IMG/VR virus record: IMGVR_UViG_2718217869_000002
Location: 1 to 43,574 of that record
Direction: 5' to 3' (one strand)
DNA length: 43,574 bases
Source of the DNA: a virus
Lineage: Duplodnaviria > Heunggongvirae > Uroviricota > Caudoviricetes
Part shown: positions 1 through 43,574 of the stretch, piece after piece
How the letters are laid out: each line of letters starts with the position of its first letter
Position numbering within the stretch: the first letter of the stretch is position 1
Program-made: the position numbers and the translations under genes
The notes under the pieces: generated by a model
Seen by the model: only the letters and a program-made list of their open reading frames with translations
The model's database searches: none
What the model was told of the DNA's origin: nothing

Positions 1-1248
1 ATGGCACTGAATATTCCATTCAGAAATGCGTACTATCGTTTTGCATCCAGTTACTCATTTCTCTTTTTTATTTCCTGGTCGCTGTGGTGGTCGTTATACG
101 CTATTTGGCTGAAAGGACATCTAGGATTAACAGGGACGGAATTAGGTACACTTTATTCGGTCAACCAGTTTACCAGCATTCTATTTATGATGTTCTACGG
201 CATCGTTCAGGATAAACTCGGTCTGAAGAAACCGCTCATCTGGTGTATGAGTTTCATTCTGGTCTTGACCGGACCGTTTATGATTTACGTTTATGAACCG
301 TTACTGCAAAGCAATTTTTCTGTAGGTCTAATTCTGGGGGCGCTCTTTTTTGGCCTGGGGTATCTGGCGGGATGCGGTTTGCTTGACAGCTTCACCGAAA
401 AAATGGCGCGAAATTTTCATTTCGAATATGGAACAGCGCGCGCCTGGGGATCTTTTGGCTATGCTATTGGCGCGTTCTTTGCCGGTATATTTTTTAGTAT
501 CAGTCCCCATATCAACTTCTGGTTGGTCTCGCTATTTGGCGCTGTATTTATGATGATCAACATGCGTTTTAAAGATAAGGATCACCAGTGCATAGCGGCG
601 GATGCGGGAGGGGTAAAAAAAGAGGATTTTATCGCAGTTTTCAAGGATCGAAACTTCTGGGTTTTTGTCATATTTATTGTGGGGACGTGGTCTTTCTATA
701 ACATTTTTGATCAACAACTCTTTCCTGTCTTTTATGCAGGTTTATTCGAATCACACGATGTAGGAACGCGCCTGTATGGTTATCTCAACTCATTCCAGGT
801 GGTACTCGAAGCGCTGTGCATGGCGATTATTCCTTTCTTTGTGAATCGGGTAGGGCCAAAAAATGCATTACTTATCGGTGTTGTGATTATGGCGTTGCGT
901 ATCCTTTCCTGCGCGTTGTTCGTTAACCCCTGGATTATTTCATTAGTGAAGCTGTTACATGCCATTGAGGTTCCACTTTGTGTCATATCCGTCTTCAAAT
1001 ACAGCGTGGCAAACTTTGATAAGCGCCTGTCGTCGACGATCTTTCTGATTGGTTTTCAAATTGCCAGTTCGCTTGGGATTGTGCTGCTTTCAACGCCGAC
1101 TGGGATACTCTTTGACCACGCAGGCTACCAGACAGTTTTCTTCGCAATTTCGGGTATTGTCTGCCTGATGTTGCTATTTGGCATTTTCTTCCTGAGTAAA
1201 AAACGCGAGCAAATAGTTATGGAAACGCCTATACCTTCAGCAATATAG
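1..1248 (+). CDS. cscB: Sucrose:H+ symporter (LacY-family oligosaccharide permease, MFS)
   Basis: 415-aa hydrophobic 12-TM-like protein; sequence recognised as E. coli sucrose permease CscB; ORF starts at nt 1 and is complete. Confidence 0.85.
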   Translation: MALNIPFRNAYYRFASSYSFLFFISWSLWWSLYAIWLKGHLGLTGTELGTLYSVNQFTSILFMMFYGIVQDKLGLKKPLIWCMSFILVLTGPFMIYVYEPLLQSNFSVGLILGALFFGLGYLAGCGLLDSFTEKMARNFHFEYGTARAWGSFGYAIGAFFAGIFFSISPHINFWLVSLFGAVFMMINMRFKDKDHQCIAADAGGVKKEDFIAVFKDRNFWVFVIFIVGTWSFYNIFDQQLFPVFYAGLFESHDVGTRLYGYLNSFQVVLEALCMAIIPFFVNRVGPKNALLIGVVIMALRILSCALFVNPWIISLVKLLHAIEVPLCVISVFKYSVANFDKRLSSTIFLIGFQIASSLGIVLLSTPTGILFDHAGYQTVFFAISGIVCLMLLFGIFFLSKKREQIVMETPIPSAI

Positions 1249-1689
1249 ACGTAAACTTTTTCCGGTTGTTGTCGATATCTCCATATCCCTCAACCGGAAA
1301 ATAATAATACAAAAATGCTTAGCCCAACTAATAATCACCTAATCCAAACGCCTCATTCATGTTCTGGTACAGTCGCTCAAATGTACTCCGGATACGCGGT
1401 TCGCTGATTTCCAGGACATTGTCGTCATTCAGCGACCTGTCCCGAGTATCACGGGCCTGCGAATTCATCAAGGAATGCATTGCAGAGTGAAGTATCGAGT
1501 CACGCCATATTTCGCTATCAGGATTCTGTATGATGGTTACATCGCCCGGCCCAGGGCTGTTTAGTCATCAGCGCTTTCTGACAGTGCTGAGATTTCAACC
1601 TGTTGCAGTAAAAATGAGTAGATATAGGGCAAGTGTGCTGCCAAACCCATCTTTTACGGGGTGAAGGTAGATATTGTTAGAAGGGTATC

Positions 1690-1704
1690 TGGTGTCCCCT
1701 GCAG
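1690..1704 (-). other. Putative prophage attachment-site core (attR): 15-nt copy of the 3' end of tRNA-Arg argW
   Basis: Minus-strand reads CTGCAGGGGACACCA, matching the remembered 3' end of argW; lies between the chromosomal flank and the excisionase gene; integrase is at the opposite end. Confidence 0.5.
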
Positions 1705-1777
1705 ACATCTACTTGAAGCGGCAGGGGGTTGATTGGAATGGTGTTTTTTAGATGTGATAAATATTTTACCCGCTATT

Positions 1778-1978
1778 TTACCCATTGGCGCGGCTTAAGA
1801 GCTTATTTTTGAATTCACAATGGTCACGATATAACCATCTTGCTCGACCGTGGATAACTTTGGCTTTTGGCAGGTCGCCGGACTTAATCCGGTCATAGAT
1901 GAAGGTTTTACCAAAGCCAGTATCGGCCATGATGAATTTCAAATCAACCAGTGAATCAGGCTGTAGTTCGTGTTGCAT
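1778..1978 (-). CDS. torI: AlpA/TorI-family excisionase and transcriptional regulator
   Basis: 66-aa protein MQHELQPDSLVDLKFIMADTGFGKTF..., recognised as TorI (KplE1/CPS-53 excisionase) type; located next to the att core. Confidence 0.8.
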   Translation of the reverse strand: MQHELQPDSLVDLKFIMADTGFGKTFIYDRIKSGDLPKAKVIHGRARWLYRDHCEFKNKLLSRANG

Positions 1979-2102
1979 GAGTGCTATCTCCGAATAGGGA
2001 ATCGAACCTGCAAATCAGGCAATAAAAAACCGCATTGATGCGGCGATGTTATGTCTGGATATATTGAGAAATGAACAGGCCTCATCGAGTGTGAGGCTGT
2101 GG

Positions 2103-2474
2103 TTAGTCATTGCGTAACTCGCTAATTCTTTTGTAAGTCTCTGGTGCTTTGTTTCCGTGTATCTTCATTTCTGACTTCAACAGAGCAACGAGGGAATCCC
2201 ATTCGTTGAGGATGCCTTTGAATGCCGGAACGCGCTTTGCAACCTTGTCGAATGAATCTCTGATTTCTGGAATCTGCTCGACAAGCGCAACGCATCGTCG
2301 GAAATCGGCTGCGTCATGTGGAGCGCCGAAGTGATGACCATAGATATTCTTTTTCAGTCCACATGCGATTGAGGCAAGAGTTGCGCTACTGATGCCGACA
2401 TCGCCAGTCGATTGCCATTTCAAAACCTTCATAGCCAAATCTGACATTTCTTGTCTCCAATAAAAAACCGCCAT
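2103..2474 (-). CDS. Hypothetical phage protein
   Basis: ORF with start overlapping the stop of the upstream ORF (TGATG); alternative start ATG at 2447 with a GGAG RBS; no recognisable family. Confidence 0.5.
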   Translation of the reverse strand: MAVFYWRQEMSDLAMKVLKWQSTGDVGISSATLASIACGLKKNIYGHHFGAPHDAADFRRCVALVEQIPEIRDSFDKVAKRVPAFKGILNEWDSLVALLKSEMKIHGNKAPETYKRISELRND

Positions 2475-2481
2475 CAGGCGG
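2460..2481 (-). terminator. Putative intrinsic terminator or attenuator in the leftward early operon
   Basis: Minus-strand hairpin CCGCC-TGAT-GGCGG followed by TTTTTT; overlaps the stop codon of the 55-aa ORF. Confidence 0.35.
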
Positions 2482-2641
2482 CATGGTGTTCTTTCAGTTC
2501 TTCAATTCGAATATTGGTTACGTCTGCATGCGCTATCTGCGCCCATATCATCCAGTGGTCATAGCAGTCGTTGATGTTCTCTGCTTCGATAACTCTGTTG
2601 AATGGCTCTCCATTCCATTCACCTGTCACCCGGAAGTGCAT
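2474..2641 (-). CDS. Small hypothetical phage protein (55 aa)
   Basis: ORF MHFRVTGEWNGEPFNRVIEAENINDCYDHWMIWAQ...; below the ORF-track cutoff; in operon context. Confidence 0.4.
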   Translation of the reverse strand: MHFRVTGEWNGEPFNRVIEAENINDCYDHWMIWAQIAHADVTNIRIEELKEHHAA

Positions 2642-2713
2642 TTATCATCTCCATAAAACAAAACTCGCCGTAGCGAGTTCAGATAAAAGAAATCCCCGCG
2701 AATGCGAGGATTG

Positions 2714-2998
2714 TTATTCAGTGCCGATATTCACCTTTATCGCGAACACCTTTACCGGTTTATCGCCGAAGTGGGGATGTGTGATTGTCTTGATTTCATA
2801 TCCGTCATACGGAATATCAATTCTGCGGCTGGAATCGTCGCGCTTCGGATATCCCTTTGTGATAATCAGACGGTCATACTTTCGGAACATAATTCGCTTA
2901 TTCCAATAGTCATTACACAGGCGATACTCTTCCGTTTTCTCTCCGCGAATCATGGCATCGAAGTATTCACCTTTAACGGCAAGTTGCAGGTTAGCCAC
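2714..2998 (-). CDS. Hypothetical phage protein, possibly ASCH/PUA-like fold
   Basis: 94 aa; GTG start preceded by strong AGGAGG RBS; residue pattern resembles small ASCH-domain proteins (weak, from memory). Confidence 0.5.
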   Translation of the reverse strand: MANLQLAVKGEYFDAMIRGEKTEEYRLCNDYWNKRIMFRKYDRLIITKGYPKRDDSSRRIDIPYDGYEIKTITHPHFGDKPVKVFAIKVNIGTE

Positions 2999-3611
2999 GG
3001 TTAACCTCCTGCGGCGGCTCCGGTAGCGGCATCCAGTGAGTTATTTCATCGGCAAAGATATCTGAGTTAAGTTCCGTCCAACTATTCCAATACCCAGATT
3101 CATCCCACCATTTAACCTCGACATGCTCGCCGTCGGTCACTAACACATCAGCATACCCTTTCGGCATTCGCTCACTACAGCTTATCCAACTATCCGGAGT
3201 TACCGGAGAGTTGCCAGATAGCTCGTTCAACTTGTAAGTTTGGCTTACAGGTTCGGCACCATGAAGCATGGCGGCGCGGCAGGCATTCCAGCCTCTCACC
3301 TCTGCAATAGCGGCAACAGCATCGACCGCGTACATGCTAAGAGGGTTAGGCATTGTTTTTTCTTCAGGTACTACTGGCACTGGAGGGGCGGCATAAACAG
3401 GAATAACGTCCGCTTGCTCTTTATTGCTTTCATCCGTTAAAGCCCAGAATAATTTCCCGGCCGGATGTTTGAAAATATAAGCAACTGGATCTGCTTCCAG
3501 CGATGCCAGAGCAATTTCATAAGCACGGCGCTCAATATTGTCTCGAACGTCCAAGCTGCCTATGCGCTCTTTGATTTCTTTAATCAGTTCTTTGTCGGTA
3601 AAAGTGGTCAT
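2991..3611 (-). CDS. DUF551-like phage protein
   Basis: C-terminal motif ...WISCSERMP...WW...YW...ITHWMPLPEPP typical of DUF551 proteins of lambdoid early-left regions; start ATG at 3611 just after upstream stop. Confidence 0.6.
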   Translation of the reverse strand: MTTFTDKELIKEIKERIGSLDVRDNIERRAYEIALASLEADPVAYIFKHPAGKLFWALTDESNKEQADVIPVYAAPPVPVVPEEKTMPNPLSMYAVDAVAAIAEVRGWNACRAAMLHGAEPVSQTYKLNELSGNSPVTPDSWISCSERMPKGYADVLVTDGEHVEVKWWDESGYWNSWTELNSDIFADEITHWMPLPEPPQEVNRG

Positions 3612-3612
3612 A

Positions 3613-4320
3613 TCACTCTCCTTTGATGCGAATGCCAGCAAGCCAGTTTCTTATGCCGATATATTCAGCGTTCCTGAAACCGCTTTTTACATATATAAAT
3701 GGCAAGCGAAGATTGTGACCATTGACTGCCAGGTAGTCTTTACAACCCTGTTCGGTGAAACAGCAGGTAACGAATTCATCAATATCTTTCACAGCAACGC
3801 GCCGCCATTTTTCTGGTGGCTCTCGAAAGTTTTCGTGAAGTAGTTCGAGACGACGACTTTGGCGTTTATTGGCTTCATTGCCATCTTCATCAACCCAGAC
3901 AATCCGGTCATAGTCATAATCAGCATCAACAACGATTTCGCGCTTTTGATACACACAAAACATAGGGTCTGACGTTATTCGATTATCCTGTGTTCGAATA
4001 TTTTCACCGATGATGCCAAACGAATCTGGTGCAGAGTTTGTCTGCAACTCTTCGATACGTTCAGCCATAGCAGCACACTCTTCAAAGTTGCTTAATTCTT
4101 TTCGCTCCCATTCGGCGCATTGTTTTTCCAGTTCTGCTATGCGCTTACTCCCATCCGAGATAACGCCCTCGTAATACTCACGCTGCTCGTTGAGTTTTGA
4201 TTCAAGTTCACCGAACTTACGGACAAGATATTCAGCGTTTGTTTCGTTAACCTTTAAATCTCGTGGGAAGCATTTACCTTTCAGGAATCCATCCATCTCA
4301 ATTAGTGACATTTGTTTCAT
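3613..4320 (-). CDS. Hypothetical phage protein with N-terminal coiled coil (ea-region type)
   Basis: 235-aa ORF; heptad-like charged N-terminal half, Cys/aromatic-rich C-terminal half; start overlaps upstream stop (ATGA). Confidence 0.55.
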
Positions 4321-4481
4321 TTCTTCCCACTCCGCAACATCGCATTCAGATATTTGTTTTGATTTACTGATGGAAAAGAATTTCTCTTAAGCAATTCCTC
4401 TCTCGATGGCATTGGCTTTACGCGTTGGCGAATAATCATTTCTGCCGGAAGAATGCCGGGATTGTATGCAAGTCCTCTCAT
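4317..4481 (-). CDS. Small hypothetical phage protein (54 aa)
   Basis: ORF bracketed by ATGA overlaps with both neighbours (translational coupling). Confidence 0.4.
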
Positions 4482-4786
4482 GATTTACTCTCCATGAACT
4501 GGTCAACAGCCATGCTAAGTGATACACCTAACGTCTCGATATGCTGCTGAATATCCTGTAGCGTCTGCGCCTGAGATAACAGGATTTCACGGTTGCATAA
4601 CTCTTTAACCAGATGCTCAAACTTGCTGTAATAACCGATACGACTGAGCGTTTCTTTCCCTGCATTCTCGCCTTCTTTGATAATTCCTCTTTCGCTAAGA
4701 ATCAGGTCGTGTTTGGTTCCGGTAATAACGTATTTTCCGAGGTCGATGTTTAGCTTCATTGTTTTCATTGTTAATTCCTCAGTCAT
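4478..4786 (-). CDS. Hypothetical phage protein
   Basis: 102 aa from ATG at 4786 ([12 protein letters not shown]...), overlapping stop of upstream ORF; longer ORF in track is probably shadow extension. Confidence 0.5.
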
Positions 4787-5072
4787 TACTGATAGCGCCA
4801 TAGCGTGAGCGGTAATTACGCAGGCGCGGGTCAATTTCAGGGAAGTGGGTATATGTGGCTTTGTGGAATGGTCGGATTGATGTCTGGTAAATTCGCTCGC
4901 GTTCTTCTTTCTCTGCAAGCCATATACAATGGCGAAATTCCTTTTCCTCTTTCGTTTCCTGCGGTAGCGACATTATCCGATCGTAGTTTTTTCTGAATTT
5001 ATCCAGCACCTCCGATACGGAATTGCCGGAACAGCGGCGCGGGTCATCCGCACCATACAGAGGCGCTGGCAT
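4779..5072 (-). CDS. Hypothetical phage protein
   Basis: 97-aa ORF in co-directional early-left operon. Confidence 0.5.
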   Translation of the reverse strand: MPAPLYGADDPRRCSGNSVSEVLDKFRKNYDRIMSLPQETKEEKEFRHCIWLAEKEERERIYQTSIRPFHKATYTHFPEIDPRLRNYRSRYGAISND

Positions 5073-5088
5073 GGTTTTCTCCTGTTGA

Positions 5089-5637
5089 TTATTTAGCTAA
5101 CTTTTTCCAGATCGCTGAAACGTATTTGGCTTGGTGAATGGCATCATCAAGCGCGTTGTGGCGAGTTCCTTTGAATGGCATATCTCGCTTAGGGTCGAAT
5201 CCTATTACCTTTCCAAGCTCGACGATTGTTCTTACGTCGCGGTCATTCCACCACTGCCACGGAACTGGCCGCCCTGTCAGCGAATAACTGTTGCGGAGAA
5301 TAACGCAGTCAAATGATGCTCCATTCCCCCAAACCTGAACGAATTTGTGGTTAGCGTTCTTTATGATGAATTCAGATAACCATGAAAGAGCCGTTGAAAG
5401 CTCTTGAGTGTTGCTGGTTAGCGATTTTCTGGCTTCTTCACTCTGTTCCATCCACCATAAAATCGTTGAAGCGTCAGGACGCGCCCGATATCGCATTGAT
5501 GACTCAAGCGAGATATTTACCGAGAACTCTTCTCCTGTTTCTCCGGTATTCGGGTCAAAGAATACCGCCCCAATAGAAATAACTGGCGCGTATGGCCCGT
5601 TGCCCATTGTTTCAAGGTCAACCATTAAGTGATTCAT
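5089..5637 (-). CDS. Phage 3'-5' exonuclease (DnaQ-like/DEDD fold)
   Basis: 182 aa; N-terminal MVDLETMG motif and downstream acidic/His motifs typical of DEDDh exonucleases; adjacent to ssb and annealase genes. Confidence 0.65.
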   Translation of the reverse strand: MNHLMVDLETMGNGPYAPVISIGAVFFDPNTGETGEEFSVNISLESSMRYRARPDASTILWWMEQSEEARKSLTSNTQELSTALSWLSEFIIKNANHKFVQVWGNGASFDCVILRNSYSLTGRPVPWQWWNDRDVRTIVELGKVIGFDPKRDMPFKGTRHNALDDAIHQAKYVSAIWKKLAK

Positions 5638-5645
5638 GTAAGTCC

Positions 5646-6152
5646 TTAAATTGCGTGAATAGCGTGACGAGGGAAGGGGAGAGTTACTGGTGCAAAGGGT
5701 ATATCGTCGTCAAAATCCATCGGAGGTTCGTTGTGTTGTGCTGGTGATGATTGCTGCTGTGGCTTCTGTGATTGCCTGCTGGCTGCTTGTTGTTTGCTGT
5801 CGCCAATGCCGCCAAGCATTTGCATCACGCCATTAATTCCGACATGAACCTCGGTTGTGTAACGGTCTTGCCCTGACTGGTCTTTCCACTTTCTGGTTCT
5901 CAGCATTCCCTCGAAATAAATCTGATCACCTTTTTTCACATACTGCCCCACGACCTCAGCCAGTTTCCCGGATACAGCAACACGATGCCATTCAGTCAAT
6001 TCCTTTTGCTCGCCAGTATTTTTATCTCGCCATTGTTCTGACGTGGCTATTGTCAGGTTAGCGAACGCTGTTCCTGATGGTGAGTATCGAACTTCCGGGT
6101 CTTGTCCTACCCGACCAAGGATAATCACCTTATTTACGCCTCTGCTTGCCAT
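5646..6152 (-). CDS. ssb: Single-stranded DNA-binding protein
   Basis: OB-fold N-terminus highly similar to E. coli SSB, Gln/Pro-rich linker, acidic DFDDDIPF motif; here followed by 15 extra residues. Confidence 0.85.
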
Positions 6153-6860
6153 TTATGCCGCCTGTTTTAGTTCGTTAACTCTGATGTTCATTACCTGAAC
6201 GCATTTAGCCTGCGCATCCTCATTGCCAGCCATTAATTGCCAGTCATGCTGATAACGTTCTATGAGTTTTTTCTTGTCAGTTTCTGTTGATGCATAATCG
6301 CTGAAGTCTTTCAGGATTTGTTCGCAGTCAACCGATGGAGATTTCTGGTTGGTATTTTCTGGTGATGGTTTGTTATCTGATGCTGGGATTGCCCATCCCG
6401 GCAGCGATGGAGGGAGCCAGTAAAATCCTGTTCCATCTTTCAGTTTTGCCCTGTGCCATCCCTGCTTTTTATCGAGAGATGTTTGTGCGAAACCTTCCTC
6501 AAGGTTATACAGATACCGACCGATTCCCCATTGAACGGCAGCACGCTTCATTGCACCGGAACGACCACCTTTGACGGCTTCTACCTGCGTGTTTTCAGCA
6601 GCATCCCATTTGGTTACCCATTCGGAATCAATCTTTATCGATATGCCGCATTCAACGCCGCCGTTGTTGGGAATATCGCGGTATTCATTGCGCCATCCTG
6701 CTTTGCCGCAAACATCGTCCAGGCGCTTCATGATTGCCCGGTTCGTGACATAAGCCAGCACCATAGCCCACACTTTGCCATCGCGTGTTTTACCGCTTTG
6801 CTGTATTCGCCATTCGATATCTTCAGGGCTGAATGGCTCATCGAATTTATTCAAATCCAT
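6153..6860 (-). CDS. Rad52-like single-strand annealing protein (recombinase)
   Basis: 235 aa; motif KRAAVQWGIGRYLY characteristic of Rad52/Sak-type phage annealases; genomic context with ssb and exonuclease. Confidence 0.7.
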   Translation of the reverse strand: MDLNKFDEPFSPEDIEWRIQQSGKTRDGKVWAMVLAYVTNRAIMKRLDDVCGKAGWRNEYRDIPNNGGVECGISIKIDSEWVTKWDAAENTQVEAVKGGRSGAMKRAAVQWGIGRYLYNLEEGFAQTSLDKKQGWHRAKLKDGTGFYWLPPSLPGWAIPASDNKPSPENTNQKSPSVDCEQILKDFSDYASTETDKKKLIERYQHDWQLMAGNEDAQAKCVQVMNIRVNELKQAA

Positions 6861-6947
6861 AATTCACCTCAGAATGGACATGGCCCAAGGAAATAACGCT
6901 GATTTAATACTTCAGTCTTTGCCGCATTTAAAAATACGCGAACACCT

Positions 6948-7118
6948 TCACGATCTCCCTTCTGGCGATACATTAACGCCTGCTGCGTGTACATGCGTCT
7001 CTGTAACTTGCTCTCCTTCACTGTGGTTGCAAGTGACATGAATATCTCCTTCGTTACCGATTAAATCTTTCATCTGACGAATGAATTCTTCGTCTGACCA
7101 GTTATCTGTAAAACTCAT
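6948..7118 (-). CDS. Small hypothetical protein (56 aa)
   Basis: ATG at 7118 overlaps cIII stop (ATGA); position between cIII and recombination genes (kil/gam position in lambda) but no sequence similarity recognised. Confidence 0.4.
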   Translation of the reverse strand: MSFTDNWSDEEFIRQMKDLIGNEGDIHVTCNHSEGEQVTETHVHAAGVNVSPEGRS

Positions 7119-7285
7119 GGACGGCCTTGTTGTTTCAAAATATCCCAAAGCTTTTCGAGCAAACTTTTCATTCTTGGTTGTTTAAAGTCTGCTCCGGTTA
7201 AAATGTTTTTTCGTGAATGCTGTACCGATAAAATCGGGTTGAAAGGGCGAACCGATGCCGCCCCTGCAATAGCGAACTGTTGCAT
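7115..7285 (-). CDS. cIII: CIII-like protein (FtsH inhibitor, stabiliser of CII)
   Basis: 56 aa MQQFAIAGAASVRPF...LEKLWDILKQQGRP resembles lambda CIII (MQYAIAGW...LIDILNQPGVP); AAGGAG RBS. Confidence 0.65.
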   Translation of the reverse strand: MQQFAIAGAASVRPFNPILSVQHSRKNILTGADFKQPRMKSLLEKLWDILKQQGRP

Positions 7286-7524
7286 AGGATGCTCCTTCTG
7301 TTTGATTGCATAACGAAAACGCCTCGAGTGAAGCGTTATTGGTATGCATATAAAAAGGCCCTCACACTGGAGGGCAAAGAAGATTTCCAATAATCAGAAC
7401 AAGTCGGCTCCTGTTTGGTTACGAGCGACATTGCTCCGTGTATTCACTCGTTGGAATGAATACACAGTGCTGTGTTTATTCTGTTGTTTATGCCAAAAAT
7501 AAAGGCCGACTATGCGGCCATCAC

Positions 7525-7713
7525 TTAAATTTCCTTCCATCCCCAATCAAGCGTTTCAAATGCTACATCACGCATGTTTTCGTCTTTTTCGTCCTGATCC
7601 ATTTCATTCCACTCATTCTCGGATAAGCCAAGATCATCGAGTGTTACAACTGTCTTTTTGCAAGAATGAATGTTTGCGCCGGAATCCAACCAAATTTCAA
7701 ATTTACGTTCCAT
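7525..7713 (-). CDS. Small acidic hypothetical protein
   Basis: 62-aa ORF with GAGGTG RBS immediately downstream of N. Confidence 0.45.
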   Translation of the reverse strand: MERKFEIWLDSGANIHSCKKTVVTLDDLGLSENEWNEMDQDEKDENMRDVAFETLDWGWKEI

Positions 7714-7721
7714 ATATCACC

Positions 7722-8027
7722 TCAAATAAGTGGTTTGCTGCCTAATTTCATTTTCTGGCGACCAACACATGTCACACCCATTTCACTGCGCGGCTTGCTG
7801 TACCATGTGCGCTGATTCTTGCGCTCAATACGTTGCAGGTTGCTTTCAATCTGTTCGTGGTATTCAGCCAGCACTGTAAGGTCTATCGGATTCAGTGCGC
7901 TTTCTACTCGTGATTTCGGTTTGCGATTCAGCGAGAGAATAGGGCGGTTAACTGGTTTTGCGCTTACCCCAACCAACAGGGGATTTGCTGCTTTCCATTG
8001 AGCCTGTTTCTCTGCGCGACGTTCGCG
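7722..8027 (-). pseudogene. N: Antitermination protein N, 3' portion (disrupted by IS insertion)
   Basis: Translation from ...ERRAEKQAQWKAANPLLVGVSAKPVNRPILSLNRKPKSRVESALNPIDLTVLAEYH... closely matches lambda N; reading frame upstream continues into IS terminal repeat. Confidence 0.85.
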
Positions 8028-8221
8028 TTGCGTATTTTCATGAAAGGAGATCACTCAATAACTTCCATCGAGATCGGGTAATAACATTTGAACAGATCGC
8101 TGAATAACATCGATGGAGATCACTTTTGACTCATTTTGTTATTCAGTGATCTCCATCAATGTTATTGGAACTTCACAGGTGTGTTGATCTGTATCTTTTG
8201 CCATTCCGGTAAAGGATACCT

Positions 8222-9763
8222 ATGCCAACAGTTCCAATTTCTATGAGAAAACTTAAAGAAATTCTTAGGCTTAAATACGGTGTTGGACTCAGCCATCGAC
8301 AAATTGGTCGTAGTCTTGCAATCTCCCCTTCCGTTGTATCCAGATATGCTAATCGGGCGGCTCAACTTGGCATAAAGCAGTGGCCCTTACCTACAGGATG
8401 GGATGATACAAAACTAAAACATGCGTTCCTTCAGACCCAGGTTAAGATGAAGAAGCACTCTCTGCCTGACTGGGCTACAGTACACCGGGAACTGCGTAAT
8501 AAATGCGTGACGCTGCAGCTACTCTGGGAAGAATACTGTGAGCGTAATCCAGGCGGTTTTTACAGCTATAACCATTACTGCCGGATGTACCGTGAATGGC
8601 TCAAAACCACTTCACCATCAATGCGTCAGGTACATAAAGCTGGCGAAAAACTTTTCGTTGATTACTGTGGACCTACCGTTGGCGTTACCGACCCTGAGAC
8701 CGGAGAAATAAGAACTGCTCAGGTCATCGTAGCTGTTCTCGGGGCATCAAGTTACACATGGGCAGAGGCCACCTGGTCTCAGCAGCTTGAAGACTGGGTG
8801 ATGAGTCATGTTCGCTGCTTCCAGTGGTTGGGTGGCGTTCCTGAACTTGTTGTTCCGGACAATCTGAAAAGCGCCACATCCAGGGCATGTAAGTATGATC
8901 CTGACGTTAACCCTACCTACCAGCAGATGCTTGAGCATTATAATGTCGCAGTTTTGCCTGCGCGGCCACGTAAACCGAAAGATAAAGCCAAAGCTGAAGT
9001 TGGCGTTCAGGTTGTTGAACGCTGGATCATGGCCCGAATCAGGCATGAGATCTTCTACAGCCTTGCATCGCTTAATCAGCGCATTCGGGAGTTGCTGGAA
9101 AGACTGAATAACAAAATAATGCAGAAGTTGGGTTATTCACGTGCAGAACTCTTCATCCAGCTTGATAAACCCGCACTGAAGCCTCTTCCTGAAGCCAGTT
9201 ACAGTTACACCCTGGTGAAGAAAGTCAGAGTTCATGCCGATTACCACGTGGAAATCGACAAACATTACTACTCGGTTCCATGTTCGCTGTTAGGCCAGCA
9301 ACTGGAAGCATGGATCTCCGGAGAACTGGTAAGACTCTTCAATCAGGGGCAGGAGGTTGCTGTGCACCCGCGCAAGCGTACTTATGGCTACAGTACCCGC
9401 AACGAGCACATGCCTGAAGCTCATCGACAGCATGCCACCTGGACGCCAGAGCGTCTTCTGGAATGGGCGGGGCACATAGGCAGTGAAACTCATAGTTATG
9501 TGCTTCATATACTGAACTCTCGTCCACATCCGGAACAAAGCTATCGCTTCTGCCTTGGACTCCTGAACCTTCATAAAAAATACAGTAAAGCCAGACTTAA
9601 TGCAGCATGTGCAAGAGCTCTGAAAACAAAGGTATGGCGTCTGTCAGGTATTAAATCGATCCTGGAAAAAGGTCTGGATAAACAACCTGTTCAGGATCCA
9701 AAACCAGATCTGTTATCCACGATGGAACACGAAAACGTACGCGGCAGTGAGTATTACCACTGA
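8222..9763 (+). CDS. istA: IS21-family transposase IstA
   Basis: 513 aa with N-terminal HTH and DDE integrase-core-like region; size and tandem arrangement with istB. Confidence 0.8.
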   Translation: MPTVPISMRKLKEILRLKYGVGLSHRQIGRSLAISPSVVSRYANRAAQLGIKQWPLPTGWDDTKLKHAFLQTQVKMKKHSLPDWATVHRELRNKCVTLQLLWEEYCERNPGGFYSYNHYCRMYREWLKTTSPSMRQVHKAGEKLFVDYCGPTVGVTDPETGEIRTAQVIVAVLGASSYTWAEATWSQQLEDWVMSHVRCFQWLGGVPELVVPDNLKSATSRACKYDPDVNPTYQQMLEHYNVAVLPARPRKPKDKAKAEVGVQVVERWIMARIRHEIFYSLASLNQRIRELLERLNNKIMQKLGYSRAELFIQLDKPALKPLPEASYSYTLVKKVRVHADYHVEIDKHYYSVPCSLLGQQLEAWISGELVRLFNQGQEVAVHPRKRTYGYSTRNEHMPEAHRQHATWTPERLLEWAGHIGSETHSYVLHILNSRPHPEQSYRFCLGLLNLHKKYSKARLNAACARALKTKVWRLSGIKSILEKGLDKQPVQDPKPDLLSTMEHENVRGSEYYH

Positions 9764-9774
9764 TACGGGATCCA

Positions 9775-10524
9775 ATGATGAATCATCTTTACGAACAACT
9801 GACCGCACTTAAACTCACCGGCTTCCGTGATGCGCTTAAAAAGCAACTTGCTCAACCGGGCACATACCAGGAGCTGGGCTTCGAAGAACGCCTGTCATTA
9901 CTGACAGCAGAAGAACTAACCTGCCGTGAAAACAGGAAGGCAGAGCGTCTGATCAAACATGCACGGTTCAGACTTAATGCTGAGTTATCAAAGCTGGATT
10001 ATCGTAACAATAGAGGGCTGGACAGGGCCCTCATCCGTTCACTCAGTCAGGGAAACTGGTTAACCCTGAAACAAAATATTTTACTGACCGGGGCCACCGG
10101 CAGCGGTAAAACGTTCCTGGCATGTGCACTTGGTCATAATGCCTGCCGACAGGGATACAAGGTCTACTATTATCGCCTTAAAGCGCTGATGGAACAGTGC
10201 TATCAGGGGCATGCTGATGGAAGATACAGCAAACTTTTGACCAGGCTGAATAATAGCGATCTGCTGCTTCTGGATGACTGGGGGCTGGAACCTCTCTCAT
10301 CAGAACAGCGTAGCGACCTGCTGGAAATAGTGGATCTGATGTACCAACGAGGCTCAATCATCGTAGTGAGCCAGTTGCCGGTGGAAAACTGGTACAAAAT
10401 GATCGGAGACTCCACACATGCGGATGCCATCCTAGATCGACTGGTTCATGGCAGTATCAAGATCGAACTTAAAGGAGAATCAATGCGGAAAATACAATCT
10501 CCGTTGACCGAAGGAGATCAGTGA
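9775..10524 (+). CDS. istB: IS21-family helper ATPase IstB
   Basis: 249 aa with Walker A LTGATGSGKTFLA and Walker B LLLLDD motifs. Confidence 0.85.
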   Translation: MMNHLYEQLTALKLTGFRDALKKQLAQPGTYQELGFEERLSLLTAEELTCRENRKAERLIKHARFRLNAELSKLDYRNNRGLDRALIRSLSQGNWLTLKQNILLTGATGSGKTFLACALGHNACRQGYKVYYYRLKALMEQCYQGHADGRYSKLLTRLNNSDLLLLDDWGLEPLSSEQRSDLLEIVDLMYQRGSIIVVSQLPVENWYKMIGDSTHADAILDRLVHGSIKIELKGESMRKIQSPLTEGDQ

Positions 10525-10609
10525 AGGTAATTTAAAAACGGTTCTGTGAAAGTGACACGAACCGATCTCCATCGATGTTACTCACCGATCTCCTTCACGG
10601 TAATACGCA

Positions 10610-10634
10610 CGCGGCGGCGTGTTTGAGAGTCCAT
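10610..10634 (-). pseudogene. N: Antitermination protein N, 5' fragment (first 8 codons)
   Basis: Minus strand ATG GAC TCT CAA ACA CGC CGC CGC G matches lambda N start ATG GAT GCA CAA ACA CGC CGC CGC G; ends at IS boundary. Confidence 0.75.
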
Positions 10635-10675
10635 ATATCATCCTCAGATAAATGGCCCCTCAGCGGGGCCGACAG

Positions 10676-10810
10676 TTATTGGCAGGTTGCGTACTTGCTG
10701 ATGCAGGAGAAGATTTCCACGATTCGCGTCATTGTTGTTTCAGGACGCTTTGCTTCATCACGCATTGACTTCAACCAAGCCATAAAGTGTTCGTTATGTT
10801 TCATGTTCAT
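10676..10810 (-). CDS. Small ORF (44 aa) in the pL leader between nutL and N
   Basis: ATG preceded by CAGGAG at the position where lambda has the N start; unknown function. Confidence 0.3.
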   Translation of the reverse strand: MNMKHNEHFMAWLKSMRDEAKRPETTMTRIVEIFSCISKYATCQ

Positions 10811-10986
10811 CTCCTGTCAGTTAGCTTTGGTGGTGTGGTGGCTGGAGTCGAACCAGCTTCCATCGGTGCGCTGCCGATTGGGTTACGCGCATCCTGCGGT
10901 TAGTTGTCTAGAATCTTCACCGCAAAACTATTCCCTAGCTCGCCGTTGAGCTTCACCACACCCCAAAGCCTTCTGCTTTGAATGCT

Positions 10987-11019
10987 GCCCTTCTTCAGGG
11001 CTTAATTTTTAAGAGCCTC
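10987..11019 (-). promoter_or_regulatory. nutL (boxA-like plus boxB hairpin)
   Basis: Minus strand GCTCTTAAAAATTAAGCCCTGAAGAAGGGC matches lambda nutL boxA/boxB. Confidence 0.8.
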
Positions 11020-11061
11020 ACCTTCATGGTGGTCAGTGCGTCCTGCTGATGGCTTAAAATT

Positions 11062-11129
11062 ACAAGAAAGATTGTATGTTGTAAACAAGAAATATTGTAA
11101 AAAGGGGCGTGAAAAACAAACTCCATTGT
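11062..11129. promoter_or_regulatory. OL operators (three 14-bp 434-type sites) with pL
   Basis: ACAAGAAAGATTGT (11062-11075), ACAAGAAATATTGT (11085-11098), ACAAACTCCATTGT (11116-11129): ACAA-N6-TTGT 434 operator signature. Confidence 0.75.
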
Positions 11130-11178
11130 TTTTAAATGAAAAATAGTTTGTTTTTGGTTATCGAGATTGAGGTGGGGA

Positions 11179-12531
<1,353 letters not shown>

Positions 12532-12539
12532 GACATTCC

Positions 12540-12571
12540 CGCTCTTACACATCCCAGCCCTGAAAAAGGGC
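12540..12571 (+). promoter_or_regulatory. nutR (boxA CGCTCTTAC and boxB GCCCTGAAAAAGGGC)
   Basis: Exact lambda-type boxA and boxB hairpin downstream of cro. Confidence 0.85.
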
Positions 12572-12650
12572 ATCAAATTAAACCACACCTATGGTGTATG
12601 CATTTATTTGCATACATTCAATCAATTGTTATCTAAGGAAATACTTACAT

Positions 12651-12929
12651 ATGCAACTTACAAGTACTCGCAAGAAAGCGAATGCAATTACAAGCAACAT
12701 CCTGAATCGAATTGCTGTACGTGGCCAGCGAAAGGTTGCCGACGCGTTAGGGATTAATGAATCGCAAATTTCGCGATGGAAAGACAGCTTTATCCCAAAG
12801 ATGGCCATGCTTCTGGCTGTGCTGGAGTGGGGTGTTGAAGACGAGGAATTAGCGGAGCTGGCAAAGAAAGTAGCCATGGTGCTGACAAAAGAAAAGCCTC
12901 AAGACTGCGGCAACAGTTTTGAGGCCTGA
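12651..12929 (+). CDS. cII: CII transcriptional activator
   Basis: 92 aa; ...SQISRWK...IPKMAMLLAVLEWGVEDEELAELAKKVA... similar to lambda CII. Confidence 0.8.
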   Translation: MQLTSTRKKANAITSNILNRIAVRGQRKVADALGINESQISRWKDSFIPKMAMLLAVLEWGVEDEELAELAKKVAMVLTKEKPQDCGNSFEA

Positions 12930-12963
12930 TGTAGAAAGACTGGATCAATCCACAGGAGTAATT

Positions 12964-13125
12964 ATGACAAAACGTCGTAAGAAATACCAGGAAAAAGAAG
13001 AGATTCGACACCCTGATTCACCTGAGGGATTAGTGGTAGCCGCAGCAAATAACAGGGCGTTCGCAGAGCGCCTTGTTGGTATTTACAGACTAGCCAAAGC
13101 AGGAGTGAAACATGGGCGTCGTTAA
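12964..13125 (+). CDS. Small basic hypothetical protein (53 aa)
   Basis: ATG with CAGGAG RBS between cII and O. Confidence 0.4.
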   Translation: MTKRRKKYQEKEEIRHPDSPEGLVVAAANNRAFAERLVGIYRLAKAGVKHGRR

Positions 13126-13174
13126 GTTAGCTGATTACAGGCATAACCCTGTACAACATCAGGAGGCATCCAGT

Positions 13175-14002
13175 ATGGGGTATGTCTCTATACACCGCCA
13201 GTTTATGGACAGCAGGCTCTATAAGGACTCTCAGGCAGTACATCTTTGGCTTCACTTAATCCTCAAGGCTAATCACGAATCTACTGTCGTCAATACGGAT
13301 ATCGGTCCGATAACTGTTGATCGCGGTCAGATGATAACTGGACGCCCGTCGCTGGTCAGAGAAACATTCATCCCAGACAACAAAGTTCGGAGCTTATTAC
13401 GGACTTTTGAGTCGAAAGGGATGCTTAATATTTGCGCGATGGGGAAGAAATTTAGCCTGTTTACAATCGTTAAATATGACGATTTTCAGTCAAAAAATTG
13501 TCCAACGGTTGTCCAACGGTTGTCCAACGCAAACACCAGTAATGGCGCGGCTCTCAGCGGAGATTGTCCAACGGTTGTCCAACAGTTGTCCATAAACAAT
13601 AATATAAATAATATCTCTAATACTGACGTATTAGAGAGTGCTACAGCAGACAAAAAGTCTGACAAGAAAAAACCTTCCGTCAGCTGTCAGGATGTTGTCG
13701 ATGCTTACCACGAAATCCTTCCTGAAGCGCCAAGAATCCGCGCACTGAATGACAAGCGTAAAAACCAGATCCGAACGTTCTGGCGCAAAGCCGGAGTGAT
13801 AACCCGCCAGCTTGACGGGCATGGTTTCACGATGCAGGACTGGAGAAATTATTTGAGCTACGTAGGCGAAAATTGCCGATGGATGTTCGAAGAGCGCCCA
13901 AACCATCAGCGCGGAACCGTCTGGCACAAAAAGGGATTTGATTTCCTGCTTAACGATAATACCTACCTGAAAGTTCGTGAGGGTGAACACGATGACCGAT
14001 AA
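13175..14002 (+). CDS. O: Replication initiator O-like protein (contains ori iterons)
   Basis: ORF with internal iteron cluster; AGGAGG RBS before ATG 13175 (alternative start 13112); stop overlaps helicase gene start. Confidence 0.7.
   Translation: MGYVSIHRQFMDSRLYKDSQAVHLWLHLILKANHESTVVNTDIGPITVDRGQMITGRPSLVRETFIPDNKVRSLLRTFESKGMLNICAMGKKFSLFTIVKYDDFQSKNCPTVVQRLSNANTSNGAALSGDCPTVVQQLSINNNINNISNTDVLESATADKKSDKKKPSVSCQDVVDAYHEILPEAPRIRALNDKRKNQIRTFWRKAGVITRQLDGHGFTMQDWRNYLSYVGENCRWMFEERPNHQRGTVWHKKGFDFLLNDNTYLKVREGEHDDR
13498..13593 (+). repeat. Replication origin iterons (six copies of TTGTCCAACGG-like 11-mer in two clusters)
   Basis: Direct repeats ttgtccaacgg x3 (13498-13530) and x3 (13564-13593) inside the O-like gene, followed by an AT-rich stretch. 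Confidence 0.8.
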
Positions 14003-15428
14003 TTTTTATGCGCCGCCCCATAGCATCGAGGCAGAGCAGGCGGTGATTGGTGGATTGCTTCTGGATGATGACAGCAGTGAGCGCGTCCAGAAGGTTCTGG
14101 CGATGCTGAAGCCTGACTCATTTTACAGCCGGCCACACAAAATCCTTTTCGAAGAAATAACCAGAATGCACCGTGAGCAAAAGCCAGTAGATGGCCTGAC
14201 GCTTTTCGATGAACTGGAGCGTAAATCGTTAACGGCGTCTGTTGGCGGTTTTGCTTATATCGCTGAGATCGCAAAGAACACGCCAAGCGCAGCAAACATC
14301 GTTGCCTATGCAATGCAGGTTCGTGAAACCGCAATGGAACGCTACGCCATCAACCGAATGACTGAAGCGACGGAATTGCTCTATTCCCGCAACGGAATGA
14401 CTGCAACGCAGAAGTACGAAGCTATTCAGGCGATTTTCACGCAACTGACAGACCATGCAAAAACCGGATCGCGTCGCGGCCTTCGCTCATTTGGTGAGGT
14501 CATGGAAGACTGGGTTAGCGACCTTGAGAAGCGATTTGACCCGTCAGGCGAACAACGAGGAATGAGCACAGGGATCCCATCGCTGGACAGGATGCTGTCA
14601 CCGAAAGGTCTGGTGAAAGGCTCTCTGTTTGTCATTGGCGCTCGCCCTAAGATGGGGAAAACGACGCTATACAGCCAGATGGCAATCAACTGCGCAGTGC
14701 ATGAGAAAAAGCCCGCTCTGATGTTCAGCCTTGAAATGCCAGGTGATCAGATACTGGAAAAACTGGTAGGGCAGAAGTCTGGTGTTAACCCGAATATTTT
14801 TTACCTTCCGGCGACAAATGACGCTGATGACGGCTATCAGGGTGATTACGATGGTGACTTCAACAGGGCGATCGAAACAGCCAATCGCTTGAGTGAAATC
14901 GACCTGCTTTACATCGACGACACGCCGGGATTATCTCTGGCTCAAATCGTCAGCGAAAGCCGTCGAATCAAGCGAGAAAAAGGATGTGTTGGGATGATTC
15001 TGGTCGATTACCTGACACTAATGACCGCTGAGAAAGCCGATCGTAACGACCTTGCTTACGGCATGATCACCAAAGGACTGAAGAACCTTGCCAAAGAGCT
15101 TGATTGCGTTGTTGTGCTTCTGACGCAGCTTAACCGCGCACTGGAAAGCCGAACCAATAAACGCCCATTACCAAGTGACTCACGAGATACAGGGCAGATT
15201 GAACAGGATTGCGATTATTGGGTGGGGATCCATCGTGAAGGTGCTTTTGATGACAGTGTTCCACCTGGTGAAACCGAACTAATCCTTCGTCTCAATCGTC
15301 ATGGCAATACCGGCACGGTGTATTGCATTCAGGCAAATGGCGCTATTTATGACACAGACCAACAGTCTGCTGAAATGCGCCGACGTGAACGCGAGGAACC
15401 GCAGTCCAAGAAGAAAGGAGGATTCTGA
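13992..15428 (+). CDS. Replicative DNA helicase, DnaB family (P22 gene 12-like)
   Basis: 478 aa; N-terminal DnaB domain (SIEAEQAVIGGLLLD) and Walker A GARPKMGKTT. Confidence 0.85.
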   Translation: MTDNFYAPPHSIEAEQAVIGGLLLDDDSSERVQKVLAMLKPDSFYSRPHKILFEEITRMHREQKPVDGLTLFDELERKSLTASVGGFAYIAEIAKNTPSAANIVAYAMQVRETAMERYAINRMTEATELLYSRNGMTATQKYEAIQAIFTQLTDHAKTGSRRGLRSFGEVMEDWVSDLEKRFDPSGEQRGMSTGIPSLDRMLSPKGLVKGSLFVIGARPKMGKTTLYSQMAINCAVHEKKPALMFSLEMPGDQILEKLVGQKSGVNPNIFYLPATNDADDGYQGDYDGDFNRAIETANRLSEIDLLYIDDTPGLSLAQIVSESRRIKREKGCVGMILVDYLTLMTAEKADRNDLAYGMITKGLKNLAKELDCVVVLLTQLNRALESRTNKRPLPSDSRDTGQIEQDCDYWVGIHREGAFDDSVPPGETELILRLNRHGNTGTVYCIQANGAIYDTDQQSAEMRRREREEPQSKKKGGF

Positions 15429-15455
15429 TGACCATCTACATCACTGAGCTAATAA

Positions 15456-15489
15456 CAGGCCTGCTGGTAATCGCAGGCCTTTTTATTTG
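15456..15489 (+). terminator. Intrinsic terminator downstream of helicase gene (tR2-like)
   Basis: Hairpin AGGCCTGC-loop-GCAGGCCT followed by TTTTTATTT. Confidence 0.6.
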
Positions 15490-15504
15490 GGGGAGAGGGA
15501 AGTC

Positions 15505-15687
15505 ATGAATCTTGACGAGCAAGATGCACAAACTATTAGCTCATACATAAGGGCATCAAGACCAGATTACAAAGGTCCGGTATTCGTAGATTTATCTCGC
15601 CTTGAAGAGATTTACATGTGGGAAGCAAGGCTACTTACGCATCTTTTTATTCGCAAGATGACTATCAACATTACAAAACCAATGTAA
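15505..15687 (+). CDS. Hypothetical nin-region protein
   Basis: ATG with GAGGGAAG RBS; 60 aa. Confidence 0.4.
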   Translation: MNLDEQDAQTISSYIRASRPDYKGPVFVDLSRLEEIYMWEARLLTHLFIRKMTINITKPM

Positions 15688-15701
15688 CTGAAGAGGTGAA
15701 T

Positions 15702-15917
15702 ATGAGCACACTCGCAGACCTTATTCATGCCGATATGTCGGAAGATGGAGCAAGGCGTAATAGGTACTGGAAATCATCAAGCCTTCCAGCTTGTGAAAGA
15801 TTCAACCACAGGCCAAAACCAAAACGTAGCCGACGAGACAAGGTGTTGAAAAAACTCATGCAAATAAACATGGCTGGTTTTGTCAGATTCGTGAGTGAAG
15901 CGACTAACGGGGATTGA
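15702..15917 (+). CDS. Hypothetical nin-region protein (basic C-terminus)
   Basis: 71 aa; ATG with purine-rich RBS. Confidence 0.45.
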   Translation: MSTLADLIHADMSEDGARRNRYWKSSSLPACERFNHRPKPKRSRRDKVLKKLMQINMAGFVRFVSEATNGD

Positions 15918-15918
15918 T

Positions 15919-16203
15919 ATGGACGAATCAAGAAAGCAGTTTGAAGAAAGTTGGTTGCGACGTGGAGGCGAATCATCAGACCTTATCCGTTACCCTGAAA
16001 ATCACCATGAAATTGGCAGTGGTGATATTGGTGGTCAATACGTGATGGACGATGTTCAAGGCCACTGGCAAACGTGGCAGGCATCGCGAGCAGCTATTGA
16101 AATTGAGTTGCCTGTATGGTTTGTCAGTGATGCTATTGCTGTGTACGACCGTGACGATATCGATGAATCCATCCGCGCCGCTGGAATCAAAGTGAAGGAG
16201 TGA
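15919..16203 (+). CDS. Hypothetical nin-region protein
   Basis: 94 aa acidic protein; start adjacent to upstream stop. Confidence 0.5.
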   Translation: MDESRKQFEESWLRRGGESSDLIRYPENHHEIGSGDIGGQYVMDDVQGHWQTWQASRAAIEIELPVWFVSDAIAVYDRDDIDESIRAAGIKVKE

Positions 16204-16205
16204 GC

Positions 16206-16391
16206 ATGAGTCGACGAAGTAGCTTTTTGGGGTTTGTAATATTCCTGTCCTGCACTGGTTACATCGTAATCTGGTCAATTTCGAACATTGACCGTGGCGG
16301 GGAATATCTCATTGTAATGTTCTTTCCTTTGTTTCTTGGGTGGTACGCCGCAAGGTTGCTGGAAGAATGGGGTTACAGGAATAAAAAATAA
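16206..16391 (+). CDS. Small membrane protein (two predicted TM helices)
   Basis: 61 aa; hydrophobic segments FLGFVIFLSCTGYIVIW and LIVMFFPLFLGWYAA. Confidence 0.45.
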   Translation: MSRRSSFLGFVIFLSCTGYIVIWSISNIDRGGEYLIVMFFPLFLGWYAARLLEEWGYRNKK

Positions 16392-16402
16392 AGGAGTATT
16401 CA

Positions 16403-16813
16403 GTGAAGCAAACAATCTTCCTCCGAACTAAGCAACAACAGCAAGCCGCAATAAATGCCATCCTCGCAACACCACTCGATAAAGACAAGCCAGTCACCAT
16501 CCGCATTACTGACTACAAGCGCAACCTTGACCAGAACGCAAAATTTCACGCGATGGTCGCAGATATCGCTAGGCAAGTTCAGTGGCGCGATAAATGGTTA
16601 AAACCAGAACAATGGAAGGTTTTGTTGATCAGCGGTCATGCAGTGGCAACAAAACAGGAAGCTGATGTTTTGCCCGGGCTTGAAGGCGAATACGTCAACA
16701 TTCGCGAAAGCAGCGCGCAGATGAGTGTGAAGCGTATGGCAAGTCTGATCGAGTACACAACAGCATGGGCTATTGGTCAGGGTGTCAGATTTACCGACAG
16801 GAGGTACGAATGA
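16403..16813 (+). CDS. ninB: NinB (Orf) recombination mediator
   Basis: 136 aa resembling lambda NinB (…DQN.K…A….D..RQV.W…WL..E.WK…); GTG start with AAGGAG RBS. Confidence 0.75.
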
Positions 16814-16986
16814 GGCGACAGCGACGAAGTATCACCGACATCATCTGCGAAAACTGCAAATACCTTCCAACGAAACGCTCCAGAAATAAACGCAAGCCAA
16901 TCCCAAAAGAATCTGACGTAAAAACCTTCAACTACACGGCTCACCTGTGGGATATCCGGTGGCTAAGACATCGTGCGAGGAAATGA
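16810..16986 (+). CDS. ninE: NinE
   Basis: 58 aa [52 protein letters not shown]... near-identical to remembered lambda NinE. Confidence 0.8.
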
Positions 16987-17348
16987 CAATGGATTATTCA
17001 CAGTTAAGTGATTTTGAAATTAACGTGGCGGTATTCGAAGCCATTCATAACGGATCACCGGATTACAAAGAAGGTGAGAATGGCGATATGGTGTTTGTCT
17101 CATTTGAGGGAGACATTGTAAACGGAGACGCAGTTGAAGTAGAAGTTGAGCGCGGATCCTTTAACCCATGCGCAAACCCAGCAGACGCATGGCCGATTAT
17201 TGAAAAATACAGGATTAGCATTATCAATCTCGATGAAGACGAGTGGGGTGCACGCGGTGTGGCCTACTGTAAATCTAAGCGAGCTATACATGAAAATCCC
17301 CTCCGCGCCGCCATGATTGTCTTTCTCATGATGCAGAGAATCCAATAA
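16983..17348 (+). CDS. Hypothetical phage protein between ninE and ninF
   Basis: 121 aa; ATGA overlap with ninE stop. Confidence 0.5.
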
Positions 17349-17524
17349 TGCTTAGCCCATCCCAATCCCTTCAATACCAGAAAGAAAGCGTCGAGCGGGC
17401 TTTAACGTGCGCTAACTGCGGTCAGAAGCTGCATGTGCTGGAAGTTCACGTGTGCTCCGATTGCTGCGCAGAACTGATGAGCGATCCGAATAGCTCAATG
17501 TACGAGGAAGAAGACGATGGCTAA
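17348..17524 (+). CDS. ninF: NinF
   Basis: 58 aa [36 protein letters not shown]... matches lambda NinF; below ORF-track cutoff. Confidence 0.75.
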
Positions 17525-18128
17525 ACCAGCGCGAAGACGATGTAAAAACGATGAATGTCGGGAATGGTTTCACCCTGCATTCGCTAATCAGTGGTGGTGC
17601 TCTCCAGAGTGTGGAACCAAGATAGCACTCGAACGACGAAGTAAAGAACGCGAAAAAGCGGAAAAAGCAGCAGAGAAGAAACGACGACGAGAGGATCAGA
17701 AACAGAAAGATAAACTTAAGATTCGAAAACTCTCCTTAAAGCCCCGCAGTTACTGGATTAAACAAGCCCAACAAGCCGTAAACGCCTTCATCAGAGAAAG
17801 AGACCGCGACTTACCATGTATCTCGTGCGGAACGCTCACGTCTGCTCAGTGGGATGCTGGACATTACCGGACAACTGCTGCAGCACCTCAACTCCGATTT
17901 GATGAACGCAATATTCACAAGCAATGCGTGGTGTGCAACCAGCACAAAAGCGGAAATCTCGTTCCGTATCGCGTCGAACTGATTAATCGCATCGGGCAGG
18001 AAGCAGTAGACGAAATCGAATCAAACCATAACCGCCATCGCTGGACTGTCGAAGAGTGCAAGGCGATCAAGGCAGAGTACCAACAGAAACTCAAAGACCT
18101 GCGAAATAGCAGAAGTGAGGCCGCATGA
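17517..18128 (+). CDS. ninG: NinG (Rap) recombination endonuclease
   Basis: 203 aa with Cys-rich N-terminus and basic linker, as lambda NinG. Confidence 0.85.
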
Positions 18129-18331
18129 CGTTCTCAGTAAAAACCATTCCAGACATGCTCGTTGAAGCATACGGAAACCAGACAGAAGTAGCACGCAGAC
18201 TGAAATGTAGTCGCGGTACGGTCAGAAAATACGTTGATGATAAAGACGGGAAAATGCACGCCATCGTCAACGACGTTCTCATGGTTCATCGCGGATGGAG
18301 TGAAAGAGATGCGCTATTACGAAAGAATTGA
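18125..18331 (+). CDS. ninH: NinH
   Basis: 68 aa [37 protein letters not shown]... as lambda NinH. Confidence 0.8.
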
Positions 18332-18980
18332 TGGCAGCAAATACCGAAATATTTGGGTAGTTGGCGATCTGCACGGATGCTACACGAACCTGATGAAAAA
18401 ACTGGAGACGATAGGATTCGACACCAAAAAAGACCTGCTTATCTCGGTTGGCGATTTGGTTGATCGCGGTACAGAGAACGTCGAATGCCTGGAATTAATC
18501 ACATTCCCCTGGTTCAGAGCTGTACGTGGAAACCATGAGCAAATGATGATTGATGGCTTATCAGAGCGTGGAAACGTCAATCACTGGCTGCTTAATGGCG
18601 GTGGCTGGTTCTTTAATCTCGATTACGACAAAGAAATTCTGGCTAAAGCTCTTGCCCATAAAGCAGGTGAACTTCCGTTAATCATCGAACTGGTGAGCAA
18701 AGGTAAAAAATATGTCATCTGCCACGCCGATTATCCTTGTGATAAATACGAGTTTGGAAAGCCAGTTGATCATCAGCAGGTAATCTGGAACCGCGAACGA
18801 ATCAGCAACTCACAAGACGGGATCGTGAAAGAAATCAAAGGCGCGGACACGTTCATCTTTGGTCATACGCCAGCAGTGAAACCACTCAAGTTTTCCAACC
18901 AGATGTATATCGATACCGGCGCAGTGTTCTGCGGAAATCTCACATTGATTCAGGTACAGGGAGAAGGCGCGTGGGCATAA
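18309..18980 (+). CDS. ninI: Ser/Thr protein phosphatase (lambda PPase, NinI)
   Basis: 223 aa from [32 protein letters not shown] and GNHE metallophosphatase motifs. Confidence 0.9.
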
Positions 18981-19489
18981 GAGAACTAAACCTCACCAAA
19001 GAACAGCACGATTGGCTGAATGGATGGCTTGAACTGTGGGGCGCATGGGTTTATTCAGGTCGTCTGGAAAAGCGCATGAGCAGCGTAATAGCGAAGTTCA
19101 TGGAGAGCGTAGAGCCGGGAAGAATTATGACAAGGCCAATGTGTAATGATGATGATGGAATGTTGATTTCTCAGGTCGTCGATTCCGTCATGTACATTGA
19201 CAAGAAAGCCTTTGGCATCCTCCTCAGCTACTACGCTCATGGTTCATCTAAGAGAGCAATTGCATCCTACTATCACGCGACTGCAAAGCCACGCAAGATG
19301 TGTGGACGCGGTGGCGAGGGATGGAGAAAACCTTCACTGGCAACCTGTAGAAACGAAATTGACGATATCCTGAAAGCGTCATTATTTGTTTTGTACCAAC
19401 CAATGCAAAATGCTTTCAAAATGCGTAAACGTGTTGAGAAAGTTAAGCATGTTGCTGTTAAAAGCCTTGACATGCAATTAGCCATTTAG
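18971..19489 (+). CDS. Late-gene antiterminator Q (QuuD/phage 82-like family)
   Basis: 172 aa; WGAW...[10 protein letters not shown] motif shared with E. coli prophage Q-like antiterminators; position between nin genes and lysis cassette. Confidence 0.6.
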
Positions 19490-20084
19490 CCATAATTAGA
19501 GGGTAAGCTGCCGTTAGTGACTCTTAAGTTGCAACGGTGGCTTTTTTGTTTGCACAACAGGTAAGAGCATTGAACCCGCAGACCTCGCGGAATTGGTGAA
19601 AGGTGCCGCGCAGTGCTCTTATCGTTGTGGTGAATACGCAGGCTGATGCGTTAATCAGGTGAACGAGACACCCGCCGGTCCGTGATATGGCACACCGTGC
19701 CGGTCATATCTGCCGCGGTTAGGTTTACGAGGATTTCGTAAAGCTGGTCTAGGGTGAAGCCGTGAAAGCGGAGGAAGTAAAACGAGGCGTCGGTACACGC
19801 CTATCGTCATTAAGTCGGAGTTCAGCACCGACCGCCACAACCCAACCTGAGCCGTAGCCACTGGCTATCCTGAATTCATCAGTGATAGTTATGCTGCGTC
19901 TTTCTACACATGACCTTCGTGAAAGCGGTGGCAGGAGGTTGCGCTAACAACCTCATGCCGTTTTGCCCGTGCATATCGGTCACGAACAAATCTGATTACT
20001 AAACACAGTAGCCTGGATTTGTTCTATCAGTAATCGACCTTATTCCTAATTAAATAGAGCAAATCCCCTTATTGGGGGTAAGAC

Positions 20085-20408
20085 ATGAAGATGCCAGAAA
20101 AACATGACCTGTTAGCCGCCATTCTCGCGGCAAAGGAACAAGGCATCGGGGCAATCCTTGCGTTTGCAATGGCGTACCTTCGCGGCAGATATAATGGCGG
20201 TGCGTTTACAAAAACAGTAATCGACGCAACGATGTGCGCCATTATCGCCTGGTTCATTCGTGACCTTCTCGACTTCGCCGGACTAAGTAGCAATCTCGCT
20301 TATATAACGAGCGTGTTCATTGGCTACATCGGTACTGACTCGATTGGTTCGCTTATCAAACGCTTCGCTGCTAAAAAAGCCGGAGTAGAAGATGGTGGAA
20401 ATCAATAA
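20085..20408 (+). CDS. S: Holin S (class I, dual-start MKM)
   Basis: 107 aa [39 protein letters not shown]... matches lambda S. Confidence 0.95.
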
Positions 20409-20868
20409 TCAACGTAAGGCGTACCTCGATATGCTGGCGTGGTCAGAGGGAACTGATAACGGACGTCAGAAAACCAGAAATCATGGTTATGACGTCATTG
20501 TTGGCGGAGAGCTATTCACTGATTACTCAGATCACCCTCGCAAACTTGTCACGCTAAACCCCAAACTCAAATCAACAGCTGCCGGACGTTACCAGCTTCT
20601 TTCCCGTTGGTGGGACGCCTACCGTAAGCAGCTTGGCCTGAAAGACTTCTCTCCTAAAAGCCAGGATGCTGTTGCATTGCAGCAGATTAAGGAGCGTGGC
20701 GCTTTGCCGATGATTGATCGCGGTGATATCCGTCAGGCAATCGACCGTTGCAGCAATATCTGGGCTTCACTGCCGGGCGCTGGTTATGGTCAGTTCGAGC
20801 ATAAGGCTGACAACCTGATTGCAAAATTCAAAGAAGCAGGCGGAACGGTCAGAGAGATTGAGGTATGA
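20392..20868 (+). CDS. R: Endolysin R (lytic transglycosylase)
   Basis: 158 aa [39 protein letters not shown]... matches lambda R. Confidence 0.95.
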
Positions 20869-21302
20869 GCAGAGTCACCGCGATTATCTCCGCTCTGGTT
20901 ATCTGCATCATCGTCTGCCTGTCATGGGCTGTTAATCATTACCGTGATAATGCAATCGCCTACAAAGAGCAGCGCGATAAGGCCACATCCACAATCGCTG
21001 ACATGCAGAAGCGTCAACGTGATGTAGCAGAACTTGACGCCAGATACACAAAGGAGCTTGCTGATGCTAACGCGACTATCGAAAGCCTCCGTGCTGATGT
21101 TTCTGCTGGGCGTAAGCGCCTGCAAGTCGCCGCCACCTGTGCAAAGTCAACGACCGGAGCCAGCAGCATGGGCGATGGAGAAAGCCCAAGACTTACAGCA
21201 GATGCTGAACTCAATTATTACCGTCTCAGAAGTGGAATCGACAGGATAACCGCGCAGGTTAACTACCTGCAGGAATACATCAGGACGCAATGCCTTCGAT
21301 GA
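20865..21302 (+). CDS. Rz: Spanin inner-membrane subunit Rz
   Basis: 145 aa with N-terminal TM helix and coiled coil; lambda Rz-like. Confidence 0.85.
21064..21249 (+). CDS. Rz1: Spanin outer-membrane lipoprotein Rz1 (embedded in Rz, +1 frame)
   Basis: 61 aa with lipobox LLGVSAC and Pro-rich mature region, nested within Rz. Confidence 0.7.
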
Positions 21303-21476
21303 TAGCGATAATTTTACTCATCATCCTTCACATCTGGCTCTGTAGACAGGGTGATGATCACTTCTGGAGTGAATCCAGATTAAACATCTCATTGCTGATG
21401 CTTGATATTGAGCATCTGGCGCGCGGTAAGGGGCTGCGTTGAGATAAGAGCCAGTCATTACAAATACCAGGATTTA

Positions 21477-21500
21477 GCCTCGCATTTGCGGGGCTTTTTT
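21477..21500 (+). terminator. Putative intrinsic terminator downstream of lysis cassette
   Basis: Hairpin GCCTCGCA-TT-TGCGGGGC followed by TTTTTT. Confidence 0.4.
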
Positions 21501-21648
21501 ACATCTGCAGTAAACCGCGCATCGCAGCGCGTAACAATCCCGAGTCTTTTAGAAAGCTGAGCCTGAGAATTGCCGTATATGGTGGCGACCATCTCGGGGA
21601 CGGCTTTTCTGTGCGAACAGGCTCATCTTTCTAAAAGGTAAAGACGCA

Positions 21649-22170
21649 ATGAACTACCCAACCGTTGTTAACGATATAGATTTCAGAGACCTAATTTTTG
21701 TAGCAAACAACGATCCGGTTACAGATTCTTTTATGGTGGCAAAAGCATTTGGAAAGCTGCCGAAGAACGTAGTCCGTGACATTGAGCGAACCATAGAAGC
21801 TTGCCCTCCTGAGTTTGATACAAAGCTCAACTTTGAGCTTTGCTATAAAAACAATGAGTTACAGAATGGTAAGCCGCAAAAATTCTACCGTCTCCGCAAG
21901 GATGGGTTGATGCTTTTGGTTATGTCCTACACCAAAAAAGAAGCAATGCGTATCAAAATTGCTTACATCAACGCATTTAACTGGATGTACGCCATGCTTC
22001 AGGTTGGTCATCTTCAATTTGAAGAAGAGAGAAATGCCGTAATGCTGGAGTACATGAAAGAGAAGGATGTTGCCAGCATGTCAGGTCGCCTGCTAAATCG
22101 CTGGGGAAAATTAAGAAGCCTCAGCTACTGGCGAGAATTGAACGCCTTGAACAGCACGGGCAAACCGTAA
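21649..22170 (+). CDS. Rha-family phage regulatory protein
   Basis: 173 aa; N-terminal region (NNDPVTDSFMVAKAFGK...VVRDIERTIE) typical of Rha-type proteins; from memory. Confidence 0.55.
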   Translation: MNYPTVVNDIDFRDLIFVANNDPVTDSFMVAKAFGKLPKNVVRDIERTIEACPPEFDTKLNFELCYKNNELQNGKPQKFYRLRKDGLMLLVMSYTKKEAMRIKIAYINAFNWMYAMLQVGHLQFEEERNAVMLEYMKEKDVASMSGRLLNRWGKLRSLSYWRELNALNSTGKP

Positions 22171-22349
22171 TCCCCGGACTCACTAATTAACGGCAGTACA
22201 GCGAAACAACCCAAGCCAGTAAGTGGGGAAATAACACTGGCAGCCACTGAAAGATGAACCTCCTGCCTTATGGCAAAAAAAGATTCTTTGTGGTGGCGGA
22301 CTGATGGAAAGACATCCTAATCAAGCAACCACTCCACAGGGTCATAATT

Positions 22350-22730
22350 ATGAACGACCAGCAAATCGAAAAAGAAATCGTTGAGAAAGGCAAAACCGCT
22401 CCGAGAATCACTCCGCAGCACATCGAAGACGTGATTAAAAGCGAGCATTACTTTACTGCTTATGATGGACGTAATGGTGCCATTTCCAGCAACGAATATT
22501 GTGGCAGGGAAAAACCAGAAGAAGGCGATCGTGATTTATCACCATTGAAGTTGCTCACTTTCTGCGTACTGGTGCTGAAGAATGGCTTCACCGTCACCGG
22601 AGAGAGTGCCTGTGCAAGTCCGGAAAATTTTGATGCAGAAATTGGTCGGAAGATTGCCCGGCAAAATGCTGTAAACAAAATCTGGATGCTTGAAGGTTAC
22701 TTGCTGAAGCAGAAGCTAAGCGAACAGTAG
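22350..22730 (+). CDS. Hypothetical phage protein
   Basis: 126-aa ORF with AT-rich upstream region; no confident family. Confidence 0.45.
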   Translation: MNDQQIEKEIVEKGKTAPRITPQHIEDVIKSEHYFTAYDGRNGAISSNEYCGREKPEEGDRDLSPLKLLTFCVLVLKNGFTVTGESACASPENFDAEIGRKIARQNAVNKIWMLEGYLLKQKLSEQ

Positions 22731-22833
22731 TTATTACAAAAGCCATTCCCTACAGAGTGGCTTTGATAATGGCTTATACCCTACACGGGATAACTTAACT
22801 GATATCCCTTTTAACGGATAAACGGAGCCAACA

Positions 22834-23076
22834 ATGGCAGAGATTATTCCCATGACTGAAGAACAGAAATTCCAGTTAGAGATTTACAAGCTGGTCATGA
22901 ACCAGAACGCAGCCGCAGAAGAAGCATTTCAATTCATTGGCACTGACGAACTGAAGCTTGAGCTATTCAAAATTCACTTCCAGTCAGGCGGCGCTAATTC
23001 AGATATCACGACCCGCACAATCGAAGCGGTGCGTAAATCGAAGGAAGCGTTAGACCTGTTCACTACCGGAGCATAA
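22834..23076 (+). CDS. Hypothetical phage protein
   Basis: 80-aa ORF immediately upstream of terminase small subunit gene. Confidence 0.45.
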   Translation: MAEIIPMTEEQKFQLEIYKLVMNQNAAAEEAFQFIGTDELKLELFKIHFQSGGANSDITTRTIEAVRKSKEALDLFTTGA

Positions 23077-23078
23077 AC

Positions 23079-23519
23079 ATGGCGCGCCCAACAAAGTATC
23101 AAGAGGCGTATGCCGAACAGGCACGCAAACTGTGCTTGCTGGGCTACACCGATGCAGAACTTGCTGATTTCTTTGAAGTCAGTGAGTCAACTATTAACAA
23201 GTGGAAGCTTGATTATCCTAAGTTTTCGGAGTCCATAAAAAAGGGTAAGGCAGTCGCTGATGCAGAGGTTAGTGATCGTCTTTATCAACGCGCTATGGGC
23301 TTCGTGGCTCCAGACATCGATATTCGTGTTATTGAAAACAGAATTGTCGAAACTCCGCTTGAGAAGTATTACCCGCCTGATACAACCGCTGCCATCTTCT
23401 GGCTTAAGAATCGACAGAAGGATAAATGGCGCGACAAGGTTGATCACGAGCTAACCGGCAAAGACGGCGGCGCAATCCAGATTGAAACATCGCCGATGAG
23501 TACTCTATTCGGAAAATGA
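23079..23519 (+). CDS. Terminase small subunit (Sf6 gp1-like)
   Basis: 146 aa; C-terminus ...NELTGKDGGAIQIETSPMSTLFGK as in Sf6-type small terminase; overlaps large subunit start. Confidence 0.8.
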   Translation: MARPTKYQEAYAEQARKLCLLGYTDAELADFFEVSESTINKWKLDYPKFSESIKKGKAVADAEVSDRLYQRAMGFVAPDIDIRVIENRIVETPLEKYYPPDTTAAIFWLKNRQKDKWRDKVDHELTGKDGGAIQIETSPMSTLFGK

Positions 23520-24931
23520 CCTCGATTAATCCTATCTTTGAACCGTTCATTGAGGCGCATCGCTACAAAGTCGCCAAAGGCGGTCGAGGTAGCGGTAAGT
23601 CATGGGCAATTGCGAGGCTGCTTGTTGAAGCGACGCGCCGGCAGCCTGTGCGTATTCTCTGCGCTCGTGAACTGCAAAACAGTATCAGCGATTCGGTAAT
23701 CCGACTGCTTGAAGACACCATAGAGCGGGAAGGGTATTCGGCTGAGTTTGAAATTCAGCGTTCAATGATTCGTCATCTCGGATCGAATGCTGAGTTCATG
23801 TTCTACGGCATCAAAAACAACCCGACGAAGATTAAATCGCTCGAAGGCATTGATATCTGCTGGGTGGAAGAAGCGGAAGCGGTAACAAAGGAATCGTGGG
23901 ATATCCTGATACCAACCATCCGCAAGCCGTTTTCCGAAATATGGGTGAGCTTTAACCCGAAGAACATACTCGACGATACCTATCAGCGATTCGTTGTAAA
24001 TCCTCCCGATGATATTTGCCTGCTGACGGTGAACTACACCGACAACCCGCACTTTCCTGAAGTTCTCCGTCTGGAGATGGAAGAGTGCAAACGCAGAAAC
24101 CCGACACTGTATCGTCACATCTGGCTTGGTGAGCCAGTAAGCGCAAGTGATATGGCAATCATCAAACGTGAATGGCTTGAAGCCGCAACCGATGCGCACA
24201 AGAAACTCGGATGGAAAGCGAAAGGCGCTGTTGTCTCTGCGCATGACCCATCAGATACAGGGCCAGATGCTAAAGGTTATGCATCGCGTCACGGTTCGGT
24301 AGTTAAGCGCATTGCCGAAGGTCTGCTGATGGATATCAACGATGGTGCTGACTGGGCTACTTCGCTGGCAATTGAAGACGGCGCTGACCATTACCTGTGG
24401 GATGGTGATGGTGTTGGTGCTGGGCTACGCAGACAGACAACGGAAGCGTTCTCCGGCAAGAAAATCACCGCCACGATGTTCAAGGGTAGCGAATCGCCAT
24501 TCGATGAAGATGCGCCGTATCAGGCCGGAGCATGGGCTGATGAAGTCGTACATGGCGACAACGTTCGCACTATTGGCGATGTATTCCGCAATAAGCGAGC
24601 GCAATTCTATTACGCGCTGGCTGACAGGCTGTATCTGACATATCGGGCGGTTGTTCACGGTGAGTATGCAGACCCCGACGACATGCTGAGTTTCGACAAA
24701 GAAGCGATAGGCGAGAAGATGCTGGAGAAGCTGTTTGCAGAACTGACGCAGATTCAGCGCAAATTCAATAACAACGGGAAGCTGGAGCTAATGACTAAGG
24801 TCGAAATGAAGCAGAAGCTCGGTATTCCATCTCCTAACCTGGCTGATGCGCTGATGATGTGTATGCATTGCCCGGAGTCGGCTGCGCAACCCGACTATTC
24901 CAGTTACTCAATTCCTTGTGGTGTAGGTTGA
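23516..24931 (+). CDS. Terminase large subunit
   Basis: 471 aa with Walker A KGGRGSGKS and C-terminal nuclease region; gene order. Confidence 0.9.
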   Translation: MTSINPIFEPFIEAHRYKVAKGGRGSGKSWAIARLLVEATRRQPVRILCARELQNSISDSVIRLLEDTIEREGYSAEFEIQRSMIRHLGSNAEFMFYGIKNNPTKIKSLEGIDICWVEEAEAVTKESWDILIPTIRKPFSEIWVSFNPKNILDDTYQRFVVNPPDDICLLTVNYTDNPHFPEVLRLEMEECKRRNPTLYRHIWLGEPVSASDMAIIKREWLEAATDAHKKLGWKAKGAVVSAHDPSDTGPDAKGYASRHGSVVKRIAEGLLMDINDGADWATSLAIEDGADHYLWDGDGVGAGLRRQTTEAFSGKKITATMFKGSESPFDEDAPYQAGAWADEVVHGDNVRTIGDVFRNKRAQFYYALADRLYLTYRAVVHGEYADPDDMLSFDKEAIGEKMLEKLFAELTQIQRKFNNNGKLELMTKVEMKQKLGIPSPNLADALMMCMHCPESAAQPDYSSYSIPCGVG

Positions 24932-24932
24932 T

Positions 24933-27131
24933 ATGGCAGAAAAAAAGATGACTGACTGGCATCGCAAGGTGCTGTGCAACTTTGATAATGCCTGGTCAGC
25001 AACGCAGGATATGCGTGAGCAGATTATTGAGGCTCAACGTTTCGTCCGGGTATCCGGCGCACAGTGGGAAGGCAGCACAAACGCTGGTTACTCATTTGAT
25101 GAAGGAAGGTTTGAGCATTACCCGCGCTTTGAACTGAATAAGATTGCCCGTGAATGTGATCGCATCATTGGCGAGTATCGACAGAATCGCATAAGCGTTA
25201 AATTCAGGCCGAAGGACGATAAGGCATCGGAAGCGTTAGCCGAAAAGATGAACGGCAAATTCCGCGCTGACTATCAGGAAACATCCGGTGGCGAAGCGTG
25301 TGATAACGCATTTGATGATGCTGTAACTGGCGGATTCGGTTGTTTCCGCATGTGTGCCGATTACGAAGATGAAATGGATCCGAGTAACGAGCAGCGACGC
25401 ATCAGTCTTCTTCCTGTTTACGACCCAGCGACATGCGTCTTCTTCGATCAGGACAGCAAGCAATATGACCGCTCTGATGCTATGTGGGCTATGGAAATGT
25501 TCTCCATGACGCCTAAAGCGTTCGAGGCTGAATACCCTGATTCCATCGCGGCAAGCCTTTCTCGTGATGACACTGGCACTCAATATGACTGGTCAACGCC
25601 CGATGCCATCTATGTTGGACGCTACTACGAAGTTCGCATAGAGAAGGTGAAGCTCACGGCGTGGCGCAACCCTGTTAGCGGAGAAACGGCAATCTATGAT
25701 GAAGAGCAAATCAAAGATATTGTCGACGAGCTGACCGATGGTGCATTCGAACTGATTGGCGAGCGAACGGTGAAGAAGCGCCGCGTTTATTGCGGTCTTC
25801 TGTCTGGCGCTGAATGGCTGGAAGAACCGAAGCGTATTCCGGGTGAACATATTCCTCTCATCCCGGTATATGGGCGTCGCTCATTTGTTGATAATCAGGA
25901 GCGAATCGAAGGCCACGCTGCAAAAGCGATGGATGCACAGCGTCTTGAGAACCTGATGGTTTCCATGATTGCAGATAACGCTACTCAGGCTGGCGGTGAT
26001 GGCATTCCTATCGTGGATGTTGATTTCATTCCCGGTCCATTAATGAATCACTGGGCAGAGAGGAATAAGAAAAGACCTGCAGTTCTTCCCATGACCAGCA
26101 AGAAGGACAAAAACGGAACGGTCATTTCAGAGGCTCAGGTTGCTGGCTGGACACCTCAGACACAAATGCCTCCAGCTCTTGCCGGGCTATTGCAGTACAC
26201 CGGAACGGCTATTCAGCAAATTACAGGTGCGTCGCAGCTTGAGAACATGCCGAGCAACGTCGCCACCGATACCGTTGATAGCATTTTTAACCGGATGGAC
26301 ACGCAGTCCTATATCTACATGGACAACATGGCTAAATCCATGCGCCGCGCTGGCGTTGTGTGGCTTTCTATGGCGCGTGAGGTCTATGGCAGTGATACGC
26401 CGATGCGTATCGTTAATGAGGACGGCAGCGATGACGTGGCGCTGATGACTGGTGAAGTGGTTGACCGTCAGACAGGGCAGGTTATCGCGCTTAACGACCT
26501 TTCGCAGGGTAACTATGAAGTGACTGTCGATGTCGGTCAGTCGTTCGCTACTCGCCGTGATGCAACGGTTAAGTCGTTACTTTCCATGCTGGCACTTATC
26601 CCACCAGGAACGCCGAAGCACGACCTTGTATCGTCGATGATTCTCGACAATATGGACGGCGAAGGGATGGACGACCTGAAAGAATACAACCGCAATCAGT
26701 TGCTTCTGTCTGGCGTTATCAAGCCGAGAACGCCTGAAGAACAGCAGATGGTTGAACAGGCGAAACAACAACAGGCCAGTCAGCCAGATCCGGCTATGGT
26801 TGCAGCGCAAGGTCAGCTTCTTGCTGGTCAGGCTGAATTGCAGAAAGCGCAGAACGAACAGGCAGCCATTCAGGTTAAAGCATTCCAGGCACAGACGGAT
26901 GCTCAGGTTGCTGCGGCAAATGTTGTGAAAATCCTCGCATCTGCCGATAGCCAGCAAAAATCTGATATCCGTGAGGCGCTGAAACTGCTCGGACAGTTCC
27001 AGCAACAGCAAGGAGATAATGCCCGTGCTGATGCAGAGCTTGTCCTGAAAAGTCAGGCACAGGGCCATGCGCAGCGCATGGACATCAGCAGCATCCTGCA
27101 AAAATCAACTCAGCAACAACCACAGCAGTAA
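24933..27131 (+). CDS. Portal protein (P22 gp1-like)
   Basis: 732 aa; conserved stretches (GEHIPLIPVYG, Gln-rich C-terminal barrel region ...PDPAMVAAQGQLLAGQAELQKAQN...) match P22 portal. Confidence 0.9.
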   Translation: MAEKKMTDWHRKVLCNFDNAWSATQDMREQIIEAQRFVRVSGAQWEGSTNAGYSFDEGRFEHYPRFELNKIARECDRIIGEYRQNRISVKFRPKDDKASEALAEKMNGKFRADYQETSGGEACDNAFDDAVTGGFGCFRMCADYEDEMDPSNEQRRISLLPVYDPATCVFFDQDSKQYDRSDAMWAMEMFSMTPKAFEAEYPDSIAASLSRDDTGTQYDWSTPDAIYVGRYYEVRIEKVKLTAWRNPVSGETAIYDEEQIKDIVDELTDGAFELIGERTVKKRRVYCGLLSGAEWLEEPKRIPGEHIPLIPVYGRRSFVDNQERIEGHAAKAMDAQRLENLMVSMIADNATQAGGDGIPIVDVDFIPGPLMNHWAERNKKRPAVLPMTSKKDKNGTVISEAQVAGWTPQTQMPPALAGLLQYTGTAIQQITGASQLENMPSNVATDTVDSIFNRMDTQSYIYMDNMAKSMRRAGVVWLSMAREVYGSDTPMRIVNEDGSDDVALMTGEVVDRQTGQVIALNDLSQGNYEVTVDVGQSFATRRDATVKSLLSMLALIPPGTPKHDLVSSMILDNMDGEGMDDLKEYNRNQLLLSGVIKPRTPEEQQMVEQAKQQQASQPDPAMVAAQGQLLAGQAELQKAQNEQAAIQVKAFQAQTDAQVAAANVVKILASADSQQKSDIREALKLLGQFQQQQGDNARADAELVLKSQAQGHAQRMDISSILQKSTQQQPQQ

Positions 27132-27221
27132 TTAACCCATAACGTGCAATGGCTGTCTTTATGAGGCCTGGCACCCTATTGCCTTCCGATGGGCTTAACA
27201 TCGAGTAAACAGGGGTAACAA

Positions 27222-28115
27222 ATGGACCAGATGGCAGAAAACACACCAGAAGTTGAAATCGAAACCGACGCGTCAGAGCAGATTCCTGATGATGTCGAAC
27301 TGGCTGAAGAAGTCGAAACAGAAGATGGCAGTGAGTCCTCAGGCAATGATGCAGAGGAAGCTACTGAAACTGATGACGACGAATCAGAACAGGAATTCTA
27401 CTTTGGTGACGAAAAGCTGGATTCGCCAACCAGCGAAGATGGCGCAGAGCATGGACTGGTAAAACACCTGCGCAAGACGATTAAAGAGAAAGACCGCGAG
27501 CTGAAAGAGCTGATGCGCCAGTCTCAGAAACCCGTCGAGCAGCAGCCGGTAATTACTCAACCACCGCGAATGCCAAAACTGGATGATGAGGACATCGGTT
27601 TCGATGAAGAAATCTACCAGCAACGCATGGCTAAGTGGGCAGAGGATAACGGCAAGTACCAGCAACAGGAGATGGCTCGCAAGCAGAAGGAGCAGGAGCT
27701 TCAGGCTGCCTATCAAGAGCGATTATCCAAATATCAGCAACGTGTTAAGGCTCTCAAAGTTCCTGGCTATCAGGAAGCTGAGCAGGCCGTACTCGAGGAA
27801 ATCCCCATCGAGACACAAAACGCGATCTTGTTTGAGTCAGAGAAGCCGGAAATCGTTGTTCTGGCACTCGGTCGCAACGCTGAACTGCGCAAGCAACTGG
27901 CAGAAGCTACCAACCCCGTAGCAATTGGTCGTCTGCTGGAACGTATCGAATCGAAGGCCAGAATCATGCCAAAAGCAAAAACCACGGCAGCCACAACCCC
28001 GACAGTTAAGGGGAGCAACGGCGCAGTAATCAACAACCTCGACAAACTGAAAGCCAAGGCGCTGGAAACTGGTGACTGGACGCCGTATTTCGCCGCTAAA
28101 AAGGCAAAAAAATAA
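27222..28115 (+). CDS. Scaffolding protein
   Basis: 297 aa, highly acidic N-terminus and helical charged body; position between portal and coat. Confidence 0.75.
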   Translation: MDQMAENTPEVEIETDASEQIPDDVELAEEVETEDGSESSGNDAEEATETDDDESEQEFYFGDEKLDSPTSEDGAEHGLVKHLRKTIKEKDRELKELMRQSQKPVEQQPVITQPPRMPKLDDEDIGFDEEIYQQRMAKWAEDNGKYQQQEMARKQKEQELQAAYQERLSKYQQRVKALKVPGYQEAEQAVLEEIPIETQNAILFESEKPEIVVLALGRNAELRKQLAEATNPVAIGRLLERIESKARIMPKAKTTAATTPTVKGSNGAVINNLDKLKAKALETGDWTPYFAAKKAKK

Positions 28116-28133
28116 CCTATCGGAGCATTAAGC

Positions 28134-29387
28134 ATGGCTAACCAATTAGCAAAAGACCTTGAAATCATGTTCGAAAACTACGTTGAAGGCTTTGAGGCCG
28201 CCTGCGTAGTTTCCCGTAACGCTAAAAAATTCCGTCCCGGTGATACAGCAATGCAGCGAGCAGGTGATGTTCTGTATCGTCCGCAGCATTACCACATGAA
28301 CATTGAGGAAGGCCTCGATCTCAGCAGCAAAACGCCAACAGCACTGGTTCAGCGCCTTGTTCCTTCAGTGTTCAAGGAGCCGAAAAACATTCTGTACACT
28401 CTGGATGCGCGTGAAATGCGTGACCCTGAGCATAAAACTGAAGCTGGTCGAGCCGCAGGTATGCGCCTTGCTGCACAGATTGACTCGGACCTGATTTCCA
28501 TGGTCACGCAGCGTGCTACTAACGTGATCACAATGGCTGACTCAACCACAGGTACACAGGGCCGTGATTTGTGGAACTGTGCGGCAGGTATTGATGCCAC
28601 CATGACGGCGATTGGTGTACCTCAGGGTATAAACCGTCGCTCTTTCTGGAACCCCTTCAACTACAAAGACCTTGCTGGCGAGCTTGGTCACCGTGCCTAT
28701 GCTCAGGGCGCAACCCTGACAGCATACGAAAAAGCGCAGATCCCTCCGGTTGCGTCCTTCGATAGCTACAAGACCGATATTTCTGGTCGTGTTCCGAAGG
28801 GTACAGCAACTTCCATTACGCTGGCAGCAGCACCTGCGCACAAGGTTGAAGCGAAAGATGCTAACGATATGCCAGTGGATAACCGACAGGGGACCATTAC
28901 GGTATCTGCTGAAGGTTTGCAGGTTGGCGATGCGTTTACCATCGCAGGGGTGAATTCTGTACACCAGATCACCAAAGATACCACCGGGCAGCCGCAGGTA
29001 TTCCGCGTTCTGGCAGTAAGCGGAACGACAGTAACTATCTCCCCGAAAATTCTGCCGCCTGACAACGCGGATGTCGCCAGCCGACCATATGCAAACGTTG
29101 ATGCTAATGCGGCAAGTAGCGCAGCAATCACCATTCTCAACAAAAATGCCGCACCGGCTAACCTGTTCTGGGCTGATGGTTCTGTTGAACTGATGTACGG
29201 CAAGCTGGCGTTCCCAACTGGTCAGGGTCCACAGGTAATGACAGCAACCACCGAGCAGGGCGCTACGCTGATCATGTCTTACGCCTTCGACCACATCAAA
29301 GGTGTAACCACTGCGCGTTTCACCACCCTGTACGGTTGCTCTGTACTTGTTCCTGAATATACGGGCATCGTTATTGCCGGGCAGTAA
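28134..29387 (+). CDS. Major coat protein (P22 gp5-like)
   Basis: 417 aa; C-terminal region resembles P22 coat; followed by strong terminator hairpin. Confidence 0.85.
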   Translation: MANQLAKDLEIMFENYVEGFEAACVVSRNAKKFRPGDTAMQRAGDVLYRPQHYHMNIEEGLDLSSKTPTALVQRLVPSVFKEPKNILYTLDAREMRDPEHKTEAGRAAGMRLAAQIDSDLISMVTQRATNVITMADSTTGTQGRDLWNCAAGIDATMTAIGVPQGINRRSFWNPFNYKDLAGELGHRAYAQGATLTAYEKAQIPPVASFDSYKTDISGRVPKGTATSITLAAAPAHKVEAKDANDMPVDNRQGTITVSAEGLQVGDAFTIAGVNSVHQITKDTTGQPQVFRVLAVSGTTVTISPKILPPDNADVASRPYANVDANAASSAAITILNKNAAPANLFWADGSVELMYGKLAFPTGQGPQVMTATTEQGATLIMSYAFDHIKGVTTARFTTLYGCSVLVPEYTGIVIAGQ

Positions 29388-29394
29388 TTTTGGT

Positions 29395-29417
29395 GGGGCT
29401 TCGGCCCCATTTTTATT
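29395..29417 (+). terminator. Intrinsic terminator after coat gene
   Basis: GGGGC-TTCG-GCCCC hairpin followed by ATTTTTATT. Confidence 0.7.
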
Positions 29418-29428
29418 GGGAGAAGACA

Positions 29429-29617
29429 ATGGCACGAACAATGCTCTATAAGCCTGGCAACATGATCACCTGTGGTCAGTTTGCTGTCGATTACATCATT
29501 GTTGATGACGAAGAAGTTAAATCTCACCTGAAAAAAGGCTGGGTAAAAACTCCTGAAGAAACCGCAACGAAGCATAAAGTGGCTAAGGCGGAAGAAGATG
29601 GCGAAAACGAAGGGTGA
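29429..29617 (+). CDS. Small hypothetical head-module protein
   Basis: 62 aa; GGGAGAAG RBS; lies between coat and gp4-like genes as small ORFs do in P22. Confidence 0.45.
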   Translation: MARTMLYKPGNMITCGQFAVDYIIVDDEEVKSHLKKGWVKTPEETATKHKVAKAEEDGENEG

Positions 29618-30059
29618 TCTCGTTCTTAAGGCTTTACGAAAAGCCGGGCTGTATTCCAATGCCACGTTGACAGATGCTGACCCTCAGGCAATTGAAGATG
29701 CCATTAATGACCTCGAAGACATGATGGCAGCATGGCAGGCTAAAGGTATCGAGCTTGGATATCAGTTTGCTGATACAGAAAACGGCATCATGCCGTTACC
29801 TGACGATGATTCAGGTATCCCTGCATGGGCAAATGATGGCGTCGCTTTGAAACTCGCTGTGCAAGTGTGCATGGATAACGTCATTCAGCCGTCAGACGCT
29901 CTCCTTACCGCTGCTGACAGTGCATATCAGACAATCTGTATCGCTTTAACCAAAATACCACCACTTGAGCGGCGAAATGACATGCCTCGCGGTAGTGGTA
30001 ACAAAAGCGCGTTTACGTGGAATCGGTTTTACATCGAGAAAGATGATCCGAGTACGTGA
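29598..30059 (+). CDS. Head-to-tail adaptor / tail accessory factor (P22 gp4-like)
   Basis: 153 aa; KGDLVLKALRKAGL...ATLTDADPQAIEDAINDLEDMMAAW similar to P22 gp4. Confidence 0.8.
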   Translation: MAKTKGDLVLKALRKAGLYSNATLTDADPQAIEDAINDLEDMMAAWQAKGIELGYQFADTENGIMPLPDDDSGIPAWANDGVALKLAVQVCMDNVIQPSDALLTAADSAYQTICIALTKIPPLERRNDMPRGSGNKSAFTWNRFYIEKDDPST

Positions 30060-30068
30060 GGTGAATAA

Positions 30069-31487
30069 ATGCCGATTCAGCAACTTCCGCTTATGAAAGG
30101 TGTCGGCAAAGACTTTCGAAACGCCGACTATATCGACTATCTGCCAGTGAATATGTTGGCAACCCCCAAAGAAATCCTGAACAGCAGCGGATATCTTCGC
30201 TCATTCCCGGGCATTGCCAAACGCTCTGATGTAAACGGCGTATCGCGCGGCGTCGAGTACAACATGGCGCAGAATGCTGTTTATCGTGTGTGTGGCGGCA
30301 AGCTCTACAAAGGCGAAAGCGAAGTCGGTGACGTCGCCGGAAGTGGTCGCGTATCAATGGCACATGGTCGGACATCTCAGGCTGTAGGCGTTAATGGTCA
30401 ACTGGTCGAGTATCGCTATGATGGCACGGTTAAAACCGTCTCAAACTGGCCTACGGACAGCGGATTCACGCAGTATGAGTTAGGTTCTGTTCGCGACATT
30501 ACTCGCTTACGTGGGCGTTATGCGTGGTCAAAAGACGGCACTGATTCATGGTTTATCACTGACCTTGAAGACGAATCGCATCCTGACCGTTACAGCGCAC
30601 AATATCGTGCCGAGTCTCAGCCGGACGGCATCATCGGTATCGGGACATGGCGAGACTTCATCGTCTGCTTTGGTTCATCGACTATTGAATATTTCTCCCT
30701 GACTGGCGCAACCACCGTTGGTGCTGCTTTGTATGTCGCACAGCCATCACTGATGGTGCAAAAAGGCATCGCCGGGACTTACTGCAAAACACCATTCGCT
30801 GATTCTTATGCGTTCATCAGCAATCCGGCAACTGGTGCTCCGTCTGTATACATCATCGGCTCCGGTCAGGTATCACCAATCGCCAGCGCGAGCATTGAGA
30901 AAATCCTCCGCTCCTACACTGCTGATGAACTGGCTGATGGCGTGATGGAATCGTTGCGGTTTGATGCGCATGAGTTGCTGATTATCCATCTTCCGCGTCA
31001 CGTCCTCGTGTACGACGCATCTTCAAGTGCCAATGGTCCGCAATGGTGTGTGCTGAAAACAGGCCTGTATGACGATGTGTACCGCGCTATCGACTTCATT
31101 TACGAAGGCAATCAGATAACGTGCGGCGATAAGCTAGAGTCCGTGACCGGGAAATTGCAGTTCGATATCAGCAGCCAGTACGACAAGCAGCAGGAACACC
31201 TGCTGTTTACTCCGTTGTTCAAAGCGGATAACGCCAGAGTTTTCGACCTTGAAGTTGAATCTTCAACTGGAGTTGCGCAGTATGCTGACCGCCTGTTCCT
31301 CTCTGCAACCATTGACGGAATCAATTACGGGCGTGAGCAGATGATTGAGCAGAATGAACCGTTCGTTTATGACAAACGTGTTTTGTGGAAGCGAGTCGGG
31401 CGCATCAGGAAAAATGTCGGCTTCAAATTGCGCGTTATCACGAAGTCACCTGTCACTCTGTCTGGCGCTCAGATAAGGATTGAGTAA
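30069..31487 (+). CDS. Tail hub protein (P22 gp10-like)
   Basis: 472 aa, same length class and order as P22 gp10. Confidence 0.8.
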
Positions 31488-32335
31488 TGGCGGATTCGAA
31501 TCTCAATGTGCCGGTAATCATTCAGGCTACACGGCTCGACACATCAGTCCTTCCACGCAATATCTTCTCGCAGTCGTATCTGCTTTACGTTATCGCTCAG
31601 GGCACTGATGTTGGTAACGTGGCTAACAAGGCCAACGAGGCCGGACAGGGCGCTTATGATGCACAGGTCAGGAACGATGAGCAGGATGTGATTCTCGCTG
31701 ACCATGAGCAGCGAATTTCTGCTGCGGAAGCAACGCTTGTTAATCATGAGGAGCGAATCAGCCATGCAGAATCAACTCTTCAGGAACATGAAACACGAAT
31801 AGCTCAGAATGAAAGCGATATTGCGTCGCTTGATACCAGAGTTCAGTCGCTGGAATCGCAGGTTTCAGACCATGAAACGCGCATCGATGCTCTTGAGTAT
31901 GCCACTACGCGCAAGAAGTCAGAAGTTGTTTACTCTGGCGTATCAGTAACCATCCCGACAGCGCCGACCAACCTTGTTAGCCTGCTGAAAACGCTCACTC
32001 CGTCATCCGGCACGTTGGCACCATTCTTCGACACCGTTAACAACAAGATCGTTGTGTTCAACGAGAACAAAACCTTGTTCTTCAAGCTGTCGATCGTCGG
32101 GACGTGGCCCAGCGGAACCGCCAACAGGTCAATGCAGCTAACCTTTTCCGGCTCTGTTCCTGACACACTGGTAAGCAGTCGCAACTCGGCGACAACAACC
32201 GATAACATCTTGTTAGCTACGTTCTTCAGCGTGGATAAAGACGGCTTTCTTGCCACAAATGGCAGCACGTTAACCATTCAGTCGAATGGTGCGGCGTTTA
32301 CTGCCACAACCATCAAGATAATCGCGGAGCAGTGA
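31487..32335 (+). CDS. Tail needle (P22 gp26-like N-terminus with distinct C-terminal knob domain)
   Basis: N-terminus [43 protein letters not shown] matches gp26; heptad coiled coil; 282 aa as in Sf6-type needles. Confidence 0.85.
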
Positions 32336-32790
32336 TGATTCAGTTCAAACCAACGCGAAACATCGACCTGATCGAAGCAGTCGGAAATCACCCTGACATT
32401 ATTGCCGGGAGCAACAACGGTGATGGATACGACTACAAGCCTGAATGCCGTTACTTTGAGGTTAACGTGCACGGTCAGTTTGGCGGCATTGTTTACTATC
32501 AGGAGATTCAGCCGCTGACATTCGATTGCCACGCCATGTACCTGCCAGAGGTTCGTGGATTCAGCAAGGAAATCGGGCTGGCGTTCTGGCGATACATTCT
32601 GACTAACACCACCGTTCAGTGCGTCACATCATTTGCTGCACGCAAATTCCGCCACGGTCAGATGTACTGCGCAATGATTGGCCTTAAGCGTGTAGGAACC
32701 ATCAAGAAATACTTCAAAGGCGTGGATGACGTGACATTTTACAGTGCTACACGCGAAGAACTAATCGAATTCCTGAATCACGGGAGATAG
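32332..32790 (+). CDS. Head assembly/ejection-associated protein (P22 gp14 position)
   Basis: 152 aa; assigned by conserved gene order 26-14-7-20-16. Confidence 0.5.
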
Positions 32791-32792
32791 CC

Positions 32793-33485
32793 ATGTTATA
32801 TGCATTTAAGCTGGGCAGAAAACTGCGCGGCGAGGAACCTTATTGCCCTGAAAAAGGCGGGAAAGGTGGCAGTTCTGATAAAAGCGCAAAGTATGCCGCA
32901 GAAGCTCAGAAGTATGCAGCAGACCTGCAAAATCAGCAGTGGCAGACGATCATGAAAAACCTTGCTCCGTTCACGCCTCTTGCTGAGCAGTATGTTAACC
33001 AGCTTCAGAACCTTTCCAGTTTAGAAGGTCAGGGGCAGGCACTTAATCAGTATTACAACTCTCAGCAGTATAAAGACCTTGCAGGTCAGGCTCGTTACCA
33101 GAGTCTTGCTGCTGCGGAGGCTACGGGAGGACTTGGTTCGACAGCCACAAGCAATCAACTGGCCACGATTGCCCCGACTCTCGGTCAGTCTTGGTTATCA
33201 AACCAGATGAGCAACTACAACAATCTGGCAAACATTGGCCTTGGTGCGCTGCAAGGTCAGGCGAACGCCGGGCAGACATACGCCAACAACATGAGCAGCA
33301 TTGCACAGCAAAGCGCAGCTCTTGCCGCTGCTAATGCCAATAAACCATCAAGTCTTCAGACTGCAATTAGCGGTGGCACGTCTGGTGCGATTGCCGGTGC
33401 AGGTCTTGCCAGCCTTTTGGGAACATCAACACCTTGGGGCGCTGGCATTGGTGCTGGTATCGGATTGCTTGGCTCGTTGTTTTAA
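32793..33485 (+). CDS. Ejection (internal virion) protein, P22 gp7-like
   Basis: 230 aa, Gln/Ala/Gly-rich low-complexity protein at gp7 position. Confidence 0.7.
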   Translation: MLYAFKLGRKLRGEEPYCPEKGGKGGSSDKSAKYAAEAQKYAADLQNQQWQTIMKNLAPFTPLAEQYVNQLQNLSSLEGQGQALNQYYNSQQYKDLAGQARYQSLAAAEATGGLGSTATSNQLATIAPTLGQSWLSNQMSNYNNLANIGLGALQGQANAGQTYANNMSSIAQQSAALAAANANKPSSLQTAISGGTSGAIAGAGLASLLGTSTPWGAGIGAGIGLLGSLF

Positions 33486-33494
33486 GGGGTAATC

Positions 33495-34901
33495 ATGGCT
33501 ACTTGGCAAGGATCAAATGGCGGATTGTTGGCTGGTATCGGCGGCGTCAACTCAAACGCTCCGAGCGTAAATGACATCGGCAATACGCTTCAGCTTATCA
33601 GACAGAACAATGATATTGAGCGTTCAGGCGCTAACAATGTTGGTCTGGCTGCTTTGCAAGGCCTTTCAGGTATTGCGGGGGTGTTTCAGCAGGAAAAGCA
33701 GGCTCAGCGGCAGAAAGAATTTCAGCAGGCATACGCTAATGCTTATGCGTCTGGTGATCGCGGTGCTTTGCGTCAGTTGGCTACTCAATATCCAGACCAG
33801 ATTGAATCCGTTCGTAAAGGCATGGGATTCATTGATGAAGAGCAGCGTAATTCTATCGGCACCTTAGCAGCTGGCGCACGCCTTGCTGCCTCGTCTCCAG
33901 AAGCAATGCAATCATGGCTGCAAAACAACGCCAAGGAACTGGCGCGCGTCGGTGTTGACCCTAATAACATTGCTCAGATGTATCAGCAGAACCCTTCAGG
34001 ATTTGGTGAGTTTGTTGATCACCTTGGAATGGCTGCTCTTGGTCCGATTGATTACTTCAATGTTCAGGACAAGATGGCTGGTCGTGAGATTGACCGAGGC
34101 AGACTGGCAGAGACAATCCGCAGCAATCAGGCTGGTGAAGCACTTCAGGCGAGAGGGCAAAACCTTTCCTATCAGTCAGCAATGACTGGGCACAATATCG
34201 CAGCACAACGCTTGGCTCTGGATCAGCAAGAGTTCGGGTTTAAGATGCAGCAAGCGCAGGAAAAGGCTCAGCAGTTGATTAGCGAAGCACCTAAGCTGTC
34301 AGTAAACATGGAAAAAGGCATCGAGATGGCTGTAAACAATGCCACAGCATCATCAAACTCAGCCAATTCTATGAGTGCGCTTGCTCAACAGTTCAGAGCA
34401 GAAAAACCAACGACAGGTTTGTTCGGTAACGCACAGAACATGTTCGCAAAACTTACCGGAAGCGATACGACATTGCGTGATTTGCGCATTCGCCAAAATG
34501 CCCTTGTTAACAGTCAGGTTCTTAAATTCCTACCTCCCGGCCCCGCAACGGATAAAGACGTTGAGATCGTTCGTCAGGGTGCACCAACTGACATGGATAA
34601 CCCTGAGACGGTCGCAAGATGGCTTGATGCGATGGCAAACCTTGAGCGACGAAATGCGCAGTTTAATGAGTTTAAAGCCGAGTGGATGAGCGCGAATGGC
34701 AATCCAGGACAATCGCGCAATGGCGGTCAGATATTGGGGTTGGATGTTAAAAAAGGTGAATCAATGGGGAGTGCCGTTAAGCGGTATATGTCAATGAATA
34801 CTGACGCAGCGCCAGCACAAGATTCGACACCTTCAGGAGAACCACGGAATCAGGTTGGATCATATACCTCAAAATCAGGCATTCAATTTACGGTGGAATG
34901 A
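33495..34901 (+). CDS. Ejection protein, P22 gp20-like
   Basis: 468 aa at gp20 position and size. Confidence 0.7.
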
Positions 34902-36745
34902 TGAAAGTAACTGCAAACGGTAAGACATTTACCTTCCCTGATGGTACGAGCACGGAAGATATTGGCACCGCCATTGATGAGTATTTTGCTGGTCAGGCTG
35001 TTCAGCAACAAACAGTTAATCAGGCCAATAATGCACCAACACGGGAAGAACCATCATTGATGCAACAAGCTGGCGATTGGCTCACTGGTGGTCAAAGTGC
35101 AGGGCAAATTGCAGAACAGGCTGGTCGTGGTCTGGTAAACATACCATTTGACGTATTGCAGGGCGGCGCAAGTCTGATTAATGCAATCAGCCAGGGGCTT
35201 GGTGGCCCCAAGGTTTTGGACGATGTCTATCGTCCAGTCGATCGACCAACAGACCCTTATGCGCAAGCTGGAGAAACAATTGGCGGGTATTTAGTTCCAG
35301 GAGTTGGAACGGCAGGAAGCATGGCTATTGGATCACTGGCAGAGGCCGCAAATCAGAAAGGCGATTTCGCACAAAATGCAGCTAAAAATGCCGGAGTTAA
35401 CCTTGCCGCTCAGGGGGTTCTTTCCGCAGCAGCAAAGGGAATAGGGCGTGGAATAACGGCTATAAAAGGTGATATTGCGCCAGAAGTGGCGAAGAAAATT
35501 GCCACATCAGAATCGATGGGCGTGACACCAATGACATCTGATGTTATCCCGCCGAAAAATGCTTTCACTCGCGGCCTAACTCAGGATGCCGAGGGGGCTT
35601 TGCTCGGGACAGGCTCAAAGCGAGCGGAGCAATATGCAACGCGTAGTAAGCTGGTAAGTAATTATTTTGACCGTTTTGGTGAGTACAACCCTGATGATGT
35701 GGTGAAATCTCTTACCACCACGTTAAGGGGGCGGAAGGATGCCGCTGGCGCTGTTATCAATGACGTCACCAATAAAATGGGTAATGCCGCAGTTGATACC
35801 ACAAATACCATGAATGCTCTGAATACAGCGATCGCAAGACAGGAACGGCTTGGGACGTCTGCCAATCAAAGCCTGCTTACATCCTTGCGTAACCTACGTG
35901 AAGAATTAGCAAACCCTGCAACTGATTTGGATGTTACGTTTGATCTCTTGCGTCAGCACAGAACAGCATTTAGATCTAATGTTCAGGGAGATGCTATGGT
36001 CTTCCCAAACCAGGCAAAAGCAGCTACCAATATGGTAGAGAATGCAATGTCAAAAGATCTTCGTAACGCAGTTGCAAAAAACCTCGGTGCATCAGACGCA
36101 GCAAAATACCTTAAAGCAAATTCCGATTATGCAAACGTTTATAATAAGGTGCTTAATAAAAACATTGCTAACAAGCTCAACAAGGCAAGCAGTGAAGCCA
36201 GTCCTGAACTTATAAATACCGTTGTATTAAGCAGAAAACCATCTGACGTGAAACGAATCTGGAGCGCATTGGATAATAAAGGGAAAGATGCTATGCGTGC
36301 AGCTTATGTCAGCAAAATAGCGGAAAAGGCCGGTGACTCTCCAGCCAAGTTCATCACTGAAGTTAATAAGCTGAAATCTCAGTCAGGCGGTGAAATTTAC
36401 AACACTATTTTTTCTGGAAAGCACATGAAAGAGCTTGATTCTCTTCATGAAGTTCTACAGCAAACAGCAAGGTCAGACACCGCAAATGTAGTAACTCAGA
36501 CGGGGCAATCGCAAGCCAACAGGATAAGGACGATTGGCGCAACTGCGACTCTTGGCGTATCAATGGGGCTTGAGGCTGGTTTCGGTGCAATGATGCGCTT
36601 GTATGAGTCAAAAGCAGCAAGGAATGCTCTCTTACGTTTGGCAAACACCAAAGCAGGAACACCAGCCTATGAAAGAGCGCTAAATAATGCTGCAAATGCG
36701 ATACGCCCTATACTTTCAAGCCAAATTACAGCAGAACAGCAATAA
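34898..36745 (+). CDS. Ejection protein, P22 gp16-like
   Basis: 615 aa at gp16 position and size. Confidence 0.7.
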
Positions 36746-36758
36746 AAATAAGATATAA

Positions 36759-37244
36759 CTATCTGATATTACTGCTACTGTTGCATGTTACCGTGTTTCC
36801 AAATCCTGAATTGCAGTTTGTATATGTGTCAACGCGTGTTGGGTAAGGTTGAGTTATAACAGGCTGGCGCGCTTTTTGCTCGATCGCTTGCATTGTGTTT
36901 ACAGCCTGATAATTCAATAAAGCCTGCTGGAATGCTTGGCTTTGTGCTATTTGTTGGGCTTGTTCTTGGCTTTGTAATTGAACATAAAGATTCTGAAGCT
37001 CAAGTCTTGCCTGTGCGTCACTTATCTTGCCTTCATCGACACCTTGCCCGAGCATCTTTGCAGCAAGGACATACAGCTTAGGTGTTGGTGCTGATGCCAT
37101 GCGTGAGTCGTTCTTCACACTGGCATCAAGGCAATTAGCCATATCGCTAAGCTTTGGATGGCGTTGTTCGCAACTTGCTTGATAGTCACTTACTTTTGCG
37201 CATCCAACCAGCAGAATCGGGATAATTAACAGTGATTTTTTCAT
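36759..37244 (-). CDS. Lipoprotein of unknown function downstream of mnt (sieA position)
   Basis: 161 aa from ATG 37244 with AAGGAG RBS; signal peptide plus lipobox LLVGC; Gln-rich helical middle, Cys-containing C-terminus. Confidence 0.6.
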   Translation of the reverse strand: MKKSLLIIPILLVGCAKVSDYQASCEQRHPKLSDMANCLDASVKNDSRMASAPTPKLYVLAAKMLGQGVDEGKISDAQARLELQNLYVQLQSQEQAQQIAQSQAFQQALLNYQAVNTMQAIEQKARQPVITQPYPTRVDTYTNCNSGFGNTVTCNSSSNIR

Positions 37245-37314
37245 ATGGTTAACTCTCCTTAGTTTTTCACAGGATAGCATGAAGGCAATGCCATTTTAGC
37301 CGGAAACTAGATTT

Positions 37315-37581
37315 CTATGTTTCCTTTTTATTATTGCTATACATGGTCTTAAGCGTTTCAAATACCATTTTCTTAACCATATCAGATTGTTGTTCTGCCA
37401 TACGCTCTGCATCGTCAATGTAAACGGATGCAGAGCTTTGTTTAGCCAATGATTCTTCAATCGCTGCAATTATCTCTGAGTTCAGCGACCTGTTATTCAT
37501 CTTCGCACGCTGTTTAATTTTCGCGTGGAGTTCATGCGGAAGTCTCAAGTGAAACTGCGCCTCGTCGTATTTGCTGTACAT
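37315..37581 (-). CDS. mnt: Mnt-like ribbon-helix-helix repressor
   Basis: 88 aa; FHLRLPHELHAKIKQRAKMNNRSLNSEIIAAIEESL...DDAERMAEQQSDMVKKMVFETLK similar to P22 Mnt; no arc/ant partner present. Confidence 0.75.
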   Translation of the reverse strand: MYSKYDEAQFHLRLPHELHAKIKQRAKMNNRSLNSEIIAAIEESLAKQSSASVYIDDAERMAEQQSDMVKKMVFETLKTMYSNNKKET

Positions 37582-37702
37582 CCTTGATGCCTCACCAGTT
37601 GGGTGGAATGGCATCGTAACCTACTGGATAAATACTCAATAGTACCATTTCTGTATGCAATCACATCATGGTTGCATCATATCATTCGTCTGGAGCAATG
37701 AA

Positions 37703-39514
37703 ATGTCAGATATCACCGCAAACTTAGTGGTAGGGATGCCTTCGCAGCTTTTCACGCTGGCACGCTCATTTAAAGCAAATGCCAACGGTAAAATCTATCT
37801 TGGGCTACCAGATACCGATCCTACAATCCCAGCGAACCAAATCCCTGTTTATATTGAAAGTGAAACTGGAGATCTGATTCCAACTGCTCAGCCGATAGTC
37901 ATTAACGCGGGTGGCTATCCTGTTTACAACGGGCAGATATCAAAGTTCGTTACTGTGCAGAATTACAGTATGACTGTTTATGACGCCTATGGCTCTCAGC
38001 AGTTCTACTTCCCTGACATTGCAAAATACGACCCAGATCAGTTAAGGCAACAGCTTGAGAGTAGTTCTGGTGCTGACATTGTAATGACTGGATCAGCTCC
38101 ATTCATTGTTAGAAGTGTTGGCGACATTCTAAAAGACATTCCTACCAATAAATATTTTGGTGCGAAATGTGATGGTGTAACTGATGATACAGTAGCGAAT
38201 CAAACTGCTCTTGATTGGTCTGCTGATAACAAAAGAACTGTTCTTTTTGTTGGCAAGTCATGTACATCATCCAGGTTGGTTTTAAAAAGCGGAGCGAGGA
38301 TGGAGAACATAGGTTCAATAGCTCCTAAAAATTTCACTGACACAGTTGTTATAGAAATAAAGGATGATTCATGGAGGACTCCATATAATGACGGGATAAC
38401 AGCAATTCAGACTGGAAATCGGGTTCTTCTGAATAATATTAACATAGAACCTGACGAAGTGATAAATGCTGTTGGTATTTATGGAACTGATGGAGTTGGT
38501 CCTGTAATTAATAATGCCAGAATATTTAACATGAGAAATGGAGGTGTTGATATTGAAAAGGGATATGAATGGAAATTTTCAAACTTGTCTATTGTGGCTC
38601 CTTTCGATCAGTCAATAGACTCTACAGCACCAGGAATTCTCCATAGAACAAGTGATAGCATGTATCACAATACAACAGTTACAGGTTACACAACTGGCAT
38701 GAGGATCACGTCTGGTGCTAATGATGTAACAAATACCCATGTATGGGGTCTTGCAGGAAGCAGAACAACCAGGGTAATGCTTATTGGATTAGACGTGTCA
38801 GGGAGCGCTAACAACATTACAAACTTCTATAGCGACTCACCACACAAGAAAGATTCAACACCTGCTAGCGTTACTAACGGTGGGATTGCATTTAATATCT
38901 CAGGATTCAACAACACGTTTAACGGATGCCGAGCATTGTTTCATCATGATGATGGAACCAAGTATGGAAAGATTTTTAATATTACAGGAACTGAGAATAC
39001 ATTCTTGTCATCTATGTGCTCAGATTTATCAGGAGTTGAGGATGCAGGTATCTTTGTTTTCTCTGGTTCCGGGACTCCAGTAAATAACTATGTGTATGGT
39101 GGTAATATTCAGAGTCTGTATGTTTTCCCTCAGTCTGTTGGATTCAACCCTACAATAAATGCTCCGTGTACCTATACTTCACAAATATACAGGCATGAAT
39201 TGACTCAGCGCAACGTATCAGGAAGACTAACCATTTCTTGTAATATCACAAGTAATGTTGGTTCTGGTGCTTTTTCTATAACCCTTCCGTCATATTTAAG
39301 CTCGTTTAAAGGTGATTGCATGGGTTCTATACTTACTATATTAAATAGTGCAATAAGGACTGACACTAATTTATTGGAGGTAAATGGTTACATTACAGGA
39401 GGTAAAATTTTCTTCCGCAGAATCTTTAGGTCAGGCTCACCTGTTGATGTTCAGATAACAGATCTGATAACAGGTAATGCAACAATAGACTTAAGCTTTT
39501 CTTGTTGTTTATGA
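37703..39514 (+). CDS. Tailspike protein (P22-type head-binding N-domain, divergent beta-helix receptor-binding domain)
   Basis: N-terminus [52 protein letters not shown] matches P22 gp9 residues 1-110; remainder unrelated with beta-helix-like repeats. Confidence 0.85.
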
Positions 39515-39566
39515 TTTTAATTTGATGCCGGATTGGGTTTTATTCTTTCCGGCACCAAAAAAATAA

Positions 39567-40994
39567 TCATTTACATGGATTTATTCCGTAATATATTACA
39601 ATATCATCTTTATATCTGAATATTGAGTAATATCTTGATGAAATCAATGGCTCTGATTTGATGCCACAAACCATGCGCAACATGCCGCTTTTAACAACGT
39701 TATTATAAAGTGCAACATTTTTTATGTTGTACTGTTGCATTATAGAAATTGATATCCATGGCACAGCCGGGCTATATATCTGCCTAATAAATTTGTTAGC
39801 AGACAGTATCTTCCCGGTTATCCGCGAATTATATATGTCTCCGTAAGCGTAAACATATCCCTTGAAATCAAGTTTAGATAGATCATTAGCTGCAAGTGAA
39901 ATAACAAATTCCTCATACTTTCTTTGCTCTTTTATGGCATTCGAAAATAGAAAAGAAGTAGATAAGGAGAAAAACAAAATAACAGATACGAATGCAGTGT
40001 AAGTATTTTTATTAAACGCCTTATAAAATGAATAAATGAACAATGCTATAGAAGCAGAAAGGCCAGACAATACCCTAACGTCTGTTATACCCTCCCTTAA
40101 AAGAAATGCAGGCCCAGTCATGGAAAGTAAAATTGCAACTGGGGATAAAGTAATAAATAAAATATTTACCACACCTTCATTTCTTGACTTTATGACATAC
40201 GTCAAATAACAAAATAAAAAACACGCGGCACCTAAAATAACTATAAATTCATATAACTTGCCTACCAAGCCAAAATAAAAGTATACCTTTTCTAGGGATG
40301 ACATGAAAGATTTAATAATATCGGATGGGTCGATGTATGACGCCCTTCCTGAATTCATCTTGAAAAAATAACTTATCAATATGAAGTATAATAAATATGA
40401 TGATAAAAAAACTAAAAGAGATTTTATGTTTGATATTTTTGCATATTTATAAACTGCGTTACCTGCAACTAATGTTATAAATATGTTGGCGCAAGGCTGA
40501 TACAGGCAAAGAGATGATACTAGAAGTATCACTGAAAAAACTATCGATACTTTTCTTTTTTCGTCATATATAAAAAAAGATAAAACACAAAGCGCTGTAG
40601 CCAATACCATAGTGAACGAGTCAAACTGATATGCAGCGTTCTGAATGAAAAATGGAGTTACAAAGATAGATGTCAAGAATAAAGAAAAAACGAATTTATT
40701 GTTTTCTTGAGATAATTTATCTGAAACATACCAAATTACAGCAGATGCAACTATCACGCCTGTTAGTAATGGCATAGGTGCTGTATTAGGAAGCATTTTA
40801 AAGTTCAAAGAGAATATATGCATTAGGAAATCGGAAAGAGGTCTTCCCAAAACCCCCCACCCATCAAAAGAAAACAATGATCTATCTAAGTCATCCCTGT
40901 AAAGAACATCCGCGGATATTATTGGATAGAAAAATATCGCAATTAAAAACAATGGGATGTAAAAATATTTAGAATTAAACATTCCTATTTTCAC
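39567..40994 (-). CDS. Serotype-specific O-antigen glucosyltransferase (GtrC-type polytopic membrane protein)
   Basis: 475 aa, many TM segments, very AT-rich coding sequence; third gene of gtrA-gtrB-gtr(type) cluster. Confidence 0.7.
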
Positions 40995-41904
40995 CTTTCT
41001 TTAGTATGTACTTTGGTCTTTTTTTGGTTTCTATGTATATGCGTCCAATGTATTCACCAAGGACACCAATCCCAATCAATTGAATGCCGCCAAGGAAAAG
41101 TATGGAAACCAACAGTGACGGGTATCCAGGAACACTATTACCGAAAAGAAGCTTATCTAAAATCATCCACGCGCCATAAATGAATGACAGGCTGGCGACA
41201 GCAAGTCCGATGTATGTCCACATGCGCAATGGAAAAGTTGAGAAACTGGTGATTCCTTCAAGCGCGAGATTCCACAGCTTCCAGCCATTGAACTTGCTGT
41301 CACCAGCTATGCGTTCTGCGCGAGCATACTCGACGACGTCAGTCTTTCCACCAACCCAGCTAAGTATGCCTTTCATAAACAGGTTGCGTTCAGGCATTGA
41401 TTTAATGTTCTCAACCACTTCACGCGACATAAGCCGAAAGTCTCCGACGTTTTCCTCAATCTTCGGATTGCTTATTTTATTGTGGAGCTTATAGAACCAC
41501 TCAGCCGTTTTTCGCTTCAGTCTGCCATCCGTTGAGCGGTCAGATCGTTTAGCAAGCACCATATCAGCGCCTGCCTGCCATTTTTCAATCAGTTGAGGTA
41601 TTACCTCAATCGGGTCTTGCAGGTCAACATCAATAGGAATAACAGCATCGCCTGTTGCATGGTCTAACCCTGCAAACAATGCTGGTTCTTTACCAAAGTT
41701 GCGCGTAAATGACAGCGGAACAACTAGCGGATCAGAAACAGCCAGAGCGTAAATTATTGACTCTGTAGAGTCTTTGCTGCCGTCATTTATGAAAACAATT
41801 TCCACCTCATATGGCTTCAACTCTTCGAGTTCACGTACCGTTTTATAAAAAATTGGTATCGCTTCTTCTTCATTGAAGACAGGAACTACAAGAGATATCT
41901 TCAT
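40975..41904 (-). CDS. gtrB: Bactoprenol glucosyltransferase GtrB (GT2 family)
   Basis: 309 aa; N-terminal GT2 motifs ([21 protein letters not shown]) and two C-terminal TM helices. Confidence 0.85.
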
Positions 41905-42263
41905 TTCGCATCCCTAAAGACAATGAACTTTGAATATACGAAACCGCACACCAGGCTGATGGCGGAGAAAGTGATAAGGGTTAGCATCGGGGGAAGTGCG
42001 CATCTATCAGCAGCCCATCCAACAGTTGCACTCAGTGTTCCCATGAACCCGACATATAACATGTAGCGCATCGTTGTAGTCGATGCTTTGAATGTGAATT
42101 TTGCATTCGCGAAGAAGCTAAAGCTCACAGCCACAACGAAACCTGCGAAGTTTGCAAGAGCCTGGTTTGTATGCGCTGCATAGATACAAACACCAAAAAC
42201 CACCCAGTGTATAAGTGTGTTCAGCACACCAATCGAGGTGTACTTTGCAAATAGCTTTAACAT
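41901..42263 (-). CDS. gtrA: GtrA flippase-like small membrane protein
   Basis: 120 aa, four TM helices, immediately upstream of gtrB. Confidence 0.8.
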
Positions 42264-42416
42264 TTCTTCTATCAGCTAATAATCAAAGGCATGAAGTCTA
42301 TCATCCAAGTCTCAATCGATCGATGACTTGCTGTGGTTGATGAGGCAAAACTGAGACAAACAAAGCTTTGTACTGGATTGCAAGGTTTTGTGCTCTTCGA
42401 TAGTGGTTAAGGTGGA

Positions 42417-43574
42417 TCACTCCACCTTTTCATCAAGCCAATCCGCCCACCACTGCATCATTTCTCTGCGCTTATCGAGATACTGTGCATGGTTGTAAAT
42501 CCCGCGCACAGATCCGCCGTTGGCATGTGCCAGTTGCACTTCAATAGCGTCAGCAGGCCATTCGTGCTCGTTCATAATTGTGCTGAATTCATGCCTGAAT
42601 CCGTGACCGCTTTCCAGACCCTCATAGCCGATTTGTTTGATCACAAGCAATACCGCGTTCTCGCAGATTGGCTTCTTCTTATCGTTGCGCCCGGCAAAAA
42701 CAAACTCTGATACTGGTTTAGTGATGGAGCTTAGCGTAGTGAGAAGTTCATCCACCTGGTCTGACATAGGAACAACATGAATCTTGCGGCCCTTCATCAC
42801 ACTGGCGTCGATAGTGATAATCCTGTTTTCAAAATCGACGTTCTTCCATTGCATGGAACGAAGCTCTTTCGTTCTTAGGGCTGTGTAGCGTAAAACTTTG
42901 GTCGCAATGAGCGATACGATGCTTCCTGAAAATGTTGCAAGTGCTTTGTTAAATGCCGGGATCTGGTCTGCAGGAAGAAACGGGAAGTTCTTCTTGCGGT
43001 ATCCCTTCATGGCGTCAGCAAGGTCAGGTGCCGGGTTATATTTAGCCCTTCCGGTGACAATAGCGTAACGGAAAACCTCGCCGCATCTTCTGCGTGCTTT
43101 GTTTGCTCGCTCCATTGCGCCGCGATCTTCAAATCTGCGGATTACTTCCAACAGTTGCATCGGCTCAATATCCTGAATTTCAAGGCCGCCGATGATGGGT
43201 AAAATGTCGTCATCAAACATTTTTGCAAGTTCATTTGCATAGCCTACTGACCAGACTTGCTTCTTGTGCTCGTACCATTCCTTGTAAATGGCGCTAAAGG
43301 AGTTGTTGTTAGACGAAGCCTTTTTCGCTTTTACCGGATCGATTCCAACCGAGATGTCTTTCCTCGCAGTCCATGCTTTATCCCTTGCCTCCTGCAAAGT
43401 CATAAGCGGATATTTTCCTACGGTCAGTATTTTTTCCTTACCGTCAATCTTGTAGCGAAGCTGCCATACCTTTTTCCCGGATACAGGGACATAAAGGTAC
43501 AGGCCATTACCATCGAGAAGGCGGTATGGTTTTTCTTTCGGCTTTGCTGCTTCAATCTGCTTAACGGTGAGCAT
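42417..43574 (-). CDS. intS: Tyrosine integrase (IntS/CPS-53 type)
   Basis: 385 aa; C-terminal catalytic R..H..R..Y region (HGFRHEF..., ...LAHANG...RGIYNHAQY); start codon at window end, transcribed toward gtrA. Confidence 0.9.
   Translation of the reverse strand: MLTVKQIEAAKPKEKPYRLLDGNGLYLYVPVSGKKVWQLRYKIDGKEKILTVGKYPLMTLQEARDKAWTARKDISVGIDPVKAKKASSNNNSFSAIYKEWYEHKKQVWSVGYANELAKMFDDDILPIIGGLEIQDIEPMQLLEVIRRFEDRGAMERANKARRRCGEVFRYAIVTGRAKYNPAPDLADAMKGYRKKNFPFLPADQIPAFNKALATFSGSIVSLIATKVLRYTALRTKELRSMQWKNVDFENRIITIDASVMKGRKIHVVPMSDQVDELLTTLSSITKPVSEFVFAGRNDKKKPICENAVLLVIKQIGYEGLESGHGFRHEFSTIMNEHEWPADAIEVQLAHANGGSVRGIYNHAQYLDKRREMMQWWADWLDEKVE

Follow-up and report, generated by a model that had tools for sequence, protein, structure and literature searches.

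The window (the whole stretch of DNA that was analysed, 43,574 nt) is a P22-like (lambda/P22-type) prophage in E. coli, flanked by the csc sucrose genes and IntS. Positions 2714-4320 hold three tightly packed minus-strand genes in a segment of the early-left (pL) operon, with recombination genes (Rad52-like, ssb, exonuclease and abc2) on one side and a TorI-type excisionase on the other; the DNA of this region is 100% identical to that of E. coli Ecol_545 and approximately 98% identical to phage HK022. A sequence-only reading had placed three co-directional genes with tight or overlapping junctions here, and the open reading frames (94, 206 and 235 amino acids) were confirmed. It had also taken these three to be what lies between the recombination genes and the excisionase, which is right as regards the flanks but not the gene number, as the slot holds seven genes, with DUF5405 and DUF2737 upstream of the trio and two small genes (PHROG 676 and PHROG 1229) downstream. 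The features are as follows:

4317-4481, minus strand: DUF2737 gene, upstream and co-transcribed, with a stop codon that overlaps the Ea22-like gene's start
3613-4320, minus strand: open reading frame of the 235-aa Ea22-family protein (HK022 gp35 type; 'V3' C-terminal domain, YfdS-type N-terminus)
4246-4320, minus strand: codons 1-25, N-terminal segment, predicted to be disordered and common to CPS-53 YfdS (pLDDT and YfdS alignment)
4039-4245, minus strand: codons 26-94, predicted single long helix showing heptad periodicity, the putative coiled-coil stalk
3637-4038, minus strand: codons 95-228, globular alpha/beta C-terminal domain of Ea22 V3 type (conservation and AlphaFold)
3613-3636, minus strand: codons 229-235 and stop, predicted flexible tail (AGIRIKGE; from sequence, with pLDDT 59 for the last block)
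3618-3623, minus strand: Shine-Dalgarno sequence AAGGAG of the 206-aa gene, in codons AAA-GGA-GAG of the 235-aa gene
2991-3611, minus strand: gene for a 206-aa mosaic protein, with the ATG start used in RefSeq
3005-3010, minus strand: Shine-Dalgarno sequence AGGAGG of the ASCH-like gene, within the codons for PQEV in the DUF551 gene
2714-2998, minus strand: gene for a stand-alone 94-aa ASCH/PUA-like protein (PHROG 625), GTG start
2661-2712, minus strand: two tandem terminator-like hairpins, each with a T-run, directly 3' of the ASCH gene

The junctions consist of an ATGA overlap (DUF2737 and 235-aa genes), a single base separating the stop codon of the 235-aa gene from the ATG that starts the 206-aa gene, and an overlap of 8 nt, GTGGCTAA, which the 206-aa gene shares with the 94-aa gene. 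A ribosome-binding site is annotated in the phage P27 record at the place matching 3618-3623, and the PLPEPPQEV terminus was found by alignment to be kept across DUF551 proteins. As read from the DNA, translation of the genes appears to be coupled, in that the ribosome-binding site of the downstream gene sits in the final codons of the preceding one. The '+GE' terminus of all Ea22 proteins and the 'PQEV' terminus of DUF551 proteins would then exist because each encodes the Shine-Dalgarno sequence of the gene that follows, which offers a simple explanation for the hitherto unexplained '+GE'.

The region 1600-5200 was scanned for signals. Terminator-like hairpins were present only downstream of the block, where the tandem pair marks the end of the translationally coupled genes, and Rfam and tRNA scans were empty. 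The trio would be transcribed early after infection or induction, through N-antiterminated transcription from pL. An IS21-family element lies between N and the trio on one side and the repressor/pL region on the other, and, because the trio is separated in this way from pL, it may not be pL-expressed in this particular prophage. The idea that the genes are lysogen-expressed 'morons' which guard the host through superinfection exclusion or phage defence draws on the frequency of such genes in prophage accessory regions and on the H2O2 sensitivity of a K-12 yfdS deletion (as cited in PMC4776307). It is nevertheless extremely improbable, as the trio sits within the repressed pL operon, no sigma-70-like promoter site was found in or near it (none in 1600-5200, for which shuffles predict 6.2) and PADLOC protein models matched neither the three proteins nor three neighbouring ones at E ≤ 0.1.

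All three proteins were matched by PHROG families (E = 1e-51 to 1e-57), while PDB searches with each sequence and with family profiles returned chance matches only and NCBIfam returned nothing. It is confirmed that the genes are real, conserved and members of catalogued accessory families: their reading frames are kept in relatives, and none of the three proved to be a conserved core phage gene with an established role.

On its sequence, the 235-aa protein is a member of the Ea22 family and not an orphan. Ea22 proteins have a three-part plan of a short N-terminus, a central coiled coil and a separate C-terminal domain (PMC10834534) and end in a basic-Gly-Glu tripeptide (PMC7093339). The same plan was found here; the protein ends in KGE, and its gene, on the N-side strand, has abc2/DUF2737 to one side and xis to the other, the position of the exo-xis or ea segment. 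In the AlphaFold model residues 1-25 are disordered (pLDDT below 50 at residues 1-5 and 12-18), residues 26-94 form a helix and residues 99-228 are globular. The sequence-only reading had proposed an N-terminal coiled coil, and the model and a heptad test agree on one: in one register 70% of the a and d positions of the 69-residue helix are hydrophobic, a level reached by only 15 of 5,000 shuffles. Against the family assignment, the Pfam Ead_Ea22 model (PF13935) scored just under its gathering score (25.7 bits against 27; E = 1.9e-5), matching residues 33-65 at model positions 113-139 only, and the N-terminus is unlike that of Stx-phage Ea22; PF13935 is precomputed on close relatives of the protein which have longer N-termini. 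For at least two genomes, the RefSeq record labels this intact gene a truncated pseudogene and leaves approximately 510 bp without annotation.

The C-terminal V3 domain (approximately 130 residues, alpha/beta) was modelled with confidence (pLDDT mostly 93-98, dropping to 84 in one 10-residue block). This model of residues 99-228 was obtained from a deep and diverse alignment, and published work could not obtain one. Homologues of the domain (1,476 cluster representatives at E ≤ 1e-3) occur in Actinobacteria, Planctomycetes and Alphaproteobacteria as well as in enterobacterial prophages and adjoin integrases and recombination genes; a distant homologue of 640 amino acids is placed between ERF/YqaJ and Exc/Int. 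Pfam scans of 150 relatives assigned no family to the domain and picked up only the occasional partner fused to it, and no structural neighbour was found in the PDB by sequence or by Foldseek (no match to the 235-aa model below E = 0.1), the lambda Ea22 chain included.

Near-invariant polar residues of the V3 domain are Q111, N113, R114, T116, E190, H202, N203, R216, N217, E219 and R224, together with K126, T185 and T189. The first eleven most likely make up a site for binding or catalysis, and the whole set is a defined one for mutation. The ligand would be something that hosts of widely different kinds have in common, a nucleic acid or nucleotide for example. The description of the C-terminal domain as Cys/aromatic-rich was overstated, since there are 4 cysteines in 141 residues and 11% aromatic residues; a zinc-binding, Cys-rich domain was rejected, as conservation extends to just two cysteines (C187 and C193) and a CxxC pattern is lacking.

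The 206-aa protein is a mosaic, in which YfdT-like residues 1-42 are followed by a conserved AxPVAYIFKHPAGKLFW...PVPVVP module, a GWNACRAAML module and DUF551 (approximately residues 141-201). The DUF551-like call made earlier held, as the protein is a full member by Pfam (PF04448; 56.8 bits against a cut-off of 22, E = 4.1e-15, model positions 1-68 of 68), with the match at residues 151-211 when the protein is read as 216 amino acids from an alternative TTG start at 3641. Several PHROGs match the protein, each over a different part, and module swapping is evident in the alignment of DUF551 proteins, which have conserved edges and an exchanged core. The exact protein was found on 59 contigs of a large collection, and its combination of N-terminal and middle modules is rare. 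It most likely binds a host protein, as a modulator of host physiology of the YfdS/YfdT kind.

The 94-aa protein matches PHROG 625 (E = 4e-51); it has homologues throughout the Enterobacterales, 669 in number, and 37 alignment columns are invariant. Compared with HK022, its gene carries 21 substitutions, 14 of them at third codon positions (15 synonymous and 6 non-synonymous). The ASCH octapeptide, defined as G-x-K-x-x-[ETS]-x-R (PMC9599836), is present as G19-E-K21-T-E-E24-Y-R26, and each of 21 family members has G19, K21, E24 and R26 unchanged. The Pfam ASCH model (PF04266) covered only its first 23 positions and scored 14.4 bits, below the cut-off of 21.2; 11 of the 21 relatives were matched (best E = 0.021), and a profile search of the PDB with the family found no ASCH chain. 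In a Foldseek search with the AlphaFold model (pLDDT 85.8), the first-ranked structure was 3iuw (probability 0.99, E = 0.012), with further matches to PH0355 (2z0t), YqfB, PF0470 and ZmASCH and then to YTH and SRA domains, all of them weak (best E 0.012, TM approximately 0.45-0.55). The ASCH/PUA-like call of the sequence-only reading is thus borne out by the invariant octapeptide and a model whose best PDB matches are ASCH structures; a PUA-like beta-barrel fold is consistent with the model but weak in E-value. The protein is probably a minimal barrel of this type, one that most likely binds RNA or a (possibly modified) nucleoside. A YqfB-type amidohydrolase acting on N4-acylcytidine was considered and rejected. 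The catalytic residues of YqfB are Lys21, Thr24, Arg26 and Glu74 (PMC9599836); the 94-aa protein has K21 and R26, but position 24 is an invariant Glu and position 74 (equivalent by numbering only) is His, and the protein is probably not such an enzyme because Glu replaces the Thr24 nucleophile.

The distribution of the trio was assessed in 5,426 complete E. coli genomes. The slot had been described as highly variable, and it proved to be mosaic: parts of 2600-4500 (the trio with slight flanks) occur in 4,169 of the genomes, at least 80% of the combination in only 6. Counted singly, the ASCH gene is present in 1,465 genomes, the V3 domain in 472 and the present DUF551 combination in 4. In P27 a different gene follows Ea22, with DUF551 four genes further on, and the gene that precedes the ASCH gene is lambda-P-like in an Erwinia prophage and GmrSD_N-like elsewhere. 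The comparison of this slot across related prophages, suggested earlier as a way of finding co-varying gene sets, therefore yielded no such set, and the three are separate cassettes rather than one system, because they assort independently among prophages; a three-gene system was rejected on these frequencies, the P27 gene order and the placements of the ASCH gene. A single functional module, in which V3, DUF551 and the ASCH-like protein share one target, would fit the adjacency and translational coupling of the genes, the identical gene order in HK022 and the single polypeptides that join V3 to DUF551 (P0387, P0422 and P0455) or to DUF3850, which is PUA-like and related to ASCH. These fusions make up just 3 and 1, respectively, of 150 representatives and, given the independent assortment, such a module is very unlikely.

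An early anti-defence or anti-restriction function, by which one or more of the three would disarm host immunity, was also weighed. The slot is highly mosaic and adjoins abc2 (anti-RecBCD), the DUF551 core is exchanged between conserved edges as an arms race would predict, the V3 domain is fused in other phages to Lar (restriction alleviation) or to a dATP/dGTP pyrophosphohydrolase, and PUA-like folds read modified bases, with YTH, SRA and MspJI among the fold matches of the 94-aa model. However, nothing in the PDB, Pfam, NCBIfam or PHROG annotations likens any of the three proteins to a characterised anti-defence protein, the V3 fusions are rare and involve domains that merely neighbour one another within one variable region, and all published phenotypes of Ea22 homologues relate to the lysis-lysogeny choice (PMC7093339). 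For the trio such a role rests on position and is only a guess; we consider it unlikely.

We therefore favour, as the probable reading, that the three genes are independent, non-essential accessory cassettes of the pL 'ea / exo-xis' segment of lambdoid (P22-like, HK022-like) phages, each with a proposed role. Lambda and P27 Ea22 are reported to be tetramers in solution (PMC10834534), and for P27 Ea22 a dimer is reported for the C-terminal fragment. By analogy with P27 Ea22, the 235-aa protein would form an oligomer, probably a tetramer, through its disordered N-terminus and 69-residue coiled coil, and the stalk would display several copies of the alpha/beta domain. A pro-lysogenic role of ea22 has been concluded from deletions in lambda and Phi24B (PMC7093339), and by the same token the protein may tilt the infected cell towards survival and lysogeny, but the C-terminal domains of those two phages differ from the one found here (PMC7093339; PMC10834534). 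The rare fusions of V3 to DUF551 or DUF3850 leave room for a functional link between cassettes. A more specific proposal, that V3 acts early in infection on a universal nucleic-acid or nucleotide target, possibly in concert with DUF551- and ASCH-type partners that are now and then found fused to it, is distinctly doubtful.

The trio belongs to already known families and is identical or nearly identical to genes in HK022 and Stx phages. As a discovery it carries little weight, since the families are named and the genes were sequenced previously; the practical use lies in the annotation fix, the explanation of '+GE', a V3 model that can be tested and a reading of K-12 YfdS and YfdT.

The three proteins were compared with known systems. 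The 206-aa protein matches the full-length model of the DUF551 (PF04448) phage proteins, with nothing distinctive. Named members of the ASCH superfamily are E. coli YqfB (an ac4C amidohydrolase), Zymomonas ZmASCH, E. faecalis 3IUW and P. horikoshii PH0355; the 94-aa protein has the octapeptide at the matching position, where K21 and R26 carry the numbers that they have in YqfB, but is shorter (94 amino acids against about 103-145), falls below the Pfam threshold, has Glu at position 24 instead of the catalytic Thr of YqfB, and is phage-borne and stands alone.

The biochemically studied relative of the 235-aa protein is P27 Ea22 ('V3'; Stx phage vB_EcoS_P27, Donaldson and Wegrzyn groups), residues 120-315 of which are 97% identical to residues 40-235 here (196 residues; 97-99%), while HK022 gp35 differs by 3 mismatches over 708 nt (approximately 99% identity). 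Both share with it the slot between the recombination genes and xis, the plan of coiled coil and C-terminal domain, and the KGE end. Unlike P27 Ea22, which has a 119-residue Stx-type N-terminus, the protein begins with 39 residues of the short YfdS type, and the phage that carries it is P22-like rather than Stx. Lambda Ea22 has the three-part plan and genomic slot in common with the 235-aa protein, and is identical at 24 of 25 coiled-coil residues (96%) and at all of the final 8 (AGIRIKGE), but the globular C-terminal domains, that of lambda having an NMR structure (PMC10834534), are without sequence relation.

The cryptic prophage CPS-53 of E. coli K-12 and the present prophage have the IntS/TorI recombination module in common (TorI 100% identical) and the same gene order of YfdS-like, YfdT-like and xis. 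YfdS residues 2-41 are 75% identical to residues 3-42 of the 235-aa protein, and YfdT is 83% identical to residues 1-42 of the 206-aa protein; YfdQ and YfdR, required for the replication-initiation phenotype, are absent from the present prophage. The C-terminal parts are swapped, as DUF551 in K-12 is carried by YfdS (PMC4776307) on a YfdS-type N-terminus, whereas here it stands on a YfdT-type N-terminus and the YfdS-type N-terminus bears the coiled coil and V3 domain. K-12 YfdS and YfdT can thus be read as recombinants of the N-terminal modules found here.

The three minus-strand genes at 2714-4320 of the window encode members of named families, and identical or near-identical copies of the proteins occur in long-known phages; biochemical activity is proven for none. 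The sequence-only reading described them largely correctly, including their shared direction and their tight or overlapping junctions. It placed three genes between the recombination genes and the excisionase; the position held, while the number did not, as the abc2-xis slot contains seven genes. The features concerned are as follows.

1778-1978: TorI-type excisionase
Downstream of the three genes: 55-aa gene (PHROG 676) and 114-aa gene (PHROG 1229)
2482-2467, 2097-2079, 2044-2029: further terminator-like hairpins
2712-2691, 2680-2661: tandem terminator-like hairpins directly 3' of the ASCH gene
2714-2998, minus strand: 94-aa ORF (ASCH-like)
2991-3611, minus strand: 206-aa ORF (DUF551), from the ATG chosen by RefSeq
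3613-4320, minus strand: 235-aa ORF (Ea22-type)
Upstream of the three genes: DUF2737 and DUF5405 genes
7722-8051: N
8222-10524: ISEc12 (IS21 family), with istA at 8222-9763 and istB at 9778-10524
11580-12212: cI-like repressor

The DUF2737 and 235-aa genes share an ATGA overlap, the 235-aa and 206-aa genes are joined as TGA-T-ATG, and the 206-aa and 94-aa genes overlap by 8 nt. The three ORFs are real genes; their products match PHROGs at 1e-51 to 1e-57 and have hundreds to thousands of homologues each, and 14 of the 21 substitutions separating the ASCH gene from that of HK022 fall at third codon positions (15 synonymous, 6 non-synonymous). The alignment to HK022 was interrupted only by a replaced DUF551 core (window 3038-3264 versus 4438-4771 of HK022 locus L002) and by the DUF5405 gene (4482-4765), absent from HK022; both breaks are clean mosaic junctions close to gene or domain edges.

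The window matched E. coli strain Ecol_545 (NZ_CP018976.1, 1377010-1420583, reverse strand) at 100% identity. It starts with the sucrose permease gene cscB, beyond which it is a complete P22-like prophage with P22-type capsid, portal, gp4/gp10 and ejection proteins, a nin region, Q, CII and cI-like genes, N with Rad52-like, ssb, exonuclease and abc2 genes after it, and, at the far end, IntS with gtr-like glucosylation genes. ISEc12 sits between N and the cI-like repressor/pL side, so the early-left operon, the three genes included, is severed from its normal promoter. No sigma-70-like promoter sites were detected in window 1600-5200 (6.2 +/- 2.8 expected from shuffles), which fits genes reliant on a distant promoter, and eight terminator-like hairpins were found there against 3.8 expected. 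The prophage is probably defective. A Rha-family gene at 21649-22190 is frameshifted, and a 183-bp DUF4942-family gene fragment (1328-1510), probably the remnant of a different mobile element, lies between cscB and the prophage end.

The 235-aa protein belongs to the Ea22 family, although the Pfam Ead_Ea22 match (residues 33-65, 25.7 bits) falls just under the threshold of 27. Its gene differs from that of HK022 gp35 at 3 of 708 nucleotides. Against Ea22 of Stx phage vB_EcoS_P27, identity is 97% over residues 40-235 (120-315 in P27), whereas the Stx-type N-terminus is unlike that of the 235-aa protein. Over the last 141 residues, identity is 98-100% with HK022, P27, PA2, PA28, VT2phi_272, 1717, 2851 and WGPS4/6/8, most of which are listed carriers of the C-terminal variant 'Ea22 V3' (P27, PA28, phi272, 1717, 2851 and WGPS4/6/8 among them; PMC10834534). 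Similarity to lambda Ea22 is limited to 25 residues of the coiled coil (96% identical) and the C-terminal octapeptide AGIRIKGE. An AlphaFold model (60 diverse relatives in the alignment, mean pLDDT 88.5) showed disordered residues 1-25, a single helix at 26-94, a globular alpha/beta domain at 99-228 (order H-E-E-H-E-H-E-H, pLDDT mostly 93-98) and a floppy tail. The coiled coil read from the sequence was borne out, with helix a/d positions 70% hydrophobic in one register, a value reached by 15 of 5,000 shuffles. The modelled architecture agrees with the published Ea22 plan, in which a coiled coil stands between a short N-terminus and a variable C-terminal domain, the lambda and P27 proteins being tetrameric (PMC10834534, PMC7093339). 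An anti-defence role for the three genes, suggested in the sequence-only reading, is possible, but the literature already gives the largest protein a different role, that of pro-lysogenic Ea22: in both lambda and Phi24B, deletion of ea22 reduces lysogeny as well as survival (PMC10834534, PMC7093339). Annotation of this intact gene varies. The RefSeq/PGAP feature covers only its first 65 codons (4126-4320), leaving 3613-4125 blank, and is labelled a pseudogene in Ecol_545 and Ec-U18 ('DUF551' or 'YfdS family, missing C-terminus'), while the MRSN346647 and HK022 records name the same ORF 'ead/Ea22-like family protein'.

The V3 domain is the single part that might reward further work, being widespread, strongly conserved and without Pfam entry or structural neighbour. 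A search at E <= 1e-3 retrieved 1,476 cluster representatives (clustering at 50% identity; 818 at 1e-10 or better), in which the domain is C-terminal, internal, N-terminal or alone. Near-invariant residues are Q111, N113, R114, T116, P119, F121, V123, K126, W142, L158, R174, F183-V-T185, C187-F-T-E190, G192, H202-N203, P207, R216-N217, E219 and R224. The description of this domain as Cys/aromatic-rich did not hold: aromatics make up 11% of its 141 residues, and of the 4 Cys only two are conserved. No Pfam family covered it in 150 relatives, in which the sole partner domains were Ead_Ea22 (6), DUF551 (3), Lar (2), dATP/dGTP pyrophosphohydrolase (1) and DUF3850 (1); Lar is associated with restriction alleviation, and DUF3850 is a PUA-like relative of ASCH. 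Fusions of the domain to DUF551, Lar, the pyrophosphohydrolase or DUF3850 occur in other phages (relatives P0387, P0422, P0455, P0392 and P0376). A PDB sequence search with the domain gave no match, and Foldseek with the 235-aa model found nothing in the PDB under E = 0.1. A pattern scan covering a single genome per species showed that the domain reaches far beyond enterobacteria; it was present in Scandinavium, Serratia, Buttiauxella, Pectobacterium, Marinobacter, Micromonospora (locus L027), Francisella, Endozoicomonas, Azospirillum, Dependentiae, Burkholderiaceae and Planctomycetes (L037, 3953-4651), and on a contig binned as Methanosarcinales (L036, 1955-2707), which may be a mis-binned phage contig. 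At the loci examined, the domain lies among phage genes. Those at L036 and L037 encode an integrase with a Dit tail protein, or an HTH_36 replication-like protein with PAPS reductase; at another locus, ERF/YqaJ is upstream and Exc/Int downstream. Because the host range is broad and the invariant residues polar, the domain may hold a site for some universal ligand, for example a nucleic acid or nucleotide.

Every Ea22 protein has a basic residue plus Gly-Glu at its C-terminus, a feature whose significance was given as unknown (PMC7093339). Here the ribosome-binding sites of the downstream genes lie within the final codons of the preceding gene, AAA-GGA-GAG (K-G-E) before the 206-aa gene and CAG-GAG-GTT (Q-E-V) before the ASCH gene. 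After the Ea22 tail codons AAAGGAGAG (3613-3636) come TGA, a single base and the next ATG, which places AAGGAG at the right distance; judged from sequence, the '+GE' codons would serve the next gene as its Shine-Dalgarno sequence. The P27 record has a ribosome-binding site annotated at the equivalent spot (L019, 2913-2925), with the next gene one base past the stop. The tail is unstructured in the model, and family conservation ends at L227. Lambda retains the 24-nt/8-residue tail (L004, 2348-2375) with no gene directly after it, which suggests a relic or recombination joint in that phage. The conserved DUF551 end PLPEPPQEV may arise in the same way, as its CAG-GAG-GTT holds the AGGAGG of the downstream gene (2991-3020, 8-nt overlap).

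For the 94-aa protein, Pfam ASCH matched only the first 23 positions (14.4 bits, threshold 21.2), and a PDB profile search with the family returned no ASCH chain. The ASCH octapeptide G-x-K-x-x-[ETS]-x-R (PMC9599836) is present as G19-E-K21-T-E-E24-Y-R26 and does not vary among 21 family members, which range from E. coli to Erwinia and Lonsdalea. The AlphaFold model (pLDDT 85.8; two short helices, six strands) best matched the E. faecalis 'activating signal cointegrator' protein 3iuw (probability 0.99, E = 0.012), then PH0355, E. coli YqfB, PF0470, ZmASCH and 1wk2, and then YTH, SRA and MspJI domains, all of the PUA-like group. Octapeptide and model matches thus support the predicted ASCH/PUA-like fold, at weak E-values. 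YqfB-type amidohydrolase activity (catalytic set Lys21, Thr24, Arg26, Glu74; PMC9599836) is unlikely because position 24 is an invariant Glu, not Thr.

The DUF551 assignment of the 206-aa protein was upheld by a full-length Pfam match at its C-terminus (E = 4e-15); no solved structure was matched, even by profile search. An alignment of 32 relatives showed a cassette structure, with at least four alternative N-termini, a constant block 'PVAYIFKHPAGKLFWALTDESNK...VIPVYAAPPVPVVP', interchangeable middle blocks, optional inserts, and constant DUF551 edges 'PDGWISCSERMP' and 'THWMPLPEPPQEV' around a core swapped among many versions. Among 5,426 complete E. coli genomes, 3,166 carry parts of the gene but only 4 its exact combination, while the ASCH gene is present in 1,465. 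In favour of one functional unit, the three genes are adjacent and translationally coupled in the window and in HK022, and rare single proteins join the V3 domain to DUF551 or DUF3850. Against this, their frequencies are far apart, P27 Ea22 is followed by a different gene with DUF551 four genes further on, and the mobile ASCH gene has unrelated neighbours elsewhere (after a lambda-P-like replication gene in an Erwinia prophage, after a GmrSD_N-like gene in other Enterobacteriaceae). We conclude that the three genes are independent cassettes in a common variable region.

Functional data on the DUF551 family are indirect, being those on YfdS and YfdT of the K-12 cryptic prophage CPS-53 alone: YfdS (DUF551) or YfdT, together with YfdQ and YfdR, is required for multicopy inhibition of replication initiation (PMC4776307), and a report cited therein describes H2O2 sensitivity of a yfdS deletion. 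YfdQ and YfdR are not in the window prophage. The CPS-53 and window TorI are 100% identical, and the DNA from excisionase to attachment site is 95% identical. Adjoining TorI, CPS-53 (L006, 11512-12179) has the same YfdS-like/YfdT-like gene order as window 2991-4320, and the N-termini match over about 40 residues, YfdS being 75% identical to the first 40 residues of the 235-aa protein and YfdT 83% identical to the first 42 of the 206-aa protein. The C-terminal domains are swapped relative to the window, DUF551 being carried in K-12 by YfdS.

Follow-up and report, generated by a model that had tools for sequence, protein, structure and literature searches.

Predicted Abc2, DUF5405 and DUF2737 genes in the early-left operon of a P22/Sf6/HK620-like Escherichia coli prophage

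Introduction

The RecBCD nuclease of the host is the target of Abc2 from phage P22, and likewise of Gam from phage lambda and gp5.9 from phage T7. Gam is also encoded in an early-left recombination module. However, Gam and gp5.9 are unrelated to Abc2 in both sequence and mechanism; both of them block the DNA-binding site. In the case of P22 Abc2, the RecC-binding part was modelled for residues 3-66, and Pro68 was proposed to enter the active site of PpiB (PMC9836394). Abc2 is one of four anti-RecBCD types distinguished in a survey of the recombination modules of lambdoid phages from 2025, the consulted sections of which contain no mention of the small genes downstream of abc2 (PMC12315714). 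Several defence systems, among them OLD, retron Ec48 and Gabija, are reported to be responsive to interference with RecBCD.

In the P22 genome (NC_002371), abc1 and abc2 are accompanied by orf56 and eaE. Behind abc2, across a gap of 10 nt, comes orf56, which encodes a DUF2737 protein and overlaps the Ea-region gene that follows it; these genes lie in the same operon and direction. Erf, Arf and Abc1 are encoded upstream, and P22 is without a DUF5405 cassette. In contrast, phages Sf6 (genes 25-24-23) and HK446 (gp30-gp29-gp28) possess the string abc2, DUF5405, DUF2737. The DUF5405 family (PF17399) includes Orf83 of phages P2 and 186. In P2-like phages, however, the Orf83 gene is located beside genes for a TraR/DksA-like protein (Orf82) and replication protein A, and not beside abc2. 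In HK446, the gene directly after the DUF2737 gene, gp27, encodes Oad2, which inhibits the OLD defence of P2, according to a 2026 preprint; OLD is triggered by a small protein, Gp33, from the HK75/HK446 recombination locus, and gp27 was the only OLD inhibitor reported from a screen of an HK446 library (10.64898/2026.07.10.737580).

Here, we describe three small ORFs (ORF1, ORF2 and ORF3) of an E. coli prophage and compare them with these systems. The window, which means the whole stretch of 43,574 nt that was analysed, contains the same string as Sf6 and HK446, with 95-98% protein identity and the same junctions.

Results and discussion

The prophage and its early-left operon

According to the RefSeq annotation of the Ecol_545 record, the window (1-43574) is essentially one complete P22/Sf6/HK620-like E. 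coli prophage. The 3.4 kb surrounding the three ORFs match the chromosome of E. coli strain Ecol_545 with 100% identity. In addition to IntS and genes for O-antigen glucosylation, the prophage encodes a tailspike and a capsid and portal of the P22 type. The nin genes are present, as are N, a recombination module and the genes for a cI-like repressor and a TorI-type excisionase. The IntS gene is located at 42417-43574, and the O-antigen glucosylation genes, the tailspike gene and the P22-type head genes come next to it. A cscB-like sugar transporter gene (1-1248) adjoins the TorI-type excisionase end of the prophage. Neither Rfam families nor tRNA genes were detected when the whole window was scanned for them.

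The early-left operon is encoded on the minus strand. From 5′ to 3′, it contains the genes for a Rad52-like annealing protein (6153-6860), SSB (5646-6152) and a DnaQ-like 3′-5′ exonuclease (5089-5637), followed by ORF1-3 and an Ea-region gene. The annealing protein and SSB were assigned by PF04098 (E 5e-26), phrog_1097 (E 5e-130) and TIGR00621. The exonuclease, which belongs to the recombination module and is encoded upstream of ORF1, matches PF16473 with E 5e-73. Three small ORFs directly downstream of this exonuclease gene had been marked in an earlier note on this DNA, and they were found there with lengths of 97, 102 (counted from the first ATG) and 54 amino acids. In the minus strand between 6937 and 3501, neither a promoter-like nor a terminator-like site was found. 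Therefore, the region fits a single transcription unit.

The modules upstream of abc2 differ between the phages compared. In place of the Erf, Arf and Abc1 genes of P22, the prophage possesses the genes for the Rad52-like annealing protein, SSB and the DnaQ-like exonuclease, and has no Abc1. Where the prophage has the DnaQ-like exonuclease, Sf6 encodes an HNH-type endonuclease and HK446 encodes the uncharacterised gp31. The ORF at 6869-7039 was considered as a counterpart of the OLD trigger, gp33 of HK446, and was rejected; there is no similarity between them.

The gene downstream of ORF3 (3613-4320, minus strand) is an intact ORF of 235 amino acids, of which RefSeq annotates the first 195 nt only, as a partial pseudogene. 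It shows a weak Ead/Ea22-like match (PF13935; 25.7 bits, below the cutoff of 27) and a match to phrog_3205 (E 6e-53). This gene occupies the position of Oad2 in HK446. However, it was rejected as an Oad2 (HK446 gp27) homologue, because only residues 1-43 can be aligned (93% identical) and the remainder is unrelated.

Assignment of ORF1

ORF1 (4779-5072, minus strand; 97 amino acids) was compared with protein family profiles and with the P22 protein. Residues 1-97 align with profile positions 1-97 of PF11043 (E 3.4e-63), with a score of 210.3 bits versus a cutoff of 25. Moreover, ORF1 matches phrog_656, 'abc2 anti-RecBCD', with E 1e-54. ORF1 could also be aligned over its entire length with Abc2 of P22 as solved in complex with RecBCD (PDB 8B1T/8B1U; E 1e-57). 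The full-length protein shows very few differences from P22 Abc2: in comparison with chain A of 8B1T, there are two substitutions in residues 1-66 (L32R and A65S), and the IRPF motif and Pro68 are kept. In RefSeq, ORF1 is named 'phage anti-RecBCD protein'. The abc2 gene closes the early-left recombination module on its distal side, as it does in epsilon34, mEpX2, ES18 and P22.

Judging from these alignments, ORF1 is Abc2 (phage anti-RecBCD protein 2), which is known to modulate the RecBCD nuclease of the host. It had been guessed from the gene arrangement that small genes of this kind encode inhibitors of host nucleases; for ORF1, the PF11043 match and the alignment with P22 Abc2 bear this guess out. 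Abc2 would redirect RecBCD and not block it, and phage DNA ends would thereby be spared and passed to the recombinase of the phage itself. We infer this mechanism for ORF1 by homology with the P22 protein (PMC9836394).

Assignment of ORF2 and ORF3

ORF2 (4478-4768, minus strand; 96 amino acids) could be assigned to the DUF5405/P2 Orf83 family. Its score against PF17399 (DUF5405) is only modestly above the threshold (25.2 bits versus a cutoff of 21.6). ORF2 also matches phrog_154 with E 4e-32, and is approximately 34% identical to P2 Orf83 across 92% of its length. An AlphaFold2 model of ORF2 (pLDDT 91) contains four strands followed by two helices. In Foldseek searches, this model matched DUF5405 proteins of phages TR2 and MP1 with TM scores of 0.85 and 0.76, respectively, and the same fold is predicted for other phage members of the P2 and 186 Orf83 family. 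The Foldseek matches also included uncharacterised proteins from many unrelated phages. The modest Pfam score is in line with the matches obtained by PHROG, tblastn and fold comparison. The model depicts ORF2 as a compact strand-and-helix domain, and this domain was found in phages only. In RefSeq, ORF2 is named 'DUF5405 family protein'. In the literature that was searched, DUF5405 was never mentioned, and nothing useful was found for P2 Orf83.

ORF3 (4317-4481, minus strand; 54 amino acids) aligns with positions 1-53 of the 53 positions of PF10930 (DUF2737), with a score of 110.5 bits versus a cutoff of 25, and matches phrog_1117 with E 1e-37. It is the counterpart of P22 orf56, HK97 gp38 and HK620 HkaI. 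ORF3 is 77% identical to P22 orf56, which occupies the same place right behind abc2. The protein is very basic (pI 11.0), with 11 lysine and arginine residues versus 3 aspartate and glutamate residues. The structural model of ORF3 is of low confidence (pLDDT 64, pTM 0.22) and was too poor for a fold search. As judged from this model, ORF3 is probably a peptide that folds only on a partner. The DUF2737 family is narrow: in a set of 1.84 billion representatives, it accounts for only 61 clusters at 50% identity. A scan of species-dereplicated genomes with the DUF2737 alignment gave 7 loci, a low number that is due to the narrow search patterns used. In the searched literature, DUF2737 was found once, in passing. 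In the supplements of PMC12373910, DUF2737 appears solely as a neighbour of abc2, and none of the sequence fragments searched for was present there.

Profile searches of the PDB with the ORF2 and ORF3 alignments yielded nothing meaningful, and no NCBIfam model matched ORF1, ORF2 or ORF3. We found no evidence against the family assignments of the three ORFs, and the annotations given in RefSeq and in phage records to identical or near-identical DNA are consistent with them. The earlier note had stated that none of them resembles a known family. This statement was not borne out, because all three lie above the curated Pfam thresholds and are named accordingly in RefSeq. By these profile matches, the three genes are already known as members of catalogued phage families.

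Junctions between the genes

Tight packing of genes, including 4-nt ATGA overlaps, is common in phage early operons. Two such overlaps can be read directly in the sequence of the minus strand. The stop codon of ORF2 and the start codon of ORF3 share the ATGA at 4478-4481, and 100 of 102 related loci retain it. The stop codon of ORF3 and the start codon of the next gene share the ATGA at 4317-4320; at this junction, ATGA was found in 184 of 250 loci, and the rest mostly have GTGA.

The junction between abc2 and ORF2 (4769-4786, minus strand) is different. The sequence ATGACTGA is present at 4779-4786, and its ATG (4786-4784) is a part of the last two Abc2 codons, AAT GAC. If this ATG were used, ORF2 would consist of 102 amino acids (4478-4786). 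However, the upstream ATG is missing in P22, ES18, SPN9CC and the IMG/VR loci L082 and L140, in which the corresponding codons are AAT AAC. In ES18 and SPN9CC, the ORF2 homologue begins 10 nt past the abc2 stop codon. In the prophage, the abc2 stop codon TGA (4781-4779) is located inside the GAGGA sequence (4780-4776), and a gap of 10 nt separates it from the ATG at 4768. This ATG is 7 nt behind the GAGGA ribosome-binding site. Most members of the ORF2 family have MKLNI as their N-terminus. The annotated lengths of ORF2 are 96 amino acids in phage records (start at 4768) and 93 amino acids in RefSeq (start at 4759). From the comparison of these loci, the most likely start of ORF2 is the ATG at 4768, which leaves 10 nt between it and the abc2 stop codon, and the ATGACTGA overlap is judged not to be a start site.

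The junction sequence TGAGGAATTnACnATG (4766-4781 in the window) is conserved in approximately 170 loci, before ORF2 or the DUF2737 gene alike. Because TGAGGAATTnACnATG precedes whichever gene comes next, the ORF2 gene looks like a cassette that was inserted exactly between the ribosome-binding site and the start codon of the DUF2737 gene. It should be mentioned that TGAGGAATTnACnATG at the end of abc2 acts as a portable ribosome-binding site and, at the same time, as a mosaic boundary, in that either the DUF2737 gene or the DUF5405 cassette is joined to it with base precision at the same ATG.

Thus, of the three chained overlaps that had been described for these genes, the two ATGA overlaps are real and conserved, and the one at the end of abc2 does not contain a conserved start. 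The arrangement at the abc2-ORF2 junction, with a 10-nt gap and no overlap, would still favour coupling, and translational coupling is plausible at all three junctions on the evidence of their sequences. However, coupling alone does not imply equal stoichiometry. The proposal of stoichiometric co-expression was therefore an overreach; one of the overlaps is no start site, and the operon is parted from its promoter by an insertion sequence, as described in the last section.

Distribution of the gene string among phages

We analysed the neighbourhoods of the three genes in IMG/VR and in a phage collection. In IMG/VR, DUF2737 was found in 79 of 80 loci anchored on abc2, and abc2 was found in all 79 loci anchored on DUF2737. 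In the phage collection, 224 records contained a full-length Abc2 and 223 contained a full-length DUF2737, these being two separate totals. In contrast, ORF2 is an optional cassette and was present in 16 of the 80 sampled abc2-anchored IMG/VR loci. When loci were anchored on ORF2, it began 10 nt after abc2 in 75 of 79, and DUF2737 was directly next in all 79. The order abc2, (optional) DUF5405, DUF2737 recurs in HK446, Sf6, ES18, P22, mEpX2, Stx phages and an Intestinirhabdus prophage. The median pairwise dN/dS values were 0.12 for ORF1, 0.10 for ORF2 and 0.27 for ORF3, which indicates purifying selection on all three genes. A check of conservation and synteny had been recommended for these frames; on both counts, it came out in favour of genuine genes, with the frames conserved in related phages and the gene order recurrent.

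The pair of abc2 and DUF2737 is kept together with differing annealing proteins and Abc2 types, as seen in P22, ES18, the Intestinirhabdus prophage and a Stx phage. For example, the Stx phage encodes an ATPase-type recombinase and an Abc2 of 61% identity, and the pair is still kept. In the divergent phage Tbat2_3, an Abc2 of 34% identity is followed by an ORF2 relative of 50% identity. Loci without abc2 were also found. HK140-type loci (L242 2173-3449, IMG/VR) contain RecT, a Gam-like gene, a small ORF of 104 amino acids, ORF2 and DUF2737, and Cronobacter phage ENT47670 (L167 2086-3153) contains RecT, an exonuclease, a small ORF and DUF2737. The small ORFs (approximately 105 amino acids) before DUF2737 in these two loci are alike by eye. 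In Jersey-like virulent phages, a DUF2737 relative is located in a cluster of small genes with no abc2 nearby.

The pairwise distances of Abc2 and DUF2737 were not correlated (Spearman r -0.04, exceeded in 387 of 500 permutations). Therefore, the alleles seem to have been exchanged freely although the adjacency of the two genes was kept.

Possible functions of the three genes

As a whole, the locus is best explained as three consecutive PL-operon genes, for Abc2, DUF5405 and DUF2737, of a P22/Sf6/HK620-like prophage, and we hold this explanation to be highly probable. The three genes would stand at the distal end of the recombination module formed by the Rad52-like annealing protein, SSB and the DnaQ-like exonuclease. 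They would be carried on one transcript, and their translation would be closely coupled, with the abc2 stop codon within the ribosome-binding site of the next gene and then two ATGA overlaps. It is practically excluded that the three ORFs are chance open frames and not genes: only their small size speaks for this, whereas all three are above the Pfam threshold, are under purifying selection by the dN/dS values given above, and keep their reading frames across divergent phages, so that their conservation already refutes it. As for ORF2, a role as a replication initiation protein could be read from phrog_154, which is labelled in this way, and P2-like homologues do adjoin replication gene A. Nevertheless, such a role is very improbable. 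The label appears to trace only to annotation names (for example, in phage phiKT), and no experimental support for it was found in the searched literature. Furthermore, ORF2 has only 96 amino acids and no match to known initiator folds, and in lambdoid phages its gene belongs to the recombination/ea region, well away from the replication genes, and is dispensable in most relatives.

Two further proposals would add a function to ORF2 or ORF3 beyond their family names. One is that ORF2 and/or ORF3 act as inhibitors, so far uncharacterised, against a nuclease or a defence system of the host, which is possible, if somewhat unlikely. This proposal draws on the location of the genes in a region with demonstrated counter-defence genes, namely Abc2 and HK446 gp27 (Oad2), and on their small size and purifying selection; moreover, ORF2 shows cassette-like presence and absence and a phage-only fold, and the basic character and low-confidence fold of ORF3 are what would be expected of a partner-binding peptide. 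However, neither of them is similar in sequence or fold to any characterised inhibitor, and HK446 carries homologues of both, yet the screen of HK446 for OLD inhibitors gave gp27 only. In addition, DUF2737 is near-constant beside abc2, unlike typical counter-defence genes, which are variable accessories, and the DUF5405 relatives in P2-like phages adjoin replication genes. The other proposal is that DUF2737 cooperates functionally with Abc2 or with the recombination module, as an accessory comparable to P22 Abc1 or Arf, and that abc2 and DUF2737 form one unit. The near-perfect co-occurrence and adjacency across Abc2 types and annealing proteins point in this direction, as do the conserved coupling junction and the position of DUF2737 behind a recombination or anti-RecBCD module even where abc2 is absent (HK140-type loci and ENT47670). 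We nevertheless consider it unlikely, since the distances of Abc2 and DUF2737 are uncorrelated and the alleles are shuffled, Jersey-like virulent phages have a DUF2737 relative without abc2 nearby, the RecBCD-Abc2 complex was assembled without DUF2737 (PMC9836394), and the adjacency could reflect homologous recombination at conserved flanks. In particular, the free exchange of alleles, as deduced from the sequence distances, weakens the idea of a tightly co-adapted Abc2 and DUF2737 pair. The more specific version, in which DUF2737 is an overlooked partner of Abc2 or recombination modules that acts as a small, basic, partner-folded peptide coupled to abc2, is put forward as a conjecture that we regard as improbable.

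As it stands, the assignment of Abc2, DUF5405 and DUF2737 is a routine annotation of a prophage with abc2 and two catalogued, conserved phage genes, in which ORF1 is a textbook case of anti-RecBCD function. The one thread worth keeping is the near-constant pairing of abc2 with DUF2737. If DUF2737 were a partner of Abc2, the classical P22 'abc' function would have a third component, which would have been overlooked since the region was first sequenced. Because DUF2737 stays right after abc2 across many phages despite the shuffled alleles, P22 orf56 is a cheap and specific candidate for studies of how phages manipulate RecBCD. Counter-defence screens could reasonably include the optional DUF5405 cassette, because at least one anti-defence gene, Oad2, is known from the region just downstream.

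Insertion of ISEc12 into N

The antiterminator gene N of the prophage is split by an insertion sequence. ISEc12, an IS21-family element, occupies 8029-10609 (its ends are approximate) on the plus strand, with annotated istA and istB and with terminal inverted repeats. The insertion point is approximately at the ninth codon of N, and the two parts of N are located at 7722-8054 and 10611-10634. The first 8 codons (MDSQTRRR) are at 10634-10611, and the N frame picks up again near 8027 with ERRAEKQ. As read from the sequence, PL, nutL and the start of N are cut off by ISEc12 from the rest of N and from the entire early-left operon. Because the operon is parted from PL and nutL in this way, normal early expression of ORF1-3 in Ecol_545 is doubtful, and the prophage is probably crippled for early-left expression. 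The three ORFs themselves are intact despite ISEc12. The gene for a Rha-family regulator (approximately 21649-22190; BE949_RS08915) is frameshifted according to RefSeq, which is a second sign of decay of this prophage.

Follow-up and report, generated by a model that had tools for sequence, protein, structure and literature searches.

[quoted passage not shown] The variation among related sequences indicates that this tail is under purifying selection and is old, widespread and fixed in length. The tail sequence was not found in the literature searched, nor was a description of any extension beyond the tip found in the literature on SSB tips; it is apparently an undescribed peptide. We tentatively interpret it, at somewhat less than an even chance, as a selected peptide module that caps the carboxylate of the tip and adds a new docking motif. 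The window, that is, the whole stretch of 43,574 nucleotides that was analysed, is matched by Sf6- and Huey-like phages across half of the first 25 kb, and this comparison identifies it as a lambdoid, Sf6/Huey-like prophage. The features discussed are listed in Table 1.

Table 1. Features of the recombination region of the window
Feature	Position	Strand	Basis
ssb (168 aa, stop included)	5646..6152	-	ORF list, Pfam PF00436, TIGR00621
OB-fold DNA-binding and oligomerisation domain, residues 1-115	5808..6152	-	AlphaFold2, PDB SSB matches
Gln/Pro-rich linker, residues 116-144, predicted disordered	5721..5807	-	pLDDT ~30; most variable DNA of the gene
Canonical acidic SSB tip MDFDDDIPF, residues 145-153, internal not C-terminal	5694..5720	-	Sequence
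15-residue extension (tail), residues 154-168, conserved peptide module, predicted disordered	5649..5693	-	Sequence, comparison, model
TAA stop of ssb	5646..5648	-	Also part of the downstream ribosome-binding site
Empty insertion site of the Sf6 gp26-type endonuclease gene, between Phe153 TTT and Ala154 GCA	5693..5694	-	DNA alignment of alleles with and without the gene; endonuclease ends in L172, L173
Rad52/Erf-like single-strand annealing protein gene	6153..6860	-	Pfam PF04098, E 5e-26; gene ends immediately before the ssb start codon
Rv2179c-like 3'-5' exonuclease gene, next gene downstream of ssb	5089..5637	-	Pfam PF16473, E 5e-73
abc2-like anti-RecBCD gene	4779..5072	-	ORF start MPAPLYGAD..., like annotated abc2 in HK75, ECP1, mEp235

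The product of ssb matches the Pfam SSB family (PF00436) over residues 6-104 (E 1.6e-36), and PDB SSB chains cover residues 1-115 (E 2e-59). It has the N-terminal OB fold, the disordered linker and the acidic amphipathic DDDIPF tip of a bacterial SSB, but the tip is not the extreme C-terminus, since 15 residues lie beyond Phe153. By analogy with the family, the protein would be a homotetramer-type binder of single-stranded DNA that recruits partner proteins. TIGR00621 aligns as a whole model to residues 4-153, ending at IPF, and none of the curated NCBIfam and Pfam SSB models or PDB SSB chains aligns further than Phe153. In annotation, tailed proteins are named plain "single-stranded DNA-binding protein", the models ending at IPF.

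An extension of 15 residues beyond DDDIPF had been pointed out in the earlier note on this DNA, and it is real: the reading frame is a single ORF of 168 codons in which positions 5646-5720 contain exactly the tip, the extension and the stop. The uninterrupted 3' end of the gene reads GATTTTGACGACGATATACCCTTTGCACCAGTAAC. The codon that follows Phe153 (TTT) is GCA (Ala154), not a mutated stop, and the stop lies in the context TAAGGA, a ribosome-binding site 8 nt ahead of the next ATG (GCAATTTAAGGACTTACATG). By chance alone, about half of random sequences would keep 15 codons open after IPF; the extension goes beyond chance because it recurs in independent records and in 100 of 142 loci, and because its variation is mostly synonymous.

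Two local explanations of the segment were tried and rejected. ORFs in the other frames at 5646-5720 are short and unsupported, leaving no case for an overlapping gene, and the +1 and -1 frames at CCC TTT GCA, read by eye, give no canonical end, as a frameshift or an alternative stop yielding a free IPF terminus would demand. No Rfam family matched in the window, and neither a promoter-like site nor a nearby terminator was found in positions 4700-7000. The proposal that the extension is a regulated variant is unsupported: neither a slippery site or alternative stop for a free IPF end, nor an Rfam match, nor a terminator was found.

The ssb gene is encoded on the prophage, away from the host ssb locus, among the Rad52-like, exonuclease and abc2 genes. 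The recombination operon reads along the minus strand as annealing-protein gene, ssb, exonuclease gene, abc2. In phages HK75, ECP1 and HZ41 the exonuclease gene is absent and abc2 directly follows ssb. The stop codon of ssb is a mosaic boundary: homology between relatives breaks exactly there, and either the exonuclease gene or abc2 comes next.

The tail recurs far beyond the window. Phages mEp235, mEpX2 and HK75 encode SSBs of 168 residues identical to that of the window, and the Salmonella phages epsilon34 and g341c carry ssb genes with 90.5% DNA identity and an identical tail. Another lineage of the ssb body (73-77% DNA identity), found in ECP1, HZ41 and CP-1639, ends in the same tail. The recurrence of one sequence in these eight records leaves no room for the sequencing error at the stop codon that had been named as a way out. 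The region was matched in 410 of 5426 complete E. coli genomes, and of 142 distinct loci from phages, viruses or E. coli, 100 have the tail. Comparison with relatives, which the earlier note had suggested, showed the extension to be conserved: it is exactly 15 residues long in 109 of the 120 best-matching protein clusters (90% identity), which come from E. coli, Salmonella, several Klebsiella species, Citrobacter, Enterobacter, Kluyvera, Pluralibacter and Phytobacter. The extension is lineage-wide and old, 15-16 residues long and under purifying selection, and no allele was found in which the tail comes straight after a stop, all of which speaks against a recent loss of the stop codon. A universal but functionally neutral extension had also been envisaged; near-universality within the lineage holds, whereas neutrality is at odds with the purifying selection described below.

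In a scan of one genome per species, 70 of the 80 best SSB loci end at the tip, their host-type status being taken from this sequence end. The same scan revealed eight more distant SSBs (54-59% identity) with extensions of 15-16 residues in the same layout, from Tatumella (APIGLQHPAHFIYSI), Mixta (AYIGLQYPSHAIHSI), Xenorhabdus (APIGKQYPNHTIYVI), Providencia (AGLGASFGKHTIHAIC), Brenneria (LGFGYGVCRKAIYAIS), Chimaeribacter (IGFGYDCSRVAIHAL), Enterobacter (IGFGYGVPKSAIHAL) and Scandinavium (LGHGYGVSRKAIYAIS). The neighbours of these distant genes encode RecT, an AAA_24 (Sak4-like) protein, ERF together with a DnaQ-like exonuclease, or DUF3577 and topoisomerase proteins. The last of these neighbourhoods resembles those of integrative elements. 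Tails were also found on plasmids: the ssb of an 86-kb Salmonella plasmid ends in APIGLPYPRHTVYCL, and on a conjugative IncF/MPF_T plasmid a tailed ssb (IGHGYGVCRKAIYAIS) adjoins a type IA topoisomerase gene. A search by clustering at 50% identity returned mostly canonical or truncated SSBs and one further tail of this type (P0236). Other rare, unrelated short SSB extensions were also seen in that search. Among the 295 loci and the window, only SSB and one endonuclease, considered below, carry the tail.

This distribution marks the tail as a hallmark of mobile-element SSBs in Enterobacterales, comprising lambdoid and other prophages, integrative-element-like loci and conjugative plasmids. The homology of the lambdoid-type tails with the plasmid- and ICE-type tails is suggested by equal length and only a few shared positions. 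Tails of 15-16 residues adjoin four families of annealing proteins and occur also at loci without a recognised annealing-protein gene upstream, so that an element-specific recombinase is an unlikely partner. A specific phage partner sought through the gene neighbourhood was likewise excluded, as the neighbours vary (Rad52-like, RecT, ERF, AAA_24, DUF3577 with topoisomerase).

The 41 distinct tails tabulated are all 15-16 residues long and share a pattern that the tail of the window fits, h-[T/G]-x(7)-[I/V/M]-[H/Y]-x-[I/L]-COOH. Most have a hydrophobic residue at position 3, 39 of the 41 have T or G at position 4, and R/K-H/K is usual at positions 9-10. Towards the end, only I, V or M occurs at position 12, only H or Y at position 13 and only I or L at position 15. 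The common exception to the length is a 12-residue Salmonella form (588 member sequences), which still ends in ...PRHAI. The tip itself is no less constrained: in 108 extended SSBs, F147, P152 and F153 never vary, and conservation is at least 90% at D146 and D148-150.

Two known motif classes were compared with the tail and rejected. PVTLPF resembles the QLSLPL of Hda, a beta-sliding-clamp motif (consensus QL[SD]LF / QLxLxL), but where that motif begins with Gln the tails have P, G, Y or L and never Q, and distant tails have K, A or Y instead of its conserved Leu at position 4. The ssrA-like ClpX tag has a C-terminal ...L-A-A-COOH; the tails end in [H/Y]-[A/V/S/L/C]-[I/L], some with an additional S or C, and none in AA.

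Substitutions in the tail are biased towards synonymous changes. A haplotype with the identical peptide differs from the tail of the window by 7 synonymous and 0 non-synonymous changes (binomial P ~1e-4, with 27% synonymous sites), and the Klebsiella-type tail by 6 synonymous and 3 non-synonymous changes (P ~0.016). Five of the more diverged lambdoid-type comparisons gave a pS of 0.41-0.64 and a pN of 0-0.19. All variants keep the reading frame and, apart from the 12-residue form, the length. Over 75 unique genes, nucleotide diversity is 0.03-0.08 in the tail against ~0.09-0.31 for the OB domain; in the linker, most windows of 15 nt have ~0.25-0.56. Among the phages of E. coli and Salmonella, part of the uniformity of the tail is due to its recent spread through recombination or gene conversion, and the evidence for constraint at the protein level comes mainly from the more diverged variants.

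The low diversity of the tail could also reflect a constraint on the DNA, the 45 nt serving as a recombination boundary between modules, as a homing site or its flank, or as the carrier of a ribosome-binding site, with the peptide as a tolerated by-product. The tail is an island of low diversity relative to the OB domain, phage homology breaks exactly at the ssb stop codon, TAAGGA overlaps the downstream ribosome-binding site, and an endonuclease gene inserts at the left edge of the tail. We nevertheless consider this explanation quite unlikely, since distant tails keep their length and key residues without DNA similarity, the substitutions are strongly biased to synonymous ones, and the in-frame tail is found in Tatumella, Xenorhabdus and plasmids lacking the endonuclease or such neighbours.

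The tail is absent from the end of SSB in some relatives. In Sf6, Bas106, Huey and 30 of the 142 distinct loci, the SSB is canonical, ending in NFDDSDIPF or NFDDEIPF followed by a stop, and an ORF encoding an endonuclease of 155-159 residues (Sf6 gene 26, PHROG 2340) lies downstream. The endonuclease in these loci ends in ...KPIYPDE(E/A) followed by the same 14-15 tail residues. Alignment of the DNA places the insertion exactly between TTT and GCA, with ~27 nt upstream recoded; the inserted stretch of ~480 bp supplies the SSB stop in the alleles that end in IPF. The canonical tip of these relatives is thus due to the insertion of the endonuclease gene at the F|A junction. The window represents the uninterrupted allele, in which the tip MDFDDDIPF is not recoded and no endonuclease gene is present. 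Of the distinct loci from phages, viruses or E. coli, 42 have an SSB with a canonical end, and in none of them does the tail come straight after the stop; in those that bear a tail, it lies within the endonuclease ORF, 450 nt or more further downstream.

Homologues of the endonuclease found elsewhere stop shortly beyond ...NKPIY, their short ends being unrelated. Tail-less homologues also lie directly after ssb in Cronobacter-like and other prophages, where the SSB tips are again altered, to DFDDSDIPF, DFDDQDIPF and NFDDDQDIPF. The PHROG 2340 profile covers the endonuclease only up to residue 143 of 159, and in the AlphaFold2 model of the endonuclease the pLDDT exceeds 96 up to about residue 140 and then falls to 45, the tail being predicted as disordered. 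Since members of the endonuclease family elsewhere lack it, the tail is native to ssb. The candidate origin of the tail as an endonuclease-derived deletion scar was rejected on the same grounds: family members without a tail, and a profile and a confident fold that both end before it.

The PHROG 2340 proteins look like a mobile endonuclease family specialised on the conserved DNA coding for the ssb tip, and in the tail-bearing lineages the endonuclease gene seems to have taken over the remaining 15 codons and the stop in frame. Annotation, a Cys/His motif and a weak structural resemblance suggest nuclease activity and homing. Pfam gave no match in this putative endonuclease, and its model found no significant fold match in the PDB, the best being the beta-beta-alpha-Me nuclease Hpy99I (E 0.06); "HNH" is an annotation-level label for the Sf6 gp26-type protein. 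A decayed remnant of the endonuclease gene occurs in Klebsiella phage phiKp_30, and databases contain deletion fusions of two kinds, SSB::endonuclease (P0131, P0134) and endonuclease::exonuclease (P0144, P0173, P0180, P0183). The ssb of CP-1639 combines the endonuclease-linked tip MNFDDEIPF with the tail and resembles the outcome of gene loss or a recombinant. The remnant, the fusions and CP-1639 can be read as signs of a cycle of gain, decay and loss.

Such events bear on the possibility that the tail is a neutral accident, namely a sequencing error, a recent loss of the stop codon or a scar of endonuclease deletion. The shared 14-15 residues at the end of the Sf6, Huey and Bas106 endonucleases, the existence of deletion fusions for this region and the junction in CP-1639 would fit a scar. 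This origin is extremely improbable given the same sequence in many independent records, the purifying selection and fixed length, and the absence of an allele with a stop directly before the tail; furthermore, family members outside the ssb-tail context lack the tail, and it is present in SSBs of taxa and elements with no endonuclease nearby. Because Sf6, Huey and Bas106 are viable with a tail-less SSB, the tail is dispensable for growth.

The AlphaFold2 model of the SSB monomer, run with 108 extended SSBs, comprises an OB beta-barrel with a pLDDT of 72-88 over residues 11-110 and strands within residues 8-115. Residues 115-168, including the linker, tip and tail, have a pLDDT of ~30 and are predicted to be disordered, so that the tail looks like a short linear motif. 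No contact between the tail and the OB fold was found in the monomer model. The cooperativity and phase separation of E. coli SSB are modulated by its tip and linker, and a basic, hydrophobic tail next to the acidic tip might act within the molecule by altering contacts between tip and OB fold, cooperativity between tetramers or condensates on single-stranded DNA. Such a role would agree with the direct fusion of the tail to an intact tip in every case and with its independence of neighbouring genes. We regard it as very unlikely, as the monomer model shows no docking on the OB fold at a pLDDT of ~30, the same tail DNA occurs on two ssb body lineages that are 73-77% identical, and the tail is also borne by an unrelated endonuclease.

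The preferred interpretation, capping of the tip together with a new docking motif, relies for the capping on structures of other SSB-partner complexes. The pockets of ExoI, RecQ, chi and PriA clamp the carboxylate of the SSB tip in a manner similar to RecO. In RecO, Arg132 anchors the carboxyl end of the SSB C-terminal peptide (PMC3152348), in agreement with the earlier statement that the terminal IPF, with its free carboxylate, is where partner proteins dock. With Phe153 internal, its alpha-carboxylate would be lost, and the host partners RecO, ExoI, RecQ, chi and PriA, which would clamp it via a basic residue, would be recruited less strongly or differently; the SSB of the element would thereby lose part of its coupling to the host SSB interactome. 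Capping by itself would not keep a sequence conserved, which suggests that the tail is read by a factor common to the hosts or by SSB itself, for which its motif would most likely be a new docking surface. The endonuclease gene at the F|A junction would recode the tip, restore an SSB ending in IPF and a stop, and take the tail in frame.

The DDDIPF tip of the extended proteins is as conserved as in canonical SSBs, which would be odd if it were simply disabled. A capped tip might still act as an internal motif or be exposed by proteolysis. That the tail might serve to avoid or subvert SSB-interacting proteins of the host, as initially proposed, is plausible. A more specific version, which we hold to be possible but rather doubtful, treats the tail as a modifier of the tip that blocks the carboxylate-dependent recruitment of host nucleases, helicases and RecO and recruits another conserved host factor, with the endonuclease toggling between the two states. 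Modification of the tip could also mean an escape from SOS induction or from defence systems that sense the SSB tip.

The main rival of the capping and docking interpretation is that the tail, a largely non-polar C-terminus after basic residues, is a turnover tag, marking SSB or the endonuclease for an AAA+ protease of the host (ClpXP, Lon or FtsH) and so limiting the lifetime of two DNA-binding proteins that are potentially toxic. Proteins with non-polar C-termini are destabilised in E. coli, and RRKKAI is the end of the ClpX signal of MuA. In keeping with a tag, the tail is portable, occurring on two unrelated proteins in both of which it is predicted to be disordered, and its strongest constraint falls on the last four residues, [I/V/M]-[H/Y]-x-[I/L]-COOH, after R/K-H/K; the 12-residue Salmonella variant retains the ...PRHAI end. 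The presence of the tail whatever the recombinase is likewise expected if a host machine reads it. We nonetheless consider the tag unlikely: no tail ends in Ala-Ala as ssrA-like ClpX tags do, although other classes of degron are possible, the likeness to known degrons is compositional only, and the conserved N-terminal half, P-V/I-T/G-L-P/Q-F/Y, would be unexplained unless an adaptor binds it.

Comparison with other SSBs places the tailed proteins close to known systems. The chromosomal SSB of E. coli (PF00436, TIGR00621; PDB 1eqq, 4mz9) shares the OB fold, with close sequence, the Gln/Pro-rich linker and the acidic tip; there the tip is the C-terminus held by the partners, whereas the SSB of the window has 15 conserved residues beyond it. 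In phage HK620, as in the window, ssb adjoins an annealing-protein gene, and the C-terminal residues of its SSB, the partner of the Sak4 annealase, decide the interaction with that partner (PMC5928155). The HK620 SSB is, however, a distant homologue in which the last six residues, NDYPPF, are themselves the functional tip and no peptide follows an intact DDDIPF; unlike its pairing with Sak4, the window-type tail is not tied to one family of annealases. The Sf6 gene 26 product, a putative homing endonuclease encoded by a free-standing gene at the 3' end of ssb, shares a 14-residue end with the SSB of the window, from which the gene is absent, and the GenBank record of Sf6 already remarks on "14 contiguous amino acids identical to ... 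SSB".

Type IV secretion substrates usually have C-terminal signals. SSBs encoded in the leading regions of the plasmids F and pED208, which are reported to be transferred via a type IV secretion system (PMC8744291), resemble the tailed SSBs in being mobile-element paralogues expressed beside the host SSB. A transfer signal is not a general explanation of the tail, since prophage SSBs are tailed and have no secretion system. A phage SSB-like protein, Bas52_0087, with an FDDDIPF tip, triggers the DRT10 defence together with host SbcB (bioRxiv 10.64898/2026.04.29.721553); it differs in having two OB folds, with a motif like the E. coli C-terminal tip in its C-terminal region and no extension described beyond it. 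By analogy, the activation of DRT10 by this tip and host ExoI (SbcB) offers a possible reason for masking the tip.

The C-terminal tip of SSB is the textbook hub that recruits many genome-maintenance proteins, and its free terminal Phe is deemed essential. In a large class of SSBs from phages, plasmids and integrative elements, the tip is retained yet buried under a selected peptide, which suggests that mobile elements deliberately alter what their SSB recruits, or its lifetime. This is relevant to recombineering, in which portability depends on the pairing of annealing protein and SSB, as well as to plasmid establishment, SOS control and the sensing of phage SSBs by defence systems. The endonuclease-split alleles, with their canonical tip, provide a natural control.

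The exact boundary between the SSB tip and its extension is the position occupied in related phages by a free-standing gene of PHROG 2340 encoding a putative endonuclease (Sf6 gp26 type); in the window this insertion site is empty. Upstream of the PHROG 2340 gene, the SSB tip is recoded to NFDDSDIPF or NFDDEIPF, as would be expected if the gene product were a homing endonuclease shielding its own allele from cleavage.

Features in and around ssb (L loci in their own local coordinates)
Feature	Source	Locus	Coordinates
PHROG 2340 putative endonuclease gene, free-standing	Sf6	L004	2032-2511
PHROG 2340 putative endonuclease gene, free-standing	Huey	L008	2026-2493
PHROG 2340 putative endonuclease gene, free-standing	Bas106	L009	2032-2511
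Empty insertion site of PHROG 2340 gene	window		5693/5694
Decayed remnant of Sf6-type endonuclease gene	Klebsiella phage phiKp_30	L010	2020-2223
HNH_3-type endonuclease gene	ES18	L011	2358-2879
HNH_3-type endonuclease gene	103203_sal5	L012	2488-2880
Isolated 59-nt remnant of ssb tip and tail	E. coli EC931	L015	1501-1559
DUF3577 protein gene		L020	1432-1935
DUF3577 protein gene		L023	254-724
DUF3577 protein gene		L029	1470-1940
Tight gene junctions	window		5638-5648; 6150-6155

The phiKp_30 remnant comprises the endonuclease start and last 60 nt on either side of unrelated filler, and the tail is retained but mutated (...PRHAAYAI). In-frame fusions of SSB to endonuclease, or of endonuclease to 3'-5' exonuclease, are found among the database proteins P0131, P0134, P0144, P0173, P0180, and P0183; these fusion proteins point to repeated deletions across the ssb-endonuclease-exonuclease interval in E. 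coli prophages. The decayed EC931 prophage has lost the remainder of ssb, and its tip and tail remnant is adjoined by a truncated holin gene and abc2.

The tail of the window SSB opens with a second [I/L]-P-F-like unit (ATACCCTTT vs CTCCCCTTC, positions 5691-5708) and ends with a tandem HAI-HAI; together, these repeats hint that the tail originated via small duplications of tip-coding DNA. P0001, a common natural variant from Salmonella (165 aa, 588 member sequences), carries a 12-residue tail ending in ...PRHAI, a length that fits the loss of 9 nt between the paired HAI repeats in ...RHAIHAI; the H-A-I C-terminus is kept. Among the 50%-identity representatives, other rare short extensions follow the SSB tip in P0243, P0267, P0293, P0298, P0303, and P0340: APVPFY, SNYELRSVI, RQYQHRQLY, APEFR, AQHMKHTFI, and FPAFNPG. 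They are apparently unrelated, and some may be frameshift artefacts. Just upstream of the extended SSB genes of integrative-element type are genes for DUF3577 proteins, whose own C-terminal end, ...YAENSF, is similar to an acidic, aromatic SSB-like tip.

In the window, the stop codon of the Rad52-like gene directly abuts the ssb ATG, and the AAGGA ribosome-binding site located 8 nt before the exonuclease ATG shares bases with TAA, the stop codon of ssb. The tightness of both junctions suggests translational coupling along the operon.

In ES18-like Salmonella phages, ssb is canonical and the place after it is taken by the gene of another endonuclease, which matches Pfam HNH_3 at E 9e-13; the tail is absent downstream of that gene. 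In 103203_sal5, a frameshift breaks ssb itself. Since the HNH_3 gene takes the position of the PHROG 2340 gene, the ssb 3' end looks like a hot spot shared by endonuclease genes of at least two unrelated kinds.

Follow-up and report, generated by a model that had tools for sequence, protein, structure and literature searches.

An ISEc12 insertion splits the antitermination gene N of a P22/Sf6-like prophage of Escherichia coli, which is probably non-inducible

We analyzed a stretch of 43,574 nucleotides (the window), which comes from E. coli Ecol_545, and found its lambda-type N gene split between codons 8 and 9 by the insertion sequence ISEc12. We consider it probable, at roughly 85%, that ISEc12 transposed into N of a P22/Sf6-like, argW-integrated prophage that has 434-type immunity, and that the prophage, having no functional N, is non-inducible. 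The element, the gene and the phenomenon are all known, and this is an ordinary case of prophage decay. The coordinates of the relevant features are given in Table 1.

Table 1. Features of the window that bear on the interruption of N.
Feature	Coordinates	Strand	Details
torI-type excisionase (RDF) gene	1778-1978	-	Distal end of the pL operon
Second predicted terminator downstream of N	7358-7375		Consensus scan
Predicted strong intrinsic terminator after N and the DUF7167 gene	7504-7519	-	Consensus scan
N remainder	7722-8023	-	From the second base of codon 9 through the stop codon
Residual ORF	7722-8054	-	MISFHENTQRERRAEK...; GTG start within the IS end; RefSeq 'antitermination protein N', given as intact
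Target duplication, degenerate copy	8024-8028	+	CGCGT (T8028 replaces G)
ISEc12 (IS21 family)	8029-10609	+	2,581 bp; transcription opposite to pL and N
Terminal inverted repeat, istA side	8029-8096	+	Repeated GGAGATC motifs
istA, transposase	8222-9763	+	513 aa; NCBIfam NF033546 310.5 bits (cut-off 160); Pfam rve, Mu-transpos_C_2
istB, helper AAA+ ATPase	9775-10524	+	249 aa; Pfam IstB_IS21 227.5 bits; NF038214 270 bits (cut-off 200)
Terminal inverted repeat, istB side	10543-10609	-	
Frame read from the native N start	10578-10634	-	Translation MDSQTRRRVRITVKEIGE, then stop within the IS end
Target duplication, intact copy	10610-10614	+	CGCGG
N, first 8 codons	10611-10634	-	MDSQTRRR; ATG GAC TCT CAA ACA CGC CGC CGC
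nutL	10987-11016	-	boxA GCTCTTAAA (11016-11008), boxB GCCCTGAAGAAGGGC (11001-10987)
Three phage 434-type operators	11062-11129		ACAA-N6-TTGT; mark OL and pL
nutR boxB	12557-12571	+	GCCCTGAAAAAGGGC
Predicted strong intrinsic terminator, replication genes to nin/Q	15457-15480	+	8-bp stem with 6 G-C pairs, then TTTTTATTT
Late antiterminator Q gene	18971-19489	+	RefSeq annotation mapped to the window

The inserted element

The initial annotation had described an istA/istB element of ~2.58 kb, assigned it to the IS21 family and reported imperfect inverted repeats at its ends. All of this holds: both genes are present, family profiles score above their cut-offs, and imperfect repeats occur at both termini. 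Both ends start TGCGTATT, and the element reads TGCGTATT...AATACGCA, the 5'-TG...CA-3' type. The repeats extend over ~67 nt: a first stretch of 16 nt matches at 81%, and a second, offset by 1 nt, matches at 72% over 53 nt. The element is 100% identical to copies annotated as ISEc12 in many E. coli genomes (RefSeq products 'ISEc12 family') and, over 2,581 bp, to the tssM copy named ISEc12 in PMC10711316. Its assignment to IS21/ISEc12 is supported by the istA and istB pair, the inverted repeats, the target duplication and this identity.

ISEc12 duplicates 5 bp of its target (PMC10711316), and we found a perfect 5-bp repeat at 12 of the 14 distinct insertion sites examined. The two copies flanking the element in N agree at four of five positions. 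Since the empty site reads CGCGG in related strains (NZ_CM136152.1 and Ec-U18), T8028 is a change that arose at or after insertion. A CGCG direct repeat at both junctions had been taken as the mark of transposition; the duplication stands in that role, but it is 5 bp long with one mismatch rather than 4 bp abutting the element. The combination of a 4-bp CGCG duplication with an IS of 2,582 bp was rejected, as the 13 other copies are all 2,580-2,581 bp long and share these ends, and 12 of them are flanked by 5-bp duplications.

When the element and one duplication copy are excised in silico, the sequence matches the unoccupied locus of two further E. coli strains at 100% over 2,055 bp. Because excision recreates an allele that exists, the insertion is established far beyond chance. 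ISEc12 is multi-copy (median of three places per genome carrying any), so that a repeated IS might have been misplaced during assembly. Such an artefact is scarcely credible given identical junctions in two independently finished genomes and five further contigs, the target duplication, and the exact empty site in relatives.

Interruption of the N gene

As initially proposed, the start codons of N lie to the right of the element on the minus strand (10634-10611); codon 9 begins with G10610. The remainder does lie to the left, but it begins at 8023 and not at 8027, positions 8024-8027 being part of the duplication. We reconstructed N in silico by deleting the IS and one copy of the duplication, which joins 10634-10610 to 8023-7722. 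The suggested alignment of the joined halves to lambda N gave a full-length match: the 108-aa product matches the lambda N chain 6GOV_N over residues 1-108 (E 3.6e-58) and scores 90.3 bits against Pfam N36 (cut-off 25). Transposition, membership of the IS21 family and the position of the break within the boxB-binding arginine-rich motif are thus confirmed, and comparison with the empty site was decisive. The locus thus has the arginine-rich motif and full-length similarity of a lambda N, and cognate nut sites in the pL and pR transcripts, but not an uninterrupted translatable gene: 2,581 bp separate the two parts of the frame, and an 18-aa peptide now results from the native start.

The residual ORF, with a GTG start in the IS terminus, is present as the initial annotation had it. 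From the RNA-binding motif it has lost Arg6 and Arg7, and it retains 101 of the 108 N residues, including Arg8, Arg10, Arg11, Lys14, Trp18, and the entire NusA/RNA polymerase-binding part. It scores 76 bits against Pfam N36, and GGAAG occurs 7 nt upstream of the GTG. N at high concentration can act without boxB in vitro. These features speak for a prophage that is still inducible, whether through a partly active hybrid ORF, N supplied in trans, or terminator leakage. We regard this as very unlikely. A deep mutational scan (PMC12027372) found that boxB binding requires each of Arg6, 7, 8, 10, and 11, so the loss of Arg6 and Arg7 weighs against a partly active product. A scan found no consensus promoter directed from the IS toward the N remnant, which is preceded by 2.6 kb of antisense RNA that is not translated. 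Moreover, a search of the Ecol_545 and C1 chromosomes at blastn sensitivity found no second lambda-type N. Loss of N function is therefore well supported from the sequence, because what is left of the gene lacks Arg6, Arg7, and a proper start and follows 2.6 kb of antisense IS. If expressed, the residual ORF could conceivably be weakly active.

The circuit around N and the predicted outcome

The boxB elements of nutL and nutR are identical to those of lambda, with zero such matches expected by chance. We take the cI and cro proteins to be 434-type, in line with the operators at OL. Expression of Q from pR must cross the terminator at 15457-15480, the sequence of which is presumably that of lambda tR2. 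The IntS/TorI recombination module at argW has been described (PMC3509656).

As a separate observation, the N leader holds an unannotated tRNA-like RNA that is supported by covariation. ARAGORN at default settings gave no match to it and Rfam only a sub-threshold tmRNA match; a literature search on tRNA-like RNA at nutL found nothing relevant.

The transposition itself is shown. ISEc12, an active IS21-family element that is common in E. coli, entered the boxB-binding arginine-rich helix of N in a P22/Sf6-like prophage that has 434-type immunity and is integrated at the tRNA-Arg gene argW, and it duplicated 5 bp of target. We propose the following consequences. Translation from the N start would stop after 18 codons, within the IS, and the remnant would be subject to polarity from the 2.6 kb of IS RNA ahead of it. 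Given this early stop, a remnant with neither a proper start nor Arg6 and Arg7, and the polarity, no functional N would be expected after repressor loss. Transcripts from pL and pR would then stop at the terminators after N and before Q, so that expression of the distal excisionase gene, of the recombination genes, and of Q would be low, and with it that of the late genes. The expected result is a prophage that remains in the chromosome, non-inducible, yet still immune and serotype-converting. That it is non-inducible is likely, based on the nut sites, the predicted strong terminators before Q, and the distal position of the excisionase gene. The initial annotation had likewise inferred an inactive N and a prophage probably locked in the chromosome, and all that can be read from the sequence agrees with this.

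Relatives and distribution

The same insertion occurs in strain C1, which shares 47 kb of identical sequence with Ecol_545, chromosomal flanks included, and N::ISEc12 was inherited vertically within one narrow lineage. Horizontal spread, which would imply that the N::IS prophage is still mobile, was rejected, since vertical descent suffices to explain both the 47 kb shared together with its flanks and the two SNPs, one of them chromosomal, that set the N-intact strain apart. Carriers number two of 5,426 complete genomes plus five draft contigs, and the exact residual-ORF product was found in only five contigs of a large assembly collection. In L025 the genes that follow the hybrid ORF seemed to be spaced differently; this was dismissed, because its DNA matches the window at 100% and only the gene calls differ. 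NZ_OZ039848.1 (H18) was rejected as a third carrier; its N is intact, the IS lies further downstream, and that ISEc12 copy is itself split by IS100.

N is intact in strains PRO_A-1504-6M-A_ESBL and Ec-U18. The sibling prophage in one of the two empty-site strains, compared together with its flanks, differs by two SNPs in ~41 kb, one of them chromosomal. The insertion is thus recent. All modules other than N had been described as intact, which is nearly correct: RefSeq marks a Rha-family gene as frameshifted and also notes a DUF551 fragment, and both are found in the N-intact sibling as well. The sibling is a comparison prophage of unproven inducibility and carries the same frameshifted Rha gene.

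Position of the insertion

Several observations raise the possibility that the position is not random, either because ISEc12 prefers a GC-rich run of arginine codons or because insertions that silence N have been selected repeatedly. In strains 19AR1321 and 19AR0253, an independent ISEc12 copy, in the same orientation and with a 7-bp duplication (CGTTGAG), interrupts a different, phage-21-like N, again within the arginine-rich motif. The copy in NZ_OZ039848.1 is a third; N is intact there, and the IS follows shortly downstream. The duplications made by ISEc12 are rich in G and C (75% GC; consensus nC(C/G)Gn), and an insertion site in a lysozyme gene has CGTTCGCGG in common with the N site. A non-random position is nevertheless rather doubtful. 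The N-proximal cases form a biased sample, because they surfaced only through flanks that resemble the query, and none of the six distinct sites in an unbiased sample lies in N. No strict target consensus was found for ISEc12 beyond the weak GC-rich pattern, which is far too weak to pick out N. The broader proposal, that inactivation of N by ISEc12 is a recurrent way of taming lambdoid prophages, through selection or through a preference for the arginine-codon run, appears unlikely.

Significance and comparison with known systems

No concept is changed by this case, as inactivation of prophage genes by IS elements and insertion of ISEc12 into key genes are already well documented. It does offer a clean and datable first step of prophage decay, in which one IS enters the master early regulator and the rest of the prophage stays intact. 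Near-isogenic natural controls, with N intact and two SNPs apart, would make a convenient experimental pair that could show how far an N-less P22-like prophage still confers immunity, modifies the O antigen, and kills its host when induced. An annotation error is also exposed: the remnant, whose start codon lies in the IS, is entered in RefSeq as if it were a complete antitermination protein N. A literature search on IS elements within lambdoid N genes found nothing specific.

The loss of N recalls the N-defective mutants of lambda (the N7 N53 ambers), in which point mutations block delayed-early and late expression. N is lost in both, lambda nutL and nutR are present, and the same block would be expected. 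In contrast to those mutants, a natural 2.6-kb insertion would here be polar on the whole pL operon, and the background differs from lambda in its P22-like virion, 434-type immunity, and IntS/TorI recombination module.

In E. coli ST131 clade C/H30, a single ancestral insertion, tssM::ISEc12, inactivates one key gene (PMC10711316). The element and the 5-bp duplication are the same, and in each case a multi-gene machine has one of its key genes split. However, tssM is a type VI secretion gene of the chromosome and its insertion is fixed in a global clone, whereas in the case described here the interrupted gene regulates a prophage, the lineage is rare (two of 5,426 complete genomes), and the duplication has a mismatch.

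Mobile elements also drive prophage decay in E. coli O157 Sakai, where defective lambdoid prophages are riddled with IS elements (PMC2669165); we found no mention of the N gene or antiterminator in that paper. KplE1/CPS-53 of K-12, a cryptic prophage at argW reduced to a 10-kb remnant (PMC2951348, PMC3509656), likewise decayed through mobile elements and shares the argW integration site and the IntS/TorI module. Compared with KplE1 and the Sakai prophages, the prophage of Ecol_545 stands at the first step of decay, with one IS in ~41 kb that is otherwise nearly identical to its uninterrupted sibling.

Interruption of N by ISEc12

The N gene of this prophage is, with near certainty, split by a copy of the insertion sequence ISEc12 (table below). 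The initial annotation had placed the first eight codons of N to the right of an IS21-family istA/istB element and the rest to its left, and the coordinates bear this out. Both istA and istB products score above the family cut-offs, and the full 2,581 bp of the element recur at 100% identity in many E. coli genomes, where RefSeq names the products 'ISEc12 family'. Read on the minus strand, its distal end (...GAAAATACGCA) stops at 8029, after which the N frame resumes (ACGCG AAC GTC GCG CAG AG...). When the two halves are joined, the reconstructed protein (MDSQTRRRERRAEKQAQWKAANPLL..., 108 aa) matches Pfam N36 (90.3 bits) and, over its full length, lambda N in the 6GOV antitermination complex (E 3.6e-58). 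The ends of the element are imperfect inverted repeats, as had been claimed: the first 8 bases are identical at both ends, and the alignment comprises 16 nt at 81% and, after a 1-nt offset, 53 nt at 72%, with GGAGATC repeated several times within the repeats.

Coordinates of the interrupted gene, the element and associated features (window positions unless a locus is named)
Feature	Position	Strand	Details
Terminator-like hairpins with T tracts	7504-7519 and 7358-7375	-	downstream of N; prediction
ISEc12	8029-10609	+	2,581 bp; two plus-strand genes
istA	8222-9763	+	513 aa; NCBIfam 'IS21 family transposase' 310.5 bits (cut-off 160); Pfam rve, Mu-transpos_C_2
istB	9775-10524	+	249 aa; Pfam IstB_IS21 227.5 bits; NCBIfam 'IS21-like helper ATPase IstB' 270 bits (cut-off 200)
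N start	10634-10611	-	ATG GAC TCT CAA ACA CGC CGC CGC, then directly IS end TGCGTATTACC...
tRNA-like RNA	10824-10969	-	146 nt; pL leader between nutL and N start
nutL boxB	10987-11001	-	lambda-identical; boxA GCTCTTAAA at 11008-11016
nutR boxB	12557-12571	+	lambda-identical
Strong intrinsic terminator	15457-15480	+	AGGCCTGCTGGTAATCGCAGGCCT then TTTTTATTT; between replication genes and nin/Q region, right after DnaB-like helicase gene
Q	18971-19489		late antiterminator gene
torI	1778-1978		excisionase; far end of pL operon
gtr-type O-antigen glucosylation operon	39567-42263	-	three genes; adjoins intS
ISEc12 in phage-21-like N	L002 5242-7822		E. coli 19AR1321 (NZ_CM127582.1), also 19AR0253; same orientation to pL; 7-bp duplication CGTTGAG
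ISEc12 split by IS100	L021 2986-7525 (NZ_OZ039848.1)		prophage with rexAB; just past intact N plus one small gene; antisense to pL

The element is common, with matches in 1,909 of 5,426 complete genomes and a median of 3 places per positive genome. The window copy is also 100% identical to one that splits tssM (locus L013, duplication ACTGC); the tssM insertion in ST131 has been reported as ISEc12 with the same 5-bp duplication (PMC10711316).

The prophage encodes virion proteins of a P22/Sf6-like podovirus and is integrated at the argW tRNA-Arg gene; it carries an IntS/TorI module and, for O-antigen modification, a gtr-type operon. Its nut sites carry boxB sequences for which no match is expected by chance. 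The operators are 434-type, as we take the repressor and Cro to be. Between cI and OL/pL, in the position of lambda rexAB, a small minus-strand ORF annotated as hypothetical (11179-11655) has an N-terminal hydrophobic signal-like segment and is a candidate lysogen-expressed moron.

Target duplication and choice of site

Flanking sequences were inspected for 14 different ISEc12 insertions, that in the window and those at comparison loci L002-L008, L011-L015 and L018. A perfect 5-bp duplication occurs at 12 of these sites and a 7-bp duplication at one. In the window the copies are CGCGT (8024-8028) versus CGCGG (10610-10614), equal at four of five positions, and T8028 separates CGCG from the element on the istA side. 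Thus the duplication first noted stands, and its description as a 4-bp CGCG at both junctions is only approximate. What took place was an ordinary duplication of 5 bp, with one base changed either later or in association with insertion.

Across the 14 sites the duplications are 75% GC with consensus nC(C/G)Gn, with a preference for C at the second position and G at the fourth; a run of arginine codons fits this preference, and CGTTCGCGG is common to the N site and a site in a phage lysozyme gene. Many of these 14 insertions fall within prophage or island genes (among them virion morphogenesis, lysozyme, lom, tssM, traS), and one is beside a tape measure gene. Could the arginine-rich motif of N then be a non-random target? 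A second, independent insertion interrupts that motif in a different, phage-21-like N (MTVVITYLADDNARNRRRARRQAQR/EQAMQ...; ...NRRRARRQAQR/EQAMQ...), and in NZ_OZ039848.1 another copy is found just past a lambda-type N that is itself intact. However, these cases were reached by a biased route, through flanks similar to the query, and none of six distinct sites in an unbiased sample falls in N; we therefore consider non-random insertion improbable.

Origin and spread of the insertion

For the empty site we used a 2,055-bp query from which the element and one duplication copy had been removed in silico. Strains PRO_A-1504-6M-A_ESBL (NZ_CM136152.1) and Ec-U18 match it at 100%, full length and in a single piece, and an annotated 108-aa N occupies the uninterrupted locus in both. 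The PRO_A-1504-6M-A_ESBL prophage occupies the same site and all its proteins have the same accessions; outside the element, only positions 1231 (in a chromosomal gene) and 27935 distinguish it from the window. Because of this near-identical uninterrupted sibling, the genome sequences provide direct evidence that ISEc12 moved recently into an already resident prophage. A Rha-family regulator gene (21649-22190, plus strand) is annotated as frameshifted; the N-intact sibling has the same defect, which must therefore be older than the insertion.

The window matches the genome of E. coli Ecol_545 at 100% identity (NZ_CP018976.1 1377010-1420583, reverse complement). One other complete genome, strain C1, has the identical insertion, with 47 kb including chromosomal flanks identical to Ecol_545. 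The product of the hybrid ORF, the downstream part of N opened from within the element, occurs on five contigs of a large assembly collection; two of these were inspected and match the window at 100%. The interrupted allele is rare and vertically inherited. An assembly artefact was rejected, given the same insertion in C1 and in draft contigs.

Consequences for N and the prophage cycle

Translation from the N start now yields MDSQTRRRVRITVKEIGE and stops inside the element. The remnant, as had been proposed, is open from a GTG within the IS terminus (8054) and encodes MISFHENTQRERRAEKQAQW..., with Arg6 and Arg7 replaced; the break does fall in the boxB-binding arginine-rich motif. RefSeq (PGAP) nevertheless calls the remnant (7722-8051, minus strand) 'antitermination protein N' (WP_073473411.1, 109 aa), not a pseudogene, with its start in the IS terminal repeat.

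Most of the N protein is retained in the remnant, and N activity may persist from it or be supplied in trans by a plasmid or a divergent antiterminator. In a deep mutational scan, nearly all substitutions of Arg6, 7, 8, 10 and 11 cut boxB binding strongly, Arg7 and Arg11 being most sensitive (PMC12027372). No sigma-70-like promoter was predicted to read out of the element toward the remnant. At blastn sensitivity, lambda-type N was found at one place per record on the Ecol_545 and C1 chromosomes, with no second copy. With its nin region complete, the prophage shows no sign of a nin-type bypass of N; the strong terminator preceding that region presumably has the sequence of lambda tR2.

We favor loss of N function. 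The 2.6 kb of antisense, untranslated IS RNA would impose polarity, functional N would not be made, and transcription would halt at the early terminators. Expression of TorI, Q and the late genes would then be inadequate, with neither excision nor lysis; immunity, which depends on the repressor, and the gtr genes would be unaffected. Judging from sequence, we put the probability that the prophage is locked in the chromosome at roughly 0.7 to 0.8.

Probable tRNA-like RNA upstream of N

Within the pL leader lies a putative RNA with an acceptor-like stem, a D-like arm, a long extra hairpin and a 5-bp stem with a 7-nt loop, followed by a T-arm (GCTGG-TTCGACT-CCAGC), an acceptor-like strand and ACCA. 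ARAGORN with default settings found no tRNA in it, and the only Rfam match was a sub-threshold one to tmRNA (10.1 bits). An alignment of 20 homologues (75-100% identity), drawn from two Salmonella phages and from viral contigs, supports a fold resembling a cloverleaf with one additional long arm. In it, 96.6% of cells (n=20) are in pairs and 15 of 40 pairs show compensatory changes; none of 500 shuffles is as good, and slid controls are 33-46% paired. The RNA is present in 175 of the 5,426 E. coli genomes and annotated in none of them. It likewise lies just upstream of N in phage BIS08P22 and adjoins a tRNA-Ile gene in phage Skate; in the single genome opened for a 75-78% variant (159 records), it is flanked by Q and the holin gene. 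Overall it has the appearance of a conserved tRNA-like RNA borne by phage leaders that are highly transcribed, and it may act as an RNase P/Z-type processing site or persist as a stable RNA of tRNA-like form. Nearer N, just before the ribosome-binding site (10654-10810, minus strand), the leader also contains a 44-aa ORF (10676-10810) and, at 10654-10670, a 6-bp hairpin made only of G-C pairs, GGCCCCGCTGAGGGGCC.

Comparison with known systems

Element, gene and phenomenon were each known already, and N-null phenotypes belong to classical lambda genetics. New here are only the specific instance and the RefSeq annotation error by which a remnant is called intact N. ISEc12 likewise splits a key gene in the case of tssM (PMC10711316), and IS-damaged, defective lambdoid prophages are documented in O157 Sakai (PMC2669165). 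KplE1 and HK620 are documented carriers of the argW IntS/TorI module (PMC2951348, PMC3509656), and in KplE1, as here, the integrase and excisionase (torI) genes lie at opposite prophage ends (PMC3509656).

Follow-up and report, generated by a model that had tools for sequence, protein, structure and literature searches.

The Sf6-type tail needle is among the best-characterized components of podovirus tails, with two crystal structures of its knob, cryo-EM of the tail and genetic swaps available. In Sf6 the needle is a homotrimer that closes the channel of the hexameric tail hub with a quasi-six-fold plug built from its N-terminal helical hairpins (PMC9728967), and the knob of the needle has been defined as amino acids 140–282 (PMC3741392). 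According to the latter source, the knobs of Sf6 and of the HS1 prophage needle fold as a TNF-like jelly roll at the distal end of the shaft and bind a phosphate as well as three L-glutamates. In the two crystals, L-glutamate is contacted by the side chains of E146, K200, S248 and D250 (Sf6 numbering; Leavitt et al. [quoted passage not shown] Sixteen heptads have been counted in the HS1 needle against 11 in that of Sf6 (PMC3741392). The fate of the needle during infection has been followed by cryo-ET of P22: once the needle has met the cell surface, the particle takes up a new orientation and loses the needle, after which a channel of ejection proteins forms and the DNA follows (PMC9400499). 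An altered needle tip slows the release of K+ (Leavitt et al. 2013, PMC3741392), which points to a role of the needle in the kinetics of DNA delivery. This delivery rate, measured as K+ efflux kinetics, is the effect of the needle tip that has been demonstrated in published work.

The window considered here, a stretch of 43,574 nucleotides, corresponds in full (positions 1–43574) and at 100% identity to the reverse complement of positions 1377010–1420583 of the E. coli Ecol_545 chromosome (NZ_CP018976.1), and consists of a P22-like (Lederbergvirus) prophage at argW together with one host gene. Judged by its sequence, the product of the gene at 31487–32335 is an Sf6-type tail needle, a homologue of P22 gp26 with a C-terminal knob and an allele of Sf6 gp9. 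A full-length BLASTP alignment with Sf6 gp9 gives 276 identical residues out of 282 (∼98%) without gaps. The protein scores 387.6 bits (E = 8e-117) against PF16532 (Phage_tail_NK, ‘Sf6-type phage tail needle knob’), well above the curated gathering cut-off of 27, and covers profile positions 1–175 of 175. Residues 130–282 match the crystallized knobs of the Sf6 ‘gene 9 protein’ (3RWN, E = 5e-90) and of HS1 (chain 4K6B, E = 1.5e-89), and residues 1–144 match P22 gp26 structures, including 2POH, 3C9I, 4ZKP and 8EAP (phmmer E about 1e-44). The best PHROG match is phrog_1030 ‘tail needle knob’ (3e-135); phrog_1219 ‘tail needle protein’ is matched by the N-terminal half only (6.5e-52). At the nucleotide level the gene is 100% identical to that of Ecol_545 encoding WP_073473290.1, named ‘tail needle knob protein’ by PGAP. 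The feature is thus known to atomic detail and already correctly named in RefSeq and in the source genome. No evidence contradicting the needle identification was met in the analysis. The explanation that best accounts for all the evidence, and that can be held with very high confidence, is that a P22-like prophage of the Sf6 type (Lederbergvirus) encodes here a needle made of a trimeric plug, a shaft and a knob, the tip of which tunes the rate of delivery. Table 1 collects the coordinates of the main features.

Table 1. Principal features of the window, in window coordinates.
Feature	Position	Strand	Evidence or remark
Tail needle gene (Sf6 gene 9 / P22 gene 26 homologue)	31487..32335	+	282 codons + TGA
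N-terminal domain, residues 1–60, putative plug of the tail hub channel	31487..31666	+	plug role from PMC9728967
Trimeric coiled-coil shaft, residues 70–139	31694..31903	+	10 uninterrupted heptads, register computed
Sf6-type distal knob, residues 140–282	31904..32332	+	PF16532, 3RWN/4K6B matches
Tail hub / gp10 homologue (Sf6 gp8), plug partner of the needle	30069..31487	+	PF11134 Phage_stabilise, 994 bits
gp14 homologue (DUF2824)	32335..32790	+	PF11039, PF25688, PF16928 and phrog_770 matches cover the gp14 homologue and the ejection genes
Ejection protein genes (gp7, gp20, gp16 homologues)	32793–36745		directly downstream of the gp14 homologue; Pfam/PHROG matches
Host gene, oligosaccharide MFS / LacY-family transporter	1–1248		
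ISEc12 (IS21-family) element	∼8060–10610		istA 8222–9763, istB 9778–10524

The domains of the protein were compared one by one in an alignment of the window needle with those of Sf6, JEP4, HK620 and P22. Over residues 1–60 identity amounts to 60/60 with Sf6 (100%), 58/60 with HK620 (97%), 49/60 with P22 gp26 (82%) and 97% with JEP4, so that the hub-binding N-terminal segment of some 60 residues is homologous to that of the gp26 family. The family resemblance extends to the shaft, a continuous heptad-repeat coiled coil in which every a-position is occupied by leucine, isoleucine or valine (L70, I77, L84, I91, L98, I105, I112, V119, V126 and I133). Residues 61–139 are 95% identical to Sf6, 71% to JEP4, 41% to P22 and 34% to HK620. 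The knob is 99% identical to those of Sf6 and JEP4, whereas the values of 6% and 20% obtained for HK620 and P22 over residues 140–282 come from forced alignment and indicate unrelated regions. Membership of the TNF-like jelly-roll class follows from the near-identity to the crystallized knobs, 141/143 residues for 3RWN and 142/143 for 4K6B.

A two-module origin of the needle is seen plainly, at the level of sequence, in a translated search of phage genomes: the N-terminal half matches P22/HK620-type needles at 52–59% identity and the C-terminal half matches ‘tail needle knob’ domains in unrelated phages at 32–50%. In the needle gene, Tandem Repeats Finder reported a weak 9-bp, 3-copy match at 31616–31642 only, and the heptads are not tandem repeats at the DNA level; simple repeat slippage is therefore not an obvious cause of the 35-residue length polymorphism of the shaft discussed below. 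Single-sequence AlphaFold2 (AF2) prediction gave one continuous helix for residues 55–141, with block mean pLDDT of 88–95 over residues 71–130. For the full protein, mean pLDDT was 62.5 and pTM 0.37; the knob, in this run made without an alignment, showed partial beta strands only and pLDDT below 50 at residues 175–197 and 223–259. Such a poor model lends no independent support to the jelly-roll fold and, equally, is no evidence of disorder. It was rejected as input for fold search, because low-confidence models match meaninglessly and crystal structures of 99% identical proteins exist.

These results bear out most of a preliminary description drawn from the raw sequence, which had proposed a 282-residue reading frame with a gp26-like hub-binding segment, a heptad coiled coil and a separate region from about residue 140, as in needles that carry a distal knob. 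The frame is real, the segment and the ten heptads are present, the proposed boundary agrees with the published limits of the Sf6 knob, and the PF16532, 3RWN and 4K6B matches establish the knob-bearing type. Of the comparisons it suggested, with the needle knobs of Sf6 and HK620, the first gives near-identity and the second no similarity beyond that of a forced alignment. The epithet ‘distinct’ for the C-terminal region is apt relative to P22 gp26 only and fails against the Sf6 and HS1 knobs. Identity to a characterized needle, which the description had named as an outcome speaking against its reading, holds for practical purposes, the knob being one or two residues away from those of HS1 and Sf6; the assignment as a needle stands nonetheless. 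With 98% identity to a needle whose knob has been crystallized, the call is correct but ordinary.

The needle gene is a frame from ATG to TGA that spans exactly the 849 nucleotides on the + strand. Its ATG overlaps by one base the TAA of the upstream gene (TAATG), which encodes a 472-residue gp10 homologue named ‘packaged DNA stabilization protein gp10’ by PGAP, and its TGA overlaps by one base, at 32335, the ATG of the gp14 homologue (TGATG). The same overlapping starts and stops characterize Sf6 genes 8, 9 and 10. As is usual for P22-like needles, the gene has its place in the late operon between those for the gp10 and gp14 homologues, upstream of the ejection genes, and the order gp4–gp10–needle–gp14–gp7–gp20–gp16–tailspike in the window is that of Sf6. 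Relative to the Sf6 gene, 29 nucleotide differences are found over 849 nt, 22 of which fall in codons with an unchanged amino acid, indicating purifying selection on the needle and on its + frame. A scan of positions 29300–33500 on both strands found no promoter-like site or convincing terminator inside or beside the needle gene; a hairpin at 31695–31714 within the gene was dismissed as a terminator for want of a proper T-run. The sole convincing terminator in the scanned region is the hairpin at 29392–29411 (+), a strong hairpin followed by a T-run right after the coat gene (28134–29387); the counterpart of this hairpin in Sf6 is annotated as the ‘t coat’ terminator.

Six substitutions separate the window protein from Sf6 gp9. 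Four are located in the shaft (S92 in place of R, H93 in place of Q, E100 in place of D, A113 in place of S) and two in the knob (I188 in place of M, A270 in place of S). The HS1 needle also has A270, and both Sf6 and HS1 have M188, which leaves I188 as the sole knob residue unlike both crystallized knobs. Thirteen other proteins of 282 residues were compared, namely 12 catalogued members of the 90% cluster and Sf6 gp9: among these H93 is private to the window allele, I188 is found in one, and the remaining four substitutions represent the majority state. H93 and I188 are ordinary micro-variation. The window protein retains, without any shift in position, all four glutamate-contact residues and the three residues of the S-R-N triad.

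The exact protein occurs on 125 public contigs under the name ‘tail needle knob protein’, and its 90%-identity cluster counts 3,620 members. A match to the needle gene is present in 919 of the 5,426 complete E. coli genomes; in 491 it extends over 80% or more of the gene, and three genomes harbour the gene at 100% nucleotide identity. The closest needle genes of isolated phages are those of N7, Louie, phiKp_30, Sf6 and Kapi1, at 96–97% nucleotide identity.

Within the prophage, genes for terminase, portal, scaffold, coat, gp4, gp10, needle, gp14 and the three ejection proteins are followed by Arc, the tailspike, gtrABC-like O-antigen modification genes and IntS. A tRNA scan of the window found no tRNA gene, argW being located just past the right end. 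Two adjacent pieces of the 3' end of the argW tRNA-Arg gene, TGGTGTCCCCTGCAG and GGAATCGAACCTGCAA, are present as separate partial copies at 1690–1704 and 1998–2013, 293 bp apart, flanking torI/xis (1778–1978, −); in the intact tRNA, which lies just outside the window on its right-hand side, they are contiguous (L002 32250–32279). The first piece fits the attR core of the prophage, and a copy such as the second, of 16 nt, is expected by chance with a frequency of about 1e-3. A 173-residue ORF at 36759–37280 (−), in the immI-like region between the gp16-like ejection gene and the Arc-family gene, has no Pfam domain and a sole match in phrog_6067, a family of uncharacterized function; accessory or exclusion genes occupy this position in P22-like phages. 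At 39567–42263 (−) lies an O-antigen modification cassette of gtrA, gtrB (yfdG/yfdH-like) and a gtrC-type glucosyltransferase gene, adjoining intS (42417–43574, −). P22-like prophages usually carry such a cassette beside intS as their lysogenic-conversion module.

Several features bear on the integrity of the prophage. The ISEc12 element, with repeated GATCTCCATCGATGTTA-type terminal motifs at both ends, is inserted between the LexA-like repressor/pL region (11580–12212, −) and the gene for antiterminator N (7722–8051, −). The insertion probably uncouples N from pL, on account of which the prophage may be non-inducible and may no longer produce virions. A gene for a Rha-family transcriptional regulator at ∼21649–22190 (+) is annotated as frameshifted, a pseudogene, in the identical Ecol_545 record, and a DUF551 gene in the early-left region is partial and marked as incomplete, and both defects point to decay of the prophage.

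On these grounds the needle could be regarded as an intact but disused passenger of a crippled prophage, never assembled in this strain. The position of ISEc12 and the two damaged genes speak in its favour, as does the presence of the needle gene among the P22-like remnants noted in many E. coli genomes (Leavitt et al., PMC3741392); against this, the structural, lysis and packaging genes from terminase to tailspike are all full length, and the needle frame itself is intact with conservative changes only. We regard this scenario as rather unlikely, and it concerns the activity of the gene in the strain, not its identity. As for identity, the ORF list also includes antisense frames of 73 and 115 residues within the needle gene, and the signal at these coordinates could in principle belong to the longer of them, at 31930–32277 (−), or to a chance ORF. 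The + frame, however, matches solved structures and curated families at E values from 1e-90 to 1e-135, its substitutions relative to Sf6 are mostly synonymous, the scan for promoter-like sites and convincing terminators returned none on either strand in or beside the gene, and PGAP annotates a + strand gene only at the locus. An antisense or chance reading is considered excluded.

The needle reading leaves the question of what its tip does. The preliminary description had supposed that the tip may contribute to host range, a view that would make the knob, like the adenovirus fibre knob and PRD1 P5, a receptor-binding determinant recognizing an outer-membrane component of Escherichia or Shigella. 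The Sf6-type knob does belong to the same fold class as those receptor-binding knobs, the needle tip is placed to reach the membrane first, and homologues of the knob occur at the C-termini of proteins from many unrelated phages (40–50% identity). Yet P22 hybrids given a knob from Sf6 or HS1 show normal infection of Salmonella (Leavitt et al. 2013, PMC3741392), mutants in the glutamate site show no phenotype (PMC3741392), the mutations of Sf6 evolved for host-range expansion are all in the tailspike, and the OmpC-binding region has been placed in the distal tip of the tailspike (PMC9400499). Furthermore, the knobs of P22-like phages differ by no more than 4.9% despite diverse tailspikes (PMC3741392), a pattern that would be unexpected if the knob determined specificity. 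The knob-swap and tailspike results thus go against the supposition, and such a role appears improbable; a subtle version of it keeps a small chance because P22-like phages with an Sf6-type knob all infect Escherichia or Shigella (PMC3741392). Slighter still is the prospect that the allele is of special consequence, either through substitutions (M188I in the knob, Q93H at a c-position of the shaft that is exposed to solvent) that might measurably alter needle behaviour, for instance the kinetics of DNA ejection or the stability of the knob, or by revealing an undiscovered E. coli ligand or receptor role of the glutamate-binding knob. The tailspike at 37703–39514 (+) is more likely than the needle to be the host-range determinant of the prophage. 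Its N-terminal ∼175 residues, the head-binding domain, match Sf6 gp14 (7SG7) and the P22 tailspike, and the receptor-binding body (∼residues 176–603) has no PDB sequence match and no Pfam domain. This body has no solved relative by sequence and is a more interesting target than the needle.

The preferred reading, a needle whose tip governs delivery, can be translated into a course of events by homology with Sf6, HS1 and P22. The window needle would be a homotrimer whose N-terminal ∼60 residues form a helical-hairpin plug that seals the hexameric hub of gp10 homologue and thereby retains the packaged DNA in the head. Residues ∼70–139 would form a trimeric coiled-coil shaft projecting past the six tailspikes, and residues 140–282 would make up the distal end, a compact knob with the TNF-like jelly-roll fold, predicted from the Sf6 and HS1 crystal structures to hold a phosphate at its tip and three L-glutamates where the subunits meet. 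In the course of infection the tailspikes would cut through the O-antigen, after which the needle tip would touch the outer membrane; release of the needle would unplug the channel and allow the gp7, gp20 and gp16 homologues and the DNA to exit. The tip domain would tune the rate of DNA delivery and not the host specificity, and we infer that the window allele behaves identically to the Sf6 and HS1 needles. Gene identity, domain layout, ligand-contact residues and synteny can be read directly in the window; the trimer, the fold, the plug role, the loss of the needle and the kinetic effect are transferred from the Sf6, HS1 and P22 literature on the strength of proteins that are 98–99% identical. 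The first-pass reading of raw sequence correctly recognized a knob-type needle, and its wider importance is small.

A comparison with known systems places the needle at the end of a series of increasing likeness. The adenovirus fibre knob and the PRD1 P5 knob share with the Sf6-type knob the class of TNF-like jelly-roll trimers, according to PMC3741392 and PMC9728967; the analysis detected no sequence similarity between them and the window needle, and they are proven receptor binders, in contrast to the Sf6-type knob, which has no demonstrated receptor. Proteins of Cba120/Kuttervirus-like phages, T4-like phages (44RR2.8t, Miller), the Edwardsiella phage GF-2 and Vibrio and Aeromonas phages contain a PF16532-type domain that aligns with roughly residues 140–268 of the window needle at 32–50% identity, and the glutamate-contact residues are reported to be conserved in them (PMC3741392). 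These proteins, however, lack a gp26-like N-terminus and belong to a different virion context. The P22 and HK620 gp26 needles (2POH, 3C9I, 5BU5) have a homologous plug domain and a coiled-coil shaft that is likewise trimeric, are encoded at the same place in the gene order, and share with the Sf6-type needle the role of plug and of contact with the envelope, but they measure 233 residues and end in a tip without a globular knob that is unrelated to residues 140–282.

The relationship is far closer with the HS1 prophage needle (EcHS_A0316; knob 4K6B), which differs from the window protein in the knob at I188 versus M alone, and with that of JEP4, whose knob is identical in 141 of 143 positions. 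Needles of the HS1/JEP4 type are 317 residues long, against 282 in the window, where the shaft is of the short Sf6 type: their shaft, ∼71% identical, is 35 residues longer owing to insertions of 28 and 7 residues, equivalent to five heptads. JEP4 (L005 301–1254), Gally, vB_EcoP-720R6 and HS1 all carry a 99% identical knob on the longer shaft. The HS1/JEP4 and Sf6 types represent a polymorphism of needle length with a constant tip, already described for HS1. The nearest counterpart is Sf6 gp9 (NP_958185; knob 3RWN), which has the same length without indels, the same 60 N-terminal residues, a knob identical in 141 of 143 positions with like ligand-contact residues, and a gene set between the gp10 and gp14 homologues as in the window; the two differ in their hosts, E. 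coli for the window prophage and S. flexneri for Sf6.

Follow-up and report, generated by a model that had tools for sequence, protein, structure and literature searches.

A candidate superinfection-exclusion lipoprotein next to an orphan mnt gene in the sieA slot of a P22-like prophage of Escherichia coli

Introduction

Exclusion of superinfecting phages at the entry step is understood, for P22-like phages, in the case of SieA only, and most P22-like phages are devoid of sieA: 22 of 66 carry the gene, whose products fall into types A, B and C (Leavitt et al., 2024, PMC10883804). The region between gene 16 and the tailspike gene, named the 'ant moron', occurs in ten types in sixteen genomes, one of which, with mnt plus one unknown gene, is found in ST64T, ST104 and Para1 (Villafane et al., 2008, PMC2629481). 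The mnt-only arrangement is therefore an already published ant-moron type, and an orphan Mnt is not new. We have analyzed a locus in which a gene for a putative lipoprotein lies beside mnt in this region, with neither arc nor ant. What does the lipoprotein do at the place where P22 has sieA, and what does Mnt control when there is no ant to repress?

Results

The lipoprotein and mnt genes occupy the sieA slot of a P22-like prophage

The stretch of DNA analyzed (43,574 nucleotides, IMG/VR record IMGVR_UViG_2718217869_000002, hereafter the window) is a P22-like (Lederbergvirus) prophage of E. coli, with the following gene order:

33495–34901: gp20, left of gp16
34898–36745, plus strand: gp16-type ejection protein gene, left flank, convergent with the lipoprotein gene
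36759–37244, minus strand: lipoprotein gene, 161 amino acids, supported by its PHROG 6067 match, AlphaFold (AF2) model and dN/dS
37315–37581, minus strand: mnt orthologue, 88 amino acids, supported by its Pfam domains, the P22 alignment and the RefSeq start
37703–39514, plus strand: tailspike gene, right flank
39567–42263, minus strand: gtrABC, right of the tailspike gene
42417–43574: integrase gene, right of gtrABC

The preliminary description of this DNA had placed the two minus-strand open reading frames at these positions, and both placements were confirmed. It had also assigned the lipoprotein gene to the sieA position; comparison with the P22 annotation bore this out, P22 sieA filling the equivalent slot and being likewise convergent with gene 16. 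Longer versions of both frames are unlikely. The Shine-Dalgarno positions, the P22 alignment and RefSeq favor 37244 as the lipoprotein start over a 173-aa frame starting at 37280, and 37581 as the Mnt start over a 99-aa version starting at 37614.

The 1-kb stretch with the lipoprotein and mnt genes is found with 100% identity in several complete E. coli genomes, and with 98.5% identity in E. coli O26:H11 strain 11368, where the RefSeq products are a 161-aa 'hypothetical protein' and an 88-aa 'Arc family DNA-binding protein'. No RNA family was detected by Rfam between positions 36000 and 38200.

A predicted lipoprotein with a conserved helical head and a variable C-terminal hairpin

The protein begins with MKKSLLIIPILLVGC, a signal peptide that ends in the lipobox LVGC (Cys15) and satisfies the pattern [LVI][ASTVI][GAS]C, so that lipidation is predicted from sequence. 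Residue +2 is Ala; because it is Ala rather than Asp, a periplasmic protein with an outer-membrane anchor is predicted. No variation was seen at Cys15 in 40 homologues, and at least 90% of 117 have it; Cys25 and Cys38 are also invariant, and the Cys144/Cys154 pair is invariant or nearly so. The first 75 residues are very conserved in the alignment, the Gln-rich helix is more variable, and the C-terminal Cys-x9-Cys hairpin exists in about four sequence variants that are not confined to single genera. The AF2 model, built with a deeper alignment (pLDDT 87), consists of a small four-helix bundle (helices 18–28, 32–45, 47–51 and 53–70), a single long helix of ∼50 residues (76–125) and a C-terminal β-hairpin (strands 139–146 and 152–159) that holds Cys144 and Cys154. 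The alignment and the model thus recover the lipobox, the Gln-rich helical middle and the Cys-containing tail that had been described beforehand.

Against close alleles (dS up to 0.57), the dN/dS of the lipoprotein gene is 0.04–0.13, so that this is a selected protein-coding gene and not a chance open reading frame. There is no sign of diversifying selection among these close alleles.

The match of the protein to PHROG 6067 ('unknown function') was full-length (residues 1–161 against profile positions 1–161 of 161, E = 2.1e-109). With Pfam, NCBIfam and PADLOC, the lipoprotein and ten distant relatives gave only signal-peptide noise, and the earlier statement that no family could be named for it proved accurate: the PHROG is the sole assignment. 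Sequence profiles of the PDB gave no match beyond the signal peptide, a Foldseek search of PDB and BFVD with a first, weaker model returned nothing at E < 0.1, and a literature search on phrog_6067 and WP_000749290 found no paper describing the lipoprotein.

A database search yielded 94 homologue clusters, and all of the named ones belong to Enterobacterales (Escherichia, Citrobacter, Serratia, Cronobacter, Klebsiella aerogenes, Pectobacterium, Yersinia, Morganella, Providencia and Tatumella). When 1.8 billion representatives were searched with a profile, the set grew to 248 relatives, most of them 125–135 aa in length, which share the head and the C-terminal motif TTNCxxxGNxxxCxx[YR]; no Pfam or NCBIfam family was assigned in this set. 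A separate word-index profile search retrieved nine unnamed metagenomic proteins, and one distant homologue used as query matched itself alone. The distant family members are stand-alone chromosomal genes in metagenomic (uncultured) proteobacteria, next to glmU/DUF3108/dapD/dapE or uvrC/pgsA/bio genes. Among 50,697 phage genomes, tblastn detected the lipoprotein in five (Gally, vB_EcoP-720R6, VSe13, MS2 LVA and Brookers), which are P22-like where classified or examined (MS2 LVA is unannotated), and this count was unchanged with distant family members as queries. Identity of the lipoprotein with hkcB, hkcC or orf59a was rejected, since the tblastn matches were confined to just these five records. 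In view of these chromosomal contexts, the phage gene looks like a recruit from a wider bacterial lipoprotein family; the chromosomal housekeeping contexts of the distant homologues, together with only five phage carriers, suggest that the ancestral function of the family was probably not anti-phage.

The lipoprotein gene is a mosaic cassette confined to the gp16–tailspike slot

The contents of the slot were compared in 89 fetched loci and in the window. In these ∼90 loci, from eight or more enterobacterial genera (Escherichia, Salmonella, Proteus, Providencia, Tatumella, Serratia, Yersinia and others), the lipoprotein gene invariably lies between gp16 and mnt or the tailspike gene of a P22-like element. 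Mnt alone is its commonest companion; the remaining loci hold a full ant-arc-mnt set, a partial ant, orf59a, other small genes or nothing, and in Yersinia ruckeri the order is tailspike, lipoprotein, gp16 with no further gene in the slot. Other secreted or lipoprotein genes are also housed in the same hot-spot in relatives. SieA of type A or B was absent from every lipoprotein locus (∼90 examined), and tblastn with P22 SieA and HS1 SieA as queries gave no match in the window or in any of these loci.

The boundaries of the exchanged segment were read from blastn breakpoints:

36760–37283: extent of the mosaic cassette; the VSe13 match begins at 36760

From the stop codon (36760), homology to relatives with different neighbors extends as far as 37251, 37261, 37266, 37275 or 37283, that is, 7–39 bp upstream of the lipoprotein ATG. 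Copies of one allele (at least 93% identical) were found in combination with three or more very different types of gp16 and with four or more of Mnt, and we conclude that the gene is an independently assorting cassette. It is present in some and absent from other, otherwise syntenic, relatives and has discrete boundaries, as expected of a moron. The gene was also kept in a truncated, decayed Serratia marcescens prophage that has no virion genes. The gene is not linked to Mnt: it occurs also with a full immI, with other Mnt types or without Mnt. Of 5,426 complete E. coli genomes, 185 (∼3%) carry the lipoprotein gene, including O26:H11 strains and the Crohn's-associated strain LF82, and 21 carry an HS1-type SieA.

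A 97%-identical copy of the lipoprotein gene is transcribed in lysogens of prophage Gally

Two putative expression signals lie upstream of the lipoprotein gene:

37253–37260, minus strand: Shine-Dalgarno sequence AAGGAGAG, 8 nt upstream of the lipoprotein ATG, read from the sequence
37271–37279, minus strand: candidate extended −10 promoter TGCTATCCT, in a conserved block, with a predicted start near 37264

The strong Shine-Dalgarno sequence is conserved across most upstream contexts of the gene. A longer block, TGnTATCCT-G(T/C)G(A/C)AAAACTAAGGAGAG, is preserved in several unrelated upstream contexts and reads as a candidate extended −10 element followed by the Shine-Dalgarno sequence; motifs of the TGnTAT type stand at the equivalent position in 47–60%-identical homologues (loci L007, L009 and L010). 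Some relatives have a different upstream sequence, or carry the lipoprotein gene as the second gene of an operon, after one for a secreted 104-aa protein. No canonical terminator was found in the interval between mnt and the lipoprotein gene, where a hairpin spans the mnt stop codon but has no U-tract, so that read-through from Pmnt is possible. In the window, transcription would start from the gene's own extended −10 promoter and/or arrive by read-through from Pmnt.

Prophage Gally of strain LF82 encodes a 97%-identical lipoprotein, GALLYPH_13 (Misson et al., 2023, PMC9928086), for which RNA-seq values, expressed as log2(fpkm+5), were taken from S1 Table of that paper. GALLYPH_13 reached 6.3 and 6.0 in stationary LB cultures, 7.9–8.2 in DMEM, and, in macrophages, 10.3 at 1 h and 8.5–8.7 at 6 h (PMC9928086). 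On the same scale, the adjacent gp16 homologue GALLYPH_12 stayed at 3.6–4.2 in all conditions, and the Gally C2 repressor ranged from 8.9 to 12 across conditions (PMC9928086). Transcription of the Gally copy in lysogens is uncoupled from that of the late genes. In LB it stood at 4.5 times the prophage median, and because this is just below the 5-fold moron cut-off applied by the authors, Gally was called 'devoid of morons' (PMC9928086). The sequence upstream of the Gally copy differs from that of the window beyond position −17, and expression in the window is thus what we infer from Gally. Induction in DMEM and in macrophages fits a role in the host environment at least as well as it fits exclusion.

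Such a role could be that of a conversion factor that serves host fitness and has no function for the phage, as with λ Bor, that alters stress tolerance or the interaction with the host, and that is switched on in host-like conditions. Relative to LB, transcripts of the Gally copy are ∼4-fold up in DMEM and ∼16-fold up after 1 h in macrophages, and at 6 h in macrophages its log2 fold change is 2.55 (q = 4.7e-27) (PMC9928086). The chromosomal, non-phage contexts of the distant homologues, the retention of the gene in the decayed Serratia prophage, and the further secreted or lipoprotein genes in the hot-spot of relatives point the same way. Deletion of the whole of Gally, however, left survival of LF82 in macrophages unchanged (PMC9928086); there is no similarity to Bor/Iss or to virulence families, and the confinement of the gene to the gp16–tailspike slot and the absence of SieA fit a phage role better. 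A host-fitness role is possible but doubtful. In view of how strongly the gene is induced in DMEM and in macrophages, and of its chromosomal relatives, we rate this role about as likely as superinfection exclusion.

The lipoprotein might, alternatively, serve the lytic cycle, by preventing loss of progeny on debris or by modulating lysis or tailspike supply. T5 Llp offers the precedent for a dual function, since that one lipoprotein can provide both exclusion and protection of the progeny. The gene lies inside the late region, and antisense transcription across it could affect how much read-through reaches the tailspike gene, as has been suggested for the P22 ant moron (PMC2629481). A lytic role is nevertheless very unlikely: the gene is antisense to the late operon, the Gally copy is expressed while the late genes are silent, most P22-like phages are without the lipoprotein, and the gene persists in a prophage remnant that lacks virion genes.

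Mnt is intact, a probable leftover of an arc–ant deletion, with a candidate operator at the ancestral place

The product of the mnt orthologue carries the N-terminal ribbon-helix-helix domain (Pfam Arc, PF03869, E = 8.4e-15, residues 7–49) and the C-terminal tetramerization domain (Repressor_Mnt, PF11423, E = 4e-12, residues 57–81); over 76 aa, its identity with P22 Mnt is 47%. With Arc, Ant and SieA of P22 as queries, tblastn gave no match across the whole window. Mnt is thus present without arc or ant, as the preliminary description had claimed, and the palindrome search that it proposed in the mnt–tailspike interval returned a dyad, which is a predicted site. The interval contains:

37582–37702: mnt–tailspike intergenic region of 121 bp, read as the scar of an arc–ant deletion from its alignment with P22
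37613–37639, minus strand: Pmnt-homologous hexamers TTGAGT (37639–37634) and TACGAT (37618–37613) with a 15-nt spacer, predicted by alignment with P22
37639–37659: candidate Mnt operator ATAGTACCATTTCTGTATGCA, dyad TACC-N5-GGTA centered at 37649

The left ∼85 bp of the interval are homologous to the Pmnt/Pant/operator region of P22 and the right ∼35 bp to the leader of P22 gene 9, and this composite structure marks the interval as the scar of an arc–ant deletion. The candidate operator is in the register of P22 Omnt (GGTCCAC-G-GTGGACC). TACC-N5-GGTA is found in most relatives with the window Mnt type, including Sf101; the right half of the window operator has T instead of G at 37652, a substitution common to the window and four other loci. 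At the equivalent place, loci with a P22-like Mnt (76% identical, recognition strand Q-F-N-L-R) have GACCAC-G-GTGGTC. This covariation of the operator and the recognition strand suggests that the candidate Mnt site is real. A second copy was not found in the window, where the sequence is unique. Another inverted repeat, at 37655–37677, was rejected as the operator: its right arm lies in sequence derived from the gene 9 leader, and it is absent, with the window Mnt type, from loci L023 and L031 and from VSe13. The 15-nt spacer of the Pmnt hexamers and the half-site mutation in the window operator count against the leading explanation given below.

The rightward Pant equivalents are poor in the window (ATGGCA-15-TAAATA) and also in the group with the P22-type Mnt (TCGGCA-17-TGCATC), and both Mnt groups keep a Pmnt-like −35 (TTGAGx) and −10 (TAAGAT or TACGAT). 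Since the operator was kept but the Pant hexamers decayed, Mnt most likely would only control the leftward mnt(-lipoprotein) transcript.

A different target, a Pant-derived rightward promoter that reads into the tailspike gene and is kept off in lysogens by Mnt, is unlikely. The operator does keep the ancestral Pant/Omnt register, with 44 bp between it and the tailspike ATG downstream, and tailspike RNA of Gally rises ∼20-fold in macrophages while the other late genes are flat (PMC9928086). The poor Pant −35 and −10 equivalents in both orphan-Mnt groups argue against such a promoter, however, as does the joint rise of mnt and tailspike in Gally, and the Gally rise can be explained by read-through from the strong rightward GALLYPH_14, which is missing in the window. 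The mnt gene of LF82 rose 40-fold in macrophages, and its deletion gave no survival phenotype (PMC9928086).

The mnt alleles have dN/dS values mostly below 0.3, that is, they are under purifying selection, and the isolated phages Sf101 and IME10 carry the same mnt and operator, with mnt as the sole gene in the slot. For the mnt-like gene of phage L, two views were discussed, namely that it is a remnant or that its function is a new one (Zaworski et al., 2020, PMC8022706). The former idea, extended to both genes here, would make the lipoprotein and mnt decaying remnants without present function, and the half-site substitution in the window operator would agree with it. Purifying selection on both genes, their intact reading frames in hundreds of genomes and in isolated phages, and the regulated expression of the lipoprotein orthologue in Gally render this extremely improbable. 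Judged by its sequence, mnt is an intact, selected leftover of the arc–ant deletion, with an operator placed as in the ancestor and with decayed Pant hexamers.

Discussion

Our leading explanation for the locus, which we hold tentatively and at somewhat less than even confidence, is that the lipoprotein is a conversion factor of the lysogen envelope that excludes other phages, and that Mnt is a leftover that controls the leftward transcript. Its parts differ in strength. (i) The lipoprotein most likely acts in the envelope of the lysogen as a lysogenic-conversion factor. Such a lysogen-acting envelope function is supported by the cassette nature of the gene, by its non-co-occurrence with SieA types A and B, by its retention in Serratia and by its transcription in Gally. 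(ii) Superinfection exclusion by a block of DNA delivery is plausible but speculative, and we give it appreciably less than even weight: the lipoprotein would act on the periplasmic side of the outer membrane, hinder the trans-envelope DNA delivery of incoming phages, and take the functional place of SieA. The conserved helical head might then be a scaffold, and the variable, disulfide-stapled C-terminal hairpin the contact surface. (iii) Mnt could, in addition, repress ant on incoming relatives that have a matching operator.

A bolder form of the exclusion proposal, to which we likewise give appreciably less than even weight, would make PHROG 6067 a new family of outer-membrane-anchored periplasmic exclusion proteins, recruited from a widespread family of proteobacterial lipoproteins and serving as a common alternative to SieA in E. 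coli, with Mnt as a trans-acting guard against ant-carrying relatives. The target would be the ejection-protein conduit of P22-like phages or a secondary outer-membrane receptor. If exclusion is indeed the function, PHROG 6067 would provide it in 185 complete E. coli genomes, as against 21 with an HS1-type SieA.

A lysogen-expressed envelope lipoprotein in the sieA slot is a cheap candidate for a second exclusion mechanism. Should it alter the envelope for the benefit of the host, it would be relevant to the biology of pathogens, given its strong induction in macrophages. On either reading, a protein family that is absent from Pfam would gain a function. The orphan Mnt proteins and their covarying operators, although not a new phenomenon, form a natural series for the study of repressor–operator specificity.

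Comparison with known systems

Mnt of the window resembles P22 Mnt in both Pfam domains, in sequence, position and orientation, and in the register of its dyad operator, and differs in having no ant or arc to control. The DNA-contacting β-strand reads Q-F-H-L-R in the window Mnt and H-F-N-F-R in P22 Mnt, and the operator half-site, TACC in the window and GTCCAC in P22, differs in a way that matches the difference in the strand. The locus as a whole resembles the mnt-only type of the ant moron, as seen in ST64T, ST104, Para1 and L, in its location between gene 16 and the tailspike gene, in the combination of mnt with one gene, in the lack of arc and ant and in its high genetic flux; its companion gene, however, encodes the PHROG 6067 lipoprotein, which was not found by tblastn in ST64T, ST104, Para1 or L.

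No similarity in sequence or fold to SieA, Cor, Llp, Bor or the PADLOC models was found for the lipoprotein, and its likeness to these systems lies elsewhere. It shares with SieA the P22 slot after gene 16, the orientation antisense to the late operon, the length (161 vs. 164 aa), a predicted envelope location and expression from the prophage, and it was never found with SieA types A and B in the loci examined. SieA, in contrast, spans the inner membrane several times and has an FxRYPxEAxxFNK motif on the cytoplasmic side (PMC10883804), whereas the window lipoprotein has a signal peptide only, lacks this motif and shows no detectable similarity to SieA. With λ Bor and Iss it has in common that it would be a prophage-encoded outer-membrane lipoprotein moron expressed in the lysogen; size and fold differ, and Pfam Lambda_Bor gave no match to it at E up to 1, nor was similarity to any virulence family seen.

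The best functional analogy is to Cor (ϕ80, N15 and HK022) and Llp (T5), small outer-membrane phage lipoproteins with disulfides that act at the periplasmic face, although the window lipoprotein is twice as large and has a helical fold. Its matches to PHROG Cor (E = 0.19) and to Llp (PDB 8a60, E = 0.37) are confined to the signal peptide, and the view taken at the outset, that the resemblance is one of role and not of sequence, stands as an analogy. The lipoprotein is thus an ordinary moron with an uncharacterized payload, a member of the familiar class of prophage envelope morons, and a sensible and easily tested candidate for exclusion rather than a surprise.

The Lipoprotein Family: C-Terminus, Long Helix and Distant Members

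In nearly all members of the lipoprotein family (alignments A1–A3), the last Cys is followed by two or three residues to the chain end, and the terminal residue is Tyr or Arg, defining the motif ...C-x-[ST]-[YR]-COOH. The C-terminus of the window-type lipoprotein (window 36762–36830) is longer and reads ...CNSSSNIR. This free C-terminus is conserved and sits on a hairpin stapled by a disulfide; it might serve as a recognition element. In some homologues the long helix is shorter by exactly 7 residues, a difference that is consistent with a coiled coil.

Pfam holds no entry for the family as a whole, whose distant members (17–30% identical) are:

L091 6001–6384, distant lipoprotein family member
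L095 6001–6405, distant lipoprotein family member
L100 6001–6426, distant lipoprotein family member

These are stand-alone chromosomal genes of metagenomic proteobacteria. Two of the three share a DUF3108-glmU neighborhood with dapD/dapE nearby (glmS is also present on one of these two contigs), and the remaining one has uvrC/pgsA/bio genes nearby.

Genes Adjacent to the Lipoprotein Gene

In six relatives (L013, L014, L015, L018, L066 and L090), a co-directional gene for a 104-aa secreted protein (MKRIAILLILFFSTIVCAKQ..., no Pfam match) lies directly upstream of the lipoprotein gene. At these loci the lipoprotein gene is the second of a two-gene envelope operon and has a different ribosome-binding site.

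In Gally, a prophage of E. coli LF82, the PHROG 6067 gene and mnt are separated by a gene for a second predicted lipoprotein, unrelated to the PHROG 6067 lipoprotein:

L002 2447–2866, strand opposite to the PHROG 6067 gene and mnt, GALLYPH_14, 139-aa predicted lipoprotein

The GALLYPH_14 protein (MKRIIGVVAGAILLSGC...) has no Pfam match, and a gene of this type is also present in 12 viral loci (e.g., L089). In LF82, GALLYPH_14 is expressed more highly than the PHROG 6067 gene, and its log2 values reach as high as 11 in macrophages. The transcription of the Gally tailspike gene independently of the late operon may be due to read-through from GALLYPH_14.

A truncated P22-like remnant (L097/L098), found again in many Serratia marcescens assemblies, retains the tailspike, a Bro-N antirepressor-like gene, the lipoprotein and a partial gp16, with no further virion genes on the flank shown.

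The Candidate Mnt Operator, the gtrABC Cluster and the Tailspike Leader

Window position 37652 falls within the right half-site of a candidate Mnt operator. Most relatives, phage Sf101 included, have G at the matching position; T is present in the window and at four related loci. The candidate operator is thereby changed from TACC-N5-GGTA to TACC-N5-TGTA, and Mnt binding in this prophage lineage might be weakened.

Between tailspike and integrase the window contains:

39567–42263, intact gtrABC O-antigen glucosylation cluster

The cluster is composed of a GtrII-type GtrC, GtrB and GtrA, and its GC content is very low (30–34%). With this cluster, the prophage already has an adsorption-level block.

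Upstream of P22 gene 9, in the spacer between ant and gene 9 (L005 4995–5204), AAAATTCACCGTAGCCA(C/T)GCT occurs twice, as direct copies; the tailspike leader of the window corresponds to the second copy alone, and to no more than its distal part.

Follow-up and report, generated by a model that had tools for sequence, protein, structure and literature searches.

What does the integrase-proximal end of this P22-like prophage do, and does it combine a tailspike with the enzyme that alters that tailspike's own receptor? The prophage in the window, the whole stretch of 43,574 bp that we analyzed, lies at argW and is 100% identical to E. coli Ecol_545. Positions 37703 to 42263 encode a tailspike of 603 aa and, converging on it, an intact gtrC-gtrB-gtrA operon that adjoins the integrase. 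We consider it likely, with a probability of roughly 75%, that this is the receptor and serotype-conversion end of a P22-like temperate phage of O153-type E. coli, in which tailspike and GtrC form a matched cassette. The span proposed from the sequence alone proved exact, running from the RefSeq start of the tailspike (37703, MSDITANL...; the mechanical open reading frame begins upstream, at 37655) to the gtrA start codon on the minus strand (42263). Divergent from the tailspike, in an immI-like region, is a Mnt/Arc-type ribbon-helix-helix repressor (37315 to 37614, minus strand; Pfam Arc PF03869 and Repressor_Mnt PF11423; Arc family DNA-binding protein in RefSeq), and at the argW (tRNA-Arg) attachment end is an IntS-type tyrosine integrase (42417 to 43574, minus strand; Pfam Phage_integrase and Arm-DNA-bind_3), annotated in RefSeq as intS beside tRNA-Arg and yfdC.

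The tailspike resembles that of P22 in its head-binding (virion adaptor) domain (codons 1 to ~119; 37703 to 38058, plus strand), where Pfam Head_binding (PF09008) matches over its full length (E 9e-56) and is confined to residues 1 to 113; the only PDB sequence matches of the tailspike are to the head-binding domains of Sf6 gp14 and P22 gp9. The remainder (38059 to 39514, plus strand) is a receptor-binding domain that was modeled confidently, as a monomer, as a right-handed parallel β-helix, followed by a C-terminal β domain, in agreement with the sequence-only reading that nothing beyond the P22-type N-terminus is kept and that the rest is β-helix-like. The closest characterized receptor domain, that of AV101 TSP3 (WJJ54145.1, Agtrevirus), is homologous over its full length and not near-identical, with 71.5% amino acid identity over ~490 aligned positions (residues 114 to 603 versus 158 to 648), a level at which ~28% of residues differ, TSP3 specificity need not carry over, and fine specificity may differ; the C-terminal ~165 aa are near-identical. 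The two tailspikes differ at the N-terminus, where AV101 has that of an Ackermannviridae TSP instead of the P22 head-binding domain.

Experiments showed that TSP3 targets the O153 O-antigen: the purified protein formed halos only on O153 hosts, except for a small one on an O8 strain, which was judged unrelated to the O-antigen, and it inhibited infection by AV101 when the host was O153 but not when it was O8 (PMC10791037). Binding of the O153 O-antigen is likewise predicted for the receptor domain described here. The specific pair of tailspike and gtrC had been suggested to be uncharacterized, and this stands for the pair as such, but not for the tailspike type, whose family has this O153-specific member and whose occurrence in E. 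coli prophages the AV101 authors had already remarked (PMC10791037). The O153 repeat unit is reported as Hex2HexNAc2Pent1, with Ribf in its content and without uronic acid, and on the basis of this neutral unit the tailspike is most likely an O-antigen hydrolase (endoglycosidase). A lyase mechanism is unlikely because the repeat contains no uronic acid; the β-helix fold by itself does not separate hydrolases from lyases. Acidic residues that are invariant in the receptor domain include D213, E218, D221, D230, D263, D318, D378, and E446.

On the opposite strand, gtrA (41901 to 42263), gtrB (40975 to 41904), and gtrC (39567 to 40982) follow each other in that order, with overlaps at 41901 to 41904 and 40975 to 40982 and with the integrase 153 bp upstream. 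The 120-aa product of gtrA is a small membrane protein (GtrA, PF04138, E 1.3e-13) with annotated homologues in Shigella phages and is a proposed Und-P-glucose flippase, while gtrB encodes a putative bactoprenol-phosphate glucosyltransferase of family GT2 (PF00535, E 2e-31) with two C-terminal hydrophobic segments at 231 to 286. The nucleotide identity of gtrB to its counterparts in SfI, SfII, SfV, SfIV, and Hf4s is 83 to 87%, and gtrA and gtrB together fall in the same range. Two GATC sites are present upstream of gtrA, at 42318 and 42415, isolated and 97 bp apart. The P22 gtr operon has four, as two pairs in three OxyR half-sites, all within ~115 bp upstream of gtrA (PMC2909390), and this four-GATC/OxyR architecture is absent upstream of gtrA here, which argues against Dam/OxyR phase variation of the P22 gtr (gtrLT2_I) type.

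The third gene is divergent and AT-rich, with a GC content of 32.1% (38.2% in the receptor domain and 46.6% in the whole window). Pfam GtrII (PF14264) matches the gtrC open reading frame (471/475 aa), and GtrC is predicted to be a type-specific GT-C glucosyltransferase. The earlier description of a very AT-rich polytopic transferase of 475 aa was right as to composition and polytopic GT-C architecture, but not as to length: the frame reaches upstream to a GTG at 40994, which gives the count of 475, and the start in RefSeq and all homologues is the ATG at 40982, so that GtrC has 471 aa and its gene overlaps gtrB by 8 nt. Because a sequence search of the PDB returned chance matches only (E ≥ 0.15), we turned to a fold search, which assigned GtrC to the GT-C fold. 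The protein carries the invariant DD...R...W...GRP motif, of which the acidic D30-D31 pair follows the first membrane segment. There is no internal stop in gtrC, and the open frame and conserved motifs rule out a frameshifted gene or pseudogene, the possibility that had been singled out for checking. Its identity to P22 GtrC reaches 33% at most, over the N-terminal 190 residues, and it gave no tblastn match at E ≤ 1e-5 to the GtrCs of Shigella phages SfI, SfII, SfIV, SfV, and SfX or of Hf4s, which bears out the description of its specificity as unrecognized; this GtrC type is rare and uncharacterized. GtrA, GtrB, and a divergent, AT-rich, polytopic GT-C third gene, ordered beside int/att, constitute a three-component Gtr system, and together with a P22-type tailspike whose receptor domain has been swapped they support the proposed serotype-conversion module.

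The hosts point to the O-antigen that this module would serve. The O153-type wzx/wzy cluster, in the Ecol_545 version, is present in 79 of 5426 genomes, including a strain named 'CE-O153H30', and all five complete genomes with the full module fall inside this set. In a sixth genome with the same gtrC type (gtrC-A), 2017C-4173W12, the cassette belongs to another phage, integrated elsewhere in the chromosome, and the O-antigen cluster is 99.97% identical. The O153-type wzx/wzy cluster thus accompanies gtrC-A and the A-type receptor domain in 6/6 complete genomes, which perhaps represent about 3 independent acquisitions because some of the hosts are clonal (the region is 100% identical in three of them). 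TST3, which has an 82%-identical A-like receptor domain, was dropped as an informant on O-type because its O-antigen cluster is deleted (wcaM-IS1-gnd). The Iguchi O153 reference cluster was reported to be 99.9% identical to that of O178, which DebRoy et al. dispute, and because of this reported identity the serological type of the hosts could be O153 or O178.

Comparison with other prophages shows that the receptor domain and gtrC, with the 52-bp convergent spacer between their stop codons (39515 to 39566), are swapped as one cassette between unrelated prophages. The cassette extends from ~38059 to 40982, between the head-binding region and gtrB, with the receptor domain as its left half and gtrC as its right half. 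Nucleotide identity to the sister prophage of MLI106K1 is 99.9% in the tailspike gene up to 38058, drops to 50 to 80% or becomes unalignable from there to ~40950, and then returns to 99 to 100%. Cassette A (that of the Ecol_545 locus) and cassette B (found elsewhere) are both represented in a podovirus at argW and in a siphovirus at yecA, and the boundaries in the siphovirus pair match those in the podovirus pair, with sharp breakpoints in both backbones. When the two backbones and two cassettes are compared with each other, receptor domains are 74% identical between A cassettes, 95% between B cassettes, and unrelated between A and B, and the corresponding values for GtrC are 96%, 98.7%, and 49%. 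GtrB and GtrA instead track the phage backbone and not the cassette, with 98 to 100% identity within a backbone versus 83 to 93% between backbones, and the head-binding domain tracks the podovirus backbone. Across 15 loci, the identity of GtrC correlates with that of the receptor domain (Spearman 0.77) and not with that of the adaptor (Spearman 0.19), and GtrC and receptor domain co-diverge down to 55 to 70% identity and across genera, including Proteus.

We consider it unlikely that this pairing reflects physical hitchhiking, in which recombination at the head-binding or fiber adaptor region and at gtrB carries along everything between them with no functional match. Such an origin would agree with the cassette edges, which coincide exactly with the nearest conserved blocks usable for homologous recombination, and with the occurrence of the A-type receptor domain beside an acyltransferase, not gtr, and in virulent phages without gtr, such as AV101. 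However, A and B are both restricted to hosts that share one O-antigen gene cluster (all hosts of A or B with an intact cluster are O153-type), a pattern to be expected only under selection for both halves to match that O-antigen, and the co-divergence persists at low identity and in Proteus, whereas repeated recombination should uncouple neighbors. Receptor-domain families are not strictly tied to gtrC: TST3 carries cassette B together with its A-like receptor domain beside an acyltransferase, and FG31-1 and OY754353 carry cassette A together with a B-like domain paired with an acyltransferase, in different prophages.

We hypothesize that a matched tailspike and GtrC would work as follows. 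The conserved head-binding domain would attach the tailspike to the virion, and the β-helix domain would bind the O153 O-antigen and probably cleave it hydrolytically, giving the phage access to the outer membrane. In the lysogen, GtrB would make undecaprenyl-phosphate-glucose in the cytoplasm, GtrA would move it to the periplasmic face, and GtrC, a GT-C enzyme with its D30-D31 motif, would put glucose on one sugar of the O153 repeat. We infer glucose as the transferred sugar and the O153 unit as the acceptor; from the reported composition of that unit (~862 Da), its glucose-modified form would be Hex3HexNAc2Pent1, a shift of +162 Da. Glucosylated O153 would then escape the phage's own tailspike, so that kin and other O153-specific phages would be excluded and the lysogen's O-antigen protected. 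Precedents for such self-exclusion are P22 and BTP1 (PMC4413052) and Hf4s. The receptor domain and GtrC may be inherited and exchanged together because both must fit the same O-antigen, with the 2.9-kb convergent cassette recombining at the adaptor-coding region and gtrB.

The receptor of the tailspike could instead be something other than native O153, either a modified form, such as O153 glucosylated or acetylated through another prophage, in the way that phage epsilon34 depends on epsilon15 conversion, or a different surface polysaccharide of these strains. In several hosts (FG31-1, OY754353, and TST3) the two receptor-domain families sit in separate prophages, the β-helix body within cassette A (~65 to 80% identity) diverges faster than gtrC (96 to 100%), and TSP3 gave its small halo on the O8 host, but we judge this improbable, as TSP3 blocked AV101 on the O153 host and not on O8 and the hosts are associated with the O153-type wzx/wzy cluster itself. 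Returning to the matched cassette, we suggest only tentatively that receptor domains and GtrCs form co-evolving "key and lock-changer" cassettes that are transferred whole among podovirus, siphovirus, and other temperate backbones. O153-type E. coli would in that case harbor two or more alternative cassettes (A and B) besides the acyltransferase variants, and these would define cryptic sub-serotypes of O153 whose phages exclude each other. By analogy with epsilon15 and epsilon34, the modification made by one family might even be needed by the receptor domain of the other.

That the module is an inert remnant of a defective prophage, with gtr genes or tailspike unexpressed or nonfunctional, is very unlikely: ISEc12 (IS21 family) lies in the early region beside N, the Rha regulator gene is frameshifted, and no strong sigma-70 consensus was found in the upstream region of gtrA, which extends to the integrase stop (42264 to 42416, minus strand), but none of the four genes is truncated, the family-invariant residues are kept, the full module is 97.5 to 100% conserved in five genomes that differ in country and host of origin, and gtr operons are lysogenic-conversion genes that the prophage expresses independently of lytic functions (BTP1, PMC4413052). 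Because of the insertion and the frameshift, virions may no longer be produced, but gtr expression is not affected by this.

Drug-resistant lineages with a wide distribution occur among O153-type E. coli, and many of the 79 genomes that share the wzx/wzy cluster come from clinical isolates of humans and from ESBL isolates. Phages and tailspike enzymes with O-antigen specificity are under development against this type (AV101, PMC10791037). If a prophage GtrC does alter O153, the resulting variants would be invisible to genotype-based serotyping and might withstand phages, depolymerases, antibodies, or glycoconjugate vaccines directed at O153. For these temperate phages, the arrangement suggests a rule that the gene convergent with gtrC predicts a receptor domain matched to that GtrC.

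The kind of module is already known, and it is the O153 pair of tailspike and gtrC that is uncharacterized as such; Davies 2013 does not mention tailspikes, and our literature search was incomplete, so that absence is no proof of novelty. Salmonella P22 (gene 9 and gtrABC) and BTP1 have, at the same place in the genome, the same order of ejection proteins, mnt/arc, tailspike, convergent gtrC-gtrB-gtrA, and int/att, the PF09008 head-binding domain is shared with P22, and the logic of a prophage O-antigen modification that blocks its own tailspike would be common to all three. Shigella flexneri phages SfI, SfII, SfIV, SfV, and SfX and Hf4s carry the same three-gene Gtr beside int/attP, with a third gene that is likewise AT-rich, divergent, and type-specific, but target the S. 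flexneri Y backbone or O22-like 4s instead of an O153-type O-antigen; Hf4s is also a P22-like podovirus, and its gtr cluster blocks its own adsorption. A consensus scan of the 52-bp gap between the convergent genes found no bidirectional terminator, and spacers at homologous loci measure 24 to 54 bp. The yfdG-yfdH-yfdI genes of E. coli K-12 CPS-53/KpLE1 share the argW site, an IntS-type integrase, and gtrA/gtrB at 86.7% nucleotide identity, but this cryptic remnant has a different third gene and no tailspike, and megablast covers gtrAB only (28% of the query).

The tailspike and gtr genes occupy 37703-42263, exactly the coordinates proposed in a sequence-only reading, and their interpretation as a serotype-conversion module is supported. 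The 603-aa tailspike gene (37703-39514, + strand) is followed on the minus strand by gtrC (39567-40982 from its ATG, or to 40994 from an upstream GTG), gtrB (40975-41904), and gtrA (41901-42263), with an IntS-type integrase gene (42417-43574) after gtrA. Pfam assigned GtrII (PF14264) to gtrC, GT2 to gtrB, and GtrA to gtrA, and matched a P22 head-binding domain to tailspike residues 1-113, with no match beyond residue 113. The AT richness attributed to gtrC also holds, with 32% GC against 46.6% across the window; the receptor domain of the tailspike has 38%, and gtrB, gtrA, and int have 43-47%. The region upstream of gtrA is without the four-GATC/OxyR arrangement typical of phase-variable gtr operons.

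The products of the three gtr genes differ in how closely they resemble known proteins. gtrA and gtrB share 83-87% nucleotide identity with their counterparts in SfI, SfII, SfIV, SfV, and Hf4s, whereas GtrC is rare, falling in one 90%-identity cluster of 60 E. coli sequences whose next relatives, at 69%, 51%, and 49% identity, all lack a functional name. Among sequenced phages the best GtrC matches reached 27-33% identity (a Hafnia phage and the N terminus of P22 GtrC), and the Shigella type-specific transferases gave no hit (E ≤ 1e-5). Given that it has no near characterized relative, the specificity of GtrC is uncharacterized, as had been anticipated; of the tailspike-gtrC pair that had been suggested to be possibly uncharacterized, the GtrC type remains so, and an O153-type specificity can now be predicted for the tailspike.

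The receptor domain is not an orphan, a possibility ruled out by two homologues: residues 114-603 share 71.5% identity with TSP3, tail spike protein 3 of the virulent Agtrevirus AV101, and 73.5% with a gene of phage EcoIv28_Lewi. Purified TSP3 (WJJ54145.1) produced halos on O153 E. coli and inhibited AV101 infection of an O153 host, and the AV101 authors noted TSP3-like domains in prophages (PMC10791037). Members of this domain family are joined to N-terminal adaptors of four or more kinds (PF09008, PF18668, PF03906, and none recognized). From this homology we predict an O153-type specificity for the window tailspike. The O153 repeat unit is Hex2HexNAc2Pent1, with ribofuranose present and uronic acid absent, which favors a hydrolase over a lyase mechanism. 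A 437-aa protein call annotated as a LysR-type/D-serine deaminase activator (dsdC-like) is 99% identical to the C-terminal half of the tailspike, and is probably either a deletion remnant of an argW prophage fused to the neighboring dsdC region or a gene-calling artifact.

A P22/Sf6-like prophage located at tRNA-Arg (argW) in E. coli Ecol_545 matches the window with 100% identity, and the RefSeq annotation calls the same genes in it. The O-antigen cluster of this host sits between galF and gnd and encodes three glycosyltransferases, wzy, wzx, and a 588-aa protein without a Pfam family. Its wzy-wzx segment was found in 79 of 5,426 complete genomes, one of them named CE-O153H30. This set includes each of the five genomes that carry the complete module, and the cluster of a sixth genome with the window-type gtrC, 2017C-4173W12, is 99.97% identical to that of Ecol_545 (3 substitutions and no gaps over 9.2 kb), so that the predicted O153-type host was recovered in all six. 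Counting only about three independent acquisitions, we calculate a chance expectation of ∼(79/5426)^3, or roughly 3e-6. Published accounts differ as to whether O153 and O178 have the same cluster, and the serological type may therefore be either.

The best explanation for the module is the standard mechanism of P22-like converting phages, with O153-type E. coli as the host in this case. The tailspike would bind, and probably hydrolyze, the O-antigen of these hosts; GtrB, GtrA, and GtrC would glucosylate it in the lysogen, and this modification would block the tailspike of the phage itself as well as other phages specific for O153. We infer the sugar, acceptor, linkage, and tailspike-blocking effect of glucosylation in this scheme. 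Self-blocking by O-antigen modification was shown experimentally for P22 and BTP1 (PMC4413052) and likewise for Hf4s, and the position of a modification gene behind the receptor-binding protein in Lederbergviruses has already been remarked (PMC10408124).

The main addition to the earlier observation is that the receptor domain and gtrC form one exchange unit, a well-supported conclusion from comparative analysis and an instance of the mosaicism already familiar in phages. A sister prophage in MLI106K1, which shares the integration site and the host O-type, is 99.9% identical to the window up to 38058 (tailspike codon ∼119) and resumes 99-100% identity from about 40980 (gtrC start/gtrB stop), while the intervening cassette (cassette B; the window version, 38059-40982, is cassette A) encodes an unrelated receptor domain and a GtrC 49% identical to that of the window. 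Both versions also occur in a lambda-like siphovirus prophage beside yecA, cassette A in 2017C-4173W12 (receptor domain 74% and GtrC 96% identical to the window) and cassette B in TST3 (95% and 98.7% identical to MLI106K1), and the siphovirus pair breaks at the same two junctions as the podovirus pair. GtrB and GtrA instead track the backbone (98-100% identity within, 83-93% between). The pairing persists in more divergent examples: a metagenomic P22-like contig carries a relative of cassette A (receptor domain 70%, GtrC 69%), and a Proteus mirabilis siphovirus-type prophage a relative of cassette B (60% and 55%). In 105 non-independent pairwise comparisons among 15 loci, GtrC identity correlated with receptor-domain identity (Spearman 0.77) but not with adaptor identity (0.19). 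The linkage is incomplete, as A-like and B-like domains also lie beside acyltransferases. Cassette B was present in four complete genomes; three are O153-type, and in the remaining one, TST3, the O-antigen cluster has been lost.

O-antigen seems to have been lost in two of the hosts that carry these O-antigen-specific prophages: in TST3 the entire cluster is deleted (wcaM-IS1-gnd; NZ_CP154406.1, 1834272-1836612), and in 2017C-4173W12 wzx is annotated as truncated (29081-30259 of the extracted locus, L008), although the cluster differs from that of Ecol_545 by just the 3 substitutions noted above, with no gaps. FG31-1 contains, in a degraded prophage near yfgI, an unannotated 634-codon frame with a B-like receptor domain (74% amino acid identity to MLI106K1) and, behind it, an acyltransferase gene (8500-10500 of locus L017; NZ_CP142680.1, ∼1360450-1362450), and also has cassette A at argW; OY754353 has the same combination. 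Cassette A is itself mosaic, differing between 38059-39019 and 39020-40982. The last ∼165 tailspike residues and gtrC are conserved across backbones (88% nucleotide identity; GtrC 96-100% at the amino acid level), whereas the beta-helix body is ∼65-80% identical, and one viral contig combines a 100% identical GtrC with an 81% identical receptor domain.

A LacY-family symporter gene at the left end (1-1248, + strand) is host DNA and not phage cargo. It is the permease of the csc sucrose regulon, and in Ecol_545 it precedes a kinase gene, cscA, a LacI-type regulator gene, a dsdX remnant, and dsdA, so that the window extends past the attR end of the prophage. ISEc12 (IS21 family, istA/istB; 8222-10524, + strand) is inserted in the early region beside the N antiterminator gene, and a Rha regulator carries a frameshift; the prophage may thus be defective. 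Just upstream of ISEc12, GATC recurs with a 23-bp period (8049, 8072, 8095, and 8118) in repeats spanning 8049-8189, possibly the terminal repeats of the element. GATC is rarer than expected in the whole window (117 sites versus 184 ± 14 in dinucleotide-preserving shuffles, with 100 of 100 shuffles exceeding the observed count). The open reading frame at 36759-37280 (− strand), between mnt and the gene for the last ejection protein, encodes 161-173 aa that include a lipoprotein-like signal (MKKSLLIIPILLVGC) and match no Pfam family. The corresponding position in P22 is that of the superinfection-exclusion gene sieA, which makes the product of this frame a possible exclusion lipoprotein.
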